A DNA stretch of 64,000 bases from an uncultured candidatus Porisulfidus sp. (GTDB lineage: Bacteria > Pseudomonadota > Gammaproteobacteria > Poriferisulfidales > Oxydemutatoraceae), in the NCBI GenBank assembly GCA_965215125.1, contig OZ244052.1:736001-800000 (forward strand). Direction: 5' to 3'. Position numbers and translations under genes: made by a program. Under the pieces are notes generated by a model. It made no database searches and was not told the origin of the DNA. It saw only the letters and a program-made list of their open reading frames with translations. Below, one piece after another: positions 1 to 64,000 of this stretch (the stretch's first letter is position 1; each line of letters starts with the position of its first letter).

Positions 1-682
1 CTATCACTAAAATGATCTCGTCGGGTGCGTTCTCGTTTTGCTTTGTCGCAACTCGCTTGATCTTTTGCAATTCTTCAATCAGATTTTTATCGGTATGCAA
101 CCGTCCGGCGGTATCGGCAATGACTATATCCATACCTTTGGCTTCGGCGGATGCCATTGCGTCGTAGACGATAGCGGCACTATCGGATCCCGGAGACTGT
201 GCAACCAACGGTATATCGCAACGTTGTGCCCATATCCGTAGTTGCTCTATCGCTGCCGCACGAAAGGTATCGGCTGCTGCCAGCATCACTGTTCGCCCTT
301 GCTGTTTATGATGATACGCGAGCTTAGCCGCGGTTGTCGTTTTGCCACTGCCGTTGACTCCTACCATCAAAACCACATAAGGTCTGTTGCGAGCTTGCAT
401 AGCCGATGCACACTCGCACGGTTTAAGTATCGTCGTGATTTCCTCTTCAACCTTAGCCACTAACTGTGTCATAGATTTAATGTGATTATGACGTGCATGT
501 TCTTTGATGTTTGCAATGATATCTTTGCATGCGGCCATCCCGACATCGGCAGCTAGCAAACGACGCTCGAGTTCTTCCAAAAACTTGTCGTCAGGCTTCG
601 GGCCGAACAAAGCACTCAAGCCCGAACCTATACGACTTCCGGTGCCATGCAATTTCTCTTTAAGTTTGTTATGCCATTTCAT
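1..682 (-). CDS. ftsY: Signal recognition particle receptor FtsY (3' part outside window)
   Basis: Not in the ORF track. Manual minus-strand translation gives MKWHNKLKEKL...LEELERRLLAADVG and DIVIADTAGRLHTDKNLIEELQKIKRV. It is divergent from the M16 peptidase pair and rsmD, the usual context. Confidence 0.93.
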   Translation of the reverse strand, partial: MKWHNKLKEKLHGTGSRIGSGLSALFGPKPDDKFLEELERRLLAADVGMAACKDIIANIKEHARHNHIKSMTQLVAKVEEEITTILKPCECASAMQARNRPYVVLMVGVNGSGKTTTAAKLAYHHKQQGRTVMLAAADTFRAAAIEQLRIWAQRCDIPLVAQSPGSDSAAIVYDAMASAEAKGMDIVIADTAGRLHTDKNLIEELQKIKRVATKQNENAPDEIILVI

Positions 683-745
683 TTTTCCGAAATTAGTCGA
701 TTTTGTTTTATACTAAGCTATAGGTAAAGTCGTATTGTATCAACC

Positions 746-2161
746 ATGATGTTTTTTAGTCCAAAAATTCTGCTATACACCTCTATATTACTATCGGTAT
801 CACTATTGCCGGCTTATACAGGGGCGCAACAGCAAAGCTCCCTTGGGCAAGACCCCGCGTCTTCCGCACTCACTATTTACGGCGTACACGAGTTTAAGTT
901 GGATAACGGCTTGAAGCTACTGGTGAAAGAAGATCACCGGGCACCGGTGGTCATTTCTCAGATCTGGTATCGCGTCGGTTCTGCCGACGAATACGGTGGA
1001 ATAACGGGCATCTCTCATTTCTTGGAACACATGATGTTCAAGGGTACCGATAAATATCCGCGCCAAGCGTTCACCGAAACTATCAAAAAACATGGCGGGC
1101 GAGATAATGCTTTCACGAGCCGCGATTACACCGCCTATTATCAACTATTCGAGAGAAGTTATTTAGAAAAAAGTTTTGACTTGGAATCCGATCGCATGAC
1201 CAATTTACAATTAAAACAAGATGATTTTGAAAAAGAACGCGAAGTCGTCAGAGAGGAAAGACGGTGGCGAGTCGACGATGACCCCGAATCTCGGCTCTAT
1301 GAACAGCTCTACATGTCGGCGTTTGATGCCGCACCCTACCGCCAACCGATCATCGGTTGGGACAACGATTTGGTCAACCTCAAGCTACAAGATTTATCGG
1401 ATTGGTACGACCGCTGGTATGCGCCCAACAATGCGACCTTCGTGGTCGTCGGCGATGTAGAAGCGAACGAAGTCTATGCGCTGGCACAACGCTATTTCGG
1501 AGACATTGAACCGCGCCCGCTACCCGACAGAAAAGCGCGCAAGGAGACACCGCAGCACGGTGAGAAACGCATTACGCTATCGATACCCGCAATCCAGCCG
1601 GCACTCGCAATCGCGTATAAAGCACCTCGCCTCGGACATACAAAGGAAGCATGGCATCCTTATGCGTTATCGGTATTGGCGGCGGTATTGGCAGGCAACG
1701 ACAGTTCCAGATTTTCTAAAAACTTGGTCCGAGGAAAAGGTATTGCGTTCTACGCGAATGCCTACTACGGTGTATATAACCGCTATCAAAATCTATTCGT
1801 GATATTCGCCGCACCCAATACCGATAGCGATGTGGCACAACTTGAGCAGGCCATTGAAGACGAACTACAGCAACTCAAAACAGAGGTCATCAGCGACGAC
1901 GAATTACAAAAAATTAAAACCCAACTACTCGCCTACAAAATATATCAGCAAGATTCTATACAACACCAAGCCTCTGCGTTGGGACGTTTGGAAACCATCG
2001 GTGCAGGATGGCAAGAACACTTTCGCTTCCCACAACATATACAAGCTGTGACCGCCGAACAAGTTAGGCAAGTTGCCGTTGAATATCTAGTCGAGTCCAA
2101 ACGCACCGTGGCCGAACTTAAACCTCTGCCGATGCAGAGCGAAGTCACTATCGTACAATGA
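746..2161 (+). CDS. M16 (pitrilysin-like) zinc peptidase, catalytic subunit
   Basis: HFLEH (HxxEH) inverted zincin motif, NAFTSRDYT, N-terminal signal peptide. Confidence 0.92.
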   Translation: MMFFSPKILLYTSILLSVSLLPAYTGAQQQSSLGQDPASSALTIYGVHEFKLDNGLKLLVKEDHRAPVVISQIWYRVGSADEYGGITGISHFLEHMMFKGTDKYPRQAFTETIKKHGGRDNAFTSRDYTAYYQLFERSYLEKSFDLESDRMTNLQLKQDDFEKEREVVREERRWRVDDDPESRLYEQLYMSAFDAAPYRQPIIGWDNDLVNLKLQDLSDWYDRWYAPNNATFVVVGDVEANEVYALAQRYFGDIEPRPLPDRKARKETPQHGEKRITLSIPAIQPALAIAYKAPRLGHTKEAWHPYALSVLAAVLAGNDSSRFSKNLVRGKGIAFYANAYYGVYNRYQNLFVIFAAPNTDSDVAQLEQAIEDELQQLKTEVISDDELQKIKTQLLAYKIYQQDSIQHQASALGRLETIGAGWQEHFRFPQHIQAVTAEQVRQVAVEYLVESKRTVAELKPLPMQSEVTIVQ

Positions 2162-3471
2162 CCAACGTTACGTACAGCTTGCGATTTTTGCTATCACTCT
2201 TTATGTTTTGCGTTATCGCATGGGGTGGTTCGGCGCATGCTAATTTTGAGATTGAGCATTGGACCACCGACAACGGCGTGCAAGTCTATCATGTGTATCA
2301 AAGCGAATTGCCTATGGTGGACATAGAACTCATTTTTGATGCCGGTAGCGCACGCGACGGAAAACTCTACGGTTTGGCGCATTTGGTCACCGAACTATTG
2401 GCTTACGGAGCCGGCGGCATGAATGCCGATCAAATCAGCACCGCGTTTGATAGTATCGGAGCCGAATACGCTACCGAAACCGGCAGAGATAACACGAGTA
2501 TCAAGCTTAGAACCCTAACCGAGCAATTACAAAAATCCACCGAACTATTGGCAACCGTCGTGTCGGCACCCGACTTTGACGAACAAATGCTCAAGCAAAC
2601 CAAAACGCGTACGCTCACGGCAATACGCAAGCAAGACCAAGAACCCGGTGCGGTCGCATCAATTGCACTCTACCGAGCACTCTACGGTGATCATCCGTAC
2701 GGACACCCTCGCATAGGTCTGGAAGAAACCGTCTCGGCAATTACACGCTCCGATGTGCAAGCCTTTTATCAAAAATACTTTGTGGCGCGCAACATGCAGT
2801 TGTCTATCGTCGGCGACATCAATCCGCAGCAAGCAGAACAACTCGCCGACAAACTGAGCAAAAAGTTCTCGGCAGGTTCTAAACCACCGCCGATACCGCT
2901 TGCCGTGCAGGCATCCTTAGGCGATGAAATACGCATCCCTTTCGACTCAAAGCAAGCACATGTTTATGTTGCACAACTTGCAATCGGTTTTAAGGATGCG
3001 GATTATTTCCCGCTTTATGTCGGCAACCATATCTTGGGAGGTAGTGGTTTCGGTTCCAGACTTTTAGAAGAAGTACGCGTTAAGCGCGGATACGCTTACA
3101 GCGCATGGAGCTATTTCGTACCACAGCGAATGCGAGGCCCCTTTATCGTCGGTTTTCAAACCCGTATCGATCAAGCGGACGACGCGCTCACGCTGGCGCA
3201 GCGACTGATTGCGGAATACATTGAAAACGGACCCGATGCCGACGAATTGAAACTCAGCAAGCAACACATCAAAGGCAGTTTCCCGCTACGCGTTGCCAGT
3301 AACGCGCAAATCTCCAACTGGGTCAGGCGCATTATCGTAGAGAAACTCGCACTCGACTATACCCGCACCTTTACCGACAAAACCGAACAAATAAGTCGAG
3401 AACAAATCATCACAGCCTTTAAGAAACATATACACACGGACAAAATGGTAGCGGTCATCGTCGGGGGATAA
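2158..3471 (+). CDS. M16 peptidase, non-catalytic partner subunit
   Basis: M16 motifs (SRLLEEVRVKRGYAYS) without HxxEH; ATGA overlap with the upstream M16 gene. Confidence 0.88.
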   Translation: MTNVTYSLRFLLSLFMFCVIAWGGSAHANFEIEHWTTDNGVQVYHVYQSELPMVDIELIFDAGSARDGKLYGLAHLVTELLAYGAGGMNADQISTAFDSIGAEYATETGRDNTSIKLRTLTEQLQKSTELLATVVSAPDFDEQMLKQTKTRTLTAIRKQDQEPGAVASIALYRALYGDHPYGHPRIGLEETVSAITRSDVQAFYQKYFVARNMQLSIVGDINPQQAEQLADKLSKKFSAGSKPPPIPLAVQASLGDEIRIPFDSKQAHVYVAQLAIGFKDADYFPLYVGNHILGGSGFGSRLLEEVRVKRGYAYSAWSYFVPQRMRGPFIVGFQTRIDQADDALTLAQRLIAEYIENGPDADELKLSKQHIKGSFPLRVASNAQISNWVRRIIVEKLALDYTRTFTDKTEQISREQIITAFKKHIHTDKMVAVIVGG

Positions 3472-3472
3472 G

Positions 3473-4051
3473 GTGGCGTCCAAAGTACGCATCATTGCCG
3501 GAAAATGGCGCGGTAGAAACATAGAATTTCCGAACTTGAAATCGCTACGCCCGACCCCCGACCGCGTCCGAGAAACACTATTCAACTGGCTGTCCCCGTC
3601 TATTGTCGGGGCAAAGTGCCTGGACTTGTTTGCCGGTAGCGGCGCGCTCGGCTTTGAGGCATTATCCAGAGGGGTAGCCCACGCAGTTTTGATAGACAAC
3701 AACGCACGCGTTTGCAAACAACTCAAGGAGCAAGCCCGAATCTTGAACGCCAATAACATTCGCATCGTGCATCAAGAAGCAACCGAATTCATCGCCGATA
3801 ACCGAGATAGTTTTGACATCGTCTTTATAGATCCCCCCTTCAACTCCAAGCTGGCTTCCACACTCGCCGATCTGTTCTTAGAACATCCGATACTCAATAG
3901 CGAGGCACTGCTCTATGTTGAAATACCGATATCCGAGAAACCGAAAACACCCAAAACATGGAGGGGTTGGAACGTAGTACGATCCGGGAAAACCGCGCAG
4001 GTATGCTACCTTCTATTAACCAAAAGTGGTATTCGAGAATTCAAAAGTTGA
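3473..4051 (+). CDS. rsmD: 16S rRNA m2G966 methyltransferase
   Basis: VRIIAGKWRGR, LRPTPDRVRETLFNWL, LDLFAGSGALG, DPPF. Confidence 0.96.
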   Translation: MASKVRIIAGKWRGRNIEFPNLKSLRPTPDRVRETLFNWLSPSIVGAKCLDLFAGSGALGFEALSRGVAHAVLIDNNARVCKQLKEQARILNANNIRIVHQEATEFIADNRDSFDIVFIDPPFNSKLASTLADLFLEHPILNSEALLYVEIPISEKPKTPKTWRGWNVVRSGKTAQVCYLLLTKSGIREFKS

Positions 4052-4152
4052 ATGACGTTCTCCCCCAATTTAGTACCAATGTCAAAGTCAGTTTTTCCGA
4101 TAAACTAGAGAAGTTAAAAACATTACAGGTGGCCCTAAAAATGGGGTAACGT

Positions 4153-4172
4153 CACCTCCATAGGAGGGGAAT
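4153..4172. repeat. Degenerate fragment of the dispersed repeat (CCTCC-N3-GGAGGGGAAT hairpin)
   Basis: cacctccataggaggggaat between convergent rsmD and Nudix genes; matches the end of the copies at 11500-11545 and 25091-25136. Confidence 0.55.
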
Positions 4173-4174
4173 AT

Positions 4175-5143
4175 CTATGATAAAGGCCAGAGGCTTCGGA
4201 TTGCCGCGATGCCTTGTGCGCCGTGCATCCGGCAGTCGGCTAAATCGGCAGTTTCGAGTCCGCCGATTGCATAGACCGGTATCGTTATGTCTCTTACGAG
4301 TGTTTTGAAAGTCTCCCAACCTAAAGGTGGTTGTCCGGGATGGCTGGGTGTTGTTTTAAGCGGTCCGAGTAAAGCAAAGTCGGCTTCTAATCGGCAAGCC
4401 TGTTCAAGTTCTGCACGATTATGGCACGAGACGGCAAGTAGTTTGCTTTCAGGCAACGGGCGGGTGCGATATTTCGCGGCGTATTCGGCACCGAGTTGTA
4501 CACCGGCAACGTTCAAGATATCTACCTGGGTGGGATGATTATGTATCAATAATTTATTGCGCCATGCCGAGGACTGCGATAACAGCTTGCGCGCATACTC
4601 TATATAGGTGCGACTATCGAGTTCGGTGGCACGAAAGACGGCAAGCGATATACCCGATTGAAATGCCGTATCCAAACCTCGCTTTAGCACGCTCGGGTCA
4701 AGCGGTGCAGGAGTTATTAAATAGCGATCGGGCAACGATAACGCTTTGATAATTACGCCGTTCGCCGCCGGGAAATCACCGGCTTTGAGTTCCGATACGG
4801 CTCGCCATTCCAACGACCGGTAAAAATGAGAACCCGGCACATCCCGACAATTTTTTATCGTGTACACACTAAACGAGTATCTCTGTGCGTCATAACACCA
4901 CTCAAATTCAATGAGCGGTTCGGCATCGGTTTCTTTTATTACCAGCCCGAGTTCTTCTTTTAATTCCCGCGCTACGGCGTGTCTCGGTGTCTCGTTTGAT
5001 TTGACCTTGCCGCCGGGAAATTCCCAACAGCCTCCTAGATGCAGTCCATTCTCTCGCCAACCGACGAGTACCCGGTTATCTCGTAAAACAACGCCCAAAG
5101 CGACTGAAATTGTCGGGGTTGTTTTAAGTGCGGTATGCGGCAT
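4175..5143 (-). CDS. Nudix (MutT-like) hydrolase fused to a thiamine-phosphate-synthase-like domain
   Basis: WEFPGGKVKSNETPRHAVARELKEELG Nudix box; C-terminal SCHN, TPSHP and PVYAIGG; secA-argJ-mutT synteny. Confidence 0.9.
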   Translation of the reverse strand: MPHTALKTTPTISVALGVVLRDNRVLVGWRENGLHLGGCWEFPGGKVKSNETPRHAVARELKEELGLVIKETDAEPLIEFEWCYDAQRYSFSVYTIKNCRDVPGSHFYRSLEWRAVSELKAGDFPAANGVIIKALSLPDRYLITPAPLDPSVLKRGLDTAFQSGISLAVFRATELDSRTYIEYARKLLSQSSAWRNKLLIHNHPTQVDILNVAGVQLGAEYAAKYRTRPLPESKLLAVSCHNRAELEQACRLEADFALLGPLKTTPSHPGQPPLGWETFKTLVRDITIPVYAIGGLETADLADCRMHGAQGIAAIRSLWPLS

Positions 5144-6329
5144 TAATTCTCACATAGTCTTCGGTCAAATCCGAGGTCCATATTGTTGCGCTTTCGGGGC
5201 CTCTATCGAGTAATACTCTGAGGCGGACTTCGAGCTTCTCCATAGTCGCCTTTGCAATCGCTTCATCGTAATTCGGATCTACGGCACCGCGATGGAACAA
5301 ACGATGATCGCCCATAAAGCAGCTCACCTTGTTTATATCCAGTGCTTCCAAACCGCTACGCCCCACCGCAAGAATAATCCTTCCCCAATTCGGATCGGCG
5401 GCAGCAAAAGCCGTTTTAACCAGTGGCGAGTGTGCGATCGTATAAGCGACTTGCCGCGCCTCTTCGTGAGACTTTGCTTGTTCTACATGTATTTCTATAA
5501 AATGACTTGCGCCTTCTGCGTCACGAATGATCATTTTTGCTAATTCTTGCATGACCGCTTTCAATGTCTCGGAGAAAGCATCTTTTTCGGATACGGCTAG
5601 CGACTCCCAATCGACGCCGCTCGCACCGGTCGCAAGCAACGCACACGAGTCATTGGTTGAAGTGTCTCCGTCAACCGTGATGCAATTAAGCGAAACCGCC
5701 AACGCATCGTGCAATAACCGTTTCAGTGTTTTCGGACCTGCCTTTAGATCGGTTGCAACATAAGCCAACATAGTTGCCATATCGGGGCAGATCATACCCG
5801 AACCTTTGGCAATACCGGTGACAGAAACCGTTTCCGCACCGAGTAGTACTTCCGCGCTGAACCATTTGGCAACAGTGTCGGTGGTCATAATTGCCTGCGC
5901 AGCCGCTTCCCAATTATCGGACGAGAGTTTGGCGAGCAAATCGGGAACGGCAGAGACGATTTTAGATGTCGGCAACCGTTCTACCATGACACCCGTAGAA
6001 AAAGGTAGGACTTGCTCAATATCAACGCCGCTTAAATCGGCAACACTTCGGCAACAGGCTTCGGCATCGTCCATACCTATCCGACCCATACCGGCATTGG
6101 CATTACCGGCATTGATAAGCAAGTAACGAGGTTGTGCTACATCGAGATATGCCTCGCTCAATATCACTGGGGCAGCCTTAAATACATTACGCGTAAAACA
6201 CACTGCGGTGTCGGTTGTCTCCGACAGTTCCATCAAAACCAAATCGTCGCGTCCCGAATATCGTATTTCGGCGGACAAAGTAGCGATGCGTATGCCCTTA
6301 ATGGGAACCGGCTTGTCTATCTTTTTCAT
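5124..6329 (-). CDS. argJ: Bifunctional ornithine acetyltransferase/N-acetylglutamate synthase
   Basis: INAGNANA, IMTTDT, AKGSGMICPDMATML, VDGDTSTNDS. Confidence 0.96.
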   Translation of the reverse strand: MKKIDKPVPIKGIRIATLSAEIRYSGRDDLVLMELSETTDTAVCFTRNVFKAAPVILSEAYLDVAQPRYLLINAGNANAGMGRIGMDDAEACCRSVADLSGVDIEQVLPFSTGVMVERLPTSKIVSAVPDLLAKLSSDNWEAAAQAIMTTDTVAKWFSAEVLLGAETVSVTGIAKGSGMICPDMATMLAYVATDLKAGPKTLKRLLHDALAVSLNCITVDGDTSTNDSCALLATGASGVDWESLAVSEKDAFSETLKAVMQELAKMIIRDAEGASHFIEIHVEQAKSHEEARQVAYTIAHSPLVKTAFAAADPNWGRIILAVGRSGLEALDINKVSCFMGDHRLFHRGAVDPNYDEAIAKATMEKLEVRLRVLLDRGPESATIWTSDLTEDYVRINAAYRT

Positions 6330-9087
6330 AACAACAATGTTTATATTTTTTGCCCGAACCGCAATAGCACGGATCGTTGCGTCCCAATTTTTTATGGGTG
6401 CGACGAATCGTCTCGGGTTTTAGCGATTGCATGATGCGGGGAGGCCGCCGTGCATTGTTCGGCGGTGTAGGGGCGGCACCACCGGCGATGCCGAGCATCG
6501 GTGCAGTGGTATGTGCAGCATCAGGTTGCGGCACGGTCGGCAACAAATTACTCCCCGGTTGTCGGTGCTGATAATTTATCGCATCCTCGTCAAGCGGTTG
6601 CGCCGGTCTTAATTCCGGTTCTTTGCTCAATCTCATTAGACTTGACGCAAGTTTGTGGCGAACGGTATTCAACATCAGTTGGAACATCGCAAACGCTTCT
6701 CGTTTATATTCTTGTTTAGGGTTTTTTTGTGCAAAACTGCGCAAGCCGATGCCTTGACGCAGATGATCCATATTAGCCAAATGCTCTTTCCAGTAATCAT
6801 CCAAAACTCGCATCATCAAAATCACTTCTATTTTGTATAGCATTTCCGCGCCGAAAATAGCCTCTTTCCCCTTATAGGTTTTGAACATGGTGTCGCATAC
6901 TTTTTCGCGTATTGCAGTCGTCGAGATATCGGACTCGGAAGATGCCGAGGCATCGAATTTCAACTCTAAACCGAACTCTTCCGACAGATTTTTTTCGAGA
7001 GCTTTGATATCCCATTGTTCCTCCAACTGTCCTTCGGGAACATATTGATCAACCACAGCTTCACCGACCTCGCTCAATATATCCAGAATCTGTTCGTGCA
7101 CTTGCTCGGTTTCCATCAGCTCGTTTCTTTGCTTATAAATTACCTGCCGTTGCTCGTTTGCGACATTGTCGTATTCTAGCAAGTTTTTTCTGATATCGAA
7201 GTTATGCGACTCAACCTTACGTTGTGCATTTTCTATCGCTCTGTTCATCCACGGATGCTCTATCGCTTCGCCTGCCTGCATTCCCAATTTTTCTATCAAC
7301 GATTGTACTTTGTCGCCGGCAAAAATACGCAATAGGCTATCGTCCAAAGATAGATAAAAGCGGCTTGAACCGGGATCGCCTTGCCGCCCCGAGCGACCTC
7401 GCAACTGGTTGTCTACCCGTCTGGACTCGTGCCTTTCGGTGCCGATGACCCGCAAGCCGCCTGCTGCTATTACCTGTCGGTGGCGTTGTTGCCAATCCTC
7501 GCGCATTGCATCGTGTTTGCTTTCGTCGGCTTCCTCCAGTTCGGTGTCAAGCGAACCACCCAGCACGATGTCGGTACCACGACCTGCCATATTCGTTGCA
7601 ATAGTCACGGCACCGGGACGACCCGCTTGGGCGATGATTTTAGATTCGGTTTCGTGGTGCTTGGCGTTGAGGACTTGGTGCTTGATTTTCGCTTTGCTCA
7701 GCGTCTTTGAAAGATACTCGGAGACCGCAATGGAAGCGGTCCCGATCAATGTCGGTTGCCCGATTTCAAAACTCGTTCGTACATCTTCAAGTATGGCTTC
7801 GAATTTCTCCTGCTCGGACATATACACTGCATCGGGTTCATCTTCACGAACCATCGGTACGTGGGTCGGAATAACGACGACTTGCAAACCGTAGATATCC
7901 TGAAACTCGGAGGCTTCGGTGTCGGCGGTGCCGGTCATGCCGCTTAATTTTTCGTACAAGCGAAAATAGTTTTGGAAAGTAATAGATGCAAGTGTTTGAT
8001 TTTCGTGTTCCACACGCATACCTTCTTTTGCTTCCACCGCTTGGTGCAAACCGTCGGACCAACGCCGGCCGGCCATGACTCGTCCGGTGAACTCGTCGAC
8101 AATTAAGACTTTGCCGTTGCGCACTAAGTAATCCACATTTTTCTTAAACAGGCCGTGCGCCCTGAGCGAGGCACTTACGTGGTGTAATAAATTGACATTA
8201 TTGAGGTCGTAAAGACTCTCGTTTTCTTTTAGCAATCCCTCTCTAAGTAACGCCTCTTCAATACGCTGATGTCCCGCTTCGGTCAACAACGCGGCACGCG
8301 ATTTCTCGTCTATCGTATAATCGTCCGCTTCGCTGTTGCCGGTGCACGGCTTAAGACGGCTCACCAGCTTATTTATTTTATAATAAATATCGGAACTTCC
8401 CTCGGTAGGACCGGAGATGATCAACGGCGTGCGTGCCTCGTCGATCAAAATAGAATCGACCTCGTCTACGATTGCAAAATAATGTCCTCGCTGCACCCTT
8501 TGCGAAGCCTCGTAGACCATGTTGTCTCGTAGGTAATCAAAACCGAACTCGTTATTCGTGCCATAAGTAATATCGGCTTTATAAGCGTCAACCCGTTCTT
8601 TGGGTTTCTGCCCGGCAACGACAACCCCGACGCTCAGACCCAATTTTCTATAAACGGCACCCATCCATTCGGAGTCTCTACGCGCCAAATAATCGTTGAC
8701 CGTCACAATATGCACGCTTTGTCCGGTCAGTGCATTCAAATACGCCGCCAAGGGTGCAACGAAAGTTTTGCCTTCGCCGGTGCGCATCTCGGCAATTTTA
8801 CCGTCGTGCAAAGTCATACCACCGATTAACTGTACATCAAAGTGCCTCATATTCAGTTCGCGCGACGCCGCCTCTTTAACGGTGGCAAAAGCCTCCGGCA
8901 ATAAGCTGTTTAAGCTCTGTCCTTGTGCCAGACGCGCTTTGAATTGATCTTTTTTAGAGATTAGTTCGGCATCGCTTATACCTTTGTATTGATCTTCCAG
9001 AGCATTGATATCTTGAACGACCTTTCGGTATTTTTTTAATAGCCGCTCGTTCTTGGACGGAACGAGCTTGTTAATAAATTTGAACAT
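6298..9087 (-). CDS. secA: Preprotein translocase ATPase SecA
   Basis: EMRTGEGKT, DEVDSILIDEARTPLIISG, QLRGRSGRQGDPG, C-terminal GRNDPCYCGSGKKYKHCC. Confidence 0.99.
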   Translation of the reverse strand: MFKFINKLVPSKNERLLKKYRKVVQDINALEDQYKGISDAELISKKDQFKARLAQGQSLNSLLPEAFATVKEAASRELNMRHFDVQLIGGMTLHDGKIAEMRTGEGKTFVAPLAAYLNALTGQSVHIVTVNDYLARRDSEWMGAVYRKLGLSVGVVVAGQKPKERVDAYKADITYGTNNEFGFDYLRDNMVYEASQRVQRGHYFAIVDEVDSILIDEARTPLIISGPTEGSSDIYYKINKLVSRLKPCTGNSEADDYTIDEKSRAALLTEAGHQRIEEALLREGLLKENESLYDLNNVNLLHHVSASLRAHGLFKKNVDYLVRNGKVLIVDEFTGRVMAGRRWSDGLHQAVEAKEGMRVEHENQTLASITFQNYFRLYEKLSGMTGTADTEASEFQDIYGLQVVVIPTHVPMVREDEPDAVYMSEQEKFEAILEDVRTSFEIGQPTLIGTASIAVSEYLSKTLSKAKIKHQVLNAKHHETESKIIAQAGRPGAVTIATNMAGRGTDIVLGGSLDTELEEADESKHDAMREDWQQRHRQVIAAGGLRVIGTERHESRRVDNQLRGRSGRQGDPGSSRFYLSLDDSLLRIFAGDKVQSLIEKLGMQAGEAIEHPWMNRAIENAQRKVESHNFDIRKNLLEYDNVANEQRQVIYKQRNELMETEQVHEQILDILSEVGEAVVDQYVPEGQLEEQWDIKALEKNLSEEFGLELKFDASASSESDISTTAIREKVCDTMFKTYKGKEAIFGAEMLYKIEVILMMRVLDDYWKEHLANMDHLRQGIGLRSFAQKNPKQEYKREAFAMFQLMLNTVRHKLASSLMRLSKEPELRPAQPLDEDAINYQHRQPGSNLLPTVPQPDAAHTTAPMLGIAGGAAPTPPNNARRPPRIMQSLKPETIRRTHKKLGRNDPCYCGSGKKYKHCCYEKDRQAGSH

Positions 9088-9181
9088 AAAAGACCTATTT
9101 CATTTATTTTTGATACCCTGGACGATATTACGCATAATAAACATTCTACAGTAAATTTAATGGTTAGCTTATAGTTGAACG

Positions 9182-9472
9182 ATGAAAAAACTCGGAGATT
9201 TAATCAATCCTAACTTGATGCGGAAAGCACAGCTACTCGAGATTATGAGCGAGAGCGCACGCACCCGATTACCCGGAGAAATAGCATCGCATTGCTGGGT
9301 CGGTGGATTTGAGAAAGACCATATCGTTTTGGTTACCGATTATCCCCATTATGTTGTTCATATACGTTGTTATCAGCGCGAGATATTAAAGCAACTCAAA
9401 GAGCAATTCCGGACTCACTTACCGGAAAGCGTTAGAAAGGTCCGTATCAAGGTTTCAAGGATATTATCGTGA
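9182..9472 (+). CDS. DUF721/DciA-like protein
   Basis: 96 aa ORF between lpxC and secA on the opposite strand, the conserved position of DUF721; the call rests mainly on synteny. Confidence 0.7.
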   Translation: MKKLGDLINPNLMRKAQLLEIMSESARTRLPGEIASHCWVGGFEKDHIVLVTDYPHYVVHIRCYQREILKQLKEQFRTHLPESVRKVRIKVSRILS

Positions 9473-9519
9473 ATCAAACGCCCTCCGAATGAACCGGCAT
9501 CTAAACGACTATCACGCTA

Positions 9520-10437
9520 TCAGATATAGTCTTCGGCTAAAGGATAAATAATAGGCAACGCGGCAGTGTCGGAGTCCTCTAATAGATTTTCCTCCCACGC
9601 CTCGGCATCTTCGAGCAACTTGATGAGTAAGCGATTATTCAATTCATGACCGGATTTATGACATTCGCAACAACCCACCAAACCGTGTCCCAGTAAATAC
9701 AAATCTCCGACTACATCGAGCATCTTATGTTTGACACATTCGTCTTCCGAGCGCAGACCGTCTTCGTTCATAACACGGTGTTCGTCAATCACGATAGCAT
9801 TTTCCAAACTTCCCCCTAAAACCAGTCCACGCTCGCGCAATCTCTCGTAATCTTTAAGAAAACCAAAGGTTCTGGAACGGCTCACACTGGCTACAAAAGA
9901 TGTTTTATTAAAGTCTATTTCAACCCGTTGCTGACGTTTCTCAAACACCGGATGGTCAAAATCAATCGTAAAAGCAACTTTGAATCCGTCATAAGGTTTC
10001 AGGCAAATCCACTTATCGCCATCTTCTATTTTGATTTCCTTTTTGATGCGTATAGATTTCTTAGGCGCATTTTGCTCTGTTATGCCGCCCGATTGTAACA
10101 AAAATACGAAAGGACCTGCGCTACCATCCATAATCGGTACTTCGGGTGCATCTACATCTACATATAAATTATCAATGCCCAAACCGGCGATCGCAGCGAG
10201 TAAATGTTCAACCGTAGAAATATGTACGCCGTCAACACCTAAAGTAGTTGAAAGTTGCGTGCCCGTCACATAGCGAGCTTGCGCAGGTATCTGCACCGGC
10301 TTTTTCAAATCCACACGGCGAAATATAATACCTGTATCGGCCGCTGCCGAACGCAACGATAATTTTATTTTCTTGCCGGTGTGCAAACCCATGCCTACCG
10401 CTTCAATTGAATTTTTTAATGTTCTTTGTTTAATCAA
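9520..10437 (-). CDS. lpxC: UDP-3-O-acyl-N-acetylglucosamine deacetylase
   Basis: [39 protein letters not shown]. Confidence 0.98.
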
Positions 10438-10569
10438 GAGGGGTTCCTTTTTATTGTAGCTATCCGATAATCATCCATTACTTAAATTAGAATTATTATA
10501 GATGATACCATAAATTATTGCCAAAACAAAAAAAATTACTGATTTTTAGGTTCTTATCTCCATAATTTC

Positions 10570-11325
10570 TTATATTTTCACTCCCAAAATAATGCCCTTT
10601 TGGCGTAAATCGTGGAAAACTTTGGGAACATTTTCCAAAGCGACCCCTATATCATTAGGACAATGTTGCTTTGCGACAGCGATAACGGCATCTCGCCCGC
10701 TCGTGTCGGGGTGTTCGGATAAATAATCCAATAAAAGCACCACCATGGCATTTAATAGCATGTAGCGAACTTTATAGTCGGAATCTCGACAAACCGCTAA
10801 CCGATATATCTCGGAACCATGAGCGGCAGGTCTGTAGTCGGGGCTGATACGATGTACCGGCCATTGATAATCGTGCCATTGAGCCAGCGGTGATAATAAC
10901 GGTCTCCCTTCCATTAAATCGCCGTTTGAATCCACTATAGACATGTCGGCACTATCTTCGGCAAATGTCACTACGATTTCCACATACTCATAATGTGCTA
11001 ATTCATATAAATACGGAGGATCGCATCGGCGCGGCGTATGTTCCTTTTCTAAATAAAGAAGAAACTCTTTCGCAATGTCCATAAAATAAGGTGAATGACA
11101 TTGGTGATGTGCATAAAAAATACGCACCAATGTGTCCCAGTCGTCCTCTTTATAAAGGCTTTTCAATACCGGGAAACCGCGGGAGATAAAACCCGATATA
11201 TTTTTGAAAAACAGCTGCCTGTAGATGTCCAGACGACGATCTTCCAATCCTTCGGGAGGTGGGTGGTGCTTGGGATCTCGCAAATGATCTGCCAGCTGAC
11301 GTTGTACTTGCTTGAAGTCAACCAT
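10570..11325 (-). CDS. DUF2063 (HvfC/BufC-like) partner of an MNIO RiPP maturase
   Basis: QLADHLRDP, RRLDIYRQLFFKN, HSPYF, ELAHYE. Start placed at ATG 11325 because the longer ORF start (11361) lies inside a repeat. Confidence 0.85.
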   Translation of the reverse strand: MVDFKQVQRQLADHLRDPKHHPPPEGLEDRRLDIYRQLFFKNISGFISRGFPVLKSLYKEDDWDTLVRIFYAHHQCHSPYFMDIAKEFLLYLEKEHTPRRCDPPYLYELAHYEYVEIVVTFAEDSADMSIVDSNGDLMEGRPLLSPLAQWHDYQWPVHRISPDYRPAAHGSEIYRLAVCRDSDYKVRYMLLNAMVVLLLDYLSEHPDTSGRDAVIAVAKQHCPNDIGVALENVPKVFHDLRQKGIILGVKI

Positions 11326-11336
11326 TGTTAGCCCAA

Positions 11337-11610
11337 ACCACCCCGTGGAAAGGTTTTGCATTTTGTGATATGTGAAGACTCTGCATAGCGTTACGCCGAT
11401 TGACCTAAAGTACCGTTCTACACGACCATAACCGCTTGCGCCGTATGGTTTTGGTTTCCATAAATTGGATGAATGAATAAATAGTACAGATACGACACAA
11501 CCACCCCGTCAGGCTCCGCCTGCCACCCCTCCACAGGAGGGGAATGTACCGTCCCTAAAGTTCGTGGATACTTTTTCAACAGCCCCCTTCCACAAACACC
11601 CCGTCAGGCT
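11337..11610. repeat. Mosaic copy of the dispersed REP/MITE-like repeat, inside the MNIO operon
   Basis: Core accaccccgtcaggctccgcctgccacccctccacaggaggggaat at 11500-11545; 11430-11586 is a near reverse complement of about 38890-39047. Confidence 0.9.
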
Positions 11611-12437
11611 GTGCGTGCACCGTTCTGTATCGTGCGAATACGTGTCACTTCCGACAACAGACCGTCAAATCCGGAAAAATTGAAATCGCGCTCCAGCAAG
11701 GTAGGGATAACACCAAACAGCTTATATGTCTCGCCCAGTAGATTCCAGACATTCTCTATCACATCGGCACCGTGCGTATCGACGATCAGATCGGGAGCTT
11801 CGTTATAATGTCCGGCAATATGGCAATAAGCGATCCGTTCGGCAGGTAACTCTTTTATATATTGCTTCGGGTCAAATCCGAAATTGACGGAATTAACATA
11901 TACATTGTTGACATCCAGTAATAATTGACAATCGGATTTCTCTAATACCCGATTTATAAAATCGGTCTCACTCATCATCTTGGCAGGTGCTATATAAGCG
12001 GAGACATTTTCTATTGCGATGCGCCTCCCGAGAAAATCCTGAACCTCGCAGATACGATCGGCAACATAATCGGCTGCCTCGGGAGTAAATGGGATAGGCA
12101 TCAAGTCATAGAGATGGCCACCATCGGAACAATAACTCAAATGCTCGCTATAACAGCGCACCGAATATTGCTCTATGAAGTCTTTAACTCGTCCGAGAAA
12201 TTTTCTGTCGAGCGGGTCGGGGCTACCTAGAGATAACGACAACCCATGACAAACTAGAGGATATCGCTCGACTAGATACTCGAATTCCTCTTTGATTCGC
12301 CCGCCTATGCCGATCCAGTTTTCCGGCGCAGTCTCAAGGAAATCAATCGCCCCGGCATCGCTATTGTTTATTTCCTTAATGAGACTTCTACGCAGTCCCA
12401 ACCCGGCACCGGAAACCGAATACGAAGCGGCCGACAT
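11604..12437 (-). CDS. DUF692 multinuclear non-heme iron oxidase (MNIO, HvfB/BufB-like)
   Basis: GAGLGLRR, ETAPENW, HGLSLSLG, YSEHLSY, IENVSAY, LLDVNNVYVN, HIAGH, DTHG, LLERD. Confidence 0.95.
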   Translation of the reverse strand: MSAASYSVSGAGLGLRRSLIKEINNSDAGAIDFLETAPENWIGIGGRIKEEFEYLVERYPLVCHGLSLSLGSPDPLDRKFLGRVKDFIEQYSVRCYSEHLSYCSDGGHLYDLMPIPFTPEAADYVADRICEVQDFLGRRIAIENVSAYIAPAKMMSETDFINRVLEKSDCQLLLDVNNVYVNSVNFGFDPKQYIKELPAERIAYCHIAGHYNEAPDLIVDTHGADVIENVWNLLGETYKLFGVIPTLLERDFNFSGFDGLLSEVTRIRTIQNGARTA

Positions 12438-12440
12438 CTC

Positions 12441-12887
12441 TTATTTACGCATACGCGTAATAATATGATCTATGCTCAGCTTTCCTGGACCACTGAAAAA
12501 TAAAACCAGTAATATAATCAAATAGATCAGCGGCAACTTATAACCGTTATCGCAAACATTATAACCATTGCCCGCGTGCACACTGTACCAAGCGACTATA
12601 TCCAATATGATTAAAGTAAAGACCCAAAAACGCGTAGCCAAACCGATGGCTATGGCTATCGCCCCTAAAACCTCCGACCACGTTGCGAGAAACCAGCTGA
12701 TACTAGTAGGTATCACGTTAAACGGAAATGGAAAATCATTGACGATGCTGTCAAACCAATTACTTCCGTTCAGTTTCTGTTGACCCGCTTCCCAAAATTC
12801 CCATGCAATAAATAAGCGCAGTAGCAACATTGAGAGAAAATCACCGATAACGGAAAGTTTTGAATATAAATTATCTATAGCATTCAT
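12441..12887 (-). CDS. DoxX-family membrane protein (HvfX-like) of the MNIO cluster
   Basis: LRLFIAWEFWEAG, WF...FPFPF, GLATR, NGYKLPLIY, GPGKLSID; 3 bp upstream of DUF692. Confidence 0.88.
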   Translation of the reverse strand: MNAIDNLYSKLSVIGDFLSMLLLRLFIAWEFWEAGQQKLNGSNWFDSIVNDFPFPFNVIPTSISWFLATWSEVLGAIAIAIGLATRFWVFTLIILDIVAWYSVHAGNGYNVCDNGYKLPLIYLIILLVLFFSGPGKLSIDHIITRMRK

Positions 12888-13010
12888 AATCTATCCCCTA
12901 AGGTTGTAAAAGTCGTTGCATAGTATTATCCCACATTTTATGCATATTGGGCATTTTGTACGAGATAAATAGTATAAAATAGGAGTAATTACCCCTACAA
13001 GTATTGAAAA

Positions 13011-13775
13011 ATGTTGCTAGCCGAAGCCTATCTACGAGTTAAGAACCGCCATATTCTATACGATTATCAATTCCCCATAACTGCCGAGTGGTTTGACCCC
13101 AAAAAATTATCACGGATAGCCGAGCTTTCCGGTGAGAGCGAAGGCGGTCGCAACAAATCAATTTTCTTTAAGATAGACGGACGAGAATATATGCTCAAGC
13201 ATTATTACCGCGGCGGAATGGCAGCGCGCTGGCTCAAAGATCGTTATTTATATAGAGGACATCGTAAAGTCCATGTATTTAGAGAATGGCGGTTGATACA
13301 CCAAATGCAACGGTGGCATTTGCCGGTGCCTACGCCGTGTGCAGCTTCTTATATTCCTCAATTAATGCTCTACACCGCAGATATGATTTTAGGTAGTTGC
13401 AGACCGGCTAGACCCCTATCGTTTCTGTTGCGCGAACAAGATATCCAAGAGAAGCATTGGCGGCTAATCGGCAAAACGATACGACGCTTTCACAATAAAA
13501 ATGTTTTTCATGCCGACTTGAATGCCCATAACATTTTGCTGTTGCCGGAAAAAGATCAAGTTTTTTTAGTGGACTTTGACCGTAGCTTTATATGTAAAAC
13601 AAGAAACGCTTGGCAGCAAGCCAACCTCAACCGCCTAGAACGTTCATTCAGAAAGCTACATAAAAAGCACGGCGATGGTTTCCGTTATCGCAAGGATAAT
13701 TTTTCGGCTTTGGTAGATGGGTACCACGAAAACGCCTATTCCACTACATTCCCTCGCATCAACGGTGGTGGTTGA
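13011..13775 (+). CDS. kdkA: 3-deoxy-D-manno-octulosonic acid (Kdo) kinase
   Basis: LKHYYRGG, HADLNAHNILL, VDFD, NLNRLERS; adjacent to waaA. Confidence 0.92.
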   Translation: MLLAEAYLRVKNRHILYDYQFPITAEWFDPKKLSRIAELSGESEGGRNKSIFFKIDGREYMLKHYYRGGMAARWLKDRYLYRGHRKVHVFREWRLIHQMQRWHLPVPTPCAASYIPQLMLYTADMILGSCRPARPLSFLLREQDIQEKHWRLIGKTIRRFHNKNVFHADLNAHNILLLPEKDQVFLVDFDRSFICKTRNAWQQANLNRLERSFRKLHKKHGDGFRYRKDNFSALVDGYHENAYSTTFPRINGGG

Positions 13776-14998
13776 AAATCCAGCGATTCTAGCTCCGCAA
13801 TATAACGATGGGCAATATCCGCATATCGGCTTAAATAATTTTTCGCCGCTAAGGCATTTTTCTCGTAGTAATCGGGTTGTTTAATGACTTTTCCAAAAAT
13901 ATCCACTAAGGCTTGTGCATCATCTATGATGATAAGCCCACCCATTTCGTTTAGTGCTTGCGCCTCTTCAATTATGTTATCTAAATAAAAACCGGTAACT
14001 TGAGGCGTACCGAGCATCGCGGCCTCCAATATGTTATGTCCACCTTTATTAACCAATGATCCACCCAAGAAAACCAATCGGGCGTGTTTAATCAGTTGGG
14101 GAAGTTGTCCTATTCGGTTGTATAAGATGACATCGTCATCGCCGACCGCCGTATCCGGATGATAATAGTCCGCACGAATATTGTTGCGCTGCAAAGCGTT
14201 TAGTATTTTCTCCGCCCGTCGAGGATGGCGTGGCGCAATCACCAACACAAAGTTTCTTTTTTCTATTCGTTGCCATACTCCGACGATTTGTAATTCTTCG
14301 TCGTCGTGCGTAGAGGCGGCAAGGATATAAGGCCGGTTAATCAAATCCGGTAATTGTTCGTCAAAACTCGCTGCGTATTTAAGGTTGCCCAGTGTTTTAA
14401 TTTTCCACGGCGGTGCGCCCGCTTGTATATAAGTTTCTCTATCGCGTTCGGATTTCGCATAGACCGCTTTTAAGGGTGTCATGCTCTGCTCGTAATAACG
14501 ACGCACCCACACATTTGCATTCACAGTACGCTCGGACAAGCGCGCATTGATAATCACGGTCGGGATACGAAGTTCGGCACAACGGTGGAACAGATGGAAC
14601 CAGACTTCGGTCTCCATAATGAGTGCCGCCCGCGGCCGAAGTGTTTTCAAAAAATGTTTTACCGGGAATATGTAATCTAACGGCAGGTAGCAATGTTGCA
14701 TCCGATGCCGGGCTTTGGACTCGAATACTCGGGCGGAACTAATCGTAGTCGTCGTGACGAGTAGACGATCTTCGGGATATTTGGCGAGCCATTGCTCGAG
14801 CAGAAGCAATGCGGTGTTAAGCTCTCCGACCGAGGCGCAATGTATCCATAACGGTCGCTCGCGCAAAGCCGGTAGACACATGCCGAAACGTTGCAATATA
14901 TAACGGAAGCTACGGTATCTAATCCCTACGATAACCGTATAAAGCAATAGTAGCGGAAAGATTGTCCACAATAAAAGCCGATAGACTACGGCAATCAT
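13736..14998 (-). CDS. waaA: Kdo transferase
   Basis: WIHCASVGE, ETEVW, NARLS, GNLKY, ASTH, APRHP, GGHNILE. Confidence 0.96.
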   Translation of the reverse strand: MIAVVYRLLLWTIFPLLLLYTVIVGIRYRSFRYILQRFGMCLPALRERPLWIHCASVGELNTALLLLEQWLAKYPEDRLLVTTTTISSARVFESKARHRMQHCYLPLDYIFPVKHFLKTLRPRAALIMETEVWFHLFHRCAELRIPTVIINARLSERTVNANVWVRRYYEQSMTPLKAVYAKSERDRETYIQAGAPPWKIKTLGNLKYAASFDEQLPDLINRPYILAASTHDDEELQIVGVWQRIEKRNFVLVIAPRHPRRAEKILNALQRNNIRADYYHPDTAVGDDDVILYNRIGQLPQLIKHARLVFLGGSLVNKGGHNILEAAMLGTPQVTGFYLDNIIEEAQALNEMGGLIIIDDAQALVDIFGKVIKQPDYYEKNALAAKNYLSRYADIAHRYIAELESLDFQPPPLMRGNVVE

Positions 14999-15025
14999 TC
15001 GGCTATGGTTTATTGCTTGCCGGCT

Positions 15026-16426
15026 TTAGCGCAACCATCGATCGATTTGTTGTATATCTTCTTCGGACAGTATGCCTGCCACCTTTTTTAGACTAATCGT
15101 ATCGATGATGTAGCGATGACGCGCCATCATGTAATCTCGTTTTGCCGCAAATAAATCCTCTACCGCAAGCAATACATCAACCGAAGAGCGCGTGCCTACG
15201 CTAAATCCGATTTCATTCGCCTCGTAAGCACTTTGCGCCGAATCAACAGCCCGCTTCAACGCTTGAGTCCTGCTGACACTCGCCAGCACATTCAAATACG
15301 ATTCTTGTGCCTGTTGTTTGACGGTGCGATGTGTCTCTTCCAGTTGCTTTTGGCTTTCTAGCGCGAACTGCGAGGCTTGTTTCACTCTATAGTGGGTCTC
15401 ACCGCCTGCAAACAGCGGGATTTGCAGCTCCAATCCTAACTCAGTGCCTCGTATTGTCCTCTCGCTCGGCGCATTTCCCATTACTTCATTTTCGTTGCGG
15501 CGCGCATACGCCCCCAGTGTCGGAAAGTGGTCGGCACGCTGCCGCCTCACCTCGTCCTTGGCGATATTGGTGGTTAATTTTTGGGCAAGTAGTTGCGGAT
15601 TTTGCTCGCCGGAAGTCTTAACCCAAACATCTATGTTTTGAGGTTCGGGATATACAATCGGCGCGTCTTCGGATAAGGCTCTCAACGCAGAGATATTTTC
15701 GTTGACGATGATTTGCAACTTAGACAGATTAACCGATAATTCGGTCTCGTTGGATATTTCGTCGGCAATCGTGAGATCGTAAGAGGCTTCGGCTTCTTTG
15801 ACATCGGTTATCGTCGCAAGCCCGACCTCGAAGCGGGCGCGCGCCTGATCCAGTTGCCGTTCTACCGCTTCTTTTTGCGCACGCGTAAATTCCAGCTGGG
15901 TTTGTGAATCTAATACCATAAAATACGCTGCTGCAACACGCTCCAGTAAATCGTGTTCTGCCGATTGCAATTCAAGCTGCGCGCGCTGCGCCATAGAACG
16001 AGATTGGGCTAGTTCTACATAGTGCTTTTTGTTAAATATGGACTGCTCGAGCGATAATGCCATGTTGCGCGTTTGATAGTCGCAATTAGGAGGACACGGT
16101 CCTGTCCGATCAGAGAAGACAGGCCCTCTGATTTTCTCATCGTTAGTCTCCGTACGATTTGCTCTGAACGAAATTTGCGGTAATAATCGGGCACGGTTGA
16201 TCAACGGTTCTAAAATATTCGCCTCATAATTGGCCAGACTTGCCTGATAACGCATGTCGTTTTTTGTTGCCATTCGGTACAGTTCCGAAATGCCGCGTTT
16301 TTCCGAAGCACGCACGGTTTCGAATTGATCAATGTCTTGCGCATTGACAACGGCGGTTAAGCAGAAAACTACAAAGAGTAAGCCGATTAAATATGTGAAT
16401 GTCAAATTGTTGTTATCTTTGTGCAT
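15026..16426 (-). CDS. tolC: TolC-family outer membrane channel
   Basis: Signal peptide, ARLLPQI, RFEVGLATITDV, GTRSSVDVL; rhodanese-tolC-waaA synteny. Confidence 0.9.
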   Translation of the reverse strand: MHKDNNNLTFTYLIGLLFVVFCLTAVVNAQDIDQFETVRASEKRGISELYRMATKNDMRYQASLANYEANILEPLINRARLLPQISFRANRTETNDEKIRGPVFSDRTGPCPPNCDYQTRNMALSLEQSIFNKKHYVELAQSRSMAQRAQLELQSAEHDLLERVAAAYFMVLDSQTQLEFTRAQKEAVERQLDQARARFEVGLATITDVKEAEASYDLTIADEISNETELSVNLSKLQIIVNENISALRALSEDAPIVYPEPQNIDVWVKTSGEQNPQLLAQKLTTNIAKDEVRRQRADHFPTLGAYARRNENEVMGNAPSERTIRGTELGLELQIPLFAGGETHYRVKQASQFALESQKQLEETHRTVKQQAQESYLNVLASVSRTQALKRAVDSAQSAYEANEIGFSVGTRSSVDVLLAVEDLFAAKRDYMMARHRYIIDTISLKKVAGILSEEDIQQIDRWLR

Positions 16427-16455
16427 CTATTCTGTTCTATTTGTAGGTTAATCTC

Positions 16456-16779
16456 TCAATCATAGGTCGGCATGCTGGGGTCTACATCTTTAGCCCACGC
16501 ATCTATGCCGCCTTTGAGGTTGATTACTTTTTTGAATCCATGCTTCTCCATATACAATGCTGCCGCACGACTGCGTATGCCGTGATGACAAATGACGACT
16601 ATTTCGGCATCTCGATTTAATTTACCTATCTGTTCCGACAGCTCCGACATCGGTATCAACTCGGAATCGGGCAAATGCACGATATCGTATTCCCACTGCT
16701 CGCGTACATCTATCAATACGGGCGGATCGTTTGCTGCGCCGATATAAGTTTTCAGTTCTTTAGGATATAGTTCGTTCAT
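16456..16779 (-). CDS. Single-domain rhodanese/sulfurtransferase
   Basis: LIDVRE, ICHHGIRS, NLKGGIDAW. Confidence 0.92.
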   Translation of the reverse strand: MNELYPKELKTYIGAANDPPVLIDVREQWEYDIVHLPDSELIPMSELSEQIGKLNRDAEIVVICHHGIRSRAAALYMEKHGFKKVINLKGGIDAWAKDVDPSMPTYD

Positions 16780-16858
16780 AAATTAAAGAGTATATTTTAA
16801 CCACAAATTAATAAATCAATACGATGTTTATTCAACCACAATGTAAGCTACAAAATGT

Positions 16859-17052
16859 GGGGACGGATCATTCCCCTCCTGTGGAGGGGTGGCAGGCGCA
16901 GCCTGACGGGGTGGTTGTGTCGTATCTGCACTATTCTATACATTCATTCATCCAATTTATGGAAACCAAAACCAAATGGCACAAGCGTTTGCTGTTATTC
17001 CGAAGGGCGAACATCAGAATTGCCGATTGACCCACCGGTTCAATCGGCGATT
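16859..17052. repeat. Copy of the dispersed repeat (reverse orientation) ending in a GCCGATTGA/TCAATCGGC hairpin next to the thiC stop
   Basis: attcccctcctgtggaggggtggcaggcgcagcctgacggggtggt at 16870-16915; near-identical to about 38920-39070. Confidence 0.9.
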
Positions 17053-18924
<1,872 letters not shown>

Positions 18925-18984
18925 TTAATGCTTATCTATGTGCAAGATATAGGCTTAGACATTTCAATCTATGAGGGCAAACCC

Positions 18985-19270
18985 AACCGCTTGCGCCATC
19001 ATTACGGTTTCCGCAAATTGGATGAATGTATACATAAATAGTACAGGCACAGCGGGGCTGTTGAAAAAATACCGTTTTGCACGATCGTAACCGCTTGCAC
19101 CAACAAATAATGGTTTCCATAATATTAATGGGTGAACGCGTTAATCGTGCAAACATGATACGTTACGGGCGGGCATACAAGTCCGCCCCTACAACTTTAT
19201 GAAATACTTTTTCAACAGTCCCACGCCACAACCACCCCGTCAGGCTACGCTCTCCACAGGAAGGGATGTA
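18985..19270. repeat. Mosaic repeat cluster including a ~169-bp MITE-like unit (19054-19222) and a GTAG-type REP (19167-19192)
   Basis: Inverted ends ggggctgttgaaaaaata (19054-19071) and tactttttcaacagtccc (19205-19222), 16/18 match; internal gggcgggcatacaagtccgcccctac; degenerate core module at 19231-19270. Confidence 0.85.
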
Positions 19271-21152
19271 TATGGAACTAATTTATAAAACCATAATGCT
19301 TGCCGTTTCGGTATTCGTGACACCGGCGGTAGCCGATGAAATACCGACCGAGGTGATGGTTGTTACTGCGAAAAGATTGCCTACCGACACCGACCGCCTG
19401 AGCGGTAGCATGAGTGTGATTACTGCCGAGCAAATAGAACGCCGACACTATCGAGTACTCGGCGATGCCTTGCGCGATATTCCCGGTTTAGCGGCACCTG
19501 CGTCGGGCGGTGTAGGCGCGCAAACTTCGGTCTTCATACGCGGCACCGAATCCGACCATGTTCTAATCCTGATAGACGGTGTAGAAGTGACCGACCCTTC
19601 GGCAGGTAATCGCTACGAGTTCTCGCAGCTTTCGTTGAACGGCGTGGCACGCATAGAAGTGCTACGCGGTAATTATAGTGCCGAATACGGCTCCGAAGCA
19701 CTCGGCGGCATCGTCAATATCATCACCCGAACACCGACTCGGAACGACATCTACGCTCAAGTTGAAACAGGTTCTTTTGATAGACATTCTGCAACGATTG
19801 ATATAGATGCAGTTTATAAATCATTGGATCTTTCATTAAGCGGCAGATATTTTGAAACCGCCGGGGAAAGTTTCACGCCTGCCCGCATACGACGGCGCAA
19901 TGACTGCACAATTCAATATGAAGAACGCGACGGCTATAAAAACGGCAATGTCAAAGTCAACGCAGGCTTATTGCTGATCCCCGAAACCGATACCAAACTG
20001 ACGATAAAATCCGAATATAGTCAAGCCGACTTGGAATACGACAGCGATAACTGCGAAAACCCGGAATCCGAACAATCGTCTTATACAAAACGCACGACAT
20101 TCGCCCTCTCGGGAAATTATTTTGACGGGATATGGAGTCCGACATGGCGCATGGATTATTACCGACGCGATAGCCGCGACACGGCAAGTCCCCAAAATAA
20201 AGGCGAGCGTTTCAAGCTCAACTGGCACAATGTATGGCAGCCACACTCGAACTTGGATATGGCATTCGGTGTAGAAACCGAACTGGAACAAGCACACACC
20301 GCCGGAGACTTTGACGCAAGCGCACGCACCGATGCATTCTATACCGAACTGCGCTATACACCGACACCCGACTGGCATTTGAATGTGGGTTGGCGCAACG
20401 ACGACTCCGACGACTTCGCAAGCGAGCGTAGCTATCAATTAGGCACGGTGCTACATGCAAACCTGAATACACGTTTGCATCTCAATTATGCAACCGCTTT
20501 TAGGGCACCTTCGCTGATAGATCGTTTTAGAGATTTCCCGACGTTTAATTTTTTTGCAAACCCAAACTTGAAACCCGAAACTAGCCGCAGTTGGGAAGCA
20601 GGTATAGAACAAAACTGGCTACGATGGCGGTATGGTTTCACATATTTCAATAGCAAAATCAATGATTTAATCACATTCACCTTTGATCCTAGCGATTTCA
20701 CATCAACGCTTCTCAATCAAGATCAAACGCGTATAGACGGATTAGAAAGCTTTATCGCATTCCACGCCGATAAAACGCTCACCGCACGGCTGGATTACAC
20801 ACAAACCAGTGCCCACGATCAATCTAATCAAAGACTACTTAGAAGACCACTGCGTCAAGCTATTTTATCTATAGACTACAACCCCGACGAAGGCATGCTG
20901 TCGGGTTGGTCTTTTGATATCACTTTGAACTACCGTGGACCGCAACGCGATGTGGAAAGAGTACCTTCCCCACCCTTTGAACCTATAAACAAAGGCGGTT
21001 ATACGCTCACCGACTTGAAGCTAAACTATACAATCAACGATCACCTGAAACTCTACGGCGGCATCAACAACCTATTCGATAAATCGCACGAACCTATAGA
21101 CGGCTACCAAGGCACCGGCATAAACGCACATGTCGGGTTATCGCTGAGATAA
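19266..21152 (+). CDS. TonB-dependent receptor, BtuB-like (substrate not certain)
   Basis: MVVTAKR TonB box region, SVFIRGTESDHVLILIDG, RIEVLRG...YGSEALGG, NPNLKPE, GINNLFDK. Confidence 0.85.
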   Translation: MYMELIYKTIMLAVSVFVTPAVADEIPTEVMVVTAKRLPTDTDRLSGSMSVITAEQIERRHYRVLGDALRDIPGLAAPASGGVGAQTSVFIRGTESDHVLILIDGVEVTDPSAGNRYEFSQLSLNGVARIEVLRGNYSAEYGSEALGGIVNIITRTPTRNDIYAQVETGSFDRHSATIDIDAVYKSLDLSLSGRYFETAGESFTPARIRRRNDCTIQYEERDGYKNGNVKVNAGLLLIPETDTKLTIKSEYSQADLEYDSDNCENPESEQSSYTKRTTFALSGNYFDGIWSPTWRMDYYRRDSRDTASPQNKGERFKLNWHNVWQPHSNLDMAFGVETELEQAHTAGDFDASARTDAFYTELRYTPTPDWHLNVGWRNDDSDDFASERSYQLGTVLHANLNTRLHLNYATAFRAPSLIDRFRDFPTFNFFANPNLKPETSRSWEAGIEQNWLRWRYGFTYFNSKINDLITFTFDPSDFTSTLLNQDQTRIDGLESFIAFHADKTLTARLDYTQTSAHDQSNQRLLRRPLRQAILSIDYNPDEGMLSGWSFDITLNYRGPQRDVERVPSPPFEPINKGGYTLTDLKLNYTINDHLKLYGGINNLFDKSHEPIDGYQGTGINAHVGLSLR

Positions 21153-21180
21153 CGACGCAAACCATCCACAGGTACAGACC

Positions 21181-21383
21181 ATTCCCCTCCTTTGGAGGGG
21201 TGGCAGGCGCAATAGAACCGCCGATTGAACCAGTAGGTCAATCGGCGTCACATTGTGCAGAACCCTAACATATATGCAAAATGTAAAGCCTTTCCATGGG
21301 GTGGTTGTAAATAGGGGTATACGATTTTAACTGCTTGTGTCACATAATTACGCAAACCACCGGTAGGGGCAAGCGATTGTCCC
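21181..21383. repeat. Repeat copy with an internal ~75-bp hairpin insertion, followed by a short GTAG-REP (21363-21383)
   Basis: attcccctcctttggaggggtggcaggcgca[insert with gccgattga/tcaatcggc]gcctttccatggggtggt; reverse complement of 24931-25056. Confidence 0.85.
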
Positions 21384-21456
21384 ACTATGTTATAATCAGT
21401 TTCTCTTATAAATTAAATTATACAAATACTTTGATAATAAACATTCTATATCTAAT

Positions 21457-21942
21457 ATGAAAGACAGTGAGTTTATAAATTATTTTATGGCTGTGCTAGG
21501 CGTACTGATTGCAATTACTGCAATTCTACTGGTGCTGGCTAACAACTTAGCCTCTCGACAACAAACAATGGATGTCGCAATGCTCGAGCGCACTAAAGAG
21601 CGCATTGCACCCATAGGTCAAGTTAATATAGGGAGCGTTCCCACACCAAAGGCATCTGAGACCGATGCCGGGGGCAAAGCCACAGCGGTTGCTTTTAGTC
21701 CCGAAGGTGTTTATCAATCGGTATGTCATACTTGCCATGGCACGGGTGTGCTGGAGTCGCCGCGTATAGACGACGCAGCCGAATGGAAAAAACGTTTAGC
21801 GGCAGGCTTGGACACCGTCTACCAGAAAGCGATACAAGGGGTCGGCAATATGCCTGCTAAAGGTGGGCGTACCGATCTCTCGGATCAAAACTTCAAAAAA
21901 ATTGTAGATTACATGCTGACGCAAGCCGGCGTCTCTCCCTAA
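21457..21942 (+). CDS. Membrane-anchored cytochrome c5
   Basis: N-terminal TM helix, ERIAPIGQV, CHTCH heme motif, MPAKGG. Confidence 0.93.
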   Translation: MKDSEFINYFMAVLGVLIAITAILLVLANNLASRQQTMDVAMLERTKERIAPIGQVNIGSVPTPKASETDAGGKATAVAFSPEGVYQSVCHTCHGTGVLESPRIDDAAEWKKRLAAGLDTVYQKAIQGVGNMPAKGGRTDLSDQNFKKIVDYMLTQAGVSP

Positions 21943-22022
21943 ACATTAAAAAGCAAGGAAATATAAAGAGAGATATCACAACCATAAATATCAACAAAAA
22001 AGAACAAAAGAGGGTTAATTAG

Positions 22023-23192
22023 ATGCTAAGCGATAAGTATAGAAACCTTCAATTAAAGATTAATTTCGAGTCGTTTTTGAGCAAACATCTTGACAGTGGC
22101 ATCGACACATTAAACTCCGTTTTCCGACCCGATGATTTTTTTGTTTCGCGAAACGACGAAGGGCTGGATATTTGGCTACGAGAAATTAATTTATCCTCTC
22201 TAGAGTGTCTTTTGACATCTCAAAAATCGGAACAAACAAAAGAGCTATTCAAATTAATTTATGACGAAGTATCGAAAATTCGAAGTTATGGAATCAAAGG
22301 AAACAAAAGATTATATGTCGGTTACAACAAGGAGCGTAAGGTCTCTCAGAGAAAAAACAAAGAAATCCGCAGAGGGAAGCATTATTATGCAAACGACAAT
22401 ACATTTGAAATACACTCAAATCAACTTCCGACTGAATACGAGAATCAAATCATTTGCGGAGATAGTCATAAAATCCTCAGAAAACTCCCCGACAATTGTA
22501 TCGACTTAGTATTCACCTCACCTCCCTACAATTTTGGATTAGACTACGAAACTTCGGACGATGCGATCGACTGGGATGGGTATTTTAATAAACTATTCGT
22601 AATCCTCGACGAATGCATACGGGTATTGAAATACGGCGGCAGATTAGTTATAAATGTGCAACCGTTATTTTCCGATTACATACCGAGCCATCACATAATC
22701 TCAACCCATTTGATGAATCGAAAAATGATTTGGAAAGGCGAGATTTTATGGGAAAAAAACAATTACAACTGCAAATATACCGCATGGGGCAGTTGGAAGA
22801 GCCCCTCAAGTCCGTATCTGAAATACACCTGGGAGTTCGTCGAAGTATTTTGCAAAGGAAGTCTGAAAAAAACCGGCAAGTCCTCCGATGCCGATATAGA
22901 CACAGACTCATTCAAGGAATGGGTTGTTGCAAAATGGTCCATTGCGCCTGAGCGTAATATGAGGAAATTTCAACATCCTGCTATGTATCCGGTTGAACTT
23001 GCAAGAAGAGTGATTCTGCTTTTTAGTTTTCGAAATGATATTGTTTTAGATCCATTCAATGGTGCCGGAACGACCTGTGTGGCAGCAAACGCTCACAACA
23101 GAACCTATTTAGGCATTGATGTGTCCCGAGAATACTGCGACATGTCAAAATCTCGATTATCAAGGCAAAATCCACTTTACCGGCTTCAATAA
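22023..23192 (+). CDS. Site-specific DNA amino-methyltransferase (beta-class order, probably N4-cytosine), orphan
   Basis: Catalytic TSPPY precedes HPAMYP and the SAM-binding DPFNGAGTT; no neighbouring endonuclease ORF. Confidence 0.88.
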   Translation: MLSDKYRNLQLKINFESFLSKHLDSGIDTLNSVFRPDDFFVSRNDEGLDIWLREINLSSLECLLTSQKSEQTKELFKLIYDEVSKIRSYGIKGNKRLYVGYNKERKVSQRKNKEIRRGKHYYANDNTFEIHSNQLPTEYENQIICGDSHKILRKLPDNCIDLVFTSPPYNFGLDYETSDDAIDWDGYFNKLFVILDECIRVLKYGGRLVINVQPLFSDYIPSHHIISTHLMNRKMIWKGEILWEKNNYNCKYTAWGSWKSPSSPYLKYTWEFVEVFCKGSLKKTGKSSDADIDTDSFKEWVVAKWSIAPERNMRKFQHPAMYPVELARRVILLFSFRNDIVLDPFNGAGTTCVAANAHNRTYLGIDVSREYCDMSKSRLSRQNPLYRLQ

Positions 23193-23260
23193 AACTGTTA
23201 CAGGTTTATTTAAGCAAAGTGCCATATCAATCTTTTTCATAATTCCCTGAAAATACGCGC

Positions 23261-24787
23261 TTATACACGCAATAATTTATCCAAAGTTCTGTATGCAATC
23301 GCCTCCAGCAAGTGGGGTTCTTCTATTGCTTCGCTAGCCGTTAGATCGGCAATCGTTCTGGCAACCTTCAGAATCCGGTAATACGCGCGGGCCGATAATT
23401 CCATTTTATCTATAAAACGCGTCAATAAATTCTGTTCCGCTTGCTTGAGCCTACAAAAATAGTCTATCTCTTTACCCTCCAATAGCGCATTGTTCTTGCC
23501 TTGCCTTTGTAATTGTATTTGCCAAGCCGATAATACACGTGCTTGTATTGCCGCACTGGTTTCACTGCGTGATGTGATCCGATTCAGCTTGCTCCATTGA
23601 ATACGCGGCACGCGTATATGTAAATCTATACGATCCAACATGGGAGACGAAAGTCTACGATAATAATGTATGAGCCTCTGCTCACTACAGTTGCAGCGAC
23701 CGTACTCATCTACATCGGAGCCGTCGGGGCAAGGGTTCATTGCCGCGATGAGTTGAAAACGGGCGGGGTATGTTACGCTTAAAGATGCACGGGCCAGGTT
23801 AATTGCACCGGTCTCTATAGGTTCGCGTAAGCCGTCTATGGCTTGACGGCTGAACTCGGTCAACTCATCTAAAAAAAGAACACCGTTGTGTGCCTTGGAT
23901 ATTTCACCCGGTTTGGGATGCGTGCCGCCACCGAGCAAAGCAGCTGCCGACGCGCTGTGATGCGGCGAGCGAAACGGTCGGAGATAAAAATTATTCGGTG
24001 TTAATGCTTCTGCCCCCAACGACATAATGGACGCGGTTTCTATTGCTTCATTTTTGTTCATCAACGGCAGAATAGTCGGGAAACGTTGCGCCAACATCGT
24101 CTTGCCACTGCCGGGAGACCCCATCATCAAGCAGTGATGACGACCGCTCGCAGCAATTTCCAATGCCCGTACGGCGTGACCTTGTGCGTGCACTTCGGAC
24201 ATATCACCGACATCGACTATCGTTGTGGCTTCCTTCAGAGGCGATACCGATTTCGGTTCATTTAGTTCGCTCAACCAGCGATACACTTCGATCAAATGCT
24301 CGGCACAATAGATTTGGGCTTGCGGCTGCGCGGATAAAATCAAGCCTGCTTCTCTTTCGTTGGCATGAGGGATAATCAGCCGTCGCTTTGCCTTGATGGC
24401 GGCGAGGATGATCGGAATAACACCTTTTACCGATAGCAGTTCACCGCTTAAACTGAGTTCGGATAAAAACTCGTAGCCGACTAGTTTCTCATGCTCTAAC
24501 TGACCGCTCGCAGCCAGTATGCCCAGCGCGATAGGCAGATCAAAACGCCCACCCTCTTTGGGTAAATCAGCAGGAGACAAATTAACCGTAACCCGTTGCT
24601 GAGGAAATTTGAATTGATTATGCGACAGTGCGGCGCGAACCCGATACTGACTTTCTTTAACCACCGTTTCGGGTAAGCCTACAATATGCATGCGCGGAAG
24701 TCCCGAAGCGATAAATACTTCTACCTTCACCGCGATTGCTTCAATCCCGCTACAGGTTCTGCTATGTACGATTGCAAGACGCATCAA
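23261..24787 (-). CDS. comM: YifB/ComM Mg-chelatase-like AAA+ ATPase
   Basis: IVGLPE, NLSPADLPKEGGRFDLPIALG, GSPGSGKTML, RSPHHSAS, AMNPCP. Confidence 0.92.
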   Translation of the reverse strand: MMRLAIVHSRTCSGIEAIAVKVEVFIASGLPRMHIVGLPETVVKESQYRVRAALSHNQFKFPQQRVTVNLSPADLPKEGGRFDLPIALGILAASGQLEHEKLVGYEFLSELSLSGELLSVKGVIPIILAAIKAKRRLIIPHANEREAGLILSAQPQAQIYCAEHLIEVYRWLSELNEPKSVSPLKEATTIVDVGDMSEVHAQGHAVRALEIAASGRHHCLMMGSPGSGKTMLAQRFPTILPLMNKNEAIETASIMSLGAEALTPNNFYLRPFRSPHHSASAAALLGGGTHPKPGEISKAHNGVLFLDELTEFSRQAIDGLREPIETGAINLARASLSVTYPARFQLIAAMNPCPDGSDVDEYGRCNCSEQRLIHYYRRLSSPMLDRIDLHIRVPRIQWSKLNRITSRSETSAAIQARVLSAWQIQLQRQGKNNALLEGKEIDYFCRLKQAEQNLLTRFIDKMELSARAYYRILKVARTIADLTASEAIEEPHLLEAIAYRTLDKLLRV

Positions 24788-24930
24788 ATTATTCTCCGTA
24801 AATGTACTAGAATAATTTGAAGTCAGGGCAATGGCCGTTATTTCCGATAAAATCGCCCGATTAACCGACGAGCGACAGGAAATCGGTGCAATACCAGTAC
24901 CGACACTACATTTGTGCAGATATTTTCACG

Positions 24931-25137
24931 ACCACCCCATGAAAAGGTTTTACATTTTGTAATATGTACTAAGATTCTGCACAACGTTACGCCGATTGAC
25001 CTACTGGCTCAATCGGCGGTTCTATTGCGCCTGCCACCCCTCCGAAGGAGGGGAATGTACCGATACTATACTTGTGCAGGCACTTCTGCGACCACCCCGT
25101 CAGGCTACGCCTGCCACCCCTCCAGAGGAGGGGGATT
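24931..25137. repeat. Two tandem units of the dispersed repeat, the first carrying the hairpin insertion
   Basis: accaccccatgaaaagg...cgcctgccacccctccgaaggaggggaat (24931-25056) and accaccccgtcaggctacgcctgccacccctccagaggaggggga (from 25091). Confidence 0.9.
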
Positions 25138-25161
25138 ACCTCCGCTGATAGCATGGTAGGG

Positions 25162-25395
25162 CTACCGTTCGGCTTCGGCAATCCGTTTCTCTAAGTCTTC
25201 AACTTGTTTGAGTAAGCGATGCAACAACGCGACTTGTGCGTCGTATTCTTCGCGACTGACTAGATTCATCTTTTTAATCAATGCCTCCAACCCCAGCCGT
25301 ATGCCCTGCTCTACTTCTTTGCGCGCATCGCCGACGAAAGGTGGCAAACCTTTTATAATCTCCTGCACCAGTTGATTGATCTCTTCCTTTTTCAT
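25162..25395 (-). CDS. ubiK: Ubiquinone biosynthesis accessory factor UbiK (YqiC)
   Basis: MNLVSREEYDAQVALL...LEKRI; ubiK-comM synteny. Confidence 0.85.
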   Translation of the reverse strand: MKKEEINQLVQEIIKGLPPFVGDARKEVEQGIRLGLEALIKKMNLVSREEYDAQVALLHRLLKQVEDLEKRIAEAER

Positions 25396-25438
25396 GGATT
25401 ATCGTGGGTATTTATTTTGCGCGTAGTGCCGGGTCTAA

Positions 25439-26530
25439 TCAATGCCGAGTACTGGAAAAATCAATCATTCTCTGGGTTGAGCACAGTGCTTTGCGCCGTA
25501 TTGTCTCGGGAATTTTAACCTCGTTATCAAGTTTATCCAAGGTTTGTTGTAGATTATCCAATCCGTTCATTGCCATCCACGGACAGTGTGCGCAGCTTTT
25601 ACAGGTTGCACCCTCTCCTGCGGTCGGGGCTTCGATGAATTCTTTATTTTTCGCAAGTTGCCTCATTTTATAGAAAATGCGGTTGTCGGTTGCGACGATA
25701 AAACGCTTGTTCGGCAATTCCACGGCAGCCTTGATCAACGCACTGGTAGAACCGACCGCATCGGCTATTTCAATCACCGCTTCGGGAGATTCAGGATGCA
25801 CAAGCACCGCAGCATCGGGATAACGCGCCTTTAACTCTAATACGCCGCTATACTTAAACTCCTCGTGCACGACGCAGCTACCTTGCCACAACAACATGTC
25901 GGCACCGCTTACCTTTTGAATATAACGACCTAAATACCTATCGGGTGCCCAAATAATTTTCTCGTCCTGATCCATCAAATGAGAAATAATCTGCACTGCG
26001 TTGCTGGAGGTGACCACCCAATCGGCAAGTGCCTTGACTTCGGCACTCGTGTTTGCATAAACAACGACTACCCGCTCCGGATGCTGCTTACAAAACGACG
26101 CGAATTGATCGGCAGGGCAACTCAGATCCAACGAACAAGTGGCCTCGAGCGTAGGCATCAACACTCGTTTTTCGGGGTTGAGAATCTTTGCGGTCTCACC
26201 CATGAAACGGACACCCGCAACAACCAAAGTTTCGGATTCGGTGTTTTGACCGAATTTTGCCATCTCCAAAGAATCTCCGACAAAACCACCCGTTTTCTCT
26301 GCCAATTCCTGTATGTCCTCGTGTACATAATAATGGGCAATCAAAGTCGCATTTAGCCTACGAAGTTTCTCGGCGATATATACAAGTCTCAATTCCCGCT
26401 CGCGACCATGATACTCGGGTATAAGCGTACATATATCGGCGGTTATCGGGGCTTTAACCGCAGCTACTTTGGGCATATACCGTATTGCTTGTGATTCAGC
26501 AGAAATCATAATTTCGTATTTCCATAGCAA
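25439..26530 (-). CDS. nadA: Quinolinate synthase (true start probably ATG 26509 or 26476)
   Basis: [40 protein letters not shown]. Confidence 0.97.
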
Positions 26531-26586
26531 TTACATCAGGGAATAGTTATACATAATACCATATCATGGTACGGAGATACACAGAA

Positions 26587-27099
26587 CTAACCGGCACGCC
26601 GGGTTGTACGCGAAGGAATAGTTCTTTGAATTATGGTTTGCTCTTTGCCCGATAATGCCTGCCATTTGAGTTTTATCAGAAAATACTGTCCCGAACGATT
26701 GATGGTCAATTTTCCTTGAGGAAACAACGGCTTTGTAATACCGAACCGCCGACACTGTGTAGATTTTATTGCTGTCTTGCAACCCCATAAAGCCAACGCA
26801 AAGCCGGCGAACTCCCGAGGATTGCACTTTTTAGAGAAACAGTTAGAAGCACCGACACCGGAATTACCGCTACTTAGATAGTATTCGGGGTGCGGACTGG
26901 CGTATAACACTGCAGAAATTTCATTTAGCAACAGACGCGCTTGTAATGAGCGTATTAGTTCTCTCTCGGTGGACAAATTTTTCTGTTGTAACTGCGCAAA
27001 TCCTAATAACGCGATAACCGAGATTGCCAAAGCAAACAAAAGTTCTATCAAGCTAAATCCCGAACACGCGAAACGACGATGAGAACGAGAGTATCGCAT
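26587..27099 (-). CDS. pilV: Type IV minor pilin, PilV-like
   Basis: Prepilin motif GFSLIELL; C-x4-C region; follows a fimT-like gene. Confidence 0.7.
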   Translation of the reverse strand: MRYSRSHRRFACSGFSLIELLFALAISVIALLGFAQLQQKNLSTERELIRSLQARLLLNEISAVLYASPHPEYYLSSGNSGVGASNCFSKKCNPREFAGFALALWGCKTAIKSTQCRRFGITKPLFPQGKLTINRSGQYFLIKLKWQALSGKEQTIIQRTIPSRTTRRAG

Positions 27100-27102
27100 C
27101 GT

Positions 27103-27657
27103 TCAAGACGAACAGTTACCGACATCGGAGGACCGACCGTCGTTTTGATATTGCACCAAACGCACTCTGCCGCTTTGACTGATGACAAGCTCCGAAATGA
27201 CCTGCGTTGATGATCCTGAACAAAGAATAAAACGTCCGTTGTAATTCGCTTTGCCGAAACGATTATAAGTAATGAATCGTGAGAAAGTTTTTGAGCGTAT
27301 GGCAATGTCTCGGCTATCGCCTTGTTGCACGATCAAAAGACGCTCGCCGCGATCCAATTCTCCATTGACAGAATCGGGATGCTCGATAAAAACAAGCCAA
27401 CCTTTTTCGTAAGATATCCCTGCACAATGCGCGCCATCCTCACTACTGCAAATCGTAGTCGCACTGCCGCTGACCATCGCATAGCTACGCGCAAACTCTA
27501 AGGCTTCCCAAAACCGATGCGTATAATGCATAAATCTATTCTGCTTAACCCAGTAAGCAGGCAATGCCAAAACCGAGACTAACAACAAACCGCTAATCGC
27601 CAGCGTAAGCAACAACTCAATCAATGTGAAACCTGCAGTGTCATTTTTTCTATTCAT
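27103..27657 (-). CDS. fimT: GspH/FimT-family minor pilin
   Basis: GFTLIELL, ARSYAM, TICSS, GWLVF, ISQSGRVR. Confidence 0.8.
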   Translation of the reverse strand: MNRKNDTAGFTLIELLLTLAISGLLLVSVLALPAYWVKQNRFMHYTHRFWEALEFARSYAMVSGSATTICSSEDGAHCAGISYEKGWLVFIEHPDSVNGELDRGERLLIVQQGDSRDIAIRSKTFSRFITYNRFGKANYNGRFILCSGSSTQVISELVISQSGRVRLVQYQNDGRSSDVGNCSS

Positions 27658-27699
27658 ATTGCCATATTAGACGGCGCAAATAGACACAAAAAATTTATC

Positions 27700-27731
27700 C
27701 GACCAACAAGCCTAAATAAGCGATAAACAAG
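27700..27731 (-). promoter_or_regulatory. Possible LytTR-type tandem direct-repeat site upstream of fimT
   Basis: cgaccaacaag (27700-27710) and cgataaacaag (27721-27731), 21-bp period. Confidence 0.3.
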
Positions 27732-27786
27732 ATTGGGAGCAAATTGCTAGGAATACTATCACTGTACTTGTGCAGAATGCGCGGCA

Positions 27787-27827
27787 ACCACCCCGTCAGG
27801 CTGCGCCTGCCGCCCTAAGGGCAGACA
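27787..27827. repeat. Left half of the repeat/REP interrupted by IS110
   Basis: accaccccgtcaggctgcgcctgccgccctaagggcagaCA; joining it to 30300 restores gggcagacatgccagtccgcccctac. Confidence 0.85.
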
Positions 27828-27844
27828 GATATATTAAACCCTGG

Positions 27845-28043
27845 CTTATTTGATATAAGATAAACGCTTAGGCAGATGCAGTGCCTAGGAAGTCGGAGGA
27901 GACACGCTGCAGGACGGACGAGGCATTAAAGCCTGATGGTATGAAAAGCACTCCTCCGGCGTTATGACTATAGAGCTCGAAAGGCAGCTTGGGACTTTAG
28001 ATCTCGTATTCATCTGTTTGGGCGGCGTAGTCATACTTTCCTA
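27845..28043 (+). ncRNA. Predicted IS110 bridge RNA (5' hairpin, target-binding loop, donor-binding loop); ends approximate
   Basis: Stems taggca/tgccta (27869-27887), gtcggaggag/ctcctccggc (27892-27960), tatgacta/tagtcata (27963-28035). Loop segments ggacggac and ggtatg match the target; aaggcagc and atctg match the donor junction. Confidence 0.8.
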
Positions 28044-28727
28044 AACTGTGTTTGATACCTAGTATTTCATTCATTAACCAACCCTTATGGAGTAATTTAT
28101 TATGGAAAACAAACAACCCGTCACGATTGGCGTTGATGTCTCTAAAGACACTTTAGAGGCGGCTCTATTATTCACTGATAATAGTTTTGCCGAGCAACAA
28201 TTTAGTAGTGATGCCCAAGGCATCAAACAGTTGTTAGCTTGGACGAGCAAACACCGCGCACAGCAGTGTCGCATCTGTGTTGAGGCGACCGGCGGTCTTG
28301 AACTAGACCTGTGCATGGCCGGCTATGATGCCGGGCATCCAATCATCGTGGCAGCACCGGTGCTGATCGCTAGATTCCGCGACTCGCTCGGCATACGCAG
28401 TAAAACCGATCGCGTGGATGCGCGTATCATCGCACGCTTCGTATTTGCTATCCCGCCTGAAAACAATTGGCAAAAGCCCTCACCGGCTGTGCAAGCTTTG
28501 CGCGACGCACTGAAATGGCGCAGGGAATTAGTCAAGTGTTGTACGATGTTAAGCAATTGCGCTAATACCCTGCGCGATGCGAAGCAAAAAAAGGTGGCAG
28601 CCACTAGCCTGAAGAACCATGAGAAGCAGATCAATAAGATTAATGCCTCAATGGACAAAATCATCGCTCAAGACGAGCACCTCACACAGCTTCACCAGTT
28701 GCTGTGTTCCATTCCTGGAATCGGGAC

Positions 28728-29831
28728 TCAAACTGCGGCTGCCCTGTGTGCAGTACTGGATGATAATACGTTTCGCCATCCAAAGCAACTCGCTGTACGA
28801 TGCCATGACATATTGGACAAATGGGGACAAAAGGAAGCAAGCTGTTGTGCCGGTGTTTTATAGGCTAGACTTTGGTGCGGTCTCCTGAAGTTATACCGCC
28901 CGAGATACTCAAATAATACGTCGTTAAATTGTGCTAAATCGGTCACTAAAATATCCTCATGATGTGCTACAAACTCCTCCTGAATGGTACGGTTAAATCT
29001 CTCGTCTATGGCATTCATTTTCGGGCAACGAGGATAAGTATAACAGTGTTTAATGTTGTGTCGTTGTAGATAAGCCTCGAAGTCGCCGGCAAACTCGCTC
29101 CCGTTGTCGGTCAGTACTTGAGAGAGGTTGCCGGGGAATACCGTGTCCACCAATCTTGCGAATGTCGCAGCATTTTTACTGTGGGCGCGTCGGCAGGTAA
29201 TGGCAACGGCAAAACGGCTGTAGTGGTCAATCGCAGTGAACAGATAATAGCGTGTTCGATTAACGAAATAATGGATAGTATCCATAGCCACGCAGTGTCC
29301 GGGAAATTGCGCTTTGGCATCTTTGCTGAGACGGTTGCGTGGTTGAGAAGTCTTGCATTTGTGTTTTCTTTTAGAGAGTTTAGGGGGCGAACAGCGCATG
29401 TTGTCGGATGCATCGGCAATCAACCGTGCAATGGTGCGCGGCTTCGGACACTGCAGTTCGCGTGCATCACACCACGGCTTTAAGAAGTAATAAATCTTCG
29501 GCGCACCCATATTCGGATAGCTGTGTCGCAGTCGCCTAATCTCATCGCTGATGTGAGTAGACCAATTACGGCGACGATGCTGCCGAGGTGCTTTACTTGC
29601 GTCTCGCAAAGCGGATACACCGCCCTCGTCAAAGCACTTTTTCCAGCGGTATAGGGTGGAACGGCTCACCCCGACAAAGTCTTGGGTTGCGTTTAAGCCG
29701 TGTTTGTTCCAAAATTCTAATGCATTAAGTTTTTGTTTGGCATCTGTTGCCATCATAGCCTCCGTTTTGTTGGAAAAAGAGGCTATTTTATAAAAACCTG
29801 TAATGCGGTAGCCGATGTGCTGGTTTTGCAT
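28728..29831 (-). CDS. DDE (rve integrase core) transposase of IS481-like copy 1; ORF runs past the element end
   Basis: HTH GVSRSTLYRW; DT, TAIDHYSR, TDNGSEF, ERFNRTIQEEF, YNFRRPHQSL. Confidence 0.9.
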   Translation of the reverse strand: MQNQHIGYRITGFYKIASFSNKTEAMMATDAKQKLNALEFWNKHGLNATQDFVGVSRSTLYRWKKCFDEGGVSALRDASKAPRQHRRRNWSTHISDEIRRLRHSYPNMGAPKIYYFLKPWCDARELQCPKPRTIARLIADASDNMRCSPPKLSKRKHKCKTSQPRNRLSKDAKAQFPGHCVAMDTIHYFVNRTRYYLFTAIDHYSRFAVAITCRRAHSKNAATFARLVDTVFPGNLSQVLTDNGSEFAGDFEAYLQRHNIKHCYTYPRCPKMNAIDERFNRTIQEEFVAHHEDILVTDLAQFNDVLFEYLGRYNFRRPHQSLAYKTPAQQLASFCPHLSNMSWHRTASCFGWRNVLSSSTAHRAAAV

Positions 29832-29934
29832 GTCGGCTACTTTGATTTAAGAGGTATTTTTCCACTAGGAAAAGTACTTTTCCTAGTGGAAAGATTAGGT
29901 TCTAAAGAGTCCAATATGTATCTGGCATTGTACA
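28794..29934 (-). mobile_element. IS481-like insertion sequence, copy 1 (1141 bp)
   Basis: Imperfect TIRs tgtacgatgccatgacatattggac / gtccaatatgtatctggcattgtaca; direct repeat ctcgc on both sides. Confidence 0.9.
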
Positions 29935-30299
29935 CTCGCCGCCTATATCGGCATCACGCCCAAGCACAAGCAATCCGGCAACTGCGCATCGCCCACGCCC
30001 ATCTCTAAACAGGGCAATGCCGACCTGCGCACCCTCCTATTTATGGCAGCACTCTCGGCACGTCGGCATAACCTAACCATCCGTGCATTTGCCGACCAAT
30101 TAAGTCGGCGGCGTCCGGAGTTAACTAAAAAGCAGATTATTGTTGCTTGCGCTCATAAGCTCACGCGTATTATTTATGGGGTCACCACGCACAAGCAACC
30201 GTTTGACACGAATTATTGTTGAGCATTTGCGTCCTAAATCGATACTCACAAAAGGAGATAAAAAATGAATAAAACGGCTTGATTTTTAATAAGGCATCA

Positions 30300-30334
30300 T
30301 GCCAGTCCGCCCCTACAAAGGAGGGAAATGTACC
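30300..30334. repeat. Right half of the REP/repeat interrupted by IS110
   Basis: tgccagtccgcccctacaaaggagggaaatgtacc; REP right arm as at 19176-19192, plus the core-module tail. Confidence 0.85.
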
Positions 30335-30342
30335 ATCATTAG

Positions 30343-31383
30343 TCACTTAACTTCAATTTTTCCCGAGTCTAGATTACTCAAGATTCCGATGGGGGTTGCT
30401 TTTTCAAAACCTTTCTCTAAGAGTAAGTTCATTACTTTCGGTATAGCCGCCGGTGAGCAAGCGATGAGTAGACCGCCGTTGGTTTGAGGATCGGTGAGTA
30501 GGGTTTTGATTTTCTTCGCTTTAGCCGATAAATCTACATCATGGCGGCAATGTTCCCAGTTGCGGATGCCTGCGCCGGTGCTAATACCGTTCGTTGCCAA
30601 ATCTACGGCTTGTTCAATCAACGGGATATTATTCATAACAATGGAGGCTTGCAGTTTTGACGCTCGGCACATCTCCAGTAAATGGCATAATAATCCGAAC
30701 CCGGTGACATCGGTCATCGCATGCACCGACCCCAGCCTTGTGAGCTCGACACCGACATCGTTCAGTTGGCTTGCATGCTTTATCAAGATTTTGTAGCCTG
30801 CTTGATCAAGTTTGTTTTGTTTATAAGCAGCTGCCAATACGCCGATGCCCAGCGGCTTGCTCAATAGCAAGACATCGCCGGATCGTGCCGTGCTGTTCCG
30901 CTTAATATTACTAGGATGCACCAAGCCACAAACCGAGAGACCGTAGAAAGGTTCTTTACAGTCTATGGAGTGTCCGCCTGCCACCGCAACACCGGCACGA
31001 TTACAGCTTGCACTACCGCCCTCTAATATTTGTGCTATCACCTCCGTTGCCACTTTATCGGTCGGCATGCCGAGTATGTTTAATGCCAAAAACGGTTTGC
31101 CACCCATCGCATAAACATCGGATAATGCATTGGCAGCGGCAATGCAACCGAAGTCGAAAGGATTATCTACCGGAGGTGCGAAGAAATCGGTTGTCGCAAT
31201 CAATGCCTGTTTGGAATTAAGTTTATAGAGAGCTGCATCGTCGAAAGTATCGCTACCCGAAATGAGTTGCAAGTCGGATAATACAGGGATATTTTCCAGC
31301 AATTTACCGAGTATATCCGGAGAAATTTTGCATCCGCATCCGCCGCCGTGAGATAATGCCGTTAATTTGAAGTTTTGAGTCAT
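30343..31383 (-). CDS. selD: Selenide, water dikinase (Cys form)
   Basis: LTALSHGGGCGCKI, DDAA, TTDFF, AANALSDVYAMGG, TDVTGFGL, DPQTNGGLL. Confidence 0.97.
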   Translation of the reverse strand: MTQNFKLTALSHGGGCGCKISPDILGKLLENIPVLSDLQLISGSDTFDDAALYKLNSKQALIATTDFFAPPVDNPFDFGCIAAANALSDVYAMGGKPFLALNILGMPTDKVATEVIAQILEGGSASCNRAGVAVAGGHSIDCKEPFYGLSVCGLVHPSNIKRNSTARSGDVLLLSKPLGIGVLAAAYKQNKLDQAGYKILIKHASQLNDVGVELTRLGSVHAMTDVTGFGLLCHLLEMCRASKLQASIVMNNIPLIEQAVDLATNGISTGAGIRNWEHCRHDVDLSAKAKKIKTLLTDPQTNGGLLIACSPAAIPKVMNLLLEKGFEKATPIGILSNLDSGKIEVK

Positions 31384-32434
31384 GTTAAAGCTAGCAGAAA
31401 ATTGGACCTTGGATCACATTGTGCATTTTGACGACATCTTAGATGTACGTTCACCTGCGGAGTACGCGCTCGACCACCTGCCTCGGGCACTCAATTTCCC
31501 GGTGCTGGACGATGAAGAACGTTCACGCGTAGGCATATTATATAAAAAAGTCTCCGGCTTCGAGGCTAAAAAGCAAGGTGCCGCTTTAGTGGCATCGCAT
31601 ATTGCATCGCACATAGAAAAGCATTTTGCCGACAAAACCGAAAGCTGGCAACCTTTAGTCTACTGTTGGCGCGGCGGCACCCGCAGCGCGGCGATGGTGC
31701 AGGTTCTAAACGACATAGGTTGGCAAGCGCAACAGCTACCCGGCGGCTACAAAGCGTATCGGCGTAGGGTGATAGAGACAATTGCCGAACTTGCTCCCCG
31801 ATTACGCTTTGTCGTGCTGTGCGGAAAAACAGGTGTCGGCAAAACACGATTGCTAGAGGCTTTGTGTAAGCATAGAAAACAGATACTGGACTTAGAAAAA
31901 ATCGCAAACCACAAGGGTTCGGTACTCGGCGAACCAACGCAAGGAGAACAACCTTCGCAAAAATTTTTTGAAAGCACGTTGTGTCATACAATCAGAGCTT
32001 TAGACCCCGAGCAAACCGTTTATGTGGAGGCAGAAAGTCCTAAGATTGGGCGCATCCAAATTCCGACGGTTCTACTCGATGCGATGCATTGCGGCCGATG
32101 CTTACCTATAGAGGCGACACTTTCTGCACGGGTGACTTTTCTATGCGCGGAGTACCGACATTTTCTGCAAAGCCCGGGATTATTCGCATCGGCAATATCG
32201 CGATTGACGGCTCATGTGGGCAAGAAAAAAATAGCGCATTGGTTGTCCTTGCATAAAGCGGAGAAAATGACAGCGTTGGTAGAGGACTTGCTGGTTTCGC
32301 ATTATGACCCTTTTTATACAAGTTCTATGAGTAAACATTTTAAGCATTATCAGAATACCGGTACTACGATACAACTCACTAGCATAGACGAGGAGAATCT
32401 CGACAAAGCTGTTGCCGATATTGAACAAATATAG
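31382..32434 (+). CDS. mnmH: tRNA 2-selenouridine synthase (start uncertain)
   Basis: DVRSPAEY, YCWRGGTRS, GGYKAYR, GKTGVGKT, DLEKIANHKGS, QPSQKFFE, HYDP. Confidence 0.95.
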   Translation: MLKLAENWTLDHIVHFDDILDVRSPAEYALDHLPRALNFPVLDDEERSRVGILYKKVSGFEAKKQGAALVASHIASHIEKHFADKTESWQPLVYCWRGGTRSAAMVQVLNDIGWQAQQLPGGYKAYRRRVIETIAELAPRLRFVVLCGKTGVGKTRLLEALCKHRKQILDLEKIANHKGSVLGEPTQGEQPSQKFFESTLCHTIRALDPEQTVYVEAESPKIGRIQIPTVLLDAMHCGRCLPIEATLSARVTFLCAEYRHFLQSPGLFASAISRLTAHVGKKKIAHWLSLHKAEKMTALVEDLLVSHYDPFYTSSMSKHFKHYQNTGTTIQLTSIDEENLDKAVADIEQI

Positions 32435-32507
32435 GTTGCAGATATAGTAAAATATTCTTAACTATTTAATATATCCTTAATTCCTAAAACTTAAAGAGAA
32501 CCAAGTA

Positions 32508-33425
32508 GTGCCTTATCCTCCTATTTATATCATTAACCTGAAACGGACTCCGGAAAGGAAATTATCTATACAAAGACAGCTTGATGCCTTTAATCTAAAC
32601 TATGAATTTGTAGAGGCGATTGACAGATACGATTTAAGGTCTAAAGAGGAGTGCTCAATCATTGCCTATCAACTGGGCATTGACACAAACAATATGGAAA
32701 CCTTATACGATTATTGTAACGATCTCGGTGCTTTAGCTTGTTTGTTAAGCCATGTTAAAGTCTATAATTTAATCATAGAAAATAATATTCCATGTACTTG
32801 TGTGTTAGAAGATGATGCTTATCTATTACCTGCCTTTCCCAAGATATTAATAGCCGCGCAGCAAATATCCTGGGAGGTTTTAATGCTTTCTAGTCAATCA
32901 GCTTATGTTTGGAAAATATTATTGTCTTCCCTTTGCGGTTTCCCTAAATTAATATGCTATAAAAAATATTATCCTGCATTAAATCTCTTTACTGCTCCTA
33001 TCATAGCCTTAAAATTCATGAAGTTTCTTATATTGGAATTTATACTGCGACATAAGAATAGACTCTCAAAACATAAATACATTAAAAAAAGAACTCTCTC
33101 AGAATCTCTACTGTGGTATGTGGCATGTGAAATAGGTGCGATACCTAATCAAGATAGACGTTCATGGCATAAAGTCGCTCCTAATCACTACATTACTACA
33201 CCGTCGTTAAAACCAAATGTAACTTCAGGCATGGCTTATATGCTGACTCGATCGGCAGCAATTAAATGGAAACAGGCAATACTTTCTGATAGAACACACG
33301 CTATAACGCATGCTATAGATCTTGTGCCTTATCAGTTGTACAGAAAAAAAACCTTAAACCTGTATATTGTTACTCCACCCTGTGTTAAGGCTATATATCG
33401 GTATTTAGTAAATAGCAGTAATTGA
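32508..33425 (+). CDS. Glycosyltransferase family 25, paralog A
   Basis: YIINLKRTPER, ACLLSH, VLEDD, GMAYML. Confidence 0.88.
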   Translation: MPYPPIYIINLKRTPERKLSIQRQLDAFNLNYEFVEAIDRYDLRSKEECSIIAYQLGIDTNNMETLYDYCNDLGALACLLSHVKVYNLIIENNIPCTCVLEDDAYLLPAFPKILIAAQQISWEVLMLSSQSAYVWKILLSSLCGFPKLICYKKYYPALNLFTAPIIALKFMKFLILEFILRHKNRLSKHKYIKKRTLSESLLWYVACEIGAIPNQDRRSWHKVAPNHYITTPSLKPNVTSGMAYMLTRSAAIKWKQAILSDRTHAITHAIDLVPYQLYRKKTLNLYIVTPPCVKAIYRYLVNSSN

Positions 33426-33637
33426 GGCTGTCGGACCGGAATTTGGTCTTCTTCTAAAAAGTAGACAAAACTAAGCTTCTATGTTTTTTCGGGCATAAAC
33501 CGCCGTCGCTAAACACAAAAACTTTGGGACTTATAGCGATTAGTTGACAAACCACAATTATTAAAACTATTAGTTGACAAACAATCCTTTTAATTATTAC
33601 AATAATCCCTATAATAGAAACACAATTAGGAAAAGTC

Positions 33638-34564
33638 ATGGCGAAAAGATTAGCAAAAACATTAAGTCTATTTGACTTGATGAAGCAGTACCCTACTGAG
33701 TTAGATGCGATGAGGTACATAGAGCGTATGCGGTGGGGAGATACACTCTGTTGCACTCGTTGTGGAGCGACCGACAAAATTACTGAACGCGAAGACAAAC
33801 TGGCAAACTATTGGTGCGGTTATTGTCGCAAATACTTTAATGCTAAGACCGGCACACCGTTGGAACATAATCGTATCCGTGACCAAAGAGTGTGGATATA
33901 CGCTGCGTATTTGTTAATAACTGCCCGCAAAGGTATTAGCGCAATGCAACTTCACAAGGAACTTTCTATTAGCTATAAAGCAGCTTGGTATCTACTGCAC
34001 AGACTACGGCTTGCTTGCGGTCATCATCTGGCAGCCTTGCGTGGTGAGGTTGAAATAGACGAGACCTATATAGGCGGTAAAGAAAAGAACAAGCATGAAA
34101 GGAAGCGATTAAAGGTGGGTGGCGGGGCCGGCGGTAAATCTACCATACTCGGCCTGCTGCAGCGAGGCGGTCAGTTGATAGCAATGCCGATAAGCGACAC
34201 CACCAAACAAACGCTACATCCGATTATTAGGGATAACATTATGTCGGGTAGCACTTTATACACAGACGATAACCCGTCCTACACAGGAGCCTATAGAAGA
34301 CATCAAGTCGTCAACCATTCGGCAAAGCAATATGTTAATGGTATGGCACACACTAATAGCATAGAAAGTGTATGGGCTTTGCTGAAGCGCGGATACAACC
34401 GAACCTATCATAACTGGAGCATGAAGCATTGCCGGCAATATGTAAATGAGTTTGCCTTCCGTCTCAATGACGGGAACTGTGAGAGAGATACGCAGGATCG
34501 GCTAGATAGCCTGTTTTCTATGATGACAGGCAAGCGAATAACTTATACGAAATTAACCTCATAG
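33638..34564 (+). CDS. IS1595-family transposase
   Basis: Zn ribbon CTRC...CGYC, GEVEIDETYIGG, YTDD, VNHS, HTNSIESVWALLKRG, YVNEF. Confidence 0.93.
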   Translation: MAKRLAKTLSLFDLMKQYPTELDAMRYIERMRWGDTLCCTRCGATDKITEREDKLANYWCGYCRKYFNAKTGTPLEHNRIRDQRVWIYAAYLLITARKGISAMQLHKELSISYKAAWYLLHRLRLACGHHLAALRGEVEIDETYIGGKEKNKHERKRLKVGGGAGGKSTILGLLQRGGQLIAMPISDTTKQTLHPIIRDNIMSGSTLYTDDNPSYTGAYRRHQVVNHSAKQYVNGMAHTNSIESVWALLKRGYNRTYHNWSMKHCRQYVNEFAFRLNDGNCERDTQDRLDSLFSMMTGKRITYTKLTS

Positions 34565-34622
34565 TTTGTCCAAAACAACAATGTCATTCTCTAATAGACA
34601 ATTGGTGATATAGTGATTACTT

Positions 34623-34787
34623 ATGCGACAAAAAGATCAAACCAAACTAGACAAGGCGGTGCGTGTATTGCTGAATATGGGTAAAGTGCCGCCGCATAAG
34701 CCACTGAAGTTCACCAAAGAAGGCCTTAGAAAAAAATTCAAAATCAAGGTGTCCAGAAGTGGAAAAGGAAAAATAGAGGAAATATAA
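34623..34787 (+). CDS. Small basic 54-aa passenger ORF inside IS1595
   Basis: Manual translation MRQKDQTKLDKAVRVLLNMGKVPPHKPLKFTKEGLRKKFKIKVSRSGKGKIEEI; stops 6 bp before the right TIR; below the ORF-track size cutoff. Confidence 0.55.
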   Translation: MRQKDQTKLDKAVRVLLNMGKVPPHKPLKFTKEGLRKKFKIKVSRSGKGKIEEI

Positions 34788-34831
34788 AGAAACTTTGTCA
34801 ACTAATCGCTATAGTTCCCAAAATATAAGTA

Positions 34832-35767
34832 ATGCCTTATCCTCCTATTTATATCATCAACCTGAAACGGACTCCGGAAAGGAAATTATCTATACAAAGA
34901 CAGCTTGATGCCTTTAATTTAAACTATGAATTTGTAGAGGCGATTGATAAATACGATTTGAGTTGCAAGGCGAAGCGTGCAATCATTGCAGATCAACTGA
35001 GCGTTGACAAAACCAATATGGAATCTTTATATAATCATTATAACAAATGTCTTATACTCGGAACTTTAGCTTGCCTGTTAAGTCACATTAAGGTCTATAA
35101 TTTAATAATACAAAATAGTATTCCACATGCATGTGTTTTAGAAGATGATGTCTCCCTATTGCCTGCTTTTCCTAGAATATTAATAGCTGCCCGGAAAATA
35201 CCATGGGATATTCTAATGCTTTCTAGCCAATCAAGTTATATTCGCAAAATATTAGATCTTAGATGCCGTAGTTTATACCGATTAATATACTATAAAAAAT
35301 ACTATCCCGAATTAACCTTCTTTACCTTTCGTCTCATAAGCCTGAAAATTATGAAATTTCTTATCTTGCCCGGCAAAATAATCAAAATGATACTCGCAAA
35401 AGACACATACATTAAAAAAAACCGTTATAAGATGGCTTTGCTATACGATATAGCATGTGAAATAGGTTCGCTACCTAATCGAGATAGACATTCATGGCAT
35501 CAAATCACCCCTAATCACTACATCACTACACCGGCGGAAATACCAACAAATGTAACCACAGGTATGGCTTATATGCTAACCCGCTCGGCGGCAATTAAAT
35601 GGAAACAGACAGCACTTCTTAGGTCTACAATGAAATCTATAGACATGATACCTCTTCGTCTACACATCGACAGGCACTTAAACCTTTATATTGTCACTCC
35701 ACCCTGTGCTAAGGCTGTATATCAATTTCTAATAAATTCCGTCAATCTTGGCCCGACATCATTATGA
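34832..35767 (+). CDS. Glycosyltransferase family 25, paralog B
   Basis: N-terminal ~39 aa match paralog A; ACLLSH, VLEDD, GMAYMLTRSAAIKWKQ. Confidence 0.88.
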   Translation: MPYPPIYIINLKRTPERKLSIQRQLDAFNLNYEFVEAIDKYDLSCKAKRAIIADQLSVDKTNMESLYNHYNKCLILGTLACLLSHIKVYNLIIQNSIPHACVLEDDVSLLPAFPRILIAARKIPWDILMLSSQSSYIRKILDLRCRSLYRLIYYKKYYPELTFFTFRLISLKIMKFLILPGKIIKMILAKDTYIKKNRYKMALLYDIACEIGSLPNRDRHSWHQITPNHYITTPAEIPTNVTTGMAYMLTRSAAIKWKQTALLRSTMKSIDMIPLRLHIDRHLNLYIVTPPCAKAVYQFLINSVNLGPTSL

Positions 35768-35811
35768 AACCGGATTTGATTCGCCTCTAATACGACGCAT
35801 GCCGTGCCGCA

Positions 35812-36738
35812 ATGTCATTTGATAGAATAGACATCTTATTATTCAAATTTAAGTTTATGACACCTAAAACAAATACAATTCAGGGCATGTTGCTATGCTT
35901 GCAGCATTATTGGGCGGAGCAGGGTTGTGCGTTACTGCAGCCCTACGATCTGCCTATGGGAGCAGGTACATTCCATCCGGCGACTTTTCTGCGAGTATTG
36001 GGCACCGAACCTTGGCGGTGTGCCTATGTGCAACCGTGTCGACGTCCTGCAGACGGTCGTTACGGCGACAATCCCAACCGCTTGCAACATTATTATCAGT
36101 TTCAAGTTGTTCTAAAACCTTCGCCGCACGCTATACAGCAGTTATATCTAGATTCTCTAAACGCATTGGGCATTGAAGTCGAACGAGACGATGTGCGTTT
36201 TGTGGAGGATAATTGGGAATCACCCACATTGGGGGCTTGGGGTCTGGGTTGGGAAGTTTGGCTCAACGGGATGGAGATCGGACAATTCACTTACTTCCAA
36301 CAAATGGGTGGGGTAGAGTGTGCGCCGGTTGCGGGCGAGATTACATACGGCATAGAGCGTCTTGCGATGAGCTTACAACAAATAGATAATACTTTTGATC
36401 TGCTATGGGCAAGTTCCGATCACGCAAAGCTATATTATCGTGATTTATTTTATCAAAACGAAAAGCAACAATCGGCTTATAATTTCGACGAGGCAAATGT
36501 ATCTCAATTGAAGCGTCAATTTGACGAAAGAGAGCAAGAGTGTTTACAGTTGATAGAAAAGACATTGGTGTTGCCCGCTTACGAGCAAGCCGTTATGGCC
36601 TCTCATTTTTTCAACCTACTCGATGCACGAGGGGCAATTTCGGTAACCGAAAGGCAACGTTATGTATTGAGAATCTGTAAACTCACATATCGGATCGCTA
36701 AACACATCGGCGACAACGAATCCCGGAATAAACAGTAA
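35812..36738 (+). CDS. glyQ: Glycyl-tRNA synthetase alpha subunit (start possibly 35857)
   Basis: [50 protein letters not shown]. Confidence 0.99.
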
Positions 36739-36778
36739 ACCGCTTAGCCGATATATAGAATTAAAGTCATCCGAGAAA

Positions 36779-38878
36779 ATGCAGAGACACAATTTGCTCG
36801 TAGAAATAGGCACCGAAGAACTGCCTCCCGACGGATTATTCGAATTGGGCGAGGCTTTTGCGCAAACCCTTAAAAAGCTATGCGGTGATGCCGGCTTTGA
36901 CAGCGAGCAGGCACATTCTTTTGCAACACCCCGCCGTATCGCCGCTCGGTTGGATGCTTTGGTCGAAACACAAGCAGACCAAACGATAAAGCGCAAGGGA
37001 CCACTCATAGCAAAAGCATACGATAAAGACGGAAACCCGCTGCCGGCGGCGATCGGTTTTGCCAAATCGTGCAAAGTAGCAATATCGGAACTGCAGATGA
37101 TTGAGATTAAAGACGAACAACGTCTTTATGTTGAAAAAACCGTCAAAGGTCAAAACATAAACGATTGTATTGCGATGTTGTTAGAGCAAACACTGCAACA
37201 ATTACCAATGAGTAAACGGATGCGGTGGGGAGATACCGATTATGAATTCATACGCCCGATACATTGGGTGCTGGTTCTATACGGTGAGCAAACACTCGAA
37301 CTGGAAGTAGCAGGCATCACCGCCGGCAAGCATACTTATGGACATCGTTATCATTGTCCCGACGCGCTGAGCGTGCCGCATGCGGATCACTACGAAAATC
37401 TATTGGAGCAACAGGCTAAAGTCATTCCTTCGTTCAAAAAACGCTTGCAAAAAATAAGTTTGCAAATAGAAAAGGCAGCGCAACTCGGCAAAGTGCAAAC
37501 AAACGACCGCCTACTCGAGCAGGTTACATCGATTGTTGAGTGGCCGATTGCAGTTTCCGGTCGCTTTGACGAAAGTTTTTTGAACCTACCGGCAATAGTG
37601 ATCGGCAAGATACTGGAAAAAGACCAAAAATGCTTTACCGTTTTAGCTGCGGACGAATCTCTAGTGCCGGAATTTATAGTGATAGCCAATATAGAAAGCA
37701 CCGACCCCGATGCATTACGCCACGGTTATGAACGAGTGGTAGAACCTAGACTGAAGGACGCGAGCTTTTTTATCCATCAAGATAGAAAACACTCGCTGGT
37801 ACATTATGCGGATAGTCTTGATAAATTAGTTTTTCATCAACGCTTAGGCAATTTAGCGGATAAGGTTGCACGCATCACGGATATATCTCGCGCTATCGCA
37901 CAACATTTGTCGGTATCGGATAGTGCCTATGATTTTGACCGACAAGACAAAGGGACAATTGAACGAGCTGCTTATCTTTGCAAAGCAGATCTCAGAACCG
38001 GCATCGTTTGCGAATATCCCGAACTCGCCGGCTATATAGGTGGCTATTATGCAGAATGCGACGGCGAACCTCCGACGATATGCCGTGCAATACGGCAGCA
38101 TATAAAACCGGTGCGCGCCGGCGATTCGCTGCCCGACGAAAAAATTGCTATCGTACTGGCGATTGCCGATAGGCTGGATACCCTGGTCGGTATTTTCGGA
38201 ATTGGAGAATATCCGAGTGGTAGCCGCGATCCTTATGCACTACGGCGCGCAAGTCTGGCACTGATACGCATCCTCAACGAATACCAACTGGATTTGGATT
38301 TGGCAGTGTGGGTTGAACAAAGCCGGCAACGCTATGCCGAAAAAGTCAAAGAACAAGGTGTTGTGAGATTGTTAGATTATTTGAAAGAGCGGCTCAAACA
38401 TTATTTCATAGAGTGTGGCTTTAGCGGCGATAGAGTAGATGCGGTCGCTACAAATCGAACTCTGCATTGTCACGATATGCACCAACGTCTGCTCAAACTG
38501 CAAAGTTTTATGCAAATGCCCCAAAGCATTGAACTTGCGGCAGCAACTAAACGAATACGCAATATCTTAAAAAATAATCTCCCCGAAAATATCGGAAAAC
38601 TTGATCCGTTAGCGTTGAATGACGATGCAGAATGTCGGCTTTATGAAGCGTTTAATAAACGAAGCCCACAAGTTCGGACGCTAATCAAACACGGAGACTA
38701 TTTAGAAGCCCTAAAGACTCTGGCACAGCTACACGACCCTATAGACAACTTTTTTGATAAAGTGCTCGTGATGTCCAAAAATGAAACCGAAAAAAATAAC
38801 CGCCTCATCTTACTCTACCAAATCGATTGCTTGTTTATGCAGATTGTAGATTTCTCCGCGCTTCAATTAGATGAATAG
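36779..38878 (+). CDS. glyS: Glycyl-tRNA synthetase beta subunit
   Basis: LLVEIGTEELP, TPRR, MRWG, FIRPIHW, GSRDPYALRR. Confidence 0.98.
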   Translation: MQRHNLLVEIGTEELPPDGLFELGEAFAQTLKKLCGDAGFDSEQAHSFATPRRIAARLDALVETQADQTIKRKGPLIAKAYDKDGNPLPAAIGFAKSCKVAISELQMIEIKDEQRLYVEKTVKGQNINDCIAMLLEQTLQQLPMSKRMRWGDTDYEFIRPIHWVLVLYGEQTLELEVAGITAGKHTYGHRYHCPDALSVPHADHYENLLEQQAKVIPSFKKRLQKISLQIEKAAQLGKVQTNDRLLEQVTSIVEWPIAVSGRFDESFLNLPAIVIGKILEKDQKCFTVLAADESLVPEFIVIANIESTDPDALRHGYERVVEPRLKDASFFIHQDRKHSLVHYADSLDKLVFHQRLGNLADKVARITDISRAIAQHLSVSDSAYDFDRQDKGTIERAAYLCKADLRTGIVCEYPELAGYIGGYYAECDGEPPTICRAIRQHIKPVRAGDSLPDEKIAIVLAIADRLDTLVGIFGIGEYPSGSRDPYALRRASLALIRILNEYQLDLDLAVWVEQSRQRYAEKVKEQGVVRLLDYLKERLKHYFIECGFSGDRVDAVATNRTLHCHDMHQRLLKLQSFMQMPQSIELAAATKRIRNILKNNLPENIGKLDPLALNDDAECRLYEAFNKRSPQVRTLIKHGDYLEALKTLAQLHDPIDNFFDKVLVMSKNETEKNNRLILLYQIDCLFMQIVDFSALQLDE

Positions 38879-38889
38879 TTTTATGACAT

Positions 38890-39086
38890 GGGACTGTTGA
38901 GAAAGTATCCACAAACTTTAGGGACGGTACATTCCCCTCCTTCGGAGGGGTGGCAGGCGCAGCCTGACGGGGTGGTTGTGTCGTATCTGCACTATTTTAT
39001 TCATTCATCCAATTTATGGAAATCAAAACCAAATGGCGCAAGCGGTTGCGGTTATTCCGAAGGCGAACATGCAAGTCCGCTTCTAC
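38890..39086. repeat. Long copy of the dispersed repeat between glyS and ribF (TIR-like end, core module, GTAG-REP)
   Basis: gggactgttgagaaagtat...attcccctccttcggaggggtggcaggcgcagcctgacggggtggt...aggcgaacatgcaagtccgcttctac. Confidence 0.9.
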
Positions 39087-39100
39087 ATTAAGCATAAATA

Positions 39101-40066
39101 ATGCAGTTGCTTCATAGCCTAGACAACCTAGCTAAATTCAAGCATCCTTGCGTTGCCACGATAGGTGCTTTTGATGCCCTGCATATAGGACATCGAGCGA
39201 TTATAGCTAAGACTAAAGCCTTAGCGAAAGATTATCGCTTACCGGTGGTCGTGGTGATGTTTGAACCGTTGCCCGGCGAGTTCTTTGCCGATAAAGACGC
39301 ATTGCCGAAGCGCATCTACACGCTACGCAAGCGTATCGAATTAGTGCGAGATATCGGTGCCGACTATTTGGTGTGCCTAAACTTCAATAAAACTTTAGCG
39401 AATTGGACGGCGGCTGAATTCATTCAAAGTATCATACTGGACGGCTTGCACGCGCGTCATTTAGTCGTAGGAGACGATTTCCGTTTCGGTAAAAACAGAG
39501 AAGGAGACTATAATATGCTCTGCGATTACCGGAGTCGTTTCGGTTTCGAGCTGAGTCGCATGAATGCGGTGACGGTCGGAAATGTGCGGGTTAGTAGCAC
39601 TCGGATACGCGAGTTGTTACTCGCCGGCGAGTTGGCACAAGCCAATCGTATGCTCGGAAGTCTTTATAGTGTGACAGGTCGCGTTCGCCTAGGCGATAGA
39701 TTGGGTACACAATTAGGTTACCCTACCGCTAATTTGAGTTTCGGGAAACGCCAACCGCCGTTGCACGGTGTTTTTGCGGTTTCGGTGGAGGTTTTAGGCA
39801 TGAAACTTAAAGGTGTATCCAATGCCGGTGTACGCCCTACCGTAGATGCCGAACAATACCGAATAGAAACTCATATTTTTGATTTTGATAGCGATGTGTA
39901 CGGAGAACGAATGACTATTTATCCGCAACACTATCTCAGGGCGGAACAGCGATACAACGATATAGCGCAACTCAAAAATGCGATACGCAAAGACCTCAGA
40001 GTAGCAAAGGTGCTTTTAGAAAGCGAACCGAATGATGATACACAGACACGATATGTTAATAACTAA
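39101..40066 (+). CDS. ribF: Riboflavin kinase/FAD synthetase
   Basis: TIGAFDALHIGH, FEPLP, VGDDFRFG, VSSTRIR, GYPTAN, RPT, ETHIFDF. Confidence 0.97.
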   Translation: MQLLHSLDNLAKFKHPCVATIGAFDALHIGHRAIIAKTKALAKDYRLPVVVVMFEPLPGEFFADKDALPKRIYTLRKRIELVRDIGADYLVCLNFNKTLANWTAAEFIQSIILDGLHARHLVVGDDFRFGKNREGDYNMLCDYRSRFGFELSRMNAVTVGNVRVSSTRIRELLLAGELAQANRMLGSLYSVTGRVRLGDRLGTQLGYPTANLSFGKRQPPLHGVFAVSVEVLGMKLKGVSNAGVRPTVDAEQYRIETHIFDFDSDVYGERMTIYPQHYLRAEQRYNDIAQLKNAIRKDLRVAKVLLESEPNDDTQTRYVNN

Positions 40067-40075
40067 ATACGAACG

Positions 40076-42871
40076 ATGGGAGACTACAAAGACACATTAA
40101 ATCTACCGAAAACCGACTTCCCGATGCGCGCCAACTTGGCGCAACGAGAACCGGAAATTTTGGCTTATTGGGAGTCGATAAAACTGTACGAGCTGATACG
40201 CTCAAAGCGATGCGGGCGCGAACAGTTTATCCTTCATGACGGTCCTCCTTATGCAAACGGCGATATCCATATCGGACATGCGGTCAATAAAACGCTAAAA
40301 GATATCATTGTCAAAAGTCGGTTGATGCAAGGACTCGATGCGCCTTATGTGCCGGGTTGGGATTGTCACGGACTGCCTATAGAACAACAAGTGGAAAAAA
40401 AATACGGCAAAGCCAAAACCACAGAAGACACTATGTTGTTTAGAAAACGATGCCGGGAGTATGCCACCGGTCAAATTGAAAAACAACGACAAGATTTTAT
40501 ACGCCTGGGTGTGTTGGGTGATTGGCAAAATCCTTATCTCAGCATGGCGTTTGATACCGAAGCAGATATATTGAGAACCCTAGGTACGTTGCTCGGCAAA
40601 GGCTATCTGAAGCAAGGACATAAACCGGTGCATTGGTGCTTGGAATGTGGCTCGGCACTTGCCGAAGCGGAGGTTGAATATCACGATAAAGTATCCAAAG
40701 CGGTCGATGTCGCATTTGCCGTACAGAACACGGACAACCTAAACGAAAAGCTACAACTAGAAACCGACACCGCATCTAATATAGTAATTTGGACTACCAC
40801 ACCATGGACTTTGCCTGCCAACCAAGCCGTTGCACTGCACCCGAAGTTAGATTATGTGGCACTTCTCCACGACACTCAAATCTATATCGTCGCCGAGGGA
40901 CTTGCCGAACAATGTTGCACGCGTTACGGGTGGGATCCCACTGTGCTATGTACTTTCAAGGGCGAATGTTTAGAAGGCTTAGATCTGAAGCACCCTTTTT
41001 ACGATTATACCGTGCCGATCGTTATGGGTGCGCATGTAACTCTGGAAGCCGGCACCGGTTGCGTACACATCGCACCGGCACACGGTGTAGACGATTATAT
41101 ATTGGGACAACGCTACGAACTTCGTTGTCAAACACCGCTATCGACCAATGCCGTATTCGCACCTACGGCAGGATTTCTAGCCGGCTGTCATGTGCGCAAA
41201 AGCGATGCATCGATTATCGAGAGGCTCGATGAAAACCGAAAATTAGTGCACAGTTGCGATTACGAGCACAGCTATCCTCACTGCTGGCGGCATAAAACCC
41301 CTATCATCTTTAGGGCAACCCCACAATGGTTTATAAGCCTAAAAAATAACGGGTTGTTGGATAAGGCATCTGCCGAATGCGATACAGTGCATTGGACACC
41401 GCAATGGGGACACGCGCGTATCAAAGGAATGCTGGGTTCTAGACCGGACTGGTGCGTGTCTAGGCAACGCTATTGGGGTGTACCGATCGCAGTATTCGTA
41501 CACAAACAGTCCGGTAACTTACATCCCCGTACCGCGGAAATCATAGAACATGTGGCACAAAAAATAGAACAAACCGGTATAGAAGCATGGTTTGAATCGA
41601 ACTACGAAGAACTCCTGGGAGACGATGCGAACGACTATAGGAAAGTCGAAGATGTATTGGATGTCTGGTTTGACTCGGGTGCCACACACGCTTGCATACT
41701 CGATAAACGCAACGAATTGCGGCGGCCTGCCGACCTCTATTTGGAGGGATCGGATCAACATCGCGGGTGGTTTCAATCGTCGTTGCTCACTTCGGTTGCA
41801 TACGACGGTAAGGCACCGTATCTCGGCGTGCTGACACATGGCTTTGTGGTAGACGAAAGTGGTCAGAAAATGTCTAAATCCAAAGGCAACGTAGTCTCAC
41901 CCCAAAATGTTATCAAACAATACGGTGCCGATATTTTACGATTGTGGGTCGCAGCAACCGACTCCAGTGGCGAGATGACTATAGCCGACGAAATTCTAAA
42001 ACGGATTGTAGACGCGTATCGCCGTATCAGAAACACGGCGCGCTTTTTATTGGCTAACTTGAGCGATTTTGATCCCGAAGCGGATCAAATAGATCCGAAT
42101 TCTATGCTCGCATTGGATCGCTGGGCAGTTGCCGTTAGTGCCGAGTTGCAACGCGAAATACGAGAAGACTACAAAGACTATACTTTTCATCGTCTATACC
42201 ATCGGCTACATAATTTTTGCAGTATACAGATGGGTGGTTTTTATTTGGATATTATCAAAGACCGTCTCTACACGGTACACCCCCAAGCCCCGGCTAGGCG
42301 TTCTGCACAAACTGCGATGTATCACATCATCCAAGCATTGGTGAGATGGATCGCACCGATTTTAAGTTTTACCGCGGAAGAGATCTATAAATCACTACCG
42401 GGCACGAAATTAAAAAGCGTTTTCTTATCCGAATGGTACGACGGTTTGTTCGATCTATCGGAGAATGAATTGCCGAACATGTCCGAGTGGAATCAGATAC
42501 TCGGTTTACGGGATGTCGTCAACAAGCAAATAGAAAACATAAGACAAACCGGTGTCATAGGTTCCTCGCTCGATGCCGAGATAAAGCTCTATTGCGATGG
42601 CAACGATTACCGACTAATCAAACAACTGGATCAAGAACTTAAATTCTTGTTCATTACCTCGGCTGCCGAAGTCTTTCCATCGGCACAAGCCGGCGACGAT
42701 TCCGTACAAATCTCGGAGCGTATAGCGATCGCTATATCCGCCAGCCGATATCCCAAATGTCCGCGTTGTTGGCAACACTGTGACGATCTTGAGGGATCCG
42801 ATCATGGTACAACATGTGCGCGCTGCATGCTAAATGTCAACGGTGAAGGCGAAAAACGCACCTATTTATAA
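40076..42871 (+). CDS. ileS: Isoleucyl-tRNA synthetase
   Basis: [28 protein letters not shown]-terminal CPRC...CARC. Confidence 0.99.
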
Positions 42872-44137
42872 ATGTAATGAAAAAAATCTCCATCATTTTT
42901 CTTATTTTACTCCTATTATTCGGGGGAATAGTCAGTGCGGAAACATCAAATGCTTCCAAGCCTAATATAATATTTATCATGGCCGATGATCTAGGCAAAA
43001 ACATACTTTCTTTGCCTAGGATAAAAAATGTAATTAAGATGCCTAATGTCGAGCGACTTGCCGCAGAGGGAGTAACATTCAAGAATGCTTATGCAACACA
43101 CCTCTGTTTTTCCACACGAGTAAAGTTACTAAGTGGACGAGCGGCAATAAATACAGGAGCCTATTGGAATCAATATCCGAAAGGTGGTGTTGTGAATAGG
43201 ATAGCCGACGAAGGACGTACTACGGGATTTTACAAATATTTTAACGACGGCGATTCGAGTATATATCCTTTTATAGACACTCAATATACACCCAGCTTTG
43301 CGCTACCGCTCAAGCAAGCAGGTTATACAAATGCAGTGGTCGGCAAATGGCACCTAAACGATACTGTTAAGCAGCGTCGTGTTTTCAGAACATTCGGCTT
43401 TGACCAATGGATGATGTCTAATAGCCATGTAGCCCCAGGTGCTTTAACCGATAAGGGATATTTGGTTACCCCTGCTAGATCTCATGTCGAAAAACTAACC
43501 GATTTCGTTGTCGATTTCATCACGGAAAATAAAGATAAACCTTTCTTTGTCTATTATCCCATGCATTTAGTACACGAACCTTATGTAATGCCCGCCAATC
43601 CAATAGGGCATCTAACACATACTTTGGTAGAGAGACATATTGCCATGATTGAATATGTAGACCAAATTATAGGAAGTTTAATAAAAACCTTAGAGACATT
43701 AAATATAAAAGACCGAACTATTATCTTTTTCTCGGGCGACAACGGAGATGCTTCTGAATATCGTTCTTTGTATGAACTTATTCAAGGACCTGAAAAAAGC
43801 AAAGAACAACCTTTCCGTGGTAAAGGTTCTCTATACGAGGGTGGTGTCAATGTACCTTTGATCGTGAGCGGCGGTCCTGTCGTGAAAAGAGGAGAAACCG
43901 AAGCGTTGGTGGATTTTACCGATATCCTGCCCACACTTGCCGATCTCGCCGGTCTCTCCGTTATTAGAAAAAAACGCGAAAACAACGGTGATTACAGAGG
44001 AATAGCTGATCAATATGTCTCCGTAGCAGGACTATACAAAGGAGACGGCTATTCCATAGCACCCTTTCTAACCGGACAAACCGATGACACACCACGAAAA
44101 TGGATGATGTATGCGTCAGGCGATATCATCGTACCTA

Positions 44138-45208
44138 TCATACCAAGCAATATCGTAGTACGCAATAAAGTGTACGATGCCATGACATATTGGACAAATG
44201 GGGACAAAAGGAAGCAAGCTGTTGTGCCGGTGTTTTATAGGCTAGACTTTGGTGCGGTCTCCTGAAGTTATACCGCCCGAGATACTCAAATAATACGTCG
44301 TTAAATTGTGCTAAATCGGTCACTAAAATATCCTCATGATGTGCTACAAACTCCTCCTGAATGGTACGGTTAAATCTCTCGTCTATGGCATTCATTTTCG
44401 GGCAACGAGGATAAGTATAACAGTGTTTAATGTTGTGTCGTTGTAGATAAGCCTCGAAGTCGCCGGCAAACTCGCTCCCGTTGTCGGTCAGTACTTGAGA
44501 GAGGTTGCCGGGGAATACCGTGTCCACCAATCTTGCGAATGTCGCAGCATTTTTACTGTGGGCGCGTCGGCAGGTAATGGCAACGGCAAAACGGCTGTAG
44601 TGGTCAATCGCAGTGAACAGATAATAGCGTGTTCGATTAACGAAATAATGGATAGTATCCATAGCCACGCAGTGTCCGGGAAATTGCGCTTTGGCATCTT
44701 TGCTGAGACGGTTGCGTGGTTGAGAAGTCTTGCATTTGTGTTTTCTTTTAGAGAGTTTAGGGGGCGAACAGCGCATGTTGTCGGATGCATCGGCAATCAA
44801 CCGTGCAATGGTGCGCGGCTTCGGACACTGCAGTTCGCGTGCATCACACCACGGCTTTAAGAAGTAATAAATCTTCGGCGCACCCATATTCGGATAGCTG
44901 TGTCGCAGTCGCCTAATCTCATCGCTGATGTGAGTAGACCAATTACGGCGACGATGCTGCCGAGGTGCTTTACTTGCGTCTCGCAAAGCGGATACACCGC
45001 CCTCGTCAAAGCACTTTTTCCAGCGGTATAGGGTGGAACGGCTCACCCCGACAAAGTCTTGGGTTGCGTTTAAGCCGTGTTTGTTCCAAAATTCTAATGC
45101 ATTAAGTTTTTGTTTGGCATCTGTTGCCATCATAGCCTCCGTTTTGTTGGAAAAAGAGGCTATTTTATAAAAACCTGTAATGCGGTAGCCGATGTGCTGG
45201 TTTTGCAT
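44138..45208 (-). CDS. DDE transposase of IS481-like copy 2
   Basis: Identical to copy 1 up to MSWHRT, then a flank-encoded tail. Confidence 0.9.
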   Translation of the reverse strand: MQNQHIGYRITGFYKIASFSNKTEAMMATDAKQKLNALEFWNKHGLNATQDFVGVSRSTLYRWKKCFDEGGVSALRDASKAPRQHRRRNWSTHISDEIRRLRHSYPNMGAPKIYYFLKPWCDARELQCPKPRTIARLIADASDNMRCSPPKLSKRKHKCKTSQPRNRLSKDAKAQFPGHCVAMDTIHYFVNRTRYYLFTAIDHYSRFAVAITCRRAHSKNAATFARLVDTVFPGNLSQVLTDNGSEFAGDFEAYLQRHNIKHCYTYPRCPKMNAIDERFNRTIQEEFVAHHEDILVTDLAQFNDVLFEYLGRYNFRRPHQSLAYKTPAQQLASFCPHLSNMSWHRTLYCVLRYCLV

Positions 45209-45311
45209 GTCGGCTACTTTGATTTAAGAGGTATTTTTCCACTAGGAAAAGTACTTTTCCTAGTGGAAAGATTAGGTTCTAAAGAGTCCAATATGTATCT
45301 GGCATTGTACA
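44171..45311 (-). mobile_element. IS481-like insertion sequence, copy 2 (1141 bp)
   Basis: Same TIRs and apparently identical sequence to 28794-29934; direct repeat taaag on both sides. Confidence 0.92.
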
Positions 45312-46562
45312 TAAAGAATTCAAGCTATGGGCAAAATGGGAAGACAACAAATACCGAGGATATAAACTCTATGATTTATACAACGACCCCTACGAACAAA
45401 CCAATTTATATGACAGCACGGATCAAACCATTCTCTCGGCTAAGCAACGACTAAACAATATATTGGATAACATTCCTCAACCTACACGGATAGACGAATA
45501 TTTTGATCCGGTAGATTGGAATTACGGCATGCTGTCTCATTGGTCCATGAATCAACCGGAATTTTTAACAGATGCAAATAAATTAGCCGATACCGAAGGT
45601 GGTTACGATGTGCACGATACCGAAATTGTTTTTGATAAACAAGGGAGATTCAGACAAGCAATCAGAGCAGACCGTCTACAGGTTCCTTATTCCAAAGGGT
45701 TGTTTTATAACTTTATCATCGGTGACAACACAAAGCTTTTTAACCGACGCGATAAAGGAATATTCTATAAAGGAATCACGAAATTGATAAAGACGAACAA
45801 AACACTAATGGAATTTTCAAACTCTTTTTATACTAAGTGGTTTCCTCCTAATAAATACCCTTCGAGAAGAGGAGATAGAGAAAAATTTCTCACCGGCATG
45901 ACCGTGTCGGCATGGATACAAACTCCACAACCCAAGCAAGATATTTATATTCTAAAGCAACCGTATGCCGACAAAGAAGGTAATTTAATAAGTTTTTCCA
46001 TCACCGAAGATACAACCGTCAATTTTGAATTAACCACGAACGATAAAACCCATAAGCTGGAAAGCAAAACTTTAGACCGCACACCTTGGGGACAATGGGT
46101 GCACATCGCAGCAACATGGGACGGGCGTGGCGAATGTGGTGAAACCATTCTTTATGTCAACGGTGCGCGTGTCGCCCGAGCGTGCTTGGGAAAACCTCTG
46201 TCGGCAGACGATACCGACAACCTATTGCTGGGCGGCTTTGCCGAAGATCCGAAAACCAATCATCCCGAAACCTTGATAGACGACATTGCCCTATGGCGGC
46301 AACCGTTGATGCCGATGCAAATAGAAGCGTTGTATCGGCTCGGCAATCGTTTCTCTTACGATGCCTCACAAGTCGATGCTTTGTTCAATACACCCGAGAA
46401 TAATGGTATAACAAAAATCAGGGATCGGGTGTGGCATCGTGCCGAATTAGAAGAAACGACCGATACGAATCGTTTGATGATTCTAGAATTTCGCAACGAA
46501 GTCAAGGTTCAATTCGGGAATGTGATGGCAATTCGCCTAAAAATATAAGGCCGACAATTCGT

Positions 46563-48407
46563 TCACTCTACGGTAACCGATTTTGCAAGGTTGCGGGGTT
46601 GATCTATATCGGTGCCTTTCAACAACGCCGTGTGATACGCCAGTAATTGCAGGGGTATCGTGAATAAAATCGGAGAAACCGCATTCTCAAAGGCATTCAA
46701 TCGTATTACTCTCAAAGATGACTTTTCATCCGATTGAAACCCGGTGCCGGAGTCTGCAAAAACATGCAAATGCCCACCCCTCGCTCGCACTTCTTTTAGA
46801 TTGGATTTTAGTTTAGATAGTAATCGGTCGTTGGGTGCGACCGCAACGACCGGCATATTAAAATCCACTAAAGCCAACGGGCCATGCTTGAGTTCGCCGG
46901 CGGCATAAGCCTCGGCGTGTATGTAAGAGATTTCCTTCATTTTGAGAGCACCTTCCATAGCGATCGGGTAATGCAGACCTCGCCCCAAAAATAGTGCGTG
47001 TTGCTTGTCGGAATACTCTCTTGCTAACAGACGTATCTGCTCCTCGCAATCTAGAATCTGCTCCAAACGCACAGGCAGGTTGCGTAATTGTCCGACAAGA
47101 TCGGAGACTGCCGATTTCGTCAAACATCGCCGTTTACCAAAAAGTATGGTCAGTAGCAACAGAACGGTAAGCTGCGTCGTGAAGGCTTTAGTTGAAGCCA
47201 CACCTATCTCGGGACCGGCATGGGTCATCAATACCGCATCTACTTCACGGGTTAGGGAACTCTCATGCACATTACAAATAGCCAATGTTTTGAAATAACC
47301 GTGTTGTTCGGCAATCCGTAGTGCTGCCAAGGTGTCCGCAGTCTCGCCCGATTGAGAAATTACAACCAGCAAAGTGTGCGGAGGCACACAGTGATGTCGG
47401 TATCGAAATTCGCTGGCAATCTCGGCACTACAAGACATATTTGCAAACTCTTCCAACCAATAACGGGCGACGAGTGCGGCGTGATAGCTGGTTCCACAGG
47501 CAACGATATGCACCTGTTCGGTACGATCGAGAAACTCGGTTGCATCGGGAGAAATAATATTGTCCGGAATATCGTTGGCAAGCAAACGTCCTTCGAGCGT
47601 ATCGGCGATAACACGAGGTTGATCGTATATTTCCTTCTGCATATAGTGTTGATATTCGCCCAAGTCGCTGTTATACGATGCCAATGATATTTCATGATGT
47701 TTGCGCACTACAGGTTTCAAATCACTATCAAAAATATACACTTGATCTCGGCTAATCTCGGCAATGTCACCGTTTTCCAAATGAATAAAGGTTTGAGTAA
47801 CCGAGGACAACGCCTGTATATCCGATGCTGCGTAGTTGGCACCCTCTCCGATGCCGATTACCAGGGGACTTCCTTCCCGCACCAATACGACGCTTTCGGG
47901 ATTTTGTGCGTCAAGCACAGCTAGGCTATATGCGCCTTCAAGGTCGTTTATGGTTTTTGATATCGCACCCAATAAATCCTTATTTTGCCGTAAATAAAAT
48001 ATAATCTGGTGTGCTATGACTTCGGTATCGGTTTCCGAATTAAACTCGAAACCCTCGGATTTTTGCGCCTCCTTCAAAACTTCGTAATTTTCTATGATGC
48101 CGTTGTGGACGATAGCGATACGGTTATCGGAAATATGCGGGTGTGCATTTGCTCTATCGGGTGCGCCGTGGGTCGCCCAGCGGGTATGCGCTATGCCGAT
48201 ATGGCTACGGCATGGTGTTGATTTTAATAATTCCTCTAGTTTAGCTACCTTACCCAAACATCGTACGCGTTGTATGGGGACATCACCGTCATCGTTCAGC
48301 ACCGCAATACCGGCGGAATCATAACCACGGTATTCCAGTCTGAATAACCCTTCCATTAAAATATCGCTTACATCGGATGCTGCAATCGCAGCGACTATGC
48401 CACACAT
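46563..48407 (-). CDS. glmS: Glutamine-fructose-6-phosphate transaminase
   Basis: MCGIV start at 48407, LEYRGYDSAG, HTRWATHG, SQSGETADT, PRNLAKSVTVE. Confidence 0.99.
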   Translation of the reverse strand: MCGIVAAIAASDVSDILMEGLFRLEYRGYDSAGIAVLNDDGDVPIQRVRCLGKVAKLEELLKSTPCRSHIGIAHTRWATHGAPDRANAHPHISDNRIAIVHNGIIENYEVLKEAQKSEGFEFNSETDTEVIAHQIIFYLRQNKDLLGAISKTINDLEGAYSLAVLDAQNPESVVLVREGSPLVIGIGEGANYAASDIQALSSVTQTFIHLENGDIAEISRDQVYIFDSDLKPVVRKHHEISLASYNSDLGEYQHYMQKEIYDQPRVIADTLEGRLLANDIPDNIISPDATEFLDRTEQVHIVACGTSYHAALVARYWLEEFANMSCSAEIASEFRYRHHCVPPHTLLVVISQSGETADTLAALRIAEQHGYFKTLAICNVHESSLTREVDAVLMTHAGPEIGVASTKAFTTQLTVLLLLTILFGKRRCLTKSAVSDLVGQLRNLPVRLEQILDCEEQIRLLAREYSDKQHALFLGRGLHYPIAMEGALKMKEISYIHAEAYAAGELKHGPLALVDFNMPVVAVAPNDRLLSKLKSNLKEVRARGGHLHVFADSGTGFQSDEKSSLRVIRLNAFENAVSPILFTIPLQLLAYHTALLKGTDIDQPRNLAKSVTVE

Positions 48408-48412
48408 CGTTT

Positions 48413-49789
48413 CTATTTCTTCGTCGGTCGCCGCCAGCCTTTTACGGTGGTTTGTTTGCAACGCGATAATGTCAATTCATCGGCAGGTACATCGTGGGTG
48501 ATCGTCGAACCGGCACCGATAGTGGCATTGGAACCTATCTCTATGGGGGCAATGATTTGCGTATCCGAACCTATAAATACATTGTCTCCGATGACCGTGC
48601 GGTGTTTATCGGCACCGTCGTAGTTGCATGTGATTGTGCCGGCACCTATATTGACCTTTGAACCCATCTCACTATCTCCTATATAGCTCAGATGGTTGAT
48701 TTTAGCGTCATGGCCGGTTGTGGTCTGTTTTATCTCTACGAAATTACCGATGCGGTTATTATCACCTATGTGCGTCTCGGGGCGCACTCGTGCATAAGGT
48801 CCTACGATGCAACATTTGCCGATACGGGTGCCTTCTATATGAGAAAAAGACCTCACCACCGTACCCGCTGCAATAGAAACATTTTTCAACACACTGTAGG
48901 CTTCTATCTTCACATCGTCGCCGAGCTTTATTTCCCCCTCGAGTATTACACCTATATCAAAGATAACACCTTTGCCGAGTTGTACTTCGGCACGCACATC
49001 TAAACGGTCGGCATCTTGGACTATAGCACCGTTTTCTATCAATTCCGAAACCCGAATACGCTGTAACAATCGCTCTGCCGCCGTATACTGATGGAGTGTG
49101 TTGATGCCACTGGCGCGCCATGTTTCTTTCAACTCGCAAACCCCTATATTCAAATCTTCGTCAACCGCAATCTGTATACAATCGGTCAAATAGTATTCTT
49201 GTTGCTTATTGTCGTTTGCTACTTTTGGTATTAATTTGCTTAGAGTATGCGCTTGTGCGGTCATAATACCTATGTTGACTTCCTCTACCTTGCGTTCATC
49301 AAGCGAGGCATCCGCCTCCTCCACAATACGCATCACTTTCCCGTCATCCGTACGCAACACCCTTCCGTAACCCGTAGGGTCTTTTAATTTTGCAGCCATA
49401 AAAGCAAGGTCATGCTGCGCTTGTAGAGCCAGCAACATTTTATAGCTCGATACATTGACAAACGGCATATCGGTATACGAAACTAAAACTTGGTCATCGG
49501 GTGTTATTGCGGGCAGTACTTGAGAAACTGCGTGTGCCGTGCCGAGCTGTTCGGCTTGTTGATGCCAATGTACATTATCCAATCCCGCAAAACGATTAGA
49601 AACCACCTCCCGAACCTGTTCGCTACCAAAGCCCACAACAATATGTAACTGTGCCGATTGAAGTTTCTGGAGTTCCCCGAGGACATGGAAAATAAGTGGT
49701 TCACCGCCCAACTCGCAGAGTGCTTTAGGTTTTGTGCCGCCCAGCCGCCGGGCTTTACCGGCTGCAAGAAGAACTATAGAAAGGCTCAT
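48413..49789 (-). CDS. glmU: Bifunctional UDP-GlcNAc pyrophosphorylase/glucosamine-1-phosphate acetyltransferase
   Basis: VLLAAGK, QLGTAHAV, GYGR, EYYLTD, hexapeptide repeats, NYDG; start placed at ATG 49789. Confidence 0.97.
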   Translation of the reverse strand: MSLSIVLLAAGKARRLGGTKPKALCELGGEPLIFHVLGELQKLQSAQLHIVVGFGSEQVREVVSNRFAGLDNVHWHQQAEQLGTAHAVSQVLPAITPDDQVLVSYTDMPFVNVSSYKMLLALQAQHDLAFMAAKLKDPTGYGRVLRTDDGKVMRIVEEADASLDERKVEEVNIGIMTAQAHTLSKLIPKVANDNKQQEYYLTDCIQIAVDEDLNIGVCELKETWRASGINTLHQYTAAERLLQRIRVSELIENGAIVQDADRLDVRAEVQLGKGVIFDIGVILEGEIKLGDDVKIEAYSVLKNVSIAAGTVVRSFSHIEGTRIGKCCIVGPYARVRPETHIGDNNRIGNFVEIKQTTTGHDAKINHLSYIGDSEMGSKVNIGAGTITCNYDGADKHRTVIGDNVFIGSDTQIIAPIEIGSNATIGAGSTITHDVPADELTLSRCKQTTVKGWRRPTKK

Positions 49790-50008
49790 GGAATTACCAA
49801 AACTTAAAATTGCACAAATCAAATTTCATGGTTCGGTATTATACCTTAGGGTAAAATAGTCTTTATCGCAAAATTTATAAATCGGAACCGGAGACTTTGA
49901 CCCCATGTTATGTCAACACCCTCCTCGTGTACTCGGCTATACATTGTATAATGTACTATCGATGAATCGTAGTCACCGAGTTACATCATTTCAATATCTA
50001 CTTTTACT

Positions 50009-50758
50009 ATGTTTAACAAAAAATTCGTACAAGGCACGGTTATAGAAAATAAGCACTGGACAAAGCGATTATACTCGTTGAAAGTAGATGCTCAAATTCA
50101 AACCTTCCTACCGGGTCAATTTGGTCGTCTAGGCTTAGAGATTGAAGGCGAAGAAATTGCCCGTCCGTATTCCTTTGTGAATGCACCGACCGAACCTTTT
50201 TTGGAGTTTTATTCAATTATAGTGCCCGATGGGCTTTTGTCTTCTTGTTTGCACCGATTGCAACCGGAAGCCAAAGTTTGGGTCGCCTCTTCGCCTTCTG
50301 GATTTTTCACCTTAAACGAAATTCCCGAAGGACGCGAGCTTTGGATGCTTTCTACAGGTACCGCTTTAGGACCCTTTCTCTCAATATTAAAAACCGATGA
50401 ACCGTGGCAACGTTTCGATAAAATTGTATTAGTACACGCAGTGCGCACCGAAGAGGAACTAACTTATAAAGAAACGATAGCAGGTTTTAAGCAACGGTGC
50501 CCCGACCAATTTACAATGATACCTTTTGTTAGCCGAGAACGAATATCTTATGCCTTGCCGGGGCGTATACCTGCTGCGATTGAAAACGGTACTTTAGAGG
50601 AACGAGCCGATACTCCGCTAAATATCGAGAGTTCCCAAGTGATGATTTGTGGCAATCCCGATATGGTAAGCGATACCACCGATGTATTAAAAAACAAAGG
50701 TTTTACCAAAAACAGACGCCGAAATCCGGGCAATATCACAACCGAAAATTACTGGTAG
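50009..50758 (+). CDS. fpr: Ferredoxin/flavodoxin-NADP+ reductase
   Basis: GQF, RPYS, STGTALGPF, MICGNPDM, ENYW. Confidence 0.95.
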   Translation: MFNKKFVQGTVIENKHWTKRLYSLKVDAQIQTFLPGQFGRLGLEIEGEEIARPYSFVNAPTEPFLEFYSIIVPDGLLSSCLHRLQPEAKVWVASSPSGFFTLNEIPEGRELWMLSTGTALGPFLSILKTDEPWQRFDKIVLVHAVRTEEELTYKETIAGFKQRCPDQFTMIPFVSRERISYALPGRIPAAIENGTLEERADTPLNIESSQVMICGNPDMVSDTTDVLKNKGFTKNRRRNPGNITTENYW

Positions 50759-50778
50759 TGTTGGGTGATATCTATACA

Positions 50779-51669
50779 CTACACCTGTTCAATACGGTTT
50801 TTAATGGTACCGATTTTTTCTACTTCGCACTCTACAACATCACCGGGGCGAAGGTATTCCGGCGGCTTTCTCACATAACCGACACCGCTAGGCGTGCCGG
50901 TCGCAATCACGGTGCCCGGTTGCAAAGCCATAATCTTGGATATAGCCGAGATAACGGTAGCAACATCAAAAATCTGATTTTCCGTTGTATCGTCTTGCTT
51001 AATAACTCCGTTTACGCGACTGCGGACAAAAAGTGATTGCACATCACCAATGTCGGAGGCGGGCACTATGCAGGGACCCATCGGACAGCTACCCGGTAGG
51101 CTTTTGCCTAGAAAAAACTGTCGGTGCCGTTTTTGCAAATCTCTAGCCGATATATCGTTAACTACGGTATAGCCGAATACATAATCCAAGGCTCGTTCTC
51201 TACTTACTTTATAAGCGGTTTGCCCTATCACGACTGCCAATTCCGCTTCCCAGTCTATTTTTTCGGAAACTTCGGCATCGTAAGGAATGTTATCGTGAGG
51301 GCCGATCACCGTAGAAACATCTTTGGTAAATACGATAGGATACTTTGGCAAGTCTTTCTGTATAAGCGTATTGCCTTGAGTTTCCTTGACATGTTCGGAA
51401 TAATTCCAACCCAAGCACATAATGTTGCAAGGTGGACGAGGGATAGGTGCCTGCAAATTTTGTAATTCCATTTCAACTTTTGCACATTCGGGAGCAACAT
51501 CAGTCCACTTGACCAATCGAGCTAAGCCTTGACGACCTGTCTTAATCAGCGACAACATATCGGTATGGGGTTCCGACCAATCGGGATCAAGCGCAGGTAC
51601 CAAAATTTCCTTAGCCACCAATATGCCGACATACGATGTTCCCTTATCACTATAGTTAACTAGCTTCAT
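50779..51669 (-). CDS. Fumarylacetoacetate hydrolase family protein
   Basis: CLGWNYSEH, DWEAELAVVIG, NDISARD, GKS, TGTPSGVG. Confidence 0.92.
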   Translation of the reverse strand: MKLVNYSDKGTSYVGILVAKEILVPALDPDWSEPHTDMLSLIKTGRQGLARLVKWTDVAPECAKVEMELQNLQAPIPRPPCNIMCLGWNYSEHVKETQGNTLIQKDLPKYPIVFTKDVSTVIGPHDNIPYDAEVSEKIDWEAELAVVIGQTAYKVSRERALDYVFGYTVVNDISARDLQKRHRQFFLGKSLPGSCPMGPCIVPASDIGDVQSLFVRSRVNGVIKQDDTTENQIFDVATVISAISKIMALQPGTVIATGTPSGVGYVRKPPEYLRPGDVVECEVEKIGTIKNRIEQV

Positions 51670-51750
51670 TGTGAATCTCTAGTTTGCATATATCCCAAAG
51701 TATCGCTATTTCCTTCATGCTCTAGTTTCTTTTATTCGTACGAAATATCG

Positions 51751-52152
51751 TTAATCTACATGAGCAACATATTTAGGCGTGTCGGTTAAAATGACTTCTA
51801 ACTCCTCGCCGTTGATTATAAACGGTTGATTAAGTTGTTCAAAAAACAAACTAAGCCCGACATCCCCGGAAACACGACAAGGCAAACGAATCGTATCATG
51901 ATAGACAAACACATTGTCTTGAAACTCGCCACTTTGCACTTTTTTCGGGAATTCCACTTTTGAGGCATCTAAAGGATCGTCAAAATCGCCTTTAACGAGG
52001 ATACGACCACTTTGTCTCCAGCTAGTGCGTTGTCGTGCTGCGTCCATCACTTTGATAATAGAGGCATCGGAGAATATCAGCGTATATTGATCTTTTTGAA
52101 ACTTCAAATCGGCAATCAACATGTCCGGTAGTTGAAGTAATCTATAACTCAT
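51751..52152 (-). CDS. Hypothetical protein (133 aa) coupled to gshA
   Basis: Clean ORF with a 4-bp overlap with the gshA stop; no motif recognised. Confidence 0.7.
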   Translation of the reverse strand: MSYRLLQLPDMLIADLKFQKDQYTLIFSDASIIKVMDAARQRTSWRQSGRILVKGDFDDPLDASKVEFPKKVQSGEFQDNVFVYHDTIRLPCRVSGDVGLSLFFEQLNQPFIINGEELEVILTDTPKYVAHVD

Positions 52153-53738
52153 ATCAAATCACTCAACTGAGCATAGTAGCCGGCTATATACTCGTCTAAC
52201 GATAAACTATCGGTCATTTCCAACCGTTCTTGCTCAGTAATGCTGTTTCGTGTTATTTTCTCGAATTGCTTCAAACGCTTCTCATCTATAGTGTCTTGCA
52301 TAAAATAATTTCTCTTCTTTATCGCATAACGTCCCACCAAGTCAACAAAACTTTCTCGATTTTCTCGCATTTCCTCAAGTATTAATGCCGAGGGGCACAT
52401 TCCGGGGTTGTGAAATTTTTCTATTTGCTTTTGCAATGCCGAACCATATACGGTGGTTGCGCATTGCTCATCCAATAAGCCACACACCGATTGCATTTGT
52501 CGGCATAGTTCTATTCCCCATTCTTTTAGCTTTCGATTTTTTCCTAAATCGTTCAACTCTAAATCGAGGCGACGACCTTGATGAGCAACTTCGATCTCGT
52601 TGCCGTCGATCATTTGCCATTGATCGACCTTGATCGCCGGGCTGTCGTTAAATAAACAAAAAAGCATCAACGCTTCTATAAAACAGAACTGTTCGGTAGA
52701 GACACCGGCATTTTGAAATATATCGACATCGAGCGACCTAAGTTCCACATATTCAACACCTTTTTGCTTCAATGCGGCAAGCGGCATGTCGTTGCCGGCA
52801 CTGCGAGGTTTGGGGCGCATCGTGGTGTAATATTCATTTTCTATTTGCAAGATATTGGCATTCAACTGCAAATGCTCGCCGTCTTTTTTCACGCCGATAC
52901 GCCTATAGGGCGCATATTCGGTACTCACCGCTCGCCATAAACTCAATACATATTGGTCAACGTTATCGTAACAGGCTTTGACACCGATTTTAGCCTCTTG
53001 GTTGTTTTGATAACCGATGTCTCCCATGCGCAACGAAGTCGCATAAGGAGCAAATAAAGTGCTATCGTCAAAGTACTCCAGATTGTGCGTATCACTCGCT
53101 GCAAAGGTTTTGCAAATAGCGGGAGAGGTACCGAACAGATAAGGGATTGTCCATGCTAGGCGCAAAAAATTTCGGATTAAACCCATATAATGTTCGGAGC
53201 GGAAATCGTGCATAGACTCGGTATTGCCTAAATACCGGCTATACCATTCCCAGAATGGTTCGCCCAAGGAGTAATTAAAGTGTACGCCTGCGATTACTTG
53301 CATAAACCGACCATAGCGATACCCCAAACCTTTTCTATAAATGGTTTTCATTCTACCGATATTAGAGGAACCGTAATAAGCAAGCGGAATGCTCGTCTCT
53401 CCCCTTACGATGCACGGCATGCTTGCACACCATAATAACTCCTCGCCTATATTGGCATATACATAACGGTGTATATCTTCTAGAAATTCTACCGCTTGTG
53501 CCGAATTGACCAGCGGCGGCGTTACAAATTCCAACAAAGCCTCCGAAAAATCTGTTGTAATATACGGATGTGTTAATGCAGAACCCAAGGCTTCGGGGTG
53601 TGCGGTCTTTGCTAAAGTACCGTCGGCTGCAACCCGCAAAGACTCTTTTTCTACGCCGACCAAGTGATGTTGCAAAGGCTTGCTCCGCTCCTCGGCAAGC
53701 GCACTTATAATTTTTTCTATTCTAGGGAGCGAAATCAC
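52149..53738 (-). CDS. gshA: Glutamate-cysteine ligase
   Basis: GVEKESLRV, HPYITTDFSEALLE, GVHFNYS, ATSLRM, LQIENEYY, YVELRSLD. Confidence 0.97.
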   Translation of the reverse strand: MISLPRIEKIISALAEERSKPLQHHLVGVEKESLRVAADGTLAKTAHPEALGSALTHPYITTDFSEALLEFVTPPLVNSAQAVEFLEDIHRYVYANIGEELLWCASMPCIVRGETSIPLAYYGSSNIGRMKTIYRKGLGYRYGRFMQVIAGVHFNYSLGEPFWEWYSRYLGNTESMHDFRSEHYMGLIRNFLRLAWTIPYLFGTSPAICKTFAASDTHNLEYFDDSTLFAPYATSLRMGDIGYQNNQEAKIGVKACYDNVDQYVLSLWRAVSTEYAPYRRIGVKKDGEHLQLNANILQIENEYYTTMRPKPRSAGNDMPLAALKQKGVEYVELRSLDVDIFQNAGVSTEQFCFIEALMLFCLFNDSPAIKVDQWQMIDGNEIEVAHQGRRLDLELNDLGKNRKLKEWGIELCRQMQSVCGLLDEQCATTVYGSALQKQIEKFHNPGMCPSALILEEMRENRESFVDLVGRYAIKKRNYFMQDTIDEKRLKQFEKITRNSITEQERLEMTDSLSLDEYIAGYYAQLSDLI

Positions 53739-54283
53739 AATTTAGAACTTTGCATAAAATTTCTATCGAAGCAAGGGCCCGGATCGGTCTTTCGGCCGGG
53801 CGATATATCGCTATGGTACGTGATACGCGTTGGGGTCAGCTTAGGATAAGCAACCGTCAATGCAGATACGACTGAGCGCAGATATTCATATTGCTGCTGT
53901 TCGTACGGCTCCGTCTCGCAACCTTCGATTTCTATGCCGATAGAAAAATCATTGCAATTCGGTCGTCCTTCGTAGCTCGAGCGGCCGGCGTGCCAAGCAC
54001 GGCGGTGGAATGGAACGAATTGTATTATTTGTCCGTTGCGGCGTATTAATAAATGTGCGGATACATGCAAATCTTCCTCTAATTCTAAAGCCCTGGATTG
54101 TTCCGCCGTAAATCGGTTGGTAAATAATTGTTCTATCTCGGGGCCTCCATAATGACCGGGCGGCAGGCTGATGCAGTGAATTACTATAAGGTCGATTTCC
54201 GCCTGCGGCGGGCGCGCGTCGTTATTCGGAGAGGGTACATATCGGACACCTTCCAACAAGTGTTGCACTAAATCAACCTTCAT
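53735..54283 (-). CDS. ampD: 1,6-anhydro-N-acetylmuramyl-L-alanine amidase
   Basis: [48 protein letters not shown]. Confidence 0.96.
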
Positions 54284-54783
54284 CGCTCACCCAGAACTTC
54301 TGCATAATATTTCAATATCACATCGTCAAAACACGCAAAAATAATGTTCATTCCATTCCCGTATTGTGTGCAGCTACGCACCGCGATTTGAACCGCAGAA
54401 TCTATAGGATAACCGTAAACACCACAGCTGATTGCAGGAAATGCGATGCTATTTAGAGATAGCTCTTGGGCTATGTTCAAACTATTCCGATAGCAGGCTT
54501 CCAATAATTGTGCTTCGTTTGCCTCGCCACCTTTCCATACCGGCCCTACCGTATGTATCACATAAGGTGCCGGCAAACGGTAGGCTTTGGTCAACCGTGC
54601 CTCGCCGGTAGGGCATCCGCCTAAGGTTTTACATTCCTCCAATAATTCGGGGCCTGCAGCACGATGTATCGCACCGTCAACACCCCCGCCGCCCAACAAT
54701 GTATTGTTGGCAGCGTTGACGATTGCATCAACCTCGAGTCGAGTAATATCTGTTTTAATCGCTCGGAGATCGGGTTTCATCAC
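54280..54783 (-). CDS. Macro-domain O-acetyl-ADP-ribose deacetylase (YmdB-like)
   Basis: [40 protein letters not shown]. Confidence 0.92.
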
Positions 54784-54819
54784 AGGTTTTAATCAAAGTA
54801 GGCAGAATGAAAAATAATA

Positions 54820-55701
54820 TCAATGCTTAATCAACGTGCCTACACCACCGTCGGTTAACAACTCAAGCAATACGGCATGGGAAGTGCGTCCGTCTATGAT
54901 ATGTGCCGATTCAGCCCCTTTACTAATTGCCCTCAAGGCACAGGAAACCTTGGGCAGCATACCGCCGTGTATAGTCTCCTGTTCTATCAGTCTAGAGATT
55001 TCCGAACTGGAAGCTTCAACGATTAATTTACCTTGATTGTCAAGCAGACCCTCGGTATTTGTCATCAAAATCAGCTTTTCGGCTTTCAAATGCTGTGCGA
55101 TACTGCTTGCCACCCAATCTGCGTTGATGTTATAACATTCGCCCTCGCCACCGATTCCTAGAGGAGAGACCACCGGAATATATGTAGGATGGCGTACCAG
55201 TTCGCCAAACTCGGCAGAAATATCGCTCACTTTTCCAACCATGCCTAAATCTACTCTTCCTGGTATGCCCCCTGAAGTCTCAAGTTTAGTTGCCTTTATC
55301 AACCCGTCGGCTATGATGCTTTGCGCTTCTCCCTCGTGCTCTTTTATATATTGGGTGATGCTGGTGTTGATGGTTCGCAAGGTACTTGCGATTATATTTA
55401 TAGCCGCCTTGTCGGTGACGCGCAAGCCGTGAACAAATTTACTTTCTATACCGGCTGCCTTTAGATTTGCGGAAATATCGGAACCGCCGCCGTGGACGAT
55501 TACCGGATGGATACCGACCGCTTTCAATAATACAATATCCCTCGCAAAACTATGCTTCAATCGCTCTTCGGTCATCGCACTACCGCCGTATTTGATAACG
55601 ATTGTCTTGTTGCAAAATTTCTGTATATAAGGCAACGCCTCGCTTAATATCTTAACTTTATCTCTGTTGCTCAAGTTGTCCGTCATCGTTGATCCCGTCA
55701 A
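54820..55701 (-). CDS. argB: Acetylglutamate kinase
   Basis: EALPYI, VIKYGGSAM, VHGGG, GLRVTD, NINAD, GGMLPKV. Confidence 0.97.
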   Translation of the reverse strand: MTGSTMTDNLSNRDKVKILSEALPYIQKFCNKTIVIKYGGSAMTEERLKHSFARDIVLLKAVGIHPVIVHGGGSDISANLKAAGIESKFVHGLRVTDKAAINIIASTLRTINTSITQYIKEHEGEAQSIIADGLIKATKLETSGGIPGRVDLGMVGKVSDISAEFGELVRHPTYIPVVSPLGIGGEGECYNINADWVASSIAQHLKAEKLILMTNTEGLLDNQGKLIVEASSSEISRLIEQETIHGGMLPKVSCALRAISKGAESAHIIDGRTSHAVLLELLTDGGVGTLIKH

Positions 55702-57071
55702 AATGGCATTTGCAAGGAGGGTTCTACGAACAATAATTGTTTTCTAAAAATATCTTTTATTTCGTTAAGCCGGGCCTCGTTGTCGGCTTCAAAGCGCACG
55801 ACCAAACACGGTGTGGTGTTAGATGCACGCACCAACCCCCAACCGTCCTCGTAATCAACGCGTACGCCGTCGGTATAATCAAGCTGTGCATCCTCGAAAA
55901 AAGCCAGCTTTAGAAAGCGGTCCATAAAGGTATGCTGATCTCCCTCGTCTTTTAGATGTATATTCAATTCCGGTGTATTGATGCCTTGAGGAAACACGGC
56001 AAACATCTCGCTACAAGTTTGGGCACCGGCAGCGTAGATCTCTAAGAGACGCGCCGCCGTATATAAAGCATCGTCAAAACCGTACCAGCGGTCATTGAAA
56101 AAAATATGCCCACTCATCTCGCCTGCCAAAAGCGCGCCGGTTTGTTTGAGCGTAGACTTGACATACGAATGTCCGGTCCTACACATTCGAGGTTTGCCAC
56201 CGTTTTTTGCTATTACTTCGGGCAAGTGGCTTGAAGATTTAACATCGTAGACGATGCAAGCACCCGGTTGATGCCGCAATAGATCTTGCGCGTAAGCCAT
56301 CATCTGAAGATCAGGCCATATAATATTGCCTAATTCGTCTACTACGCCTAGACGATCTCCATCGCCGTCAAAAGCAATACCGAGTTCCGAGTGCTGCGTT
56401 TTCACTTCGGCTATCAAATCTACGAGATTTTTCTCGTCGCTGGGGTTGGCATGATGATTGGGGAAATTTCCGTCTATATCACAATACAAACAGTGCAATT
56501 CACATCCCAGAGCCTCGAATAACGCAGCAACATAGGGACCTGCGACACCGTTTCCACAATCGGCAACGAGCCTGACCGGACGCGTGATACGAATATCCGA
56601 TACTACTTTGTTTATATAAGGTTCTAGTACGTTGCGTTGCTCATAACCACCTCGTCCTTTTTTGAAATGTCCTTTGACTACATCATGGTATAGAGCCTGC
56701 ACCTCGTCACCCGCCAGTGTATGCTCGGCAACCATCATCTTTAGCCCGTTATAATTCGGAGGGTTATGGCTCCCGGTTATCATCAAACCGCAACCTGCTC
56801 CGTATTCATAAGCGGCAAAATACAGTACCGGTGTAGGTACTGCTCCCACATCTATTACTCGTACGCCTGCCGATTGTAAACCGTCCGATAATGCCTCGGC
56901 AAAGCGAGGACTCGATAGTCTTCCGTCGCGGCCCAGTACAAAGCGCGATGCATCGGGGTAACGGGTCGCTATCGCACGACCGATATCATAGACCAGGCTT
57001 TCATCCAGGCCCTTATCGACTATACCGCGTACATCGTATGCACGAAAAACACGTTGATCTACCGACATCAT
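55698..57071 (-). CDS. algC: Phosphomannomutase/phosphoglucomutase
   Basis: FRAYDVRG, TGSHNP, FDGDGDR, GEMSGH, RASNT; dut-algC-argB synteny. Confidence 0.93.
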   Translation of the reverse strand: MMSVDQRVFRAYDVRGIVDKGLDESLVYDIGRAIATRYPDASRFVLGRDGRLSSPRFAEALSDGLQSAGVRVIDVGAVPTPVLYFAAYEYGAGCGLMITGSHNPPNYNGLKMMVAEHTLAGDEVQALYHDVVKGHFKKGRGGYEQRNVLEPYINKVVSDIRITRPVRLVADCGNGVAGPYVAALFEALGCELHCLYCDIDGNFPNHHANPSDEKNLVDLIAEVKTQHSELGIAFDGDGDRLGVVDELGNIIWPDLQMMAYAQDLLRHQPGACIVYDVKSSSHLPEVIAKNGGKPRMCRTGHSYVKSTLKQTGALLAGEMSGHIFFNDRWYGFDDALYTAARLLEIYAAGAQTCSEMFAVFPQGINTPELNIHLKDEGDQHTFMDRFLKLAFFEDAQLDYTDGVRVDYEDGWGLVRASNTTPCLVVRFEADNEARLNEIKDIFRKQLLFVEPSLQMPF

Positions 57072-57529
57072 TAATTCTTACCGGAGTGCCCGAAGCCTTT
57101 GTCGCTACGTTGGCTTTGTTCGAATGACTCCACCCTCTCGAAATCAACCTGAACCGTGGGCACAAAAACAAGCTGTGCGATGCGATCTCCGGGATTGATA
57201 TCAAAGCAATCGGCACTGCGATTCCAACAAGAAATATAAATTTCTCCTTGGTAGTCCGAGTCTATTAAGCCAATCAGGTTACCCAACACGATACCGTGTT
57301 TGTGCCCTAAACCGGAGCGAGGCAATACGACCGCTGCAAGCGACGGATCCGCTATATGAATGGCAATACCGCTCGATATCAATTCCACTTGTCCGGGCTT
57401 AAGTTCAAGCACATCGTCTAAACAAGCTCGTAAATCCACACCTGCCGAACCCAAAGTCGCATATTGCGGAAGCGGGTATTGATTACCGATACGCGAATCT
57501 ACGACTTTAAGCTGTATGCGTTGTTTCAT
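57071..57529 (-). CDS. dut: dUTP diphosphatase
   Basis: [34 protein letters not shown]; start placed at ATG 57529. Confidence 0.97.
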
Positions 57530-58751
57530 AAACTCGTGTATGTTCGTAGTAATCAACGATATGCTTGATAATTGCTTTCCCTAAATTGATCTTTGAGTCC
57601 GGACCAAGTTCTACCTTAGCGTTGCGCTTATATACGATTACTTTGTTATCGGGTGTGTCAAAACCGTAAGAATAATTCGTACCGACTTTGTTAGCAACAA
57701 TCATATCCAAACCTTTGGCAAGCAATTTTTTCTTAGCGTTGCGTTCAAGGTCTAGGGTTTCGGCGGCAAAGCCGACCAAAAGGGGACGCGGCTGCATCGT
57801 CCCGACCGTTGCTAAAATATCGGGCGTTTGAGTCAGATGCAAGCGCATCGTTTGCTTATCGCGCTTGATTTTATGGTCGGAAATTTGCTGCGCCCGATAA
57901 TCACCGACTGCAGCACAAGCAATGAAAATATGCGCATCGTGCACAACCCGAAGTGTTGTTTGCAGCATATCGTCGGCGGACGATACATCGTATCTCTTAA
58001 CTCGCTTCGGTGTCTCCAATGAGACCGGGCCGGCGATTAAATGTACATCGGCTCCCGACTCGACGGCAGCGGCGGCTAATGCAAAACCCATACGACCCGA
58101 ACTTCGGTTTGTAATATAGCGTACCGGGTCTATCATTTCGTGCGTAGGTCCTGCGGTGATAACGACTTTATATCGGCTTAAGGTTTTACCGCAACCTAAT
58201 AATTGAATGACGCGGTGGACCAACTCCGAAGGCTCCAGCATGCGCCCTTCGCCCTCAGCACCACACGCCTGCTCGCCGCTGTCCGGTCCCCAAATCGTCA
58301 TGCCGAAACTGCGTATCTTTTCAACATTGCCTCGTACTGCCGAGTGTAGCCACATGTGTTTGTTCATCGCCGGAGCGAGTATTAACTTGTTATCGGAAGC
58401 AATGCACACCGTAGATAATAAATCGTCGGCGATCCCGTGCGCCAGTTTGGCAATGAAGTTAGCCGTAGCCGGTGCGATCATAATTACATCCGCCCAACGA
58501 GCCAAGTCTATATGCTTCATTCCGGTGCCTTCGGCCTCGTCAAATTGCTGCGACTCAACCGGATGCCCCGACAACGCTTGTAAGGTCAAATTTGTTATAA
58601 AAGCCTGTGCCGAGGGTGTGGTGATTACGCGAACCTCTGCACCTCGCTTACGCAATTCGCGTACCAAATAAGCACTTTTATAAGCTGCGATACTACCGCA
58701 AACGCCTAATAATAATCTCTTTCCGTTTAAGTCTTGCGCATCCGATTGCAT
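57507..58751 (-). CDS. coaBC: Phosphopantothenoylcysteine decarboxylase/ligase
   Basis: [43 protein letters not shown]. Confidence 0.97.
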
Positions 58752-58785
58752 GATTATTACTTGTGTTTTTGATCTTAACCGTAAA

Positions 58786-60732
58786 TTAAAAAGGTAATTT
58801 TAGCTTATCCTTTAACCCTTCCAATAGATCCCCTTTGATTTTATCTTTTATCTTCTCTTCAACATCACCTATTTTTTCTTCCACTTTTTCCTTGACGCCG
58901 CTTTTATTCAATAATCCGTCCTTGATTAGATTGCTCAAGTCGGGCTTGTATTCCGGAGATTCCAAATTGCCCGCAATACGTATAGGTATTTGTATACGCT
59001 CGGCGGACTTCAATCGGGTATAAAGCATATAATCGATCGTTGAATTGACGAGGTTGATCTGTCCCGCTCCTTTTACATCGAATAAAGGCATTTGCACTGC
59101 AAGGTCGTCGTTCTTCGCAATACCTTTGCTCAATAATACACTTGCATTCATCTCGTCAAAGATTAATTCTTTGCCGGCAGTACGACGCGAGCGACCTTCA
59201 AACAAAGCTACTACCCTTTCGATGATCGCCGCAAGTGACTGGTCTTGCAAAGCACCTTCGGTGATACGCACATCGGCTTTGCCGTTGGAGGTTGCCAACA
59301 TTTGCTCATAATCACCCAGAGTCCCTGCTAAAGCCAGCTTGATCTGTGCTTTTCCGCGTACGGTTGCTTGGCGATCGGCACTCAATGCCGACTGTACCTT
59401 GTCTATCGGAACTTGGTCGGCAGACAACCTCATTTTATAGGTGTTGGATGCCGAGTTCAACTCGGCATTTGCGGAGATTCGACCTTGATGAAAATCGGCT
59501 CGTTGCAAATTCAGCACTATCCGATCTCCGATCATAGAGCTTGTCAACAAAATCTGTTTTAGCTGTAAAGCATCATAATTGAGTGTCGGGATCGCGATAT
59601 CAACCTTGGGGTTTTCGTATAAATCGCTAAACTTGCCACGCCCCTCCACCTGCATATCACCGTATGAAACCTTGAACCTATCGATTGCAAAGTCGCCTTT
59701 CAGTAATGCTTTATTGTGCTCGGCAGTGAATTGTAAATTCAAACTTTCGTCCAAACCCTCCACTTGTGCCGATGTGTTTAGATTATTAAGTTGTACAACC
59801 GCCACCGACGGATCGGGCAACAACTCGGCTTTAACTTTAAGGCTTGCGGCCAATGCTTCGATATCTTCCGACAGTCCGTCGGCACGCGCATCTAGTTCAA
59901 TAGGAATCGCTTTATCTGCCGATAAGGTACCGTCTCTCAATTCAAAACCGTCCACTTTAGCATTGACACGAGCAACCAAAGGTGTGTCGGCTTGCGTCAA
60001 TTGTACTTGAACATCCACATCGCCGATTTTTACATCGCCGGTAGATAAATTAGGTAGCAACTCGGTGTTCAATGCCACTTGGGCATTTAGACCTCTTAAA
60101 CCCTCCGACAACGAATTAATATCCGCGCTTAAGGAGATCGGAGTAGGCTCATCGAACGATAAAGCACCGCTGCTAAAATTCAGATTATCAACCGCTATAC
60201 GTGTATCGTTTAGACGGTCATCCCAGAGTAAGTAGCCGTCTTGTAATGCGATACCACCGAAGCTGGTTAATGCGACCGCTTGAGAAGCGTCGACTGTCGT
60301 ATCTTCGGTTGTTTTTTGGTTCTCCCCGACGAGTAGTTTGAGGTCGTCAAAATTGAATTGACCCTGGGCATTTCGTATAACATTCGCTTTGATCCCTTTG
60401 AGGACTATGCCGTCTACCTGTGCTTCCTGTCTCAACAAAGGTAATAACTTTAACCCTAATTGTATTTCTTGTGCTTCTAAGAACGGTACATTACCGAAAG
60501 CGGGATTTTCTCCGATTTGTAGCCCGGTTGCTGCAATACCCAAAGACGGAAATAGGCTCAAGTTTAGCGTCTTGAGTTCAACCGAACGTTTGCTGTGTTT
60601 TTCGACATACGAGACAAACTGATCCTTATAATCGTTTGCATCGAAGTAATACGCAAACACAGCACCGAGCGCAATAATCAGTACTACTCCGAATAGCAGA
60701 AATAGGAATATTCGTTTTATTAATTTAAGCAT
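58786..60732 (-). CDS. AsmA-family protein
   Basis: N-terminal [28 protein letters not shown]-terminal GAGQINL...IPIRIAG. Confidence 0.85.
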
Positions 60733-61210
60733 TTTCTTGGCGACGCCAGATTCCCGAACGCCCTCCGGATTTTTCTATTAGGCGGATGTCACTGATAACC
60801 ATCCCTCTATCCACTGCTTTGCACATATCGTAAATAGTCAGCAGTGCAATTTGAACCGCAGTAATCGCCTCCATTTCCACACCGGTTTTTGCATATACCT
60901 CGGCACGACTACGACAAATAACGGCAGGCGGATCCTGATTAGGTTCAAGGCTAAGGTCTATAGAAGAAAGACCAATCGGGTGACACAACGGTATCAATTC
61001 GGCAGTGCGTTTAGCTGCCATAATACCTGCGAGCCGAGCAACGCCCAATACATCACCTTTGGCAGATTCTCCGGCTAAGATCGTTTGTAGCGTTTGCGCC
61101 TTTAGTAAAATGCGTCCTTCGGCAATTGCCACCCTATGGGTGACGGCTTTATCGCCGACATCGACCATTCTTGCGTTGCCTTGTTTATCAAAATGCGTTA
61201 ATCCAGACAT
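60725..61210 (-). CDS. moaC: Cyclic pyranopterin monophosphate synthase
   Basis: [39 protein letters not shown]. Confidence 0.98.
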
Positions 61211-61272
61211 ATCTTTTTTTAATTTAATACGCGGTAAAATAGTTTATTTGAGTACCAAAATAAGAGTATAGC

Positions 61273-61500
61273 ATGATAAAAGTTAGATATTTCGCATCGC
61301 TGCGCGAGCAAATAGGGCGAGACCTAGACATTATAGAAGATACCGACGACATATCGTCGGTGAAAGAACTGAAGATTAGCTTATCGAGCGTATTGCCACC
61401 GCAAACTTTATGTGCGGTCAACTACGAGTATGCCGACGAAGATGCACCGGTTAAAGACGGCGATGAGGTTGCCTTTTTCCCCCCGGTTACCGGCGGGTAA
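61273..61500 (+). CDS. moaD: Molybdopterin synthase sulfur carrier
   Basis: YFASLRE, AVN, GDEVAFFPPVTGG. Confidence 0.95.
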   Translation: MIKVRYFASLREQIGRDLDIIEDTDDISSVKELKISLSSVLPPQTLCAVNYEYADEDAPVKDGDEVAFFPPVTGG

Positions 61501-61538
61501 TGACAAAGGACATACAAAAATAGGATACTAACTAAGAA

Positions 61539-62891
61539 TTAGCGCAATACCAGAAACATTGAATAACTGCCACGTAGTATCTTCAGTAGCAAAGGTTTAT
61601 CTGCTTCGATTAAAGCTTCAAAATCATCAAAATCTCTCACAACCCGACGGTTTGTTGCCACGATAATATCGCCTTGTCGCAAACCATTGCGTTGCGCAGC
61701 ACTACCGGCTTTGACTTCCTTAATCTCTATGCCGGGTTTTTCCGGATTATCGCTCTCCGACAAAACAGTACCCGAGAGACGTCTATCATAGCGATCACCA
61801 TCGGTACTCGCTATTTTCCTAGCGGTGATATAAGCGGTTATCTCAAGTTCGTCATCATCTCTCAGAACCTCTAATACAACTTTGGATCCCATGCGAAGCA
61901 ATCCTATGTAGTTTCTTATATCGGCACTATTCTCAATTGCTTTACCATTGACCGACAAGATAATATCACCCGGTTCAATACCCGATTTTTCAGCCGAAGA
62001 ACCGGGTTCAACCTCGGTGATAACCACACCTTTTTCTTGATCTAGACCAAATGCATCGGCTAAATCTTGAGTCAATGTTTGAACGATGACACCCAAGCGA
62101 CCCCGCTTAACTTCACCGTGTTCGATCAATTGCTCGGTGATATTCATTGCCATATTAACCGGTATCGCAAAACCTATACCGACATTTCGACTGGCTCCCA
62201 AAATAGCCGTGTTAATTCCTATCAAGCGGCCTTCTAGATCAACCAAAGCACCACCCGAATTACCGGGGTTGATTGACGCGTCGGTTTGTATAAAGTCTTC
62301 GTACGACTCTATCCCCAAGCCGCTACGCCCCAGCGCACTGACAATGCCTAAGGTTACGGTATGTGCGAGTTGAAAAGGATTACCGATAGCAACGGCAAAA
62401 TCGCCTACTTTAATCGCTTCCGAATCACCTATCGCTATCTCCACTAAATCTTCCGCATCTATTTCTATCACTGCAATATCGGCTTCTTCGTCAATACCGA
62501 CGACTTCAGCCGTATAGCGTCTGTCGTTGTCCAAGGTCACATAGATCGTGTCGGCTGCTTTGACTACATGCGCATTGGTAATGATATAGCCTTCTTCGGC
62601 ATTGATAATAACACCCGAACCCGCACCGCTACGGCGGCGTTCCTGTTTTTGCCCTTCTTCAAATTCCGGAAAACCGAAAAAGCGTCTAAAAAAGGGATCG
62701 TTGGAGAAAGGATGTGGGCGACGATAAATTTCTATAACCTCCTCGGTTGCGATATTAACCACTGCCGGCATGGTTCTCTCCAACATAGGTGCCAAAGTCG
62801 GTAATGCGCCCGCCGATGTTGCAGCATAGACCGTTATAGTAGCCGACAATAATGCAAATGCGGTGGACAAAGTAATAAAAGTTTTTTTCAT
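61539..62891 (-). CDS. DegP/DegQ-family periplasmic serine protease
   Basis: Signal peptide, GSGVII, TNAHVV, IQTDASINPGNSGG, two PDZ domains; start placed at ATG 62891. Confidence 0.95.
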   Translation of the reverse strand: MKKTFITLSTAFALLSATITVYAATSAGALPTLAPMLERTMPAVVNIATEEVIEIYRRPHPFSNDPFFRRFFGFPEFEEGQKQERRRSGAGSGVIINAEEGYIITNAHVVKAADTIYVTLDNDRRYTAEVVGIDEEADIAVIEIDAEDLVEIAIGDSEAIKVGDFAVAIGNPFQLAHTVTLGIVSALGRSGLGIESYEDFIQTDASINPGNSGGALVDLEGRLIGINTAILGASRNVGIGFAIPVNMAMNITEQLIEHGEVKRGRLGVIVQTLTQDLADAFGLDQEKGVVITEVEPGSSAEKSGIEPGDIILSVNGKAIENSADIRNYIGLLRMGSKVVLEVLRDDDELEITAYITARKIASTDGDRYDRRLSGTVLSESDNPEKPGIEIKEVKAGSAAQRNGLRQGDIIVATNRRVVRDFDDFEALIEADKPLLLKILRGSYSMFLVLR

Positions 62892-62904
62892 CGGAAGGGT
62901 CAAA

Positions 62905-62945
62905 TAAATAATAATAATCCGCGAGCGTGCAAAGCACGCCCGCGG
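62905..62945 (-). terminator. Probable intrinsic terminator after hsp20
   Basis: Stem ccgcgagcgtgc-aaa-gcacgcccgcgg (62919-62945) followed on the minus strand by attattattattt. Confidence 0.6.
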
Positions 62946-62965
62946 GGTTACGGTGTATAACTAAT

Positions 62966-63400
62966 TTAGTTTATAGCTACCGATATTTTTTTAGGTTGCT
63001 TCGATTCCTTTTTTGCTACCGAAATCCTCAACACGCCGTTCTCGTGCTTGGCTGCAACAGTCTCGGTATCGGCGGTCGAAGGCAATGTAAAGTGCCTTTG
63101 ATAACTACCCGAATGACGTTCGGTATGTATATATTGGTCTTTACTATCGCTCACTTCGGACGAATGTTTTGCCGATATCACAAGGCTATTGCCTTCTACA
63201 TGCACATCGATATCGTCTGCTTTGATTCCGGGCAAATCGGCATAAAAAGTCCAACCCGTGTCGCTCTCTTTAACATCCACTGCCGGTATCAACCATTTTC
63301 CAAAATTTTCGCCGTTGCCCGTTTCATGAGGCCAAGCCAACAATTTTTCAAAAGGACCGAACAGTCGGTCAAAGTTCGACAATACTAATGAATTGTTCAT
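62966..63400 (-). CDS. Hsp20/alpha-crystallin small heat-shock protein
   Basis: PAVDVKE, ADLPG, ERHSGSYQRHFTLP, ENGVLRI. Confidence 0.95.
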   Translation of the reverse strand: MNNSLVLSNFDRLFGPFEKLLAWPHETGNGENFGKWLIPAVDVKESDTGWTFYADLPGIKADDIDVHVEGNSLVISAKHSSEVSDSKDQYIHTERHSGSYQRHFTLPSTADTETVAAKHENGVLRISVAKKESKQPKKISVAIN

Positions 63401-63438
63401 TTTCTTTACTCCATAGTTATGTTAATCGGATGTTTATA

Positions 63439-63466
63439 ATATAGAGACGCAATATCGGTTTTCAAG
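63439..63466 (-). promoter_or_regulatory. Candidate sigma32 promoter of hsp20
   Basis: Minus strand CTTGAA-N14-CTCTATAT versus the RpoH consensus CTTGAA-N13/14-CCCCATNT. Confidence 0.6.
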
Positions 63467-63584
63467 TAATAATCGAACAATAGAACCGCCGAGTAAAACC
63501 GCCACTTGTTGCAGTAGCACAAGTGGCGTAACTTTGTACGAAATCTAAATATTGTGTCCATTAGGAATATTACATACATTAAAA

Positions 63585-63640
63585 TCAATCGGCCTAGGGC
63601 TTGTCCTTACACTGTGCAGAACCTTTGTATGAAAATGTAA
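63585..63640. repeat. Degenerate fragment of the dispersed repeat
   Basis: tcaatcggc...cactgtgcagaacc...aaaatgtaa resembles 21238-21286. Confidence 0.5.
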
Positions 63641-63704
63641 GTCGGATAAACTAAGGTTTATCCTCATAAGCAATCAAGGTGTGAAAATCAGAAATATCGG
63701 ATAA

Positions 63705-64000
63705 CTAGATGGCTTCAAAACAACCTTTATCTCTATTTTTACGCACCTTGTCGGCTGTAAAGATTTCTCCGTTCATCACAATATAAACACCCGGCTGCAA
63801 TAACCGAACCGAAGCCAACGCAAAACCGGTGTTGAATTCGGCATCGCTATTTTTGAAGCGAGCGGGCTGCATCGCACCCGTTAAAACAATTGTTTTCCCA
63901 TCGATGCCTTGCAAGGCACGCGCGGTTTCTATCATCGTATCGGTACCGTGCACGATGATGAAATGCGTGTTTGTATCTTTTGCTATACGCGCATACAGAA
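63705..64000 (-). CDS. Asparaginase-domain protein (5' part outside window)
   Basis: FIIVHGTDTM, IVLTGAMQP, SDAEFN. Confidence 0.85.
   Translation of the reverse strand, partial: LYARIAKDTNTHFIIVHGTDTMIETARALQGIDGKTIVLTGAMQPARFKNSDAEFNTGFALASVRLLQPGVYIVMNGEIFTADKVRKNRDKGCFEAI

Follow-up and report, generated by a model that had tools for sequence, protein, structure and literature searches.

The window analyzed here is a 64,000-nucleotide stretch (G000:C1:736001-800000) of G000, a single-contig genome of 2.22 Mb with 46% G+C. It contains an insertion sequence of the IS110 group that spans positions 27828-30299 and interrupts the loop of a REP hairpin at a CA dinucleotide. The element consists of a long left non-coding end (LE), a recombinase gene split by a second insertion sequence, and a short right non-coding end (RE), with one half of the REP target on either side. 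Segments of the putative bridge RNA are abbreviated as LTG and RTG (left and right target guides) and LDG and RDG (left and right donor guides), and the DNA segments that they would read as LT, RT, LD, and RD. The features of the locus are as follows:

27786-27827, + strand: left half of the REP target, with LT GGGCAGA at 27819-27825 and the core CA at 27826-27827
27828-28101, + strand: LE, left non-coding end of 274 nt and putative source of the bridge RNA, with RD GATA at 27828-27831
27867-27889, + strand: 5' stem-loop of 8 pairs (hairpin from 27869), 4/8 of which show two-sided changes when distant relatives are included
27892-27960, + strand: predicted target-binding arm, with outer stem 27892-27901/27951-27960, inner stem 27906-27908/27947-27949, and apical hairpin 27921-27934
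27912-27945, + strand: predicted target guides, LTG GGACGGACG at 27912-27920 (beginning with GGACGGAC at 27912), RTG TGGTATG at 27937-27943, and handshake bases AA at 27944-27945
27963-28035, + strand: predicted donor-binding arm, with outer stem 27963-27971/28027-28035, inner stem 27975-27979/28019-28023, and apical hairpin 27990-28006
27981-28018, + strand: predicted donor guides, LDG AAGGCAGC(T) at 27981-27989, RDG CATCTG at 28011-28016, and handshake bases TT at 28017-28018
28102-28793, + strand: recombinase gene, part 1 (residues 1-230), with a DEDD RuvC-like domain (PF01548, E 5.2e-21) and the start of the Tnp domain (PF02371, E 1.6e-05)
28794-29933, - strand: IS481-like insertion sequence of 1140 bp that splits the recombinase gene, with an rve integrase ORF at 28728-29831 on the minus strand
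29940-30222, + strand: recombinase gene, part 2 (PF02371, E 2.8e-11), with the catalytic serine motif QSGN; base 29940 completes the split codon
30223-30299, + strand: RE, right non-coding end of 77 nt, with LD AAGGCAT at 30291-30297 and the core CA at 30298-30299
30300-30316, + strand: right half of the REP target, RT TGCCA followed by GTCCGCCCC

The two junctions of the element read GGGCAGA-CA|GATATATT on the left (core at 27826-27827) and AAGGCAT-CA|TGCCAGTCCGCCCC on the right (starting TGCCAG, core at 30298-30299). A preliminary description of this DNA, made from the letters alone, had proposed a CA core and reconstructed the target as GGGCAGA-CA-TGCC and the donor as AAGGCAT-CA-GAT, exactly as both junctions are found. 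Excision of the element in silico restored an REP hairpin, GGGC(A/G)GAC-ATGCCA-GTCCGCCC, and placed the crossover at the stem-loop boundary, on the last base of the stem and the first of the loop. The ends have the layout of the IS110 group, comprising a long LE, a short RE, a shared core, no terminal inverted repeats, and no target duplication. The 12-nt donor is bracketed by a sub-terminal inverted repeat of 6 bp (TTAATA at 30286-30291 and TATTAA at 27832-27837), which differs between element types by a pair of compensatory changes (TTAATA...TATTAA in A-type, TAAATA...TATTTA in C-type). G000 harbors about 45 REPs (89 hits, both strands counted), whose stem sequences are GGGCGGAC (56/89 hits), GGGCAGAC (31/89), and GGACGGAC (2/89); the first of these is the REP consensus that the preliminary description had correctly inferred. 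All eight full copies of the element in this genome abut (A/G)GGC(G/A)GA-CA, and CA was present at both junctions in every copy located across four genomes of one genus (27/27).

Because the IS481-like element splits the recombinase gene, the window copy is unable to make its own recombinase and is non-autonomous. The insert is flanked by a 6-bp duplication, ACTCGC (28788-28793 and 29934-29939), and the same IS481-like element occurs in G000 in seven identical copies and two further copies at 96%. Two intact copies of the IS110-group element with the same left end are found elsewhere in this genome, including the one at G000:C1:603046-604371, and the intact recombinase encoded by an identical copy (P0001) comprises 324 aa. 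Searched against solved transposase structures, P0001 matched those of ISCro4 (PDB 9t56, E 1.2e-44) and IS621 (8wt6, E 2.1e-43), and residues D12, E61, D103, D106, and S243 were invariant in six aligned subfamily sequences. Contigs from four DNA sequencing runs include some that skip 28787-29934 and represent the gene without its insert, the state of the intact copies. Among the contig matches listed from these runs, none spans an RE-LE circle junction of the IS110-group element, and a search for sequencing data listed no RNA run.

In a second copy, L004 (G000:C1:297990-300461), the IS481-like insert has the position and orientation that it has in the window copy, and the flanks of the two copies differ beyond the REP. 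With the insert subtracted, L004 is identical to both intact copies and the window copy differs by 2 bases; the four A-type copies are identical or 2 bases apart over 1326 bp and lie at four different REP sites, and the recombinase gene is broken in two of them. The simplest reading would be a single IS481-like insertion, after which the 2.47-kb composite moved with recombinase supplied in trans; alternatively, the insert shared by L004 and the window copy may reflect gene conversion between copies.

The minimum free energy fold of the single LE and the RNAalifold consensus of 12 left ends agreed on a 5' hairpin followed by two arms that both contain an internal loop and end in an apical hairpin. 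Both methods return the hairpin and the arms at 27892-27960 and 27963-28035 that the preliminary description had drawn, and the motifs lie where it had placed them (hairpin 27869, GGACGGAC 27912, GGTATG 27938, AAGGCAGC 27981, and ATCTG 28012). The stability of the fold is ordinary for its composition (z = -1.41; 18/200 shuffles fold as well) and therefore proves nothing alone. RNAalifold additionally paired the LTG with the linker (three pairs) and the LDG with the RDG (three pairs); these pairs involve guide bases, are without counterpart in the description of IS621, and were kept out of the model. A search of Rfam with 27828-28101 gave no family match at E up to 1, and Rfam 15 may lack a bridge-RNA model. 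A ribosome-binding site and start codon lie 66 nt downstream of the second arm.

The guide segments are placed in the internal loops as in IS621, in line with the bridge-RNA layout that had been proposed for this locus, which draws support from the covariation seen in 27 copies and from homologous IS621-like RNAs (see below). The strand rules also hold: left guides are identical to the top strand of the DNA and right guides are complementary to it. In the window copy, the LTG GGACGGACG forms 6 Watson-Crick pairs, 2 G:T pairs, and 1 mismatch over nine positions of the LT (GGGCAGACA), and the RTG TGGTATG forms 6 Watson-Crick pairs and 1 G:U over the seven positions of CATGCCA. The LDG AAGGCAGC matches AAGGCATC at 7/8 positions, with the mismatch at position 7, and the RDG CATCTG matches CAGATA at 5/6. 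None of 20000 dinucleotide shuffles of the LE reproduced all four guide matches with correct order and spacing; LTG and RTG alone occurred in 22 of them and LDG and RDG alone in 48. An antisense RNA was considered and rejected: it would convert the A:C of the LTG into G:U, but the G:U of the RTG would become A:C and every guide would lie on the wrong strand.

In IS621, the two bases that follow each right guide are described as pairing, once strands have been exchanged, with positions 6-7 of the opposite substrate (PMC11208160, PMC11208158, in the portions available to us). In the window copy, the RTG is followed by an A that pairs with T7 of the donor rather than A7 of the target, and the RDG by a T that pairs with A7 of the target rather than T7 of the donor. 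The handshake guides of the preliminary description hold at position 7 only, the pattern at position 6 being mixed. The position-7 preference extends to other copies: the A after the RTG faces donor T7 in 27/27 and is unpaired with target A7 or G7, and in 26/27 the RDG is followed by a T opposite target A7 (or G7, as a wobble), the exception being L028, which has G.

Covariation between guides and DNA was examined in the 27 copies with loci, from four genomes of one genus, whose recombinase lineages are 60-97% identical to the A-type of G000; nine further C-type matches in G004 were left out. The RDG pairs with the RD at 5-6 of 6 positions in 27/27 copies, and its switch tracks the start of the LE: ATCTG occurs with CA-GAT (11 copies) and ACCTG with CA-GGT (16 copies), without exception, although the RDG and the first bases of the element are 185 nt apart and are not fold partners. 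This complete agreement represents few independent changes, as the copies are kin and the RDG and RD are inherited together. The RTG pairs with the RT at 7/7 positions in 19/27 copies and at six positions plus one wobble in five more. By allele, TTGCATG was found in CATGCAA loops (4/5 copies), TAGCATG in CATGCTA loops (5/6, the sixth being CATGTTA, which gives a G:T), TAACATG in CATGTTA loops (10/11), and TGGTATG in CATGCCA loops (3/5, with one G:U). When RTs were permuted within genomes, the observed pairing score was reached in 463/100000 permutations, and in 0/100000 when they were permuted across all copies.

REP loop occupancy followed the same pattern. In G000, a pairing score of 6.5 of 7 or more with either of the two RTGs present there was reached by 8/8 occupied loops and by 5/27 free oriented sites (Fisher 5.5e-5, for a threshold of 6.5 that was set post hoc). 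G003 contains 205 exact free oriented sites, and the loops of the first 100, counted by eye, were ATGTTA (34), ATGCAA (21), ATGCTA (16), ATACAA (11), ATGCCA (8), ATATAA (7), and others (3); in this genome the TAGCATG allele occupies ATGCTA in 4/5 cases and the TTGCATG allele ATGCAA in 2/2. The covariation of guides with target and donor in homologues, on which the preliminary description had staked its reading, was found for both the RDG with the LE (27/27) and the RTG with the REP loops.

The left target guide is less strictly matched. The LTG shifts with the REP family (GGACGGAC for stem GGGCGGAC, GAGAGGAT for GGGAGGGC, and TCGAGGGC for GAGAGGGC), and its match is incomplete in every copy, with an A:C at position 3 fixed in 15/15 A- and B-type copies. 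Among these, 13/15 form 7-8 Watson-Crick pairs of 9, mostly with an additional wobble, and the window copy and L002 form 6 with two wobbles; C-type copies form only 5 Watson-Crick pairs and 1 wobble of 9. The LDG matches at 7/8 positions in 24 copies and at 8/8 in three. In no copy does its ninth base (U) match the core A; this would be irrelevant if the LDG acts as in IS621, where it pairs only 8 bases and the RDG pairs the core and the right donor (PMC11208160, PMC11208158, as far as their accessible text goes). Across 10 left ends, variable columns were concentrated in the guides (16/35) relative to other positions (23/141; p 4.7e-4). The 174-nt RNA region is 86-96% identical between lineages, and the coding sequences are 66-77% identical.

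Within the genus, 36/44 stem pairs are invariant and only one is compensatory. A covariance model (R1) was built from 10 left ends with the guide bases unpaired. Its matches lie immediately 5' of genes for distant recombinases: a full-length one in G077 (L031; 22.7 bits, E 8e-5 over 10.6 kb), where the recombinase is 36% identical, and six copies in G107 (43-46 bits), from a search of 150 other genomes of the class. With three distant sequences added, 21/44 pairs change on both sides, at least one per helix, a count that is biased towards the structure since it rests on three sequences aligned by a model of that same structure. In this alignment 96.7% of cells pair, the result was reached by 0/500 shuffles, and controls in which partners were slid by 1-3 columns gave at most three such pairs. 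Covariation of the fold, which had been proposed as a check, therefore appears with distant relatives (21/44 pairs) but not within the genus alone (1/44).

The distant relatives also carry guides for their own DNA. L031 has the left junction TTGCGCC-CT|TATATC and the right junction ACAGTAT-CT|ACGG, and the same columns of its RNA hold the loop sequences UUGCGCCCU, CGUAG, ACAGUAUCU, and AUAAG. Both L031 and L058 have CT cores, and in both the columns that hold the guides here hold guides for the respective target and ends. Their aligned right guides end in ..UAG and ..AAG, compared with ..AUG and ..CUG here; the core-binding bases are AG in the CT-core relatives and UG in the CA-core element, and have therefore changed together with the core. 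By tblastn, P0001 is 35-36% identical to the IS621-like elements L030, L031, and L056. A protein search of 400 genomes of the class gave only two matches outside the genus at E <=1e-45, both 35-36% identical, and in a protein database about 20 clusters without names, most of them derived from assemblies, fell at 46-90% identity, followed by a gap down to 40%. A metagenome scan with the six-sequence protein alignment returned 155 pattern matches, none of which was confirmed.

Candidate promoter elements lie at opposite ends of the element, with a -35 hexamer in the RE (TTGATT, 30279-30284) and a -10 hexamer in the LE (TATATT, 27830-27835) that come to a 17-nt spacing only in the circular junction. 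Hexamers and spacing are kept in all variants, the -35 of the B-type being TTGACT, and a simple scan of the integrated copy detected no sigma-70-like promoter 5' of the RNA.

On these grounds we consider it very probable that 27828-30299 is an IS110-group copy with an IS621-type bridge RNA that would direct CA-core recombination in a REP loop. Anatomy, guide complementarity, covariation of guides with DNA and of the fold, and the homology of both protein and RNA to the IS621 type support the bridge RNA as real and, as it would appear, as a relative within a known class that has CA instead of CT; we infer its transcription, its binding by the protein, and catalysis. The LE would be transcribed into the bridge RNA, most probably from the promoter assembled only on circularization. 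The first internal loop would present the target guides, with the LTG, which has the top-strand sequence of the left REP stem, pairing with the bottom strand, and the RTG complementing CA-TGCCA on the top strand of the REP loop. The donor guides would lie in the second internal loop and read the joined element ends AAGGCAT-CA-GATA. A tetramer of the DEDD/serine recombinase would then swap strands at the common CA, so that the element enters the REP loop without duplication. The window copy itself could move only with recombinase from the two intact, identical copies elsewhere in the genome. A broader hypothesis, which we hold to be about evenly balanced, is that this is an active natural CA-core lineage in which co-resident RNA alleles, differing almost only in their guides, split the REP loop variants of one genome between them, and in which the ends and the RNA suffice for movement in trans; the last point would follow from the appearance of a recombinase-dead copy with a 1.1-kb foreign insertion sequence at two sites.

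Alternatively, the LE could be only a structured 5' leader that controls translation or stability of the recombinase mRNA, and whose resemblance to the target and the ends stems from common descent or from a captured REP. Near-invariant stems within the genus, a fold of unexceptional stability, and a ribosome-binding site and start codon 66 nt after the second arm all suit such a leader. It would not, however, account for loops that vary where stems do not, nor for loop changes that track a DNA partner (the RDG with the LE start, 185 nt away and not its partner in the fold, the RTG with the occupied REP loop), and the homologous loop positions of distant CT-core relatives fit their own targets and ends; we consider this explanation very unlikely. 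Even less probable, to the point of being negligible, is a guide RNA located in the right end, as in the seekRNA of the IS1111 group, with the left-end structure serving as something else. No point in its favor was found; the RE is only 77 nt long and mostly occupied by the -35 box and the donor half-site, whereas an LE of 274 nt is the arrangement of the IS110 group, and the 6-bp sub-terminal repeat falls short of the 7-17 bp given for IS1111 in the accessible part of PMC11208160.

A different concern is whether the RNA, although a bridge RNA by descent, belongs in the A-type of G000 to a decaying and poorly active allele that has spread by gene conversion or with help from the B-type. In the A-type, the ninth base of the LTG is G rather than A, the RTG contains a G:U, position 7 of the LDG is G, and a C precedes the RDG; the B-type in the same genome fits better at all four guides (LDG 8/8, RTG 7/7 in 2/3 copies, RDG 6/6); the broken recombinase genes (2/4 A-type copies) point the same way. 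Several of these features are nevertheless not peculiar to the allele: G7 of the LDG is present in 24/27 copies across four genomes and so does not represent decay of this allele, the C before the RDG occurs in 8/27 copies from three of the four genomes, and left-donor position 7 is reported to be mismatch-tolerant in IS621 (PMC11208160, in its accessible part). Moreover, 3/5 sites of elements with the A-type RTG have its best-pairing loop, ATGCCA, and four near-identical A-type copies at four REP sites indicate recent movement. We regard decay as unlikely, though less remote than the leader or the right-end guide.

The preliminary description had held that the system class is known and that this orthologue may not be. 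The class is indeed known; the subfamily carries no name in the sources searched, and the tables of surveys covering thousands of orthologues of the class lay outside that search. Literature on this element, on insertion sequences of the host lineage, or on natural CA cores was likewise not found in a search that did not extend to the large orthologue supplements. As a member of a known system class, the element extends the catalogue and adds no new mechanism. Bridge recombinases are under development as programmable tools for genome rearrangement, and the characterized IS621, IS622, and ISPpu10 all have CT cores according to the portions of their descriptions available to us, which limits the addressable sites. 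If active, the element would provide a natural CA-reading RNA together with its DNA and a 7-base right target guide, widening the core space, on a scaffold that is about 90% conserved while the guides vary. The four genomes form an unusually clean natural record, in which guide alleles fit the REP loop variants at which they sit, recombinase lineages have exchanged left-end modules, and a defective, cargo-bearing copy has apparently moved in trans. If the broader hypothesis is true, natural reprogramming has been caught in the act, and the near-invariant T of the IS621-group core has been broken. That second core base is almost invariant in IS621 and related orthologues, which the consulted part of the structure paper (PMC11208158) explains by a main-chain contact.

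Comparison with known systems, as far as the accessible text of their descriptions goes, places the element closest to IS621 of Escherichia coli (PMC11208160, PMC11208158). The two share a recombinase with DEDD and serine motifs, an RNA in a long left end, and the RNA order of 5' stem-loop, target loop, and donor loop, as well as the strand rules of the guides, both including the core. An 8-base LDG, a handshake base after each right guide, an REP target, and a short sub-terminal inverted repeat around the donor are also common to both, and the candidate hexamers found here would form a junction promoter such as that of IS621. They differ in the core, which is CT in IS621 and in the subfamily defined by it but CA in 27/27 copies here; in the natural RTG, which pairs 4 bases in wild-type IS621 and 7 here; and in the sub-terminal repeat, which is 2-3 bp in IS621 and 6 bp here. 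The element also targets another REP family, with insertion in the hairpin loop, and its protein is only distantly related (35-36% identical to IS621-like proteins).

IS622/ISCro4 of Citrobacter rodentium (bioRxiv 10.1101/2025.05.14.653916) provides the best match among solved structures and shares the 14-base recognition and the handshake guides; unlike the element described here, it has a CT core, and its activity has been demonstrated. ISPpu10 of Pseudomonas putida (bioRxiv 10.64898/2026.03.19.712850) is, like the element here, a member of the IS110 group that inserts into REPs, and it has a junction promoter. It is reported to tolerate non-canonical guide pairs and to allow LE-cargo-RE units to be mobilized in trans, and mutational scanning showed its right guide to be strict and its left guide permissive. 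The element here follows the same pattern in nature, with a perfect RTG, a mismatched LTG, and a cargo-bearing copy that has apparently been duplicated. ISPpu10 differs in its CT core and in its determinant, a stem-loop in the 5' extension of the target, whereas the crossover here lies inside the REP loop. The IS1111 group (seekRNA, or right-end bridge RNA) shares the recombinase family and an RNA that reads both target and donor, but carries this RNA in a long right end and has repeats of 7-17 bp (PMC11208160), in contrast to the left-end RNA and the 6-bp repeat found here. The element appears to belong to the IS110 group on every sequence-level feature tested, the CT core of the IS621 subfamily being the sole tested feature that it lacks.

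The predicted bridge RNA is exchanged as a module between recombinase lineages of this IS110 group, as two chimeric elements show. One (L005; genome 1998246-1999578, minus strand) combines a left end and the first 45 codons of the A-type lineage, to which the window copy belongs, with the recombinase of the B-type lineage from there on; the other (L036), in the congeneric genome G003, has an A-type recombinase (96%) behind a left end that derives from the other lineage in that genome. Across all left ends, in alignments A3 and A5, between-lineage identity was 86-96% in the bridge-RNA region vs 66-77% in the coding sequence. The bridge RNA is either much more constrained than the protein or homogenised by exchange. 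Exact oriented REP sites numbered 205 in G003, far above the number in the genome of the window. REP hairpins there also form regular arrays (G003:C1:633019-633295 and 1743614-1744201) with four copies at 85-bp spacing and three at 283-bp spacing.

The window copy carries an insert; the features that concern this insert and the surroundings of the copy are as follows.

Window 26587-27657 (minus strand) and 30343-32434: regions flanking the IS110 element
Window 28794-29933: IS481-like element, 1140 bp, with inverted ends (TGTAC...) and a 6-bp duplication
Window 44171-45310 (genome 780171-781310): further copy of the IS481-like element

The IS110 element is bordered on one side by two ORFs whose N-termini carry F-(S/T)-L-I-E-L-L segments and whose products we take to resemble type IV pilin-like proteins, and on the other by two genes presumably resembling selenophosphate synthetase and tRNA 2-selenouridine synthase. 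The IS481-like element is present in the genome in seven identical copies and two at 96%. In contigs from three public DNA runs, its right end is followed by 5 additional letters and then by its left end, an arrangement that would fit either an intermediate in circular form or two copies placed head to tail. The same insert lies at the same position in two IS110 copies (window 27828-30299, and L004 at genome 297990-300461) that occupy different REP sites. It seems that a recombinase-dead, cargo-bearing IS110 element was moved in trans, or that gene conversion transferred the insert from one copy to the other.

The genome also holds two solo left-end fragments.

Genome 521887-521933: solo left-end fragment L014
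Genome 2109565-2109617: solo left-end fragment L017

In L017, a left end breaks off after its initial ~52 nt and continues into the right half of a REP, the join being the CA within the 5' hairpin loop; a full element in genome G004 (L042) is inserted at this same internal CA. Another full element, in genome G001 (L034), lies inside the left end of another copy, at the CA of GGAGGAGA-CA. These resemble the outcome of recombination at sites with only a partial match to the guides. Recombination at such sites has been described for IS621 (bioRxiv 10.64898/2026.08.31.748434).
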